DNA of 37,474 nt from the NCBI GenBank assembly GCA_003231925.1, contig QIKK01000083.1:1-37474 (forward strand), read 5' to 3'. Origin of the DNA: Candidatus Saccharimonadota bacterium. GTDB lineage: Bacteria > Patescibacteriota > Saccharimonadia > Saccharimonadales > SZUA-47. Of the stretch, positions 1-37,474 are shown piece by piece; the first letter of the stretch is position 1; each line of letters opens with the position of its first letter. Position numbers and translations under genes: made by a program. Under the pieces are notes generated by a model, which was not told the origin of the DNA, ran no database searches, and worked only from the letters and a program-made list of their open reading frames with translations.

Positions 1-28
1 GGTATATTCTTAATAACTTATCTATAAT
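1..28. repeat. 28-nt terminal direct repeat identical to 37447..37474 (circular-assembly overlap or terminal redundancy)
   Basis: ggtatattcttaataacttatctataat occurs at both window ends. Confidence 0.9.
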
Positions 29-117
29 AATAATAATATATATATACAAGTTAAGCAACTGTGATTATATGGCTATAAATGGTAAAAGGTATTTATAGAA
101 TAGTTTAGGGTCGTTTT

Positions 118-135
118 ACCCGTAAACCCGTAAAC
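118..135 (+). promoter_or_regulatory. two overlapping CCCGTAAAC iterons, continuing the cluster at 37247..37449 across the junction
   Basis: acccgtaaacccgtaaac. The same 9-10-mer is repeated many times at the other window end. Confidence 0.6.
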
Positions 136-148
136 ATTTGTCTTTTAA

Positions 149-162
149 TTGACACCTGTCAA
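149..162. promoter_or_regulatory. perfect 14-bp palindrome TTGACAccTGTCAA (possible operator or -35-like element)
   Basis: ttgaca/tgtcaa arms read directly. AATTGACAC recurs near 4880 and 4994. Confidence 0.35.
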
Positions 163-207
163 GTTATGATGTGTTGAAAAAACCATGTGGACAGAGAGCA
201 TGTGTGT

Positions 208-216
208 TGGTATAAT
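208..216 (+). promoter_or_regulatory. extended -10 box TGGTATAAT, 7 nt upstream of ATG 224
   Basis: TGnTATAAT consensus match. The spacing predicts a leaderless or near-leaderless terS mRNA. Confidence 0.4.
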
Positions 217-223
217 TTGGGTA

Positions 224-685
224 ATGAAAAGACCAGTAGGGAGACCGACAAAATATAATAAAGGGATGATTGATAAAATTCAAGAGTATTTAGATGTGTA
301 TCAAGATGAAGAAAGGCAAGTTTTAAAACAGTCAAGTGAGAAGTATGAAATGTTTGATACTAAACTTACAGTTAAGCTTCCAACCATTGAAGGATTTGCT
401 CGATTTGTAGAAGTAAATAAGGACACACTTTATGAATGGAGGCAACAACATAAAATTTTTTCCGACTCTTTAGAAAAAATCCTTATAGAACAACAGGAAA
501 GACTCATCAATAATGGTTTGTCTGGTGACTATAATTCAACGATTGCAAAACTAATACTTTCAAGCAATCATGGTATGGTAGAAAAGAAAGAAACTGATTT
601 AACTTCAGGAGGAAAACCACTTAATATAAATCTCTCAAGTGAGATAGTAAAAAGAGATGATAAATCTACACGAAGCACAAAGTGA
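224..685 (+). CDS. terS: terminase small subunit (putative, HTH N-terminus)
   Basis: MKRPVGRPTKYNKGMIDKIQEYL is a terS-type N-terminus. The ORF lies directly upstream of and overlaps terL. ATG 224 is preferred over track start 185 because of the -10 box at 211..216. Confidence 0.6.
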   Translation: MKRPVGRPTKYNKGMIDKIQEYLDVYQDEERQVLKQSSEKYEMFDTKLTVKLPTIEGFARFVEVNKDTLYEWRQQHKIFSDSLEKILIEQQERLINNGLSGDYNSTIAKLILSSNHGMVEKKETDLTSGGKPLNINLSSEIVKRDDKSTRSTK

Positions 686-2039
686 ACTTGCTAAAAATAC
701 AGCGAGATATAAAGTATGGCGCGCAGGCAGAAAAACAGGTAAATCTGTTTATGCGACAGAGGAGCTAAAAGGCTGTGCTGTCTTAAAAGACGATGCAAGA
801 GCATTATATATAGCAACAACACAAGGACAGGCACGGGATATTGTTTGGCGACCACTTAAAAAGGAATTTATAAATGCGGGAGCAAAAACTAATGAGTCAT
901 TGTTGGAAATAGAAACACCAAATAAGTTTGGCACTAAGAGTTTAATTAAATTAACCGGTTGGGAAAGTATTGATAGAGTGCGTGGTCAAAGTTTTGACCT
1001 TATTATCATAGATGAGTTAGATTCTATTTCAGGATTTTTACAAGAGTTTCAGGAAACAGTAAAGCCACTTGTACTTGATAGAAAAGGAAAGATTATTTTT
1101 ATTGGTACGCCAAAGGACAGTAACTCTAATTTACAATCATTAAAAGACACTTACGAAAATGATGATGAGTGGGATTTTTTTCATTCTACATCTTATGAAA
1201 ATCCTTATATTGACTCTAAAGAAATAGATAAAGAAAAAGAAGCACTAAGTTTACAATCATTCAGACAGGAATGGTTAGCAGAATATGGAGATGGAAGTAC
1301 AAGACTTTTTGACCCAATAGCTGTTGCTGACATGTTTAAAATAGAATTGTCTGACAATGATGACATAAAGTATTTGACTGTTGATCCCGCAGGAGCTGGT
1401 AAAGACACTACTGCGTGGGCTATGTGGACAGGACATGAAGTATGGCTATCACAAGATAATGGGCTTAGAAGCGATGATATAGAGGATAAGATACTAAAGT
1501 CAGAGGTAAAACATAGTATTCCACGACAAAACATAGCTATTGACGGTGTTGGACTTGGTGACTCAATTGGTGACAGGGCAACTCTGGGAGGAATAACTAT
1601 CTTCAAAGGTTCATTCTCGCCCATAAAGACTGACAAGGATATTTCAAAAGCAATAGAAACGCCAATAAAACAATTGAAATATACAGAGTCAAAGTTTCTA
1701 AACTTGCGTGCTCAGACATATTTTGCATTGGCAAGAGCAATTCAAGAGCGAACCATAAAAGTAAACTGTAGTGTTGAGCAAGCCGAAATGATTAAACGTG
1801 AATTGAATGCTACAGTTGAAATGGAGGATACGAGAAAGATACAGATAATTCCAAAAGATGAGATACAAAGAATTGTAGGACACTCGCCAGATTTAGCTGA
1901 CGTTCTAGCAATTAGAATGTATTGGGATATTATAGGAAGTGTATCACCAATTCAGGAACTACCAAAAGAGCTAATACAAAAACTTGAGATGCAGTTTGCA
2001 AGGACACGAAGTAATCGTAAAGCTAATTCATCACAATGA
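657..2039 (+). CDS. terL: terminase large subunit
   Basis: Walker A AGRKTGKS and Walker B DLIIIDE. C-terminal RNaseH-like acidic motifs: TVDPAGAGKD, IAIDGVGLG, SPDLADV. Confidence 0.9.
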   Translation: MINLHEAQSELAKNTARYKVWRAGRKTGKSVYATEELKGCAVLKDDARALYIATTQGQARDIVWRPLKKEFINAGAKTNESLLEIETPNKFGTKSLIKLTGWESIDRVRGQSFDLIIIDELDSISGFLQEFQETVKPLVLDRKGKIIFIGTPKDSNSNLQSLKDTYENDDEWDFFHSTSYENPYIDSKEIDKEKEALSLQSFRQEWLAEYGDGSTRLFDPIAVADMFKIELSDNDDIKYLTVDPAGAGKDTTAWAMWTGHEVWLSQDNGLRSDDIEDKILKSEVKHSIPRQNIAIDGVGLGDSIGDRATLGGITIFKGSFSPIKTDKDISKAIETPIKQLKYTESKFLNLRAQTYFALARAIQERTIKVNCSVEQAEMIKRELNATVEMEDTRKIQIIPKDEIQRIVGHSPDLADVLAIRMYWDIIGSVSPIQELPKELIQKLEMQFARTRSNRKANSSQ

Positions 2040-2443
2040 AAATAAGTAAAAAATATCCACCAAATTATAGGCAGGTTGTAGACATTCTCGGAGCTGATGA
2101 CACAACTGTGTATTGCTATGGTGATACTATTTACAATCCTAACAATATAGAAATAACACCAGATATTGAAGTACATGAAGAAGTGCATAGTAAACAGCAG
2201 GGGGATAACCCGGAGTTGTGGTGCTTGAAGTATCTCAACGACAAGGAGTTTAGACAGCAATCAGAAGTTGAAGCGTATGGCGCACAATATTTTTTTGTAA
2301 AGAACCATCTTGGTGGTGGTAAGATGTTGGAGTGGTTATTGGACAAGCTTGCTGATGAATTGTCTAGTTCGTGTTATAATTTAGATATTAACCAAGCACA
2401 AGCAAAGTCAAAAATTCGCAATGAAGCAAAGAAAGGTAATTGA
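2036..2443 (+). CDS. hypothetical protein with HExxH motif (HEEVH)
   Basis: 135-aa ORF coupled to terL through an ATGA overlap. It has a single zincin-like HEEVH motif. Confidence 0.6.
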   Translation: MKISKKYPPNYRQVVDILGADDTTVYCYGDTIYNPNNIEITPDIEVHEEVHSKQQGDNPELWCLKYLNDKEFRQQSEVEAYGAQYFFVKNHLGGGKMLEWLLDKLADELSSSCYNLDINQAQAKSKIRNEAKKGN

Positions 2444-2576
2444 ATACTCTACTAACTTTTTTGTCAGGGATAAACACCCAACAAAATTGTATTTGTATGT
2501 ATTTGATTATAAATTTAATTTTTATGGTAAATGGGCAAAGACTATTAACAGTTTTCTTAGAAAGGCGGAATAAAAT

Positions 2577-4391
2577 ATGGATGACAACAATTCAATAGGA
2601 GAAATAGTGCGAAAAATGGAGTCTAACTATCTTAGTGGTGAGTCTAAAATATCCAAGTATGTAATATTCAATCTTAATGAAAACATTGAAAAGATTTACG
2701 CTTACTTAAACTCTGTACCAGTATCAGGAAAGTACGATGCTAATAATGATGAAAAACCATTTATAAATATTGTGGTATCTGCTCGTAATATATGGATGCG
2801 TGCGACAGATATAGACACGAGTTGGATAAAGATACGTCCGACAACATCAAAACAATTTATAACTGCGCTTGTTGCTACAACTAAAGTGCAAGATTGGATG
2901 AAAAAAACATTCTTTGCTAATTTTCTTAACGATTGGGGACGAATACTTGCTGGGTACGGGTCATGTATTACAAAAACAGTACGCAACAGTGATGGACTAC
3001 ATTTAACAACAATTCCTTGGAATAGCATCATTTGTGATGCCGTTGATTTTGATGCAAATCCTAAAATAGAAATATTAGAACTGACTGAAGGTGAACTACG
3101 CAGGAGAGTAAAAACACACAAGTATGACAAAAAAGCAGTTGAAGAACTTATTGGTTCACAAAAAACAAGAGAAACTATTTCAGGCGTTAAAAAAGACAGT
3201 AAAAGTGACTATTACAAGCTATATGAAATACACGGAGAACTATCAAAGTATCTTTTGACAGACAAAGATAAAGACAAAGATGAGTTTGTACAACAAATGC
3301 ATGTAATATCTTATGTGTCTAATGGAAGTAATAATAAAGAGTATGATGACTTCACATTAGTACAGGGTCAGGAAGACAAAGACCCATATAGAATAACTCA
3401 TCTTATTAAAGAAGATGGACGTTCACAATCAATTGGTTCTGTTGAGTCACTATTTCAAACACAATGGATGGAAAATCACTCTATACTCGCACAAAAGAAA
3501 CAACTTGACCTTGCTTCTAAACTTTTCTTTCAAACATCAGACCCAAAGTATGTGAGTGTAAATGTGATTAACGATATAGAAAACGGTGACATTTTACATC
3601 ACACATTAAATCAGCCACTTACGCAAGTAAATAATGGGTCACACGATATAAGCTCACTACAAAACTTTTCTGCCTATTGGAAGTCAAGAGGAAATGAAAC
3701 AGTTGGAATATCTGAAGCAATGCTTGGAGCTTCTGCTAAGAGTGGTACTGCATGGAGACAAACAAAAGCATTACTTAATGAGTCATACAATTTATTTAAA
3801 TTGATGACACAAAATAAAAGCAATAGTCTAAAAATGATGTTTCGTGAGGATATAATTCCATTCATAAAAGAGACTGAGTTAAATAATTCAAAAGAAATAG
3901 AAGTTATTTTGGATGCTTACGATATTAAACAGTTTGATACTAAATATTTAACAGCAGAAGCGAATAGACGTTTTAATGACTCTGTAATAGAGTCGGCGTT
4001 GACAGACAAAGATATGCCAATGATGGAAGCTGTCCAAGCTCAAGTACAAGGAGAACTTAACGACATGGGAGATAAGCGGTTCTTAAAACCATCGGAAGTA
4101 CCTAATGTTGTATGGAAAGAAATGCTTAAAGATATTGAATGGGAACTTGATATAGATATAACCGGGGAAGCAAAAGATACACAAGAAGCTATGGCAACAC
4201 TCAATACAGCATTGCAAACAGTTATGATACCTGGTTATGCTCAGAATGAGGAAGCAAAGATGATTGTAGCAAAGATTTTGGGAATGACGGGTGTGATTTC
4301 ACCGCTTGAACTTACAGGTATACAGGGACAACCAGCGCAGGCACCACAGCCTGCACAGGTTCCACAGGTCGGCGCTGGTATACCACAGTGA
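2577..4391 (+). CDS. portal protein (putative)
   Basis: 604-aa ORF between the terminase and the scaffold/capsid genes. Called on size and synteny only. Confidence 0.65.
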   Translation: MDDNNSIGEIVRKMESNYLSGESKISKYVIFNLNENIEKIYAYLNSVPVSGKYDANNDEKPFINIVVSARNIWMRATDIDTSWIKIRPTTSKQFITALVATTKVQDWMKKTFFANFLNDWGRILAGYGSCITKTVRNSDGLHLTTIPWNSIICDAVDFDANPKIEILELTEGELRRRVKTHKYDKKAVEELIGSQKTRETISGVKKDSKSDYYKLYEIHGELSKYLLTDKDKDKDEFVQQMHVISYVSNGSNNKEYDDFTLVQGQEDKDPYRITHLIKEDGRSQSIGSVESLFQTQWMENHSILAQKKQLDLASKLFFQTSDPKYVSVNVINDIENGDILHHTLNQPLTQVNNGSHDISSLQNFSAYWKSRGNETVGISEAMLGASAKSGTAWRQTKALLNESYNLFKLMTQNKSNSLKMMFREDIIPFIKETELNNSKEIEVILDAYDIKQFDTKYLTAEANRRFNDSVIESALTDKDMPMMEAVQAQVQGELNDMGDKRFLKPSEVPNVVWKEMLKDIEWELDIDITGEAKDTQEAMATLNTALQTVMIPGYAQNEEAKMIVAKILGMTGVISPLELTGIQGQPAQAPQPAQVPQVGAGIPQ

Positions 4392-4412
4392 TAATAGTTA
4401 AATAAATAAATT

Positions 4413-4970
4413 ATGACGGAAGAAACAAACCTTTTAGTAAAAAAAGACGATGTTAAAATCATTAAAGCAATCTTCAAGGATAACGAAGACTTATTGAAAG
4501 CCATGCGAGCTGTTATGTTAGACATAAAACCTACAGAAAGTGAGAAGTCTAATGTTAAAACAGCATTCGCAAATACAGAACTTTATAGGGTAATAAGTGA
4601 GCGTTTTTATCCAACACTTGAAGCTAGTAAAGATGCACCGATAGGACAGATACAAGACGTATGGCTTGGTGCTGAAACAATGGTGTTTGCACAACACAGA
4701 GACACTGTACAGCAAGCAATAGGGTACAAGGAGCGTGCAATAAAAATGCTTACTCTTGGATTGGCATTATTACTTAACCCAGACGGAGAAAAACCACGGA
4801 CAAAGTTTGTACCAAGTGAAGTAGTTAATGATCCGCTTGCAATAGAACTGCAAACACGGAATATGTATATAAAATTAATTGACACTCAATTAATGCACTT
4901 GTGGATTATTGCAGAGCAAGCAAGTGACGATAAAAAGGAAGAAAACAAAAAGAAGAATAGCACACAGTAA
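4413..4970 (+). CDS. hypothetical head-module protein
   Basis: 185-aa ORF in the track with no competing frame, located between portal and scaffold. Confidence 0.65.
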   Translation: MTEETNLLVKKDDVKIIKAIFKDNEDLLKAMRAVMLDIKPTESEKSNVKTAFANTELYRVISERFYPTLEASKDAPIGQIQDVWLGAETMVFAQHRDTVQQAIGYKERAIKMLTLGLALLLNPDGEKPRTKFVPSEVVNDPLAIELQTRNMYIKLIDTQLMHLWIIAEQASDDKKEENKKKNSTQ

Positions 4971-4996
4971 AAAAAGTGTGATATAGTTATAAGCAA

Positions 4997-5026
4997 TTGA
5001 CACTAAAGTCTTTAAAAAGAAATAAT
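4997..5026 (+). promoter_or_regulatory. candidate sigma70-like promoter (TTGACA-N18-AATAAT)
   Basis: TTGACA at 4997..5002 and AATAAT at 5021..5026, upstream of ATG 5037. Confidence 0.25.
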
Positions 5027-5036
5027 AGACAAAACT

Positions 5037-5621
5037 ATGGAAAATGAATTAGATGACTTCGACATCGAAAACGAAGAGGAAGACATCGAGGAAGAAGCTG
5101 ACACCGAAGAGGAAGAAACTAAAGAAGAAGCCGAGGAAGAAGCTGACACCGAGGAAGACTCTGATGAATTAGAAACATTACGCAAAGAAAACAAAACACT
5201 ACAAGCTCAAAAGGCTAAGTGGCGTGATAAAGCTAATAAACCTGTAGAGGTTAAAACTGAAGAGAAAGAGAAAGAGAAAGTTGACTCTAGCGAACCTACT
5301 CTTTCCAGTACAGATTTGCTATCACTTTTGGAAGCAAAGATAACGAATGAAAAAGACGTAGAACTTGTGACAAAAGACGCACAACTTCTAGGTGTTTCTA
5401 TTTCTGAAGCTCTTAAGAACGACATTGTCGTTGAAAAGTTAAGAGTTATAAATGAAAAAAGAAACACGGCCGACTCCACAAACACTCGTACTACTCGAGC
5501 TGGAAATAAAGGTATGTCTGATACTGAACTTATCAAAAAGGTTAATGCTGGATACATTCCAGAACCTGGCACAAAAGAAGCTGAACAGCTATTCTTGGCA
5601 AGACGTAAAGGACTAGAGTAA
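5037..5621 (+). CDS. scaffolding protein (putative)
   Basis: Strongly acidic E/D-rich N-terminus followed by K/E-rich helical sequence. It lies immediately upstream of the capsid gene. Confidence 0.6.
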   Translation: MENELDDFDIENEEEDIEEEADTEEEETKEEAEEEADTEEDSDELETLRKENKTLQAQKAKWRDKANKPVEVKTEEKEKEKVDSSEPTLSSTDLLSLLEAKITNEKDVELVTKDAQLLGVSISEALKNDIVVEKLRVINEKRNTADSTNTRTTRAGNKGMSDTELIKKVNAGYIPEPGTKEAEQLFLARRKGLE

Positions 5622-5694
5622 ATATACGGCGGGAACCATTAAAAAATTAACACGGTTCCTTTACAATTAAATATTGTAAACACTACGAAAGCTT

Positions 5695-6561
5695 ATATTT
5701 AACACAAAAAGCACATACAGTCAGCGCGACAAATACTTCAAGTCACAATTTGATATTGTTCTTAGGAACGCTATTATTGCCGAGAAGATTTGTAAAGTTG
5801 ACCGTTCAGACCTTAAAAGAATTCAAAACCCATACGGAAACCAAATTACTGCGACAATTCAAGCAGTTGCTGGTACGTACTCTGTAACAGCATGGACAAT
5901 TACAGATGAAGCACTTACTGTAACTGATGAAGTAAACTTTTCAGAGCATATCTTTGCTCACGAAGAGTATTTTTCACAGTTTAGTTTGTCACAATCTCGT
6001 ATTGACGAAATGATGTACGGAGTTGCTTATGGTATTGATAAGTTTGTTCTTAACAATCTTACAGAAGATGCAACTGGTGCATACACAACTCCGGTTGGAG
6101 GATTTACCACTGCATCTAATATCAACACAATCTTTGCTAACTTACGTTCAAAGGTTGGTGGATACCAAAACAACTTCAATGGAATGGGAAACAAACTATT
6201 TGTTGTTCTTGAAGCAGCAGATATGGTTGGTGTAACTATTGCAGGAGCTACTAACGGATTCAATTCTTCAGACTCTGTTCTTAAAAACGGACAAGTAGGA
6301 AGTTGGATGGGAGTAGACATCTTTGAAGTACAAGACGGAACGTTTGTTAATGCAACACTTGGTACTACTACAGTTACCAATTCTGGACATCGAGTATTTG
6401 GTGTAAAGAACGCATCAACATACGCTTCACCACGTGGACTCCAAATGGAGGAAAAAGGTGTATCAGGTAAAACTGGTAAGGAGATTGTAGTCTTTGGACT
6501 CGTAGGATTCAAACTATGGGCGCAAAAGGCAGGAATCACCGTTGATATTACGATTTCCTAA
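5695..6561 (+). CDS. major capsid protein (putative); start codon unresolved
   Basis: The frame is open from 5680. The track starts it at TTG 5986, but 102 upstream in-frame codons look coding. No ATG, GTG or TTG is available, so ATA 5695 is a placeholder. The position after the scaffold gene and a size of about 290 aa fit a capsid protein. Confidence 0.7.
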   Translation: MFNTKSTYSQRDKYFKSQFDIVLRNAIIAEKICKVDRSDLKRIQNPYGNQITATIQAVAGTYSVTAWTITDEALTVTDEVNFSEHIFAHEEYFSQFSLSQSRIDEMMYGVAYGIDKFVLNNLTEDATGAYTTPVGGFTTASNINTIFANLRSKVGGYQNNFNGMGNKLFVVLEAADMVGVTIAGATNGFNSSDSVLKNGQVGSWMGVDIFEVQDGTFVNATLGTTTVTNSGHRVFGVKNASTYASPRGLQMEEKGVSGKTGKEIVVFGLVGFKLWAQKAGITVDITIS

Positions 6562-6568
6562 TATCTAT

Positions 6569-6596
6569 CTCGTAGAACTTAATAATGTTCTACGAG
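6569..6596 (+). terminator. stem-loop after the capsid gene (10-bp stem, 8-nt loop, no T-run)
   Basis: ctcgtagaac ttaataat gttctacgag. Confidence 0.4.
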
Positions 6597-6659
6597 GGTA
6601 TGGGTAGGAAACTCCCGTCGGTTTTCTCCCTTTATCCTCGTAGAACTAACACAAATATT

Positions 6660-7121
6660 ATGACAGCAAAAAAGGCGGCAACCGCACCTGTAAAAACTCA
6701 GGTTGAGAAAGAAAAAGAAGTAGCACAAGTAGAAGCTCGTGCAAAACAAGCAGATAGTGTACTTGCTCCTGTAGTAAAAGTATCTAAGGCGGATACTTCT
6801 GATATTGAAGTAGAAGACCCAGAACTTCTTATGCCTAAGGAACTACCACTTGTAATAAAACCTAAAGGTGGAAAGTGGAAAAATGATGAGCAGGTAGCAT
6901 ACGCTAAGGTACTTAATGCTTACGCATATAAGAACCCAAAGAAGTGGAAAGCTAATAAAATAAATCCAAAAACATTGGATGAAATCCCAAATACTTCTAA
7001 AAAAGATATTTGTATAGAGCAACTTGCAAAGCTAGAAAAGCATCCTGAACTGTTTGAACAGTTTACGGGTAATAGACTTGGTGACAAAATCTCTTACAAA
7101 AATCAATTAATGGAAAATTAA
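6660..7121 (+). CDS. hypothetical lysine-rich virion-module protein
   Basis: ATG 6660 (MTAKKAATAP...) is preferred over track start 6585, which lies inside the hairpin region. Confidence 0.6.
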   Translation: MTAKKAATAPVKTQVEKEKEVAQVEARAKQADSVLAPVVKVSKADTSDIEVEDPELLMPKELPLVIKPKGGKWKNDEQVAYAKVLNAYAYKNPKKWKANKINPKTLDEIPNTSKKDICIEQLAKLEKHPELFEQFTGNRLGDKISYKNQLMEN

Positions 7122-7137
7122 AAGTTAACAATACTAT

Positions 7138-7503
7138 ATGGCACAAGCACAAAACTTAAACATACTGCCTACAGTAGATGGTAGCTCTGTAACACAGGCT
7201 ACAAGCCGTACTACTGGTGTGACATTGAATGCTTCAGCAGGAGTTATTACAACTAACAATGCGAGTCTTGCAGCAGAAGCAACAGCAGACTTCACTGTTA
7301 CTAACTCTGAAGTTGGTGTGAATGATGTTGTTGCTGTATCAATTCGTTCTGGCTCAAATGGTGGAGGAACTATCGTATCTGTATCAACAGTTGCAAACGG
7401 TTCTTTCAAAGTTAGAGTATACAACGGAAACGTAGCAGCAGGAACAGCAGAAACAGGAGCAATCCTAATTAACTTTGTTGTAGTAAACAAAGCTATTAAA
7501 TAG
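7138..7503 (+). CDS. hypothetical small beta-rich structural protein
   Basis: 121-aa T/S/V/G-rich ORF downstream of the capsid gene. Confidence 0.6.
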   Translation: MAQAQNLNILPTVDGSSVTQATSRTTGVTLNASAGVITTNNASLAAEATADFTVTNSEVGVNDVVAVSIRSGSNGGGTIVSVSTVANGSFKVRVYNGNVAAGTAETGAILINFVVVNKAIK

Positions 7504-7560
7504 TTTCTTAACTCCGTTTTAGACGGGAAAGACGGGGATTAACAAATTAAATAAATTATT

Positions 7561-8202
7561 ATGCAATATCTAAATGGAACAACCTCGCAAATTGTAAAAG
7601 CTACACAGGGGACTCTTTATGGAATAATCGTAAACTCACATGCAAGTGGAACAATACGCTTTAACGACGGAGCGTCTGGCACTACATCAGCAGGAGTAAA
7701 GGCAACTGGGACACTAACAGCATCTGGTACATTCTCTAATGGCGACACTATAACAATAGGAGATGTTACTTATACAATGCGTACAGCATTGACAAGTCCG
7801 GCAGTTAAAAATGAAATACTTATAGGTGCAGCGGCACTTAACTCTCTTGATAACATTAAACTTGCAGTAAACGCTGGCTCTGGCGAGGGTACCAATTATT
7901 CAACAGGAACTGTAGCCAATCCAAAAGTAACAGCAACTACAAATACAGACACGACTCAAGTTGTAGAAGCTCGTGATATAGGTACTGACGGAAATTCTAT
8001 AGTGACTACAGAAACAGGTACTAACTCCGCATGGGGCGCCGCAACACTAGAAAGTGGTGCAGAGTCTTCTTTACTAATAATAAACACATATACATTTCCA
8101 ACAGGTTCAACATCATTGGTGTTTAATGCAGGAATAGACTTCCACTCTGCGTTGTATGTATCTAAGGGTGGAACTATAGATTACACACTAATCTACGAAT
8201 AA
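7561..8202 (+). CDS. hypothetical structural protein
   Basis: 213-aa ORF in the structural arm. Confidence 0.6.
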   Translation: MQYLNGTTSQIVKATQGTLYGIIVNSHASGTIRFNDGASGTTSAGVKATGTLTASGTFSNGDTITIGDVTYTMRTALTSPAVKNEILIGAAALNSLDNIKLAVNAGSGEGTNYSTGTVANPKVTATTNTDTTQVVEARDIGTDGNSIVTTETGTNSAWGAATLESGAESSLLIINTYTFPTGSTSLVFNAGIDFHSALYVSKGGTIDYTLIYE

Positions 8203-8203
8203 C

Positions 8204-8950
8204 ATGGAATTTTCCAACGTAACGACAAAAGACGGTGGATTACAGCTTTGCGAAACTTTATGTGGAATGGAAGACGGAGCTATCACAAGTGACGCTACAC
8301 TTCTAAAGACATTCACAATGCTAGTCAATCAAGGCTTTGATAGTGTTATGCCTTATCTCCTATCTAACACTGATTACATACGCTGGGACGACCTCAATCA
8401 CACAGACCAGCCTGTGGGGACATTTAACATCGTATCAGGGCAGAGTGATTACCAAGTAAAGCAAGATGATAATTCATTGGACATACTTAACATCACACGA
8501 GTGAAGTTCTTATCTAGTGCTACAGAAACGAAATATGCAGACTTGGAACGTATGACCATTGATGACCAACGAGCAACCTCGGCAATGAGTCCTAACTCTG
8601 ATGAAGTAGGAATACCAACACACTATCTTGAAAGGAACAACACAATCTATCTATACCCACAGCCAAACTACGCTTCAACAGCAGGAGTGAAGATATGGTT
8701 TGAACGAGAGCAAAGCTACTTCGTCAGCACCGACACCACTAAACAACCTGGAATACCTAAACCATTCCACGCAGTACCATTCTTATACGCTTCAAAGCGT
8801 TGGCTGTTGATAAATAAGTCAGACAAGGTAGCTATGATAAATGACGTCAACAATGAGATAGCTGTCAAACAGGAACAGCTGGACAGCTTAATAACAAAAA
8901 GAAACCCTGTGCGTAGGCGTATGACAGGGGCAGTAACAGACGCAAGGTAA
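8204..8950 (+). CDS. hypothetical structural protein (possible head-tail adaptor by position)
   Basis: 248-aa ORF tightly packed with its neighbours. Confidence 0.55.
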   Translation: MEFSNVTTKDGGLQLCETLCGMEDGAITSDATLLKTFTMLVNQGFDSVMPYLLSNTDYIRWDDLNHTDQPVGTFNIVSGQSDYQVKQDDNSLDILNITRVKFLSSATETKYADLERMTIDDQRATSAMSPNSDEVGIPTHYLERNNTIYLYPQPNYASTAGVKIWFEREQSYFVSTDTTKQPGIPKPFHAVPFLYASKRWLLINKSDKVAMINDVNNEIAVKQEQLDSLITKRNPVRRRMTGAVTDAR

Positions 8951-8951
8951 T

Positions 8952-9524
8952 ATGGTTACGCTTACTAATCAGAGTAGCAGTGCAGAAGTATTAGATGGTT
9001 TATTAAAAGACCAAGAAAATCCGTCTTCTAATCAGAACGCAGAATATTGGTTTGGCAGTACCACATATCGCGGACAGTCATTTACTACTGGGACTGATAC
9101 TTTAAATATTAAGGATTATAAGTTATATATGAAGTATAGAAGTGGAACTTCAAATATTTTATACTGCGATATTTATGTTTCAAGTAATGATAAACCAACT
9201 GGTAATAGTTTAGGACAAGCTAGTATTACTGCAATCTCCAATACATCGTTTGCTTGGTATAAGTTCACATTTTCTTCAGCTATAATTTTGAGTGCTTCAA
9301 CTAAATATGTTGCTGTTGTAAGTTCTCCCTTGTCAGCCTCTAATGCTTATATTATGGGTGGTGACACATTGGAATCATACAACAATGGTAAAACAGCAGG
9401 GTCAACAGACAGTGGGACAACTTGGACTGTAAATGATGGTGATTTAATTTTTGAAACATATACATATATTTATGGTATATCCAATCAACCCCTAAACACC
9501 ACCACCCTAACAAACCAAACATGA
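8952..9524 (+). CDS. hypothetical structural protein
   Basis: 190-aa ORF with an ATGA overlap to the next gene. Confidence 0.55.
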   Translation: MVTLTNQSSSAEVLDGLLKDQENPSSNQNAEYWFGSTTYRGQSFTTGTDTLNIKDYKLYMKYRSGTSNILYCDIYVSSNDKPTGNSLGQASITAISNTSFAWYKFTFSSAIILSASTKYVAVVSSPLSASNAYIMGGDTLESYNNGKTAGSTDSGTTWTVNDGDLIFETYTYIYGISNQPLNTTTLTNQT

Positions 9525-10942
9525 GAATATTTAGCCTAATGACAAAAGACTACCTTACTGGAATAGCTTCTGGTGCTCATATTGAGCGTGGTGGTATCTG
9601 GCATAAGGCAGAGGGTATCAACCCATTCGTCAACCCACGACAAGAGAGTGTGGACACAGGGCTGTTGCAGACCTGCTCAGCGCCAACAGAGGTTACAGGT
9701 GGTGTGGGTGGTACACCACTCTCAACCGCCACACGAGTAACAGGTGCTAATGCTGGCACAACATACATAGGCACATCTCTTGGAGTATCACAGATAGATA
9801 TGTCGGCAGATAACAACGCCACAAGTACACTTACTGTAGCGAATATGACAAATGGGCTAGAATTATTTCAATCAAGAGGTGCAACAGCGGAATACTTATA
9901 CTACTGGCAGACTACACAGATTGGACGTTACGGCGACTTAAACGGCACACCAACTGCAACAGACGCTTGGGTTACAGGGCTACAAGACACAAGCTATCAT
10001 CCAACACATAAGATGTGGGACGAGATATACTACGGTAACAAGGATAGGATTGGGCAGATTAAAGATGACGGAGCAGGTGGGCAGACTCATTCAGCTAATG
10101 TGATTGACTTTGAAAGTAACATGCTTGTAACAGCACTTGATGATGATGGGCAATTTTTAGTGGTAGGACTTTCCACCAACCAAGGCGATAACAACATATA
10201 CGGACATTCACTTGTACGCTTCTGGAAGATAAACTCTTCTTCTTGGTCTTATGAGTGGGCTATTCCAGAAGCAAACATCATTGCTATCAAACGAGTAGGA
10301 ACAGCAATGTATGCACTCTGCCCTTATGGACTTTATATATTTAACAGGTCTACAGCACCACGGCTAGTACGTTCTTTTAAAGACAATGCACCATTTGGTA
10401 TGCACAACGCCTTATCAAGTTTAGGTGACTCGGTAGTAAACGGCACAGGAGCCAATGCTACACTAGGTTTTTACGGTAGGATACTACCAGATGTACCTAC
10501 TGCATATCACGAGTTGTATAGTGGCGGATCAGGAGCTGTAACGCTAGTAGACGCAACTATAAAGAATAATAGGGTATTCGTAGGTACAAACACTCCAAAG
10601 CTCTACAGGTACGATATTTCAACAGGTGGAGCTACTGGTACAGCTGAAACGGTATATATTGCACTTAGGGAACGGTATGACATAAGTAGAATAGAAGTTA
10701 TCCTAGGAGAGCCACTAGCGAGTGGTGATAGTTTGAATATAGACGTGCAGTCAGATGAAGATAACGTAGCCACAGACTGGGGGACAATATCGTTTGCTCT
10801 TCACGGTGCTAAAAAGCGAATAGCCTTGGAAAAGAAAAAGGACAACGTAGATAACTTGAAACTAATCTTCAACTTTAACGCAGGTAATGTGAAGATAAAG
10901 CAAGTGAATATTTACGGAGATAAACGAAATAAAAATGGTTAA
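9521..10942 (+). CDS. hypothetical tail-associated protein
   Basis: 473-aa ORF immediately upstream of a fibre gene. Confidence 0.55.
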   Translation: MRIFSLMTKDYLTGIASGAHIERGGIWHKAEGINPFVNPRQESVDTGLLQTCSAPTEVTGGVGGTPLSTATRVTGANAGTTYIGTSLGVSQIDMSADNNATSTLTVANMTNGLELFQSRGATAEYLYYWQTTQIGRYGDLNGTPTATDAWVTGLQDTSYHPTHKMWDEIYYGNKDRIGQIKDDGAGGQTHSANVIDFESNMLVTALDDDGQFLVVGLSTNQGDNNIYGHSLVRFWKINSSSWSYEWAIPEANIIAIKRVGTAMYALCPYGLYIFNRSTAPRLVRSFKDNAPFGMHNALSSLGDSVVNGTGANATLGFYGRILPDVPTAYHELYSGGSGAVTLVDATIKNNRVFVGTNTPKLYRYDISTGGATGTAETVYIALRERYDISRIEVILGEPLASGDSLNIDVQSDEDNVATDWGTISFALHGAKKRIALEKKKDNVDNLKLIFNFNAGNVKIKQVNIYGDKRNKNG

Positions 10943-13367
10943 TAAAAAACGGGGAGAACAAACACCAGTGGACATGAAATATGACGAGCCACAACACATT
11001 CTCAATCCAGTTAATGATTTAGAGAGTGGCTTTACTGAAATGGAGTTTAATAAAGTGCCAGAGGGAATACAGTCAAATAATTACTCATCAGGTAGTGCAG
11101 GGTGGAGAATAGACAAAGACGGTAACATTTATGCTAATTCAGGTACGTTTAGTGGTGCTTTAATTGCAGGAGAGTTACACATACCAGATAGAGATACTAC
11201 AGCTAACTCATTCCATGTTGCTACTGACGGTAACGCATGGTGGGGTGCTACTGAAACAGATTTTAACTTAGATAATAGTAATGCTACTGCTTATGTTCTT
11301 AAGACAGGAGTGGCGAAGTTTAAAAGCGTAACACTTGATACAAATGTCACACTTTCGGGATTACAAGCTGGTTCAGCAATAGACGGGCAATATTTAGATG
11401 CGTTGTCGGTTGCTAGTGCTTCTGTTGCCTCAAGTGCAATATCAACAGCTAAGATAGCAACTGACGCTGTGACACAAGCAAAAATAGCGGCACTTGCAGT
11501 TGGCTCTACTGAATTAGCAGCGGGAGCGGTTATCGCAGGTAAAATAACAGCCGGAACAATAGTAACTGGTGATATTGCCTCAAATACTATAACTGCAGCG
11601 AATATAGCAGCACTAACTATAACTGCTAGTGAATTAGCTACAGACTCTGTAACGGCAGCTAAGATAGTTGCAGGAACTATTACTGCTACTGAAATGACTA
11701 TTGCACAATTATCTGCCATAAACGCAGACATGGGAGCAATAACAGCAGGTACAATCACATTACCTAGTGGTGGTCATATTAAAAGTGGGCAAACAGCGTA
11801 TGAAACAGGAATTGGTTTTTATCTCGGCAATGATAGTGGTACTGTTGTGTTTTCTATGGGTAACTCAACAGACTACTTCAAATGGGACGGTACATCTGTG
11901 AAGATACTTGCAAGCGGTGTAAACGCCATAACCATTGATTATGGCTCTGATATTCTCTTAAAAGAGGGTGGGGACATTAAGTTTACTTCTGTAACAGCAC
12001 CAACGGCTTTAACATCAGCACTCATCACATCAGCAGGAAATGTAGACGCAGGAACACATACTTATAAAGTTACTTATGTAAATGATAGTGGTGGGACGGA
12101 ACAAGGAGGAGCCTCAAACACAGTGACTAACGACGCTTCAAATGCTCAAAATGCTTTAACAAATATTCCAGTTAGCACATCTGGTTCGGTAACTTCTAGG
12201 AAGATATATAGGACAAAAGCTGGGGGTACAAGTTATTTTTTACTTACTACGATTGCAAATAACACGGCTACAACTTATACAGATAATACTGCGGATAGTG
12301 GTTTGACAGGAAATGGTACTTCAATAAGTGAAAATAATAGTTTTGGAAAAATTAAGATAGATGATGTTAGTGTTTTTAGTATAGGAACTAAAAATACCTT
12401 CGTTGGAGAAAATAGTGGGATTTCAAATACAGCGGGCGTTAGAAATGCTGGATTAGGTAATTATGCATTAGTTTCTAACATAGCAGGTTATAACAATACT
12501 GCTCTTGGTAATAATTCTTTGAACCAAAATACAATAGGTTGGAGCAATACGGGAGTTGGTTATACTGCGCTAGTTAGAAATACAACTGGTAGTTATAATA
12601 CTGCTCTTGGTGCTTGGGCATTAGAATCAAGTGTAACAGGTTTTAATAATATTGGACTTGGATATTTTGCTGGGTCTAAAGCCACTGGTTCAAACGAACT
12701 CTACATAGACAACCAACCACGAGCATCAAACGCAGTAGAAAAAACAAACTCCATAATCTACGGAGTAATGGCTTCTACACCCGCAAGTCAGACTCTTACA
12801 GTTAATGCTTTATTAAAGGTAAATGGAGACGAAACACTAGACGGTACATTAAGTATAAAAGAACAAGCTAGTGCTAATGCTGACGTTGCAGGGTATGGAC
12901 AACTATGGGTTAAAATAGCTACACCAAATGAATTGTGGTTTACTGATGACGCAGGAAATGATAGAGAAATAGGAAGTGAAAATGCACAGACGAAAAATGT
13001 AGAAGTAGTCCTTACAGACAACAGCACAGCTCCGACAGTAGTAGATGGATTGGGAGATATGTACTTCATAGTACCAGCAGAATTAGATGGTATGAACCTT
13101 GTATCAGTTGGCGCTCATGCGACAACAGTGTCATCATCAGGGCTTCCGTCATTTCAAATACACAACCTTTCAAATGCCCTAGATATGTTGAGTACAAATA
13201 TAACCTTAGATGTAAGTGAAAAAGATTCTGCAACAGCAACTACCCCAGCAGTAATAAATACATCTAATGACCATATAAATACAGGAGATGAAATAAGATT
13301 TGACTGTGATGTAGTCGGCACAGGGGCAAAAGGAATTACTATTAGACTTGGTTTTAGAACACCTTAG
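10935..13367 (+). CDS. tail fibre / receptor-binding protein 1
   Basis: 810 aa. It has a long A/I/T-rich repeat run (AKIA..AGTITA..), then NTAxGxxAL-type repeats like those of YadA-head/Hep_Hag domains. Confidence 0.7.
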   Translation: MVNKKRGEQTPVDMKYDEPQHILNPVNDLESGFTEMEFNKVPEGIQSNNYSSGSAGWRIDKDGNIYANSGTFSGALIAGELHIPDRDTTANSFHVATDGNAWWGATETDFNLDNSNATAYVLKTGVAKFKSVTLDTNVTLSGLQAGSAIDGQYLDALSVASASVASSAISTAKIATDAVTQAKIAALAVGSTELAAGAVIAGKITAGTIVTGDIASNTITAANIAALTITASELATDSVTAAKIVAGTITATEMTIAQLSAINADMGAITAGTITLPSGGHIKSGQTAYETGIGFYLGNDSGTVVFSMGNSTDYFKWDGTSVKILASGVNAITIDYGSDILLKEGGDIKFTSVTAPTALTSALITSAGNVDAGTHTYKVTYVNDSGGTEQGGASNTVTNDASNAQNALTNIPVSTSGSVTSRKIYRTKAGGTSYFLLTTIANNTATTYTDNTADSGLTGNGTSISENNSFGKIKIDDVSVFSIGTKNTFVGENSGISNTAGVRNAGLGNYALVSNIAGYNNTALGNNSLNQNTIGWSNTGVGYTALVRNTTGSYNTALGAWALESSVTGFNNIGLGYFAGSKATGSNELYIDNQPRASNAVEKTNSIIYGVMASTPASQTLTVNALLKVNGDETLDGTLSIKEQASANADVAGYGQLWVKIATPNELWFTDDAGNDREIGSENAQTKNVEVVLTDNSTAPTVVDGLGDMYFIVPAELDGMNLVSVGAHATTVSSSGLPSFQIHNLSNALDMLSTNITLDVSEKDSATATTPAVINTSNDHINTGDEIRFDCDVVGTGAKGITIRLGFRTP

Positions 13368-13371
13368 TATT

Positions 13372-14010
13372 ATGGCAATAGCATTTGGAGCAATATCATC
13401 AGTATCAACGTTACAGACACCAACATCTGTAAGTGTTAGTGGTTCGGACACCGTAGGTATTGTTCATGTAAGTGATGGGACTGGTGTCTCAAATGAAATT
13501 ACAGCTGTAACTTGGGACGGTGTATCAATGACTAAAATTGGTGAGGTTCAAACTCCTGGAGCTAGGTGGCAAAGTGTATGGTGGATTGTTAACCCAACCA
13601 GTTCAGCAACTATTTCATTTACAGGAGGGAGTTACTGGAGAAGTTTTAACAGTTATTATACTGGCGCTCATCAGACTGCACCTATTGACTCAAGTAATAC
13701 TGGAACTAGCTCAGCATCTACTTTTCTGTCTATTTCTACAACAGTAGTTGTTAGTGGTTGTTGGCTTATAATGGTTCAAGCAGATAGTACTGGAGGTAAG
13801 ACTTACTCTGCCTCTAATGATATAAGCATAATGAGAGCAAATGCAGATGCAGGTGGGATTGCCTCAGCAGATAGTAATGGAACTGTTGCAACAGGAAGTA
13901 GGACAGCAACATTAACAGCTACGGGTAGTACAACACATGCAGGTATTACTTTTTCACTAGCACCAGCACCAGTCGTCTCAACATTTATTCCTAAAGTAAT
14001 AATATTTTAA
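13372..14010 (+). CDS. hypothetical S/T-rich protein downstream of the fibre gene
   Basis: ATG 13372 follows stop 13367. Track start 13348 is a TTG inside the previous gene. Confidence 0.55.
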   Translation: MAIAFGAISSVSTLQTPTSVSVSGSDTVGIVHVSDGTGVSNEITAVTWDGVSMTKIGEVQTPGARWQSVWWIVNPTSSATISFTGGSYWRSFNSYYTGAHQTAPIDSSNTGTSSASTFLSISTTVVVSGCWLIMVQADSTGGKTYSASNDISIMRANADAGGIASADSNGTVATGSRTATLTATGSTTHAGITFSLAPAPVVSTFIPKVIIF

Positions 14011-14013
14011 AAT

Positions 14014-14124
14014 ATGAAAGAAATATACAAACTATACAAACTAGCACGAGAGAACATTACGGTGTTTTTATTGATTATCATAATTGCGTTGCAAATGCAA
14101 GTTTTGTTAGCCTTAATGGTATAA
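14014..14124 (+). CDS. possible 36-aa membrane peptide
   Basis: MKEIYKLYKLARENITVFLLIIIIALQMQVLLALMV has a hydrophobic C-terminal half. It is below the track size cutoff. Confidence 0.3.
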   Translation: MKEIYKLYKLARENITVFLLIIIIALQMQVLLALMV

Positions 14125-14125
14125 T
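14117..14125 (+). promoter_or_regulatory. extended -10 box TGGTATAAT, 9 nt upstream of ATG 14135
   Basis: Same 9-mer as at 208..216. Confidence 0.35.
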
Positions 14126-14134
14126 ATAAATAAT

Positions 14135-14338
14135 ATGAAAAATCAAACACTACAAGATATGGTTAACATACTTATTGCTAAAGAGCAAAAGTTATATGAA
14201 AAAGCTGATATAGGTAGGTTACTTTTTATAAACTTTCCGAACAAGAAAAATCTTTTCCTTAAAAGAATAGCAGTGTGGATATTGAATAAGAATGGTGCTG
14301 TTATAGATACTAAATATTTCAATTTAAAACAAAAATAA
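14135..14338 (+). CDS. hypothetical small protein
   Basis: 67-aa ORF in a very AT-rich island inside the structural arm. Confidence 0.45.
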   Translation: MKNQTLQDMVNILIAKEQKLYEKADIGRLLFINFPNKKNLFLKRIAVWILNKNGAVIDTKYFNLKQK

Positions 14339-14339
14339 T

Positions 14340-16571
14340 ATGTCACACAGAAATAAAAGTTATACATTAGTGCCTAAAAGTAGGGCAAAGGTTGGCGATG
14401 TAAAATCTGTGTCTAAAGGTGGTACTAGGAGATATTGGACTGCTCGTGATCTTGGTACAAAAAGTAGCTCCACAAGTAGTACTACAAGTAGTTCCACAAA
14501 TAGTAAGTCTACTTCATCAGGGCAGACTGTAAAAAGAAGTGGAAAATTCTATGATTACAAGGATGGCAGGTGGTATCTTAGTGGTACAACAACAAAAGCA
14601 ATAGGCGGTAGTCTTATAAATAGACTTAACACTGAACGTCGTAGAGGAAACTTTGTAACGCCTCCAAAGAAAAAGAGTTTTAGTATAGAAGATTTCAATA
14701 CAGCTGTCGTAAACAATGACACGGCAACTTTACAGAAAATGGGTGTAAAAACTACTGCGCCAAAACGTACTTCTCAATTGGCGCAACTAGCGCAAGCTAA
14801 GAAAGATTTGCAAAAATTGCAATCTACTTTTGATGCTAAAAAAGTTGCAAAGCAAAATAAAGATGCAACCGATTTTGCTAATAAAAATAACCAACCTACC
14901 ACTGGTATTATTTCTAATAAAAGAAATCCTAATTTTAGTTTTGCCTCGAATAAATTATCTCTATCTAACCCGTCAATAGTTGACTTTTTAAATAAACAAG
15001 GTAAGCCTAGTGACTTTAGTACTAGAGCACAAATGGCACAGCAAGCTGGTATACAAAACTATACTGGAACAGCAAGTCAGAATACACAATTACTTAATTC
15101 TCTTAGGCAAACTCCTGTACAGCAACCAGTTACACAAGCTCCTGTACAGCAACCGACTACACAAGCTCCTGTACAGCAACCGACTACACCTTTACCGTCT
15201 ATTGCAAGTCTTCCACAATTTCCTACAACGAAAATAGAGATACCAAATATAAATGCAGACATAGGTACTATTCCTTTAACATCATTACAACAGCCACAAC
15301 AACCCATAACTTTACCAGAAGCAAATGTGCAAGTACCAACAGTTGAACCAGTAGATGTAAACCAATTTATAACAAATTATTCTGATTTATTTAAGCAAGA
15401 TAATGCATTGCAAGATAAACTTGCACAAGAGCAAACAGTTTTTGAAGGTCTTACTGGTCAAGCATTATCACAAGAACAACGAAGAGCACAGCTTGAACAG
15501 CAAGCAGGAGTTGGTAATAAACGAGGTCAGGTACAGGACTTAGTTAATCAGTTGAGGAACATGAACACACAGGCTCAACAGGCTAGTCTTACTGCTGAAG
15601 ATAGACTTGCTCCAACTTTTGCTATTACTGGAGAACAGGCAGCGATTGAACGACAACGTACTGTTAAGGCATTAGGTAAATCGGCACAAATAGAAGCAAT
15701 CAATGGAAACTTATCATCAGCACTTGACTTGGTAGACAGGCAAGTACAGGCTGAATTTGTGCCACTACAGGCTCAACTTGAAACGTCTAGAATGAGACTT
15801 GACTCTATACGTGAACAAATATCAAATGATAATTCTAAAAGAGGAAAAGCTATTACGTTAGCACTTGATGAAAAAGCACGTCTGATAGATAAACAAGAAA
15901 AGCAACTAAAAACATGGAAACAAGACAGGAAAGATATACAAATCTTGGCATTGAACGCTGCACAAAATGGAGCAGATAATTTAACACTAAAGGCTATACA
16001 AGAAGCGGGTTCTATTGAAGAAGCAATACAACGTGGTGGTACATTTGTGCTGGACCCTAAAGACTTGCAAAAACAGCGACAAGTGGACCAGTCAATGCAA
16101 CTTCAACAATATCAAGTAGAACTACAACGTACTGAATTACAAAGTAAGTTACAGCAACAGCTTATAAATAATGGCTTAAATAAATATCAGGCTAATCTTG
16201 CCGCAACTGAATTACAGAATAAAATGGAAAATGATAGATACAAACTGCAACTAATTGGTAAAGAAACACAATCACAGATAGCCCTAAGAGAAGCACAAAC
16301 GGCTGACATATTAAGGCAGTATGGACTTGATGCAACCAAGGTTAATTTACTAGCAAAGGAATTAAATGCGAAGATAAGTTTGGATAATAGAAAACTCAAT
16401 CAAGATATTAGTTCACCGAAAGTGACTAGTTCACCCAAAGTGACTGCTACTGCACTCAAGCAGTTTATAAATACACAGATAGCTACACCAGAGTTTCAAG
16501 CACTTTCTCCTGAAGATCAACAGCTTTATATTCGTTCACAAGGTGGTGACCCATATAGTTTTGGATTTTAA
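14340..16571 (+). CDS. large Q-rich coiled-coil virion protein (internal/ejection or tape-measure-like)
   Basis: 743 aa with an S/T-rich tract, PVQQPxTQA tandem repeats and long Q/E/K/L helical stretches. Confidence 0.55.
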   Translation: MSHRNKSYTLVPKSRAKVGDVKSVSKGGTRRYWTARDLGTKSSSTSSTTSSSTNSKSTSSGQTVKRSGKFYDYKDGRWYLSGTTTKAIGGSLINRLNTERRRGNFVTPPKKKSFSIEDFNTAVVNNDTATLQKMGVKTTAPKRTSQLAQLAQAKKDLQKLQSTFDAKKVAKQNKDATDFANKNNQPTTGIISNKRNPNFSFASNKLSLSNPSIVDFLNKQGKPSDFSTRAQMAQQAGIQNYTGTASQNTQLLNSLRQTPVQQPVTQAPVQQPTTQAPVQQPTTPLPSIASLPQFPTTKIEIPNINADIGTIPLTSLQQPQQPITLPEANVQVPTVEPVDVNQFITNYSDLFKQDNALQDKLAQEQTVFEGLTGQALSQEQRRAQLEQQAGVGNKRGQVQDLVNQLRNMNTQAQQASLTAEDRLAPTFAITGEQAAIERQRTVKALGKSAQIEAINGNLSSALDLVDRQVQAEFVPLQAQLETSRMRLDSIREQISNDNSKRGKAITLALDEKARLIDKQEKQLKTWKQDRKDIQILALNAAQNGADNLTLKAIQEAGSIEEAIQRGGTFVLDPKDLQKQRQVDQSMQLQQYQVELQRTELQSKLQQQLINNGLNKYQANLAATELQNKMENDRYKLQLIGKETQSQIALREAQTADILRQYGLDATKVNLLAKELNAKISLDNRKLNQDISSPKVTSSPKVTATALKQFINTQIATPEFQALSPEDQQLYIRSQGGDPYSFGF
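15114..15190 (+). repeat. 27-bp in-frame tandem repeat, about 2.9 copies (PVQQPxTQA)
   Basis: cctgtacagcaaccgactacacaagct is reiterated at 15114, 15141 and 15168. Confidence 0.85.
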
Positions 16572-16573
16572 TC

Positions 16574-18097
16574 ATGCAATCAGTAAGTGAATGGCAAAAA
16601 GGAATACAACCGTCTAACACTGGAAATACAGGTTTTCAGTCTGTTTCTGCTTGGCGGTCAACACGACCAACAACAACTAGACAGCAATTACAACCAGAAC
16701 TTTCATTCTTTGATAAATTAAAAGGGTTTGGAAGTAGTGCCTTAAGTGGTATTAAACAGATACCGAGCTATTTATCACAAAGTGTAAGAAACCCTATACA
16801 ATCAGGTGAGGGGGTGTTTAATACTGGTGTCGTTAAACCATTAGCTTTTCTAAATGAAATAGGTGTTTCATTGACCAAGAAGTTTGGAATAAAAACTAGT
16901 GAGCCAAGGAATGTATTTGCAGAAGCTTCGAAAGCTATCGATGAACTCAAAAGGAGCGACAACCAACAAAAGGCATATGACACAGGTTCTTTTTTGGGGT
17001 ATATGATTCCGTTTAGTAAAGTTTCACAAGGTGCAAGACTCGGACTGGGTGCTTTAAAACTGACACCAAAAGTAGCGAAGTTTATACCTGCGATTGCAGA
17101 CACTGTGGGATTTTTAGGTACAGGACAGATACTATATGAAGAAGAAAATGGTTCGCGCGTTGACCAGTTAAAGAATGACACGATAGCACTTGCTTTGTTT
17201 ACTGGCGGTGGCTTCTTACTTAAACGTGGTTTGGCACTAAGACAAAACAAATTAAAAAATACTCTTTCAGAAAAGGCTAAAAAGGAAGTTACAGAAGTGA
17301 TGAAGCCAGTGGCGTCAACATTAGAAAGTGGTGGCAAAGTACCCTCTTCTGTTTTAGACGAAGCTGTAACAAAGGCAAATAGTGTTGTTATCAGAGATAC
17401 TGGTAAGACTACAAAGGAGTTACTACTAGACTCATTAGAGAAAAGAGCGAAGACATCAGTCAAAGAACTTAGGACACGTCCTGCTCTAAAGAATGAGCTT
17501 AGAGTTAAGCCAATAAAGACAAAGTCAGCACCCAAGATAAAAGAAGAGCCACTAAAAGTATTTTCAACTGAAAGCACATCAGGTCTTGCTAAAAGCATTA
17601 AACGAAAAGCTATCAAGTCTAAGATGATATTTGCGTTTGACAAACGTTTTAATGAGTTGCCAAAACTTGAAAGGCGTATAAAGAAAGAAGATATTAAAAA
17701 GACAGATGAGTTTACTGTCAACAACCCAAATGAAGCTTTTGTAGTGGCTATGGGGCGAAAACCAGCACCGGCAGGCATGTTGCCAGAAGATATGCTTGTG
17801 TCAGTTACCAACTATGCAAGTGCCACGGGAAACGTAGAAGTGATGCGAAAATTAGCCAACGAGTCTGGTTTATTGTTAGAAAGTAGGATTTTAGGGCAAA
17901 GAGTACAAGCCCTTTCACAACTTAATCCTGTTGCTAGAAAGTTGACTGAGGTAATAAAAGCTCATCAAGGTAAGGTTGTAAACTATGACAAAAGAGTAAA
18001 TTCTACAAGAAAGACTATCAAGAATGAAGTAAAGAAAAACAACCTATCAAAAGAAGATACAAATTGGAGTAAATTTTTGGATAGTATCGTATGTTAA
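16574..18097 (+). CDS. hypothetical large virion protein
   Basis: 507-aa K-rich ORF in the structural arm. Confidence 0.6.
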   Translation: MQSVSEWQKGIQPSNTGNTGFQSVSAWRSTRPTTTRQQLQPELSFFDKLKGFGSSALSGIKQIPSYLSQSVRNPIQSGEGVFNTGVVKPLAFLNEIGVSLTKKFGIKTSEPRNVFAEASKAIDELKRSDNQQKAYDTGSFLGYMIPFSKVSQGARLGLGALKLTPKVAKFIPAIADTVGFLGTGQILYEEENGSRVDQLKNDTIALALFTGGGFLLKRGLALRQNKLKNTLSEKAKKEVTEVMKPVASTLESGGKVPSSVLDEAVTKANSVVIRDTGKTTKELLLDSLEKRAKTSVKELRTRPALKNELRVKPIKTKSAPKIKEEPLKVFSTESTSGLAKSIKRKAIKSKMIFAFDKRFNELPKLERRIKKEDIKKTDEFTVNNPNEAFVVAMGRKPAPAGMLPEDMLVSVTNYASATGNVEVMRKLANESGLLLESRILGQRVQALSQLNPVARKLTEVIKAHQGKVVNYDKRVNSTRKTIKNEVKKNNLSKEDTNWSKFLDSIVC

Positions 18098-18267
18098 AAG
18101 AATTAAAATATCACATAATCGTCTGGGGAATAATAGTTGTATTTGTTGTACTTAATTTTGGCGTACTTGGAGCATTAGAAGTGTTTGGAACATTAGTTTG
18201 GTATATTATAGTAGCGACTTTTATCGTAGCGACTGTCTTTTTATTAGGTTATCTTTTAAGTGAATAA
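18091..18267 (+). CDS. small two-TM membrane protein (putative)
   Basis: 58 aa: MLKELKYHIIVWGIIVVFVVLNFGVLGALEVFGTLVWYIIVATFIVATVFLLGYLLSE. It exactly fills the gap between flanking genes. Confidence 0.5.
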   Translation: MLKELKYHIIVWGIIVVFVVLNFGVLGALEVFGTLVWYIIVATFIVATVFLLGYLLSE

Positions 18268-18269
18268 TT

Positions 18270-20282
18270 ATGGCAAAAGTCTGCATACCAAAAGAGAATA
18301 TAGATAGTTTCAAAAGAGCTATAAAAAAGCAGGATATTAAAATGTCTGACTTGTTTAATATGTCTACTGAACAGCTCACTAAAAAACTTAAACCATACGC
18401 AGGAAAGAATACGAAAGATGTGGTGTTACTTTTTGAACAGAAACGTATTCTAAAAAATAAACTACTTGGAATGAAAAATGCTGTTAGTAAGATTGGTGAG
18501 ATAGGAAGATATGACCCAACAAAAAAAGCAGAAATTAAGAAAGCACTTGATGAGTTTAAAGCACAACAACGAGAAAGGGTGTTGAGTCCAAAAGAAACTG
18601 AAAACTTTTATAATGCATTAGCAGATAAAATGCTCGGTATCCATGTTACCAAAGCAGAGGCTAAAAACTTTTCAATACTAGAAAACAAAGCGAATAAATT
18701 AGAAAGCAAAATAGATATAAACAAGACACCAGAAGACGCACCGATATGGAGAGAGTTTGCTTCAGCAAAACATCTAGCAGTGAAGTATCACACACAACTG
18801 ATGGAGGGCAATGGTGACATACGCACACTATTAAAGTCTTTTGGTAGTGACACCAAACAAAACTTCAAAGAAGATAAACTAATTGCAACTGGTAAGTTAA
18901 TGGTACAGGTACTTAACTTCATATCTGATTTATCAATTACAATGAAAGCAACATGGGATAACTCGTTTATGGGTAGACAGGGTATGAATGTGCTTAAAAC
19001 GCATCCGTCTAAGTGGTACCCTTCGGCAATGAAGAGTAATAAAGACTTTATTGACACACTAAGAGGTCAAGATGCAGAAGCGGGGCTTATGATTGACGTA
19101 TATTCAAGAAGAGGTTTTCTATCTGGCGAATACCAGACTGCTAAAATTATACCAAAGTCCGAGGAACCTATAGCAACACGAATACCTGAGCGACTACCTC
19201 TTATTGGTAATCTGTTTAAAGGTGCTGACATTGCCTTTATTGGTAACGCTATTCGTGTACGCATGGACTTATTTGATATGTTCAAAAAGAAAGCACTAGA
19301 GAATGGTGTAAAATGGGACAAGGCTCAGATTGAGGATATCGGCACTCTTATAAACTCACTAACTGCCCGTGGTGGACTAGAGGGTAATGTTGGGGGAGTT
19401 TTGAAAGTTGTTTTGTGGGCTCCGAAAATGCTCAAGGCAAGTTGGGATGTACGAACAGCACACACTCTCGGTATAGGGCTTAAAACGAAGTTTGCACGAG
19501 ATGAGGCATATATGAATATGGCGAAAATCATAGGAACAGATGCCATGATAATGACACTAGCAAACGCTATTAAGCCCGGAAGTGCAGAAACAGACCCCCG
19601 TAGTACTAAGTTTGGAACTATCCAAGTGGGCAATACCGCGTTTGACTATACAGGCGGTGCTAAGTCACTTGCTGTTATCGCAGCTCAAATGGTTACTGGA
19701 GAACGAAAAACCACAGGAAATAAAACAATTACTGAACTCGGCTCTGGGTTTGGACAACAGACTCGCTTTGACGCAATTATAAACTTCCTAACAGGTAAAA
19801 CTAAGCCATTTCTTAATGTGTTGATACAAGTATTAAGGGGCAGAACCTACGAAAACAAAAAACCAACAGCTGGGAGTGTCGCAAGAGGGTTGTTTGTCCC
19901 TATTGTTACTGACAATGCTATTCAATTGAAGGATGATAGCTCTGTATCTGCTGTGGCTGGTGTAATGCTTGACTTCTTGGGCATAAACGCAAGTACCTAT
20001 CCACGCTCAAGTACAAACTTTGACCTTAACCCGAGTGATGAAATGAAAGAGTTTAAAGTGAAAGTTGGTGAAGAAGATTTTAAAAAAGCAAACGAAGAAT
20101 ACAATAAACAGGTATCGCTAATGCTTGGCAAGTTAGACATCAACTCAAAATATCAAGTATTGTCAAATGATGATAAGAAACGCGTTATTAAAAGTAAAAA
20201 GGCAAAGATTAAAGCAGATATCTTTCGTTCTTACGGATTTAGGAAGAAACGTGAAAGACCAGACCGAACCCCTCGTATATAA
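18270..20282 (+). CDS. hypothetical large virion protein
   Basis: 670-aa ORF. Confidence 0.6.
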   Translation: MAKVCIPKENIDSFKRAIKKQDIKMSDLFNMSTEQLTKKLKPYAGKNTKDVVLLFEQKRILKNKLLGMKNAVSKIGEIGRYDPTKKAEIKKALDEFKAQQRERVLSPKETENFYNALADKMLGIHVTKAEAKNFSILENKANKLESKIDINKTPEDAPIWREFASAKHLAVKYHTQLMEGNGDIRTLLKSFGSDTKQNFKEDKLIATGKLMVQVLNFISDLSITMKATWDNSFMGRQGMNVLKTHPSKWYPSAMKSNKDFIDTLRGQDAEAGLMIDVYSRRGFLSGEYQTAKIIPKSEEPIATRIPERLPLIGNLFKGADIAFIGNAIRVRMDLFDMFKKKALENGVKWDKAQIEDIGTLINSLTARGGLEGNVGGVLKVVLWAPKMLKASWDVRTAHTLGIGLKTKFARDEAYMNMAKIIGTDAMIMTLANAIKPGSAETDPRSTKFGTIQVGNTAFDYTGGAKSLAVIAAQMVTGERKTTGNKTITELGSGFGQQTRFDAIINFLTGKTKPFLNVLIQVLRGRTYENKKPTAGSVARGLFVPIVTDNAIQLKDDSSVSAVAGVMLDFLGINASTYPRSSTNFDLNPSDEMKEFKVKVGEEDFKKANEEYNKQVSLMLGKLDINSKYQVLSNDDKKRVIKSKKAKIKADIFRSYGFRKKRERPDRTPRI

Positions 20283-20303
20283 TTTAATGTTATAATTATC
20301 AAA

Positions 20304-21209
20304 ATGAAACCAGATAAAGCACAAAACTTCATAAAGGACAAGGACACGGCTATGTTCAAAGAAATGGCTGAAACTAATGATAATCTTGAGGAAATCAAGA
20401 AAGCTGTTAAGGACAAGGTGGTGGTGGAGATAGGTGAGGTAACTGGCTTTGGAGACTTCGGTAAGGCAATAGACTCATTTAAGAAGTCACTTGGTGCTAT
20501 CCAAAAGATAGAGGGGAAAGACGGACATACACCTTCAAATAGAGAGCTTGTAAATTTAATCACACCACTAATTCCCAAGCCAGTAAAGGGAGAAGACGGA
20601 CAGGACGCTGTGGTGGACTATGAGCGTGTAATCCGCGAAGTATTAAGTGAGATAGAGCTACCAGAAGTAAACAAGCAGGAAATTATTGATGAGGTAGTGA
20701 CACAACTCCCTACATCAGGCGATGCTATAAGGGACTCACTAGAACTTCTACAAAAAGGGGAACGCTTGTATGTAGACGCTATAGAAAGCAAAAAAGGCAG
20801 GGGACTAGACGAGATTATCCAAGACCTCTACAAGAGAATAGCTAATAAAGTACAACACATTGGAGGTTCTATTCGGCTGTGGGTTTCAGAGGAAGACGGC
20901 AACCCAGATATACAAACAAGTAAAATACGCTTCCCTAATGGCTCAGTGACACAGAATGCAGATGACACTGTATCTGTTACAATAACAGCAGAGGTATATA
21001 CTTCTGATTTGTCAAGCCAAGTGGACAATGTATTGAAAGTGTTTACAGTGCCAGCACACACTAGAGTTTTATCAGTAACATGTACCGACTTCCCGATTAT
21101 TTATCGACCCGTTGTGGACTTCACAACCAGTGGCACGACACTGACACTAACTGCAGAAGTTCAACCACCAAGTTTAAGTGCAACATTATTATTTACATAT
21201 ATCGTATGA
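20304..21209 (+). CDS. hypothetical tail/fibre-associated protein
   Basis: 301 aa with an ATGA overlap to the following fibre gene. Confidence 0.55.
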   Translation: MKPDKAQNFIKDKDTAMFKEMAETNDNLEEIKKAVKDKVVVEIGEVTGFGDFGKAIDSFKKSLGAIQKIEGKDGHTPSNRELVNLITPLIPKPVKGEDGQDAVVDYERVIREVLSEIELPEVNKQEIIDEVVTQLPTSGDAIRDSLELLQKGERLYVDAIESKKGRGLDEIIQDLYKRIANKVQHIGGSIRLWVSEEDGNPDIQTSKIRFPNGSVTQNADDTVSVTITAEVYTSDLSSQVDNVLKVFTVPAHTRVLSVTCTDFPIIYRPVVDFTTSGTTLTLTAEVQPPSLSATLLFTYIV

Positions 21210-23779
21210 AAATCATCATAACAATCGCAATCTTTTTAACAGTATTTGCTGTAGCTTACGCTGCACCATCATCGCAGTCGTTTAGAACATTGCTACCAAC
21301 AACAGACTCTACTTATGATTTAGGTAGTGCTGTAAAACGCTGGGCAAATGTATATACAGATAACATAGACGCTACTACAATGCTCATTTCAGGAAGCTCT
21401 ACAGGTGACCTAGACGGAGGTGGATTTAGTCTTATTAACTGGAAGAACTTGACACTTTCAGGAACCCTCGGCGTAACAGGAGCCTCCACTCTCGCAACCA
21501 CCACAATCTCTGGAAACCTCGCGGTAAACACAAACCAACTTTATGTTGATACGAGTACGGGGAGGGTTGGGATTGGGACGAGTACGCCAAGTAAGAAACT
21601 TAATATTTTATCTACTGGAAGTGACCAATTGAGGTTGTCTTATAGTGCTTCTAAGTACACAGATTTTTGGGTAAGCTCTGCAGGTAATATCTATGTCCAA
21701 CCATCAGGAGGGACATTATATTCGTATGGTAACGTGGATATAAGTGGTGGTATTCAATCAAACTACGGTGCAACTATCAATAATCAACAAAATAATTCAG
21801 ACACAAGGATTAGTGGGGTATCTGATGTAAATCTCTTTTATGCAGACTCATCAACAGACAGAATCGGCATCGGCACCACGGCACCTTCACAAAAGCTAGA
21901 CGTGGCGGGGAATATCAATATCTCGGCAGGCTCTTCACTTAAGATAGCAGGAACTGATGTTCTTACCGCCTCCACCACCAATAGCTCGGTAACACTCGGG
22001 CAAAATGCTGGGGCAAACCTTGGTGCGACTGCGTTGTATAACACGGCGATTGGTATAAATGCGTTGAAAGTTGCGACGAGTAGTAATAATAATACTGCGG
22101 TTGGATATCAAGCTCTTAAATCTAATACAACAGGAGCTAATAATACCGTCCAAGGAACGAATGCTCTATACTTTAACACCACAGGTGGCAGTAACTCAAC
22201 ACAAGGTGTAAATTCTCTTTTTTACAACACCACAGGTTCTAACAACTCTGTACAGGGTTTTCAAACACTCTACTCCAACACCACAGGTTCTAACAACTCT
22301 GTACAGGGATACGGTGCATTAAATGCAAACACTACAGGCTCTAACCTCACCGCACAAGGATACCAAGCAGGGCGCTACATCACAGGTGGAGCAATTGCAA
22401 ACGCCACCTCTTCAACTTCACTCTACCTAGGAGCTCTAACCAAAGCACTTGCCTCAGGGGACACGAACGAAATAGTGATTGGCTATGGAGCCGTAGGAGT
22501 GGGGAGTAACTCGGTGGTATTGGGGAATAGTAGTGTTGCCACGACGGTGTTGAGGGGGAATGTGGGGATTGGAAACACTTCACCAAGCTACAAACTAGAT
22601 ATCTCAGGCACACTAAACGCAACAGGAGCCGTAACTCTTGGTTCAACACTCCTTGTATCTGGACAAGTAGATTTGGGTCTTGATGTTGGTGGGGGTAAGT
22701 TTAATTCTTATAAAACAACAACTGGAACATCAGGGACTGAATACAACACTGTCATCCGTCAAGACTCTCTTCCTACATCCCCTTCAACACTTACTAATGT
22801 CGCACTTTATACACAGGCACAGCACCATGGTAATGCTACTGTTGGTATTTCAGGTCTTACTAGCTTAAAAGCAGTTACTACAAACAGTGATACGACTACT
22901 GTTATTAACAGCAAGGGTATAGATGTGAGTGTTACTCAAAACTTAGGCACCCTAACCAATACTTATGGTGTGTATGTTGGTGATATTACTACAGGTACGC
23001 AAACAAATACGCCATTCTCTTTTTACGCCTCTGACGCGAATACATATAACTATTTTGCGGGGAATGTAGGGATAGGTACGACAAATCCGAATACATATGG
23101 AGAAGGTGCAACTACATTAGCTGTATATGGAGAAGGTTCAAATTTATATGTTGGAGATAATACAGACGGGGTTCGCCTTGAACAATCTGGAGCAACTTCT
23201 GCATTACGATTTGGAAATTATACAACTGGAGGAGCCTCTGCATTCTTGCAATATAATAGAGCAACAGGAAAACTTCAATATTCTGAAGGGATAGAAGGTT
23301 CTAGGGATGATTTTTTCACTATAGGTAATACAGGCAACGTCGGGATTGGGACCACGGCTCCAGTAGGAAAACTTGATGTTTATGGTCAGACAACAGACGC
23401 TGTAAGTCTTGTGTCTAAAACAAATGCAACAGATGCTGGTCTAAAACTTGCATTCTTCGGTGCAAATAGGTCAACAGCAGATGAAGAGATGGCAGCAATA
23501 AGACCTTTGTTGGTAAGTAATAATGGTGGGGCTGGTAATGTACAACTAGGACAGCTTGCATTTGATACCTCTGGAGTTGAAAGAATGAGGATAGACAAAG
23601 ACGGAAATGTAGGTATTGGGACGACGACGCCAGGTGCACTACTTACCGTTGACAACGGTGACATATATGTCGCTTCTCCAACTAAAGGAATAATACTAAC
23701 TTCACCAGATGGTACATGCGCGCGAGGGACTATAGATAATTCTGATGTCTTAACATTTGCTAGTGTAACCTGCCCATAA
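21206..23779 (+). CDS. tail fibre-like protein 2 with Sec-type N-terminal signal
   Basis: ATG 21206 gives MKIIITIAIFLTVFAVAYA|AP. There are six GIGTxxPxxKL motifs, NTxxGxxAL repeats and a C-terminal Cys pair (TCARG...VTCP). Track start 21080 lies inside the previous gene. Confidence 0.7.
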   Translation: MKIIITIAIFLTVFAVAYAAPSSQSFRTLLPTTDSTYDLGSAVKRWANVYTDNIDATTMLISGSSTGDLDGGGFSLINWKNLTLSGTLGVTGASTLATTTISGNLAVNTNQLYVDTSTGRVGIGTSTPSKKLNILSTGSDQLRLSYSASKYTDFWVSSAGNIYVQPSGGTLYSYGNVDISGGIQSNYGATINNQQNNSDTRISGVSDVNLFYADSSTDRIGIGTTAPSQKLDVAGNINISAGSSLKIAGTDVLTASTTNSSVTLGQNAGANLGATALYNTAIGINALKVATSSNNNTAVGYQALKSNTTGANNTVQGTNALYFNTTGGSNSTQGVNSLFYNTTGSNNSVQGFQTLYSNTTGSNNSVQGYGALNANTTGSNLTAQGYQAGRYITGGAIANATSSTSLYLGALTKALASGDTNEIVIGYGAVGVGSNSVVLGNSSVATTVLRGNVGIGNTSPSYKLDISGTLNATGAVTLGSTLLVSGQVDLGLDVGGGKFNSYKTTTGTSGTEYNTVIRQDSLPTSPSTLTNVALYTQAQHHGNATVGISGLTSLKAVTTNSDTTTVINSKGIDVSVTQNLGTLTNTYGVYVGDITTGTQTNTPFSFYASDANTYNYFAGNVGIGTTNPNTYGEGATTLAVYGEGSNLYVGDNTDGVRLEQSGATSALRFGNYTTGGASAFLQYNRATGKLQYSEGIEGSRDDFFTIGNTGNVGIGTTAPVGKLDVYGQTTDAVSLVSKTNATDAGLKLAFFGANRSTADEEMAAIRPLLVSNNGGAGNVQLGQLAFDTSGVERMRIDKDGNVGIGTTTPGALLTVDNGDIYVASPTKGIILTSPDGTCARGTIDNSDVLTFASVTCP

Positions 23780-23780
23780 T

Positions 23781-24131
23781 ATGAGAAAGAAACTAGCAAT
23801 ACTGGCAACAACATTAGTTATATCAGCAGGAGCTGTGGTAGCTCCTGTGTTGCCACCACAGGGTATGCCGATAAATGAGTATCAAGCGCTTGTGGAGATG
23901 TATGACTATGAGATTAAGGAAATGAACGCTCGTGGTGATAATGTGTTTGTAAACGTCACAAGTAGAAATGAGTTATTGTCTAAACTGAATACATACATAC
24001 GCAATAATCCGACAAAGAAAGATAAGGTACTTGGAGTTTCTAAGGAAACGTATACAGCTATGCGTGAATATTTAATCATACAATCTGAAACAAAAGGAAA
24101 ACGCAGGTCGTTAATTCAAATAATAAGATGA
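23781..24131 (+). CDS. signal-anchor protein, first gene of the lysis cassette (spanin-like?)
   Basis: MRKKLAILATTLVISAGAVVAPVL N-terminus. ATGA-coupled to the next gene. Confidence 0.5.
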   Translation: MRKKLAILATTLVISAGAVVAPVLPPQGMPINEYQALVEMYDYEIKEMNARGDNVFVNVTSRNELLSKLNTYIRNNPTKKDKVLGVSKETYTAMREYLIIQSETKGKRRSLIQIIR

Positions 24132-24328
24132 AAGAGACTCCATATACAAAAAGAGAACAAGACCAATTCCGTGACAGTATTCACGTTAAGTTAGATGCTA
24201 TAATTATTCAAACTACTGAAACCAACGGCAAGGTTAGAAAAATCACACTTGGTCTTGCCATTGCTTTTGGACTTATTGTCGGTCTTGGAGTAACAGATTT
24301 GTCATCGTTAATAAAAATATTTATATGA
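24128..24328 (+). CDS. small single-TM protein (holin candidate)
   Basis: 66 aa with a C-terminal TM segment LGLAIAFGLIVGLGV, directly upstream of the amidase. Confidence 0.45.
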   Translation: MKETPYTKREQDQFRDSIHVKLDAIIIQTTETNGKVRKITLGLAIAFGLIVGLGVTDLSSLIKIFI

Positions 24329-24903
24329 TAATACAATCTCCATCACCAAACTTCTCAAGTAGTAAATACAAAAAGGTAGGAGTGCAACTGCACGCTACTA
24401 TAGGACTCATGCCAGGAACACTTAATTGGTTGCGCAACCCACGTTCTTTCGCATCAGCGCACTACCTTGTGACAAAAGACGGTACGATACACCAACTTGT
24501 TCAGTTAAAGGACAGAGCGTGGACTTCTGGACGAATTGGGGGTGTTTCAGAGCGTGCTAAACGTATAATGCTACGTACCTTGTGGGGTTCATATGTTAAA
24601 CCAGGGCATTATCTTATTCAAATAGAAGTTGAGTGTCTTAAAGGGGAAACATATACAGAAGAACAGTATCAGAGTATAGTTGAATTATGTAATCAGTTTG
24701 ATTTTGATGTTACTGAAAACAATTTAATCACTCACAGAGATACATACAGTATTAAACCTAATCTTGAAAAAGAACGCACAGAGATACTTAAAAGGCTAGG
24801 AACTATAAACAAATGTGACTCTCAACCTTTAGTATTAAACAACTGGGGACAATTAAGTATAAAGGTTGTAGAGGGTAGAATAATTTTAAGTAAAAAAATA
24901 TGA
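24325..24903 (+). CDS. endolysin, N-acetylmuramoyl-L-alanine amidase (Amidase_2/PGRP-like)
   Basis: SAHYLVTKDGTIHQLV..DRAWTSG and ITHRD motifs. Confidence 0.75.
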   Translation: MIIQSPSPNFSSSKYKKVGVQLHATIGLMPGTLNWLRNPRSFASAHYLVTKDGTIHQLVQLKDRAWTSGRIGGVSERAKRIMLRTLWGSYVKPGHYLIQIEVECLKGETYTEEQYQSIVELCNQFDFDVTENNLITHRDTYSIKPNLEKERTEILKRLGTINKCDSQPLVLNNWGQLSIKVVEGRIILSKKI

Positions 24904-25004
24904 AATACATGATTTATGCTTGTTTTCTTGCTGTAGGTTTTGTGATAGGGTTAACATATATGAACATGGCGTTAACAGAAGTAGTGTGTAATATTGGATT
25001 ATGA
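24900..25004 (+). CDS. possible 34-aa membrane peptide
   Basis: MKYMIYACFLAVGFVIGLTYMN..., with ATGA overlaps on both sides. Confidence 0.35.
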   Translation: MKYMIYACFLAVGFVIGLTYMNMALTEVVCNIGL

Positions 25005-25177
25005 AAACACTTTTACAATCAAAGACATTTTGGAAAGCTGTAATTTTAGCTTTTACAGGTATTCTAACAGTCGCTTTAACAGAACTTAACTTAGTTGGTT
25101 ACATCGCAATTGTTTCAGCAATTGCAGACGTAGCACTACGTTTAGTTACAACCAAGGGGATAGATAGTATTGCGTAG
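25001..25177 (+). CDS. two-TM holin-like protein
   Basis: MKTLLQSKTFWKAVILAFTGILTVAL...IAIVSAIADVAL, 58 aa. It is the last gene before the terminator. Confidence 0.5.
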   Translation: MKTLLQSKTFWKAVILAFTGILTVALTELNLVGYIAIVSAIADVALRLVTTKGIDSIA

Positions 25178-25180
25178 TAT

Positions 25181-25211
25181 AAAAAAGACCGTCTTAATAA
25201 GACGGTCTTTT
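25181..25211. terminator. bidirectional rho-independent terminator at the convergence of the two arms
   Basis: aaaaaa-GACCGTCT-taata-AGACGGTC-tttt. Confidence 0.85.
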
Positions 25212-25219
25212 GATAAGGA

Positions 25220-25393
25220 TCACCTCCCTTCAGGCAAAACACAAACATTGTATAGGTCCGGATTTTGCCAATCCTCCCAACATACCCATGAACATAGGTG
25301 GTTCCCCTTGCTGTCTTCATAGTCTATGCGACATGCACAGTCATAGTGTTGACCACACTGTGCGCACTGAACCACGCGGACATAACTATCCAT
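25220..25393 (-). CDS. small Cys-rich zinc-finger-like protein (CxxC...CxxxC)
   Basis: A strong Shine-Dalgarno sequence (aagaggtgg) lies 5 nt upstream of ATG 25393. The protein has CAQC and CSWVC motifs and the stop abuts the terminator. Confidence 0.55.
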   Translation of the reverse strand: MDSYVRVVQCAQCGQHYDCACRIDYEDSKGNHLCSWVCWEDWQNPDLYNVCVLPEGR

Positions 25394-25417
25394 TTTAACC
25401 ACCTCTTTTCCTATAAT

Positions 25418-25441
25418 AACACCACCAAGAATGGTGGTGTT
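25418..25441 (-). terminator. 10-bp perfect hairpin between two leftward genes (weak terminator or processing site)
   Basis: aacaccacca-agaa-tggtggtgtt. Confidence 0.35.
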
Positions 25442-25533
25442 ATCGAGTTAAGATGTTGTGTGCTTGTTTATATACTCCGCAACCAGTCCAATTGTATTAG
25501 GTGTTACGGTTGTTTATATTGTAGCATATCTAT

Positions 25534-25776
25534 CTATAACATCCCAACATTGGCTTCTAAAATCTCCCTACTAACAATCATCTTCTTGGGGATTACCATA
25601 TATGCACCTGCGTTTTCATCCTCTATAGCCATTGTAAGAGTGACAAACTCCTTTGTTTTTTTGACTAAGTAGCCCACCGTTTCTATCTCTACAAGAGTTT
25701 CCTCCTTTACTTTATCAAGGGACAACCACCCGTCATCGCCACAAGCGTCCTTCCATTTGATTTTTGTTATTTTCAT
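25534..25776 (-). CDS. hypothetical protein
   Basis: 80-aa ORF. Confidence 0.55.
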   Translation of the reverse strand: MKITKIKWKDACGDDGWLSLDKVKEETLVEIETVGYLVKKTKEFVTLTMAIEDENAGAYMVIPKKMIVSREILEANVGML

Positions 25777-25778
25777 AA

Positions 25779-26102
25779 TTAAATTACTGCTTTGAAGTCA
25801 GTACATATCTTTCCATAATTCTCAGCAATCAGGCGCTCTACTTTACATCCTCTAAATTCAGTGTAGTCATTTACGAAGAATACAATGTCCGCTCCTGCCA
25901 TTATTTTTATTGACTCTCCTAGATACCACAATCTTATGTCGTCACCCTTTAGTGCAATTTCTTTGTCTGCACCATCTATAATACTATCAAGCAATTCCGC
26001 TTCTGGTAGTTTGACCTTAATTTGCTCAAACACTTTCTGCATTTCAGCACGCACTTGTTCTGTACTTTTTGACTTCATTCCCATTGATATAAATACTTTC
26101 AT
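25779..26102 (-). CDS. DUF4406 / nucleoside 2-deoxyribosyltransferase-like protein (putative)
   Basis: MKVFISMGM...LWYLGESIKIMAGADIVFFVNDYTEFRGCKVE pattern. ATG 26102 lies 10 nt after the upstream stop. Track start 26141 is an alternative. Confidence 0.5.
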   Translation of the reverse strand: MKVFISMGMKSKSTEQVRAEMQKVFEQIKVKLPEAELLDSIIDGADKEIALKGDDIRLWYLGESIKIMAGADIVFFVNDYTEFRGCKVERLIAENYGKICTDFKAVI

Positions 26103-26112
26103 AATATATTTC

Positions 26113-26331
26113 TTATTCTTTAACTTCTTTGATAATTTCATCTAGCTGGTCTTTAATTCTCGTTTCATCAACAACCATATCCCTAATCGCTTCTAGGATG
26201 GTGAGGGTGTTTTGGGTGTATTCAGCTAATGGTGTGTCTTCATGGACTACGAACATTTTACCTGTGTAGTCTTTTGGCCATTGTTCAAACCTCTCCTCTC
26301 CCTCCCTAATCATTTTTGTAATCTTGTGCAT
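26113..26331 (-). CDS. hypothetical protein, paralog A (MHKITK family)
   Basis: Shares MHKITKxIxEGExxFE and QNTLTxLEAIRDMVV with the next gene. Confidence 0.6.
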   Translation of the reverse strand: MHKITKMIREGEERFEQWPKDYTGKMFVVHEDTPLAEYTQNTLTILEAIRDMVVDETRIKDQLDEIIKEVKE

Positions 26332-26335
26332 ATTT

Positions 26336-26605
26336 TTACTTTAATTCTTTGATAATAATTTCTAGCTGGACTTCGATGTCTTCTAGTGCCATATTGGTTG
26401 CCACGGCGAATTTTATATAATCGTCTTCTGCTTCATCATATATTTTTACTTTCTCAGCTACAACCATATCCCTAATCGCTTCTAGTAGGGTGAGGGTGTT
26501 TTGGTGTAAGTATTCTACATTTTTGTTTGGCTGTTCACCTGTTTTGTAAACAGTATCTTCAAACTTATCCTCTCCTTCTTTAATTTGTTTTGTTATCTTG
26601 TGCAT
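26336..26605 (-). CDS. hypothetical protein, paralog B (MHKITK family)
   Basis: See paralog A. A near-identical stretch of about 47 nt occurs at 26171..26217 and 26460..26506. Confidence 0.6.
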   Translation of the reverse strand: MHKITKQIKEGEDKFEDTVYKTGEQPNKNVEYLHQNTLTLLEAIRDMVVAEKVKIYDEAEDDYIKFAVATNMALEDIEVQLEIIIKELK

Positions 26606-26729
26606 ATTTTTTATTAAACTTATCTATCTCACTTTGTACAGCTTCATCAGTCGGGTGAAACAACCTTACTTTTCCTAGTGTTTTCAATTTGAACTCAAGA
26701 AAATCTTTGAGTATTTGTTCCTCGGTCAT
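26580..26729 (-). CDS. possible 49-aa protein
   Basis: MTEEQILKDFLEFKLKTLGKVRLFHPTDEAVQSEIDKFNKKYAQDNKTN. ATGA overlap with the methyltransferase stop. Confidence 0.35.
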   Translation of the reverse strand: MTEEQILKDFLEFKLKTLGKVRLFHPTDEAVQSEIDKFNKKYAQDNKTN

Positions 26730-27277
26730 ATCTTTATTTCAACTGTTACAAACGTATCATTCTTACTCCCTCCATGCGCCACAGCCATTATTTCTACAAT
26801 ACGAAATCCCCGGGCTTTCCCGAAACCATTGGTATTCCAACCAAACGATATAGCATGCCCACCAGATTCAATCTTCTCACACATATTACTTTTTATACTT
26901 TCGTAAAACTTCATTGAAGACTCTTCTTTTGTAAAATCCATTCCGAGTTTTTTATAATGTTGTTTAATTTGTGTGAATGAGTATGGTGGGTCATAAAGTA
27001 TTCCTGCATATTTTCCAGTTAGTTCGGCCGTAAAATCGCGAGCATCCATACAAAACTTTGCTTTTCTATCAGGATTGTGATCATTCGTTATCTCTGCCGG
27101 GCTGTACTTTCCTGCAAATGGGTCAACCCAATTCTTACCATTGCCTACATATTTTTCAAGTAAAACTTGAATTGGGTGTATAGAAAAAGTCCAAGCACAA
27201 GGCATCGCCCAAACACGACTAAACTTTATGTCTATTTCTTCAAACTTTCCTTTATATAATTGTGCCACCTTTTTCAT
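26726..27277 (-). CDS. DNA methyltransferase (DPPY family; motif I before motif IV)
   Basis: VDPFAG (AdoMet motif) followed by ILYDPPYS. Confidence 0.7.
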   Translation of the reverse strand: MKKVAQLYKGKFEEIDIKFSRVWAMPCAWTFSIHPIQVLLEKYVGNGKNWVDPFAGKYSPAEITNDHNPDRKAKFCMDARDFTAELTGKYAGILYDPPYSFTQIKQHYKKLGMDFTKEESSMKFYESIKSNMCEKIESGGHAISFGWNTNGFGKARGFRIVEIMAVAHGGSKNDTFVTVEIKI

Positions 27278-27662
27278 ACCAGTCTATTAACTTACACATA
27301 ACGTCCATATCGTAGTTTGCTACATATTCTTCTCTCTCCCTCGCTCCCTGCTCTTTTGCTTTTACTTCAACTTGACACATTTTCCATTTAATAAGCTCTA
27401 AGGTGTCAGGAGTGGTAAGTTTTCTTTCAGGAAAAGCCACATGCCATTCAGTATCCCAACTTTTGATACGGTCACGAAGTAGTTTTGTAGATGACCAACC
27501 TTCGTCTATTCCCTGCTCTTTCGCTTTTGTGAGGGCTTGTTTGAGCCAATCTATTGTTGTCTTTGTTTTATCGTCTGGAAAGAACATACCATTTTCACAT
27601 TCACCATTTCCAAACTTGTCTGTAAACTCCTCCGCCATTTCTTCTATGCTATTTGTTTTCAT
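27252..27662 (-). CDS. hypothetical protein
   Basis: 136-aa ORF. Confidence 0.55.
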   Translation of the reverse strand: MKTNSIEEMAEEFTDKFGNGECENGMFFPDDKTKTTIDWLKQALTKAKEQGIDEGWSSTKLLRDRIKSWDTEWHVAFPERKLTTPDTLELIKWKMCQVEVKAKEQGAREREEYVANYDMDVMCKLIDWYEKGGTII

Positions 27663-27692
27663 AATTACTCAATTAACTTATAATCTCGTTAC

Positions 27693-34366: not shown

Positions 34367-35893
34367 TTAAAAATCTTTATCATCTTTAATAAATGCCACA
34401 CCTTTATATCTTATACCATCTACTCTTCGTTCTTTTTTTATGATTGCATTTTTATCCTTGGATAACCTTGTTAATTCTCTACTAAATCTAGAACTGGATA
34501 CATGGTGTACACCATTATTCTTACACCATTTTATGTATCCTGTTGGATTAAAATTATCATAGTTACCATATAATTCACTTAGTGAATACTCATTATCTTT
34601 ATCTACAACAAATATTTCTCTATCAAGTAAGTATCTTAATATAGAATTATTGGATATAATATTTTCTTCTCTTTCTGTTTTAGATTCATCTGTTATATAG
34701 AATTCATTATCTTTTATAATTTCTTTAAGCCCTATAATTGCCCAATTAAGAATACCACTTGCTTCTTCAGCAAGTAATTTATCCTCATAACAATCAATAC
34801 GTTCTTTTTGTGGAAATTGATAGTCAAATGGTATTACTATCATTCTTTCATTCATCCCTTGTCCGTCTGTAATTTGTGGTAAATCATTACAAGCAATTAC
34901 GAAGTGCGTTGTTACTTTATATGAATATGGGGGTTTGTATTTTTTATTGATTGTTATAGTTCCCTCTGCTGACATATTTGTAAGATTTGCTGATGAAAGA
35001 TACTTATTGTTTATCTCATCAGAGAAATTTAACTGTTTACCTTCTATGGTTGGTAATTTTGAGGAATTTTCTGACGAAAGGTCTTGAAGTGAAAGAAATG
35101 AGGTGTTTTTTGTACCTATAAGTCCAACAAGTATCCTTACTGTTGTTGATTTTCCATTCCTCGCTGTATCCCCAAAAAGATAAAATACTTTATGCTTTGA
35201 ATTGCCTCTGTTAAGCACATACCCAAACATTTGTTGTAACATTCTTACAGTTCCCACATTGCCAGCAGATACTTTTTCTATATGTGCTAAAAAATGTTTA
35301 GGTATTGATACATTAGGATTGTACTCGTACGGTACTTGCACTGTTGAAAATATATCTGGTGTATGTTTTTTTGTTTTTAGAGTTTTTATGTCAAGGAGGG
35401 TATTTTTGAGATTAAGATATTTTATATCAACATCTTTTGTTGTGACTTTTCTTCTTAAGTGGCTTAAGTTATTTTTTACCATACCAACTGCATCCTTTAT
35501 TTTTCGTACTGATGTTCTTTCATCAAGAAGTCCGTTGCGTATAAATGTTTTATCCATCATTGCTTCTACTTCTACGTCTGGTATAGGATAATATACACCA
35601 TCTTTGTAATTATAAATTGTAAGGTTCTCTTCTTGTTGATAAAGTTTTAGATATGGGTATTTTTCTAAAAACAGTTGGTCTATTTTTGACATAATTTCTT
35701 TTTTTTGATTTTGTTGTATAAGCATACCCGCATTTTGTGCATTTTGTATGCGCATTGCATTGATGATTGCTGTTACTTTTTCTTCTGGAATATTCTCATG
35801 TTTTGCTATAATTGTAGCTGTATTTTTAGGATATATTTTTATATGTTCACGTACACGATACCGCATTTGCGATAATGTTAATTCTTTAGTCAT
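34367..35893 (-). CDS. SF3 helicase / P4-D5-type primase C-terminal protein
   Basis: Walker A GDTARNGKST and Walker B QLNFSDE. 508 aa, overlapping the prim-pol gene. Confidence 0.8.
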   Translation of the reverse strand: MTKELTLSQMRYRVREHIKIYPKNTATIIAKHENIPEEKVTAIINAMRIQNAQNAGMLIQQNQKKEIMSKIDQLFLEKYPYLKLYQQEENLTIYNYKDGVYYPIPDVEVEAMMDKTFIRNGLLDERTSVRKIKDAVGMVKNNLSHLRRKVTTKDVDIKYLNLKNTLLDIKTLKTKKHTPDIFSTVQVPYEYNPNVSIPKHFLAHIEKVSAGNVGTVRMLQQMFGYVLNRGNSKHKVFYLFGDTARNGKSTTVRILVGLIGTKNTSFLSLQDLSSENSSKLPTIEGKQLNFSDEINNKYLSSANLTNMSAEGTITINKKYKPPYSYKVTTHFVIACNDLPQITDGQGMNERMIVIPFDYQFPQKERIDCYEDKLLAEEASGILNWAIIGLKEIIKDNEFYITDESKTEREENIISNNSILRYLLDREIFVVDKDNEYSLSELYGNYDNFNPTGYIKWCKNNGVHHVSSSRFSRELTRLSKDKNAIIKKERRVDGIRYKGVAFIKDDKDF

Positions 35894-36794
35894 GATTGTT
35901 TAGATTAAACGAACTCATAACAAGATGTTGTGCAGCTTTTTTATAATCTTCATTATGGCTAAGAAGAGTATATAAATTAAATTTTGTATATCCTTTTTTA
36001 GGAATTATCGGTGATACTGAAGATGAGTAGCAAAAAAATAAATCATAATCATGATAGTTTGTTGATGCTGATATACCACCTCTTTTATCTTTATTCGGGC
36101 GTACCCAGTAAGTTGTAGGCTCTTTTTTATAAGCTATCTGCCAACCATGTGGTAATAATATTTGTTCCCATGTTGCGAGTGTGTTTAAAATATCTCCGGG
36201 ACGTGTTGAATTAAGATTGAGTGGAGTTGCTTTTGGTTTGTAGTCTAGTTGTATGTTAGAACTTTTTGCAACGTCTGCTGTCAATTGGTCTAGAACTTTA
36301 TCTAATAATTCTTGAGGTATATCTATAATTGGTTTATCTTTTGCTATTTCATAAGTACCTTTTCCAAAATCTGATGGTGGTGCAAAAAGAAGTGAATTGT
36401 TTGTTTGTAGGTCTATATTTTTTAATATTCCTTTACCTGAATGAATGATGTCTGACAACTTTTCTGTATATTTAAAATATACGTGATGTCCTCCTGATGG
36501 TGTTTTTATTGTAAATGTATCTACATCTAAAAACAATTGGTGGTGCGGATTTTCGTTGTTGTGTTTATATGAATCAAGATCAAAAACTATTATATTTGAA
36601 ATTTTACCTGCGACTGTTGCATAATTTTGATAAGGTTTATTAAGCCAATTTTTTATTTCTTTATCTGTTGGCTTTCTCTTTGTATATTCTTTCCAAGGCG
36701 TTACAACTTTCTTTTTATTACTTCCGGTATTAAAAAAAGAAAACCCATTACGTTTGTAACGCATGAGCATTTTTATAACTTGTATTTTTTCCAT
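35886..36794 (-). CDS. bifunctional primase-polymerase (AEP prim-pol) domain protein
   Basis: IVFDLDSYK (DxD) and TPSGGHHVYFKY motifs. Confidence 0.75.
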   Translation of the reverse strand: MEKIQVIKMLMRYKRNGFSFFNTGSNKKKVVTPWKEYTKRKPTDKEIKNWLNKPYQNYATVAGKISNIIVFDLDSYKHNNENPHHQLFLDVDTFTIKTPSGGHHVYFKYTEKLSDIIHSGKGILKNIDLQTNNSLLFAPPSDFGKGTYEIAKDKPIIDIPQELLDKVLDQLTADVAKSSNIQLDYKPKATPLNLNSTRPGDILNTLATWEQILLPHGWQIAYKKEPTTYWVRPNKDKRGGISASTNYHDYDLFFCYSSSVSPIIPKKGYTKFNLYTLLSHNEDYKKAAQHLVMSSFNLNNHD

Positions 36795-36942
36795 AGCGTA
36801 CTTTTAAGCTACTAATGAATTTATAATAGCATACAAAATTAATATGTGATACTATCTAGTTAGTGTGTTTTTAACATGCTACTAACTAAATCAGCATCTT
36901 TTTGACCTTTTTGCGTCATTTGGGTGCTTTTTTAGTATTTTA

Positions 36943-36984
36943 TGTAGGATAATATGGCTAAGAATATGGCTCCTGTAGGATAAT
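36943..36984 (+). repeat. 42-nt origin-like repeat, forward copy
   Basis: tgtaggataatatggctaagaatatggctcctgtaggataat. Its exact reverse complement is at 37190..37231. Confidence 0.95.
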
Positions 36985-37077
36985 GTATGATACATGTAGG
37001 ATAATATGGCTCAACTAAGCCATAATGTAGGAAATGTAGGAAAAAAAGTGTATTGTCTTTATATAGGTATAGGTATA

Positions 37078-37093
37078 CCCCCCCTCCCCCCCC
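37078..37093 (+). other. C7-T-C8 tract flanked by GGTATA/TATACC
   Basis: Read directly. It is followed by an AT-only block at about 37101..37130. Confidence 0.95.
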
Positions 37094-37136
37094 TATACCC
37101 TTTTTATATATATACTTTTTTTTAAAAAAGATACTA

Positions 37137-37178
37137 CATTACCTACAGGAGCCATATTCTTAGCCATATTATCCTACA
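37137..37178 (-). repeat. origin-like repeat, reverse copy 1 (one-base deletion at the outer end)
   Basis: cctacaggagccatattcttagccatattatcctaca. Confidence 0.9.
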
Positions 37179-37189
37179 TGGTGTTTTTA

Positions 37190-37231
37190 ATTATCCTACA
37201 GGAGCCATATTCTTAGCCATATTATCCTACA
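37190..37231 (-). repeat. origin-like repeat, reverse copy 2 (perfect)
   Basis: attatcctacaggagccatattcttagccatattatcctaca. Confidence 0.95.
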
Positions 37232-37246
37232 TTAGATAATAATTTT

Positions 37247-37449
37247 GTTACGGGTATAAGAGATTTAACCCGTAAACACCCGTAAACACCCGTAAACATT
37301 TTTTTTAAAGTACCCGTAAACAAATGTCATATTATATGGCTTAAAATATAAAAATGTTTACGGGTGTTTACGGGTAAAAAAAGGTACCCGTAACATGTTT
37401 TTATGGCTCTGTTTAGCTGTATAATTCATTTATGTTACGGGTTACGGGT
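37247..37449. promoter_or_regulatory. cluster of CCCGTAA(A)C iterons in both orientations
   Basis: Forward copies start at 37268, 37278, 37288, 37312 and 37386. Reverse copies start at 37247, 37356, 37366, 37434 and 37442. Confidence 0.8.
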
Positions 37450-37474
37450 ATATTCTTAATAACTTATCTATAAT
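37447..37474. repeat. 28-nt terminal direct repeat (partner of 1..28)
   Basis: Identical to 1..28. Confidence 0.9.

Follow-up and report, generated by a model that had tools for sequence, protein, structure and literature searches.

A probable SaPI/P4-type iteron origin upstream of the prim-pol/helicase operon in a family of uncultivated tailed phages

The intergenic element at positions 36942-37232 of the window (the whole stretch of 37,474 nucleotides analysed here), hereafter set A, is probably the SaPI/P4-type replication origin of a tailed phage or, of its two origin cassettes, the cognate one. The initial annotation had proposed that an origin would look like this, with convergent sites on either side of an unwinding element and the prim-pol/helicase operon alongside, and this appears to be the best-supported interpretation in light of the homology of the adjacent helicase to SaPI Rep, the SaPI-like layout, and about 25 relatives.

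The window corresponds to a circular phage genome (about 37.4 kb). Its first 28 nt are identical to its last 28 (37447-37474 = 1-28), which indicates a circularly assembled genome of about 37.45 kb. Another contig, L031, has the same sequence and ends at the same base, and therefore is probably not an independent assembly. Structural genes occupy the plus strand from ~185 to ~25,000, and early and replication genes the minus strand from ~25,500 to 36,794; TerS is a GP3_package protein, and TerL is a Terminase_6N protein. The minus-strand early block encodes a VRR-NUC nuclease, two DNA methyltransferases and an HTH-HNH protein, in addition to the replication-associated genes listed here along with the candidate promoter of the prim-pol operon:

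33660-34364, minus strand, PD-(D/E)XK-like exonuclease
34367..35893, minus strand, SF3 (D5/P4-type) helicase of 508 aa, the candidate initiator (Pfam DUF5906 and D5_N)
35886..36794, minus strand, prim-pol gene, 302 aa (Pfam Prim-Pol, E = 2.9e-15; weak match to pRN1 ORF904 structures)
36823..36850, minus strand, candidate early promoter of the prim-pol operon, ATCACA-16-TATTAT with TG (weak consensus match)

No other initiator, integrase, repressor, Cro-like or Par protein was detected among the early genes scanned, none of the genes scanned matched the Rep_3 or O-type initiator families, and the Rfam and tRNA scans yielded zero matches. The element sits in the divergent intergenic region of about 840-870 nt (36795-37446 plus 1 to ~232), which contains no credible ORF of at least 25 aa; set A lies 148-438 nt upstream of the start codon of prim-pol in the prim-pol/SF3-helicase operon. 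The consensus search that produced the early promoter gave a number of matches not above that in shuffles, and a ATCACATA...TATGC motif at this promoter is common to the upstream regions of the relatives. On the plus strand, a promoter-like site at 188-216 agrees with the consensus at 11/12 positions.

Set A consists of two opposed arms of repeats that flank a C tract and an AT block, with the following components:

36942..36984, plus strand, left arm, composite repeat copy L1, TGTAGGATA + ATATGGCT + AAGA + ATATGGCT + CC + TGTAGGATAAT (exact reverse complement of 37190-37231; 17-mer statistics)
36994..37011, plus strand, left arm, half unit L2, ATGTAGGATAATATGGCT (direct repeat family D1; inverted pairs I8/I13, 100%)
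37006..37023, no strand assigned, family-conserved palindrome ATGGCT-N6-AGCCAT, ATGGCTCAACTAAGCCAT (exact match)
37026..37043, plus strand, two more forward iteron cores, TGTAGGAAA at 37026 and 37035
37066..37099, no strand assigned, 8-bp inverted repeat GGTATAGG/CCTATACC around the C7TC8 tract (DNA fold z = -2.5 and -2.4 on the two strands)
37101..37129, no strand assigned, AT block TTTTTATATATATA C TTTTTTTTAAAAAA, candidate DNA unwinding element (12.5% GC)
37137..37179, minus strand, right arm, composite repeat copy R1 (exact over 37142-37179)
37190..37232, minus strand, right arm, composite repeat copy R2 (exact)

The repeats reported in the initial annotation were recovered in full. No mismatch separates the 42-mer at 36943-36984 from the reverse complement of 37190-37231. 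The near-exact third copy, at 37137-37178, differs at 4 positions, which are confined to one end, and is exact over 38 nt (37142-37179 vs 36942-36979); the inverted arms reach 53 nt at 94% complementarity (36932-36984 vs 37190-37242). The motif TGTAGGA occurs at 36943, 36974, 36995, 37026 and 37035, TCCTACA at 37172, 37194 and 37225, and the ACCTACA variant at 37141, all as originally placed, so that five forward iteron cores lie to the left and four reverse cores to the right of the AT block. These cores are 7-11 nt long (TGTAGGATAAT) and are embedded, together with ATATGGCT, in composite units of 17 to 42 nt. The palindrome, also present where it was first seen in its longer form TATGGCT-N6-AGCCATA (TATGGCTCAACTAAGCCATA, 37005-37024), folds at 37006-37023 as a 7-bp hairpin (z = -3.3). 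The C7TC8 tract at 37078-37093, which reads G8AG7 on the minus strand, is located in the loop of the GGTATAGG/CCTATACC inverted repeat and is the only G/C run of at least 7 in the genome. The C tract and the AT stretch do lie between the arms, as described, but the latter is not the roughly 30-nt pure A/T sequence originally reported: it comprises 29 nt with one C inside, and is the third least stable 30-40-bp duplex of the genome. The repeat pattern of set A is far beyond chance. The 17-mer TGTAGGATAATATGGCT has four exact occurrences, where shuffles give an expectation of 0.16 matches at up to 3 mismatches, and the intergenic region harbors 9 of the 10 genomic copies of ATATGGCT/AGCCATAT and 8 of the 14 copies of TGTAGGA/TCCTACA.

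Cumulative GC skew, suggested in the initial annotation as a check, does not point to set A: the minimum in the rotated genome is near 35.0-35.25 kb, about 1.7-2 kb from the element. Both GC and AT skew switch with gene orientation, so that skew is not diagnostic here.

All features of the initial inventory are present, but an adjoining second module, set B, was missed:

37245..37452, no strand assigned, distal origin-like module, set B (repeat search and motif counts)
1..136, no strand assigned, continuation of set B over the circular junction, with ATATGGCT at 67 and ACCCGTAAACCCGTAAACA at 118-136

In set B, ACCCGTAAACA occurs four times in the forward (37268-37322) and twice in the reverse orientation (37355-37375), copies of GTTACGGG are found at 37247 and 37434-37449, and more CCCGTAA/TTACGGG copies at 37247, 37387, 37435-37449 and, over the circular junction, at 118-136; nearly all genomic copies of CCCGTAA/TTACGGG (12/13) are in the intergenic region. 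Two ATATGGCT sites (37334 and 67) and a degenerate palindrome (37403-37420) also fall within this module, as does the genome's least stable duplex, a (TAA)n(TA)n sequence at ~3-55. Sets A and B are adjacent and have different iterons (TGTAGGATAAT vs ACCCGTAAACA), the A-B pair falling outside the 25 most similar iteron pairs. Given that set B is a second origin-like module that includes the least stable duplex, set A may not be the active one.

The relatives of this phage were found in metagenomes. A blastn search of GenBank phages with the intergenic region gave no match, and tblastn with the helicase gave only matches below 32% identity; in IMG/VR, the prim-pol protein alone as query produced zero matches. 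Metagenomic homologues of prim-pol are 41-48% identical to the window protein, and at least 85 helicase homologues were detected at 36-47% identity, the database labels on the relatives of the helicase reading 'P4 family phage/plasmid primase'. Species-representative genomes contained a single family member, a contig of a Stenomitos MAG, and thus provide no evidence for common prophages. Two motif searches of IMG/VR were set aside: the 17-mer TGTAGGATAATATGGCT gave 30 single-copy matches that were judged to be chance, and CCCGTAAACACCCGTAAAC was found in two unrelated high-GC phages with a two-copy operator-like repeat.

About 30 family loci were compared. Synteny is kept among them, with the terminase block divergent from the prim-pol/helicase block and 0.5-1.1 kb of gene-free sequence between the two. 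Nearly every relative has its own iteron of 9-12 nt, in both orientations, at -100 to -600 from the prim-pol ATG (for example, AGACCCAGAT in L035, TCTGCCAGATGA in L046, GCCGACAGATA in L042, CTACACTAAA in L062 and ATAGGGGAT in L059). With an AT window defined as 30 nt of at least 85% A+T, 17 of 25 modules in the relatives have at least two iterons per side of the AT window and iterons in both orientations, and another five come close. In the relatives, the equivalent position is occupied by AT or (TA)n blocks of 18-42 nt, and at least 10 relatives have a G or C tract of 6-9 nt (C7G7 in L046) that adjoins the AT/(TA)n block at -296 to -414 from the prim-pol ATG. Set A spans -148 to -438 relative to the same codon, with its G tract at -299; these positions match those in the relatives and thus identify set A as the positional homologue of their modules. 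Across about 25 distant relatives, the layout of iterons around an AT block recurs in this location, with variation in the iteron sequence.

The TerL proteins of the relatives belong to three families (Terminase_6N, Terminase_3 and GpA_ATPase), their TerS proteins differ, and extra genes, chaperonin or other, are often present between the module and terS; no homology was found between the window TerS and a 166-aa flank gene of L048. From these comparisons, the module appears to travel with the replication genes, not with the terminase. In L132, it is located directly upstream of prim-pol, inside a co-directional gene array. Two cases were counted against the origin interpretation, namely L131, in which the module is at a divergent-gene junction 2.3 kb upstream of prim-pol, and L032-L034, in which no module was found within the 7 kb fetched; in the latter loci, an IS1595-type transposase is encoded upstream of prim-pol. 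No clear module was evident in a more distant subfamily (31% identity).

Besides the variable iterons, the modules share one site. ATATGGC is 7-fold enriched in the modules of the relatives, and its aligned instances yield an 18-bp palindrome, ATGGCT-N6-AGCCAT, typically ATGGCTCAACnnAGCC. Allowing up to 2 mismatches, this palindrome is found in the modules of 11 of 23 relatives, at a density 20-fold higher than in the rest of the loci, and it is also present in L132, L139, L143 and L145. ATATGGCT is a half-site of this family-conserved palindrome, and TGTAGGA is lineage-specific, so that the conservation of motifs in relatives, one of the checks initially suggested, holds for the former motif but not for the latter. 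The occurrence of variable iterons and a family-constant site within one element implies two different readers.

The gene next to prim-pol encodes a plausible reader of the iterons. A profile built from 18 family helicases matches SaPI5 PriRep5 (7OLA/7OM0), the sole PDB sequence found, with E = 2e-22, and aligns positions 74-497 to residues 361-760 of the PriRep5 chain, through the D5_N tier and the ATPase into the C-terminal domain, which in 7OLA/7OM0 comprises residues 676-790 (PMC9371898). The AF2 model of the window helicase (pLDDT 87.6) contains three N-terminal helices and, at about residues 435-497, a C-terminal winged helix with the order strand-helix-helix-helix-strand-strand, in which the predicted recognition helix is at about residues 467-478; the top Foldseek match of the model is 7OLA (E = 1.5e-19, TM 0.71-0.76), followed by ASFV PrimPol and poxvirus D5/E5. 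Among the family helicases, the core is highly conserved and residues 1-60 and 421-508 are poorly conserved, the N-terminus being variable, as would be expected if the termini carry specificity. By profile and predicted fold, the helicase encoded next to prim-pol is homologous to the SaPI Rep initiator-helicase, C-terminal winged-helix domain included.

The assignment of iteron recognition to that domain rests on homology, not on covariation. In a Mantel-type test of 15 genomes, iteron similarity was not correlated with the similarity of any helicase segment, the C-terminal domain included, or of prim-pol (rho <= 0.13, p >= 0.17), and L042 and L053 have a common CCGACAGAT core although their helicase C-terminal domains are just 37% identical; both observations were counted against the origin interpretation. 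One natural recombinant is informative with respect to prim-pol. L047 and L049 encode prim-pols that are 99% identical, have different iterons and helicases, and become similar at the nucleotide level only about 180 nt upstream of prim-pol; the helicase and iterons of L049 resemble those of L035. The shared prim-pol and distinct iterons of this pair indicate that prim-pol is not the specificity determinant there.

SaPI Rep proteins are self-loading helicases in which the C-terminal winged helix recognises iterons (PMC9371898). For the window, we infer the binding partners, the site of melting and initiation at set A by reference to such a system. The phage's own SF3 helicase (34367-35893) would use its C-terminal winged helix to bind the TGTAGGATA-type iterons at either side of the centre, helicase rings would form on both flanks, face to face, and these rings would melt the AT block at 37101-37129. 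The C7TC8/G8AG7 hairpin tract may limit the melted region or aid opening. Prim-pol (35886-36794) would then lay the first primers, to be extended by the host polymerase. The ATGGCT-N6-AGCCAT palindrome and the ATATGGCT half-sites would be read by a second, family-conserved factor.

Alternatively, the repeats could be operators of a switch for the divergent early (prim-pol) and late (terminase) promoters, without origin function, which we consider unlikely. Their location between divergent operons, with the promoter-like sites at 36850-36823 (minus strand) and 188-216 (plus strand) flanking the element, would suit such a switch, a palindrome of 18 bp is what a dimeric regulator would typically bind, and the L131 module at a divergent junction far from prim-pol points the same way. 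However, the scanned early genes yielded neither a repressor or Cro-like protein nor an integrase, nine to eighteen sites that span about 300 nt and surround a (TA)n block and a G/C tract do not resemble an operator layout, and the L132 module lies away from a divergent junction. Operator and origin functions can coexist and are not mutually exclusive. The promoters of the region, which make a regulatory role hard to tell apart from that of an origin, were likewise counted against the origin interpretation.

The presence of two modules in the window raises the question of which one belongs to the resident initiator. Double modules are not unique to the window: L048 and L058 each have two tandem modules, X, with CTCACCCAGC iterons, G7 and (TA)n, and Y, with ATGCTGACAG iterons, and a separate hairpin and promoter segment comes after each of them. 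The corresponding modules of the two phages are 95-96% identical, occur in swapped order, and lie next to different replication genes, the flanks being 98% identical on the terminase side and only 72% in the prim-pol region. The swapped modules show that cassettes move and recombine as units and, accordingly, that a pair may include a foreign member. Along these lines, we regard as speculative the further proposal that the window contains two tandem origin cassettes of different specificity, drawn from a modular system that swaps cassettes between phages independently of prim-pol. In each cassette, lineage-specific iterons and the conserved palindrome would be accompanied by a (TA)n unwinding element and by a G/C homopolymer with the capacity to fold into a G-quadruplex or i-motif. 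A second replication factor, also conserved, would land on the palindrome, and the structure adopted by the homopolymer would contribute to origin opening. If so, a foreign cassette would let the phage use, or compete with, the initiator of a co-infecting relative.

Quite unlikely, in our assessment, is that the resident initiator uses as its origin set B, which surrounds the (TAA)n(TA)n block at 3-55, set A being a non-cognate or relic cassette acquired by recombination. In favour of set B are its 12 iteron copies, present in both orientations, its ATATGGCT sites and degenerate palindrome, and its possession of the least stable duplex of the genome, and the tandem cassettes of L048 and L058, with their swapped order, indicate that either member of a pair may be foreign. 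Yet it is set A that lies at the position typical of the family (-148 to -438) and that carries both the G/C tract and the exact copy of the palindrome, and L048 and L058 each have a different module beside their own replication genes, which would suggest that the proximal module is the cognate one. By analogy with these phages, the proximal module, set A, is more likely to be the cognate origin.

A packaging site (a pac or cosB-like array) for the small terminase is very improbable: although terS (GP3_package) starts about 230 nt beyond the region and both the window and contig L031 end within the AT block of set B, the architecture and the ATGGCT palindrome persist across three unrelated TerL families, different TerS proteins and intervening genes, the contig ends of the relatives have no consistent position, and AT-rich low-complexity sequence is enough to account for an assembly break. 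Likewise, the co-variation or linkage with the terminase expected of a pac/cos site was not observed among the relatives, and the idea that the contig ends are physical genome ends (cos- or DTR-like, near set B) was discarded given the inconsistent contig starts of the relatives.

With set A as the probable origin and the adjacent helicase as its putative initiator, the analysis offers a concrete candidate origin/initiator pair for a sizeable family of uncultivated phages with genomes of about 37-42 kb, none of them close to a GenBank phage. This pairing would extend the self-loading helicase model of SaPI Rep from staphylococcal satellites to environmental tailed phages, and the series of cassettes, in which the iterons differ but the palindrome is common, constitutes natural material on origin specificity and exchange. 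No new replication principle is revealed, and the layout, already known from staphylococcal pathogenicity islands, is not surprising. The initial statement that no such element had been defined holds for this phage family but not for the kind of origin, which has already been defined in SaPI and P4.

The oriV of plasmid RK2 combines iterons, an AT-rich DNA unwinding element, DnaA boxes and a GC-rich stretch. The window resembles it in the placement of iterons by an AT-rich unwinding element flanked by a GC-rich stretch, and in that iteron specificity defines the replicon, but the candidate initiator is a helicase, not a winged-helix dimer of the RepA/TrfA type, and iterons of opposite orientation flank the unwinding element to its left and right. 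The window shows no enrichment of DnaA boxes: TTWTCCACA with up to 1 mismatch has 30 matches in the genome, against 28.4 expected, and none in set A. In phage P4, the alpha protein is a fused primase-helicase, and ori and crr, kilobases apart, have the type I iteron in common. Shared with P4 are a D5_N-type SF3 helicase with a C-terminal DNA-binding domain for repeated sites, predicted in the window, and two clusters of cis repeats; unlike in P4, the two clusters of the window are adjacent and have unrelated iterons, and prim-pol is not fused to the helicase.

The pRN1 plasmid also relies on prim-pol and SF3 helicase replication proteins, and the window prim-pol weakly matches the ORF904 structures; in pRN1, however, prim-pol and helicase are fused. 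The minimal pRN1 replicon requires the operon promoter region plus 166 bp downstream of orf904, according to the abstract of PMC4234260, which mentions no iteron/AT-block layout of the present kind.

The closest parallel is with SaPI, in which two or more iterons per side, in opposite directions, flank the AT-rich centre of the origin, and Rep hexamers probably load at both sides of that centre (PMC9371898). In that system, Rep is specific for its cognate iterons and melts the origin in the absence of ATP, and a cloned origin fragment supports replication. As in SaPI, a primase gene is followed by an SF3 helicase gene, homologous in sequence and in predicted fold, including the C-terminal winged helix; the iterons are opposed, with at least two per side of the AT-rich centre (5 + 4 cores in set A); and the iteron sequence is specific to each element. 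There are also differences. The SaPI origin is immediately downstream of rep, whereas set A is upstream of the pri-rep operon, the helicase gene ending at 34367; SaPI iterons are 5-6 nt long, compared with the cores of 7-11 nt in units of 17-42 nt in set A, and both of these differences were counted against the origin interpretation; the window primase is a prim-pol (AEP) encoded by a separate gene; and the window is a tailed phage genome of about 37 kb, whereas SaPI is a satellite. The 18-bp palindrome, the G/C tract by the AT block and the tandem double cassettes of set A and the relatives are missing from the summary of SaPI origins in PMC9371898. On balance, set A is most likely an iteron origin of the SaPI/P4 type with additions specific to this family, namely, the conserved palindrome, the G/C tract and a tandem second cassette.

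The candidate replication origin at 36942-37232 (set A), which lies upstream of the operon for the primase-polymerase (prim-pol) and SF3 helicase, is adjoined by a second origin-like module (set B). The window features discussed here are the following:

188-216, TGGACA-17-TATAAT with TG, a strong promoter-like site that falls within the TerS ORF as called mechanically (from 185)
33592-33668, tandem repeat made up of 4.3 copies of an 18-nt unit (98% matches); the minus strand reads ACAAGTCTAACCGATTAC
36913-36937, plus strand, terminator-like hairpin and T-run, GCGTCATTTGGGTGC TTTTTTAGTA, immediately preceding set A
37245-37452 and 1-136, set B, origin-like, with ACCCGTAAACA/TGTTTACGGG repeats in both orientations flanking AT-rich cores

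Set B runs on across the circular junction. The assembly is circular, given the terminal overlap of 28 nt between positions 1-28 and 37447-37474. A second contig (L031; Ga0212224_1001055, 7868 nt), identical to the window over 4589 nt, ends at exactly the same base, in a (TA)n-rich block; this common end is probably not physical but a break in the assembly at low-complexity AT sequence. Sites of the ATATGGCT type and a degenerate ATGGCT-N6-AGCTGT element are also found within set B, and the least stable duplex of the genome, at about 3-55, falls in this module.

Among the family relatives, identified by prim-pol/helicase homology, two loci (L048:1900-2990 and L058:1724-2928) contain the same two origin-like modules in swapped order, with 95-96% identity between the copies. 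Their terminase-side flanks are 98% identical, whereas the nucleotide identity of the prim-pol genes is only 72%, a pattern that points to recent shuffling of such cassettes. In another pair of relatives (L047 and L049), the prim-pol proteins are 99% identical, whereas the helicases share 65% identity in the core and the iteron regions are unalignable. The breakpoints of this mosaic fall some 180 nt upstream of prim-pol and close to where the C-terminal domain of the helicase begins.

The plus-strand GC skew is positive at 35000-37000, over prim-pol and the 5' portion of the helicase gene, with the sign opposite to that of the remaining minus-strand genes, and the minimum of the rotated cumulative GC skew is therefore located near 35.0-35.25 kb. 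The top-scoring tandem repeat of the whole genome, the 18-nt unit array, occupies the gap from the exonuclease stop codon to the ATG of a 62-aa ORF (33398-33586), and could be a regulatory array or a further array of initiator-binding sites. No counterpart of this repeat was found in the relatives within the sequence range fetched.

On the late side, the Pfam match of the called TerS ORF begins only at residue 19; because of this and of the promoter-like site within the ORF, the start of TerS is probably the ATG at 233, not 185. On the early side, relatives have a stronger hairpin than the terminator-like one before set A, placed between their own module and the early promoter. DnaA-box-like 9-mers, which show no enrichment in the window, occur near or overlapping the early promoter in five relatives, where they precede the first early gene by about 60-110 nt: TTTTCCACA in L042, TTATCCACA in both L053 and L131, and 9-mers with 8/9 matches in L048 and L132. 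Three relatives (L035, L040 and L049) carry TGTGGACA motifs; in the window, this motif is present at the late promoter only (187-195).

The gene neighbours of the module in relatives include:

L035:1109-2641, Cpn60 chaperonin, adjoining the module
L040:2799-3053, Cpn10 chaperonin, adjoining the module
L032:1512-2372, IS1595-type transposase, inserted immediately upstream of prim-pol in one lineage

The Cpn60-encoding contig was binned in a MAG of the cyanobacterium Stenomitos, a hint that is the sole pointer to a host.
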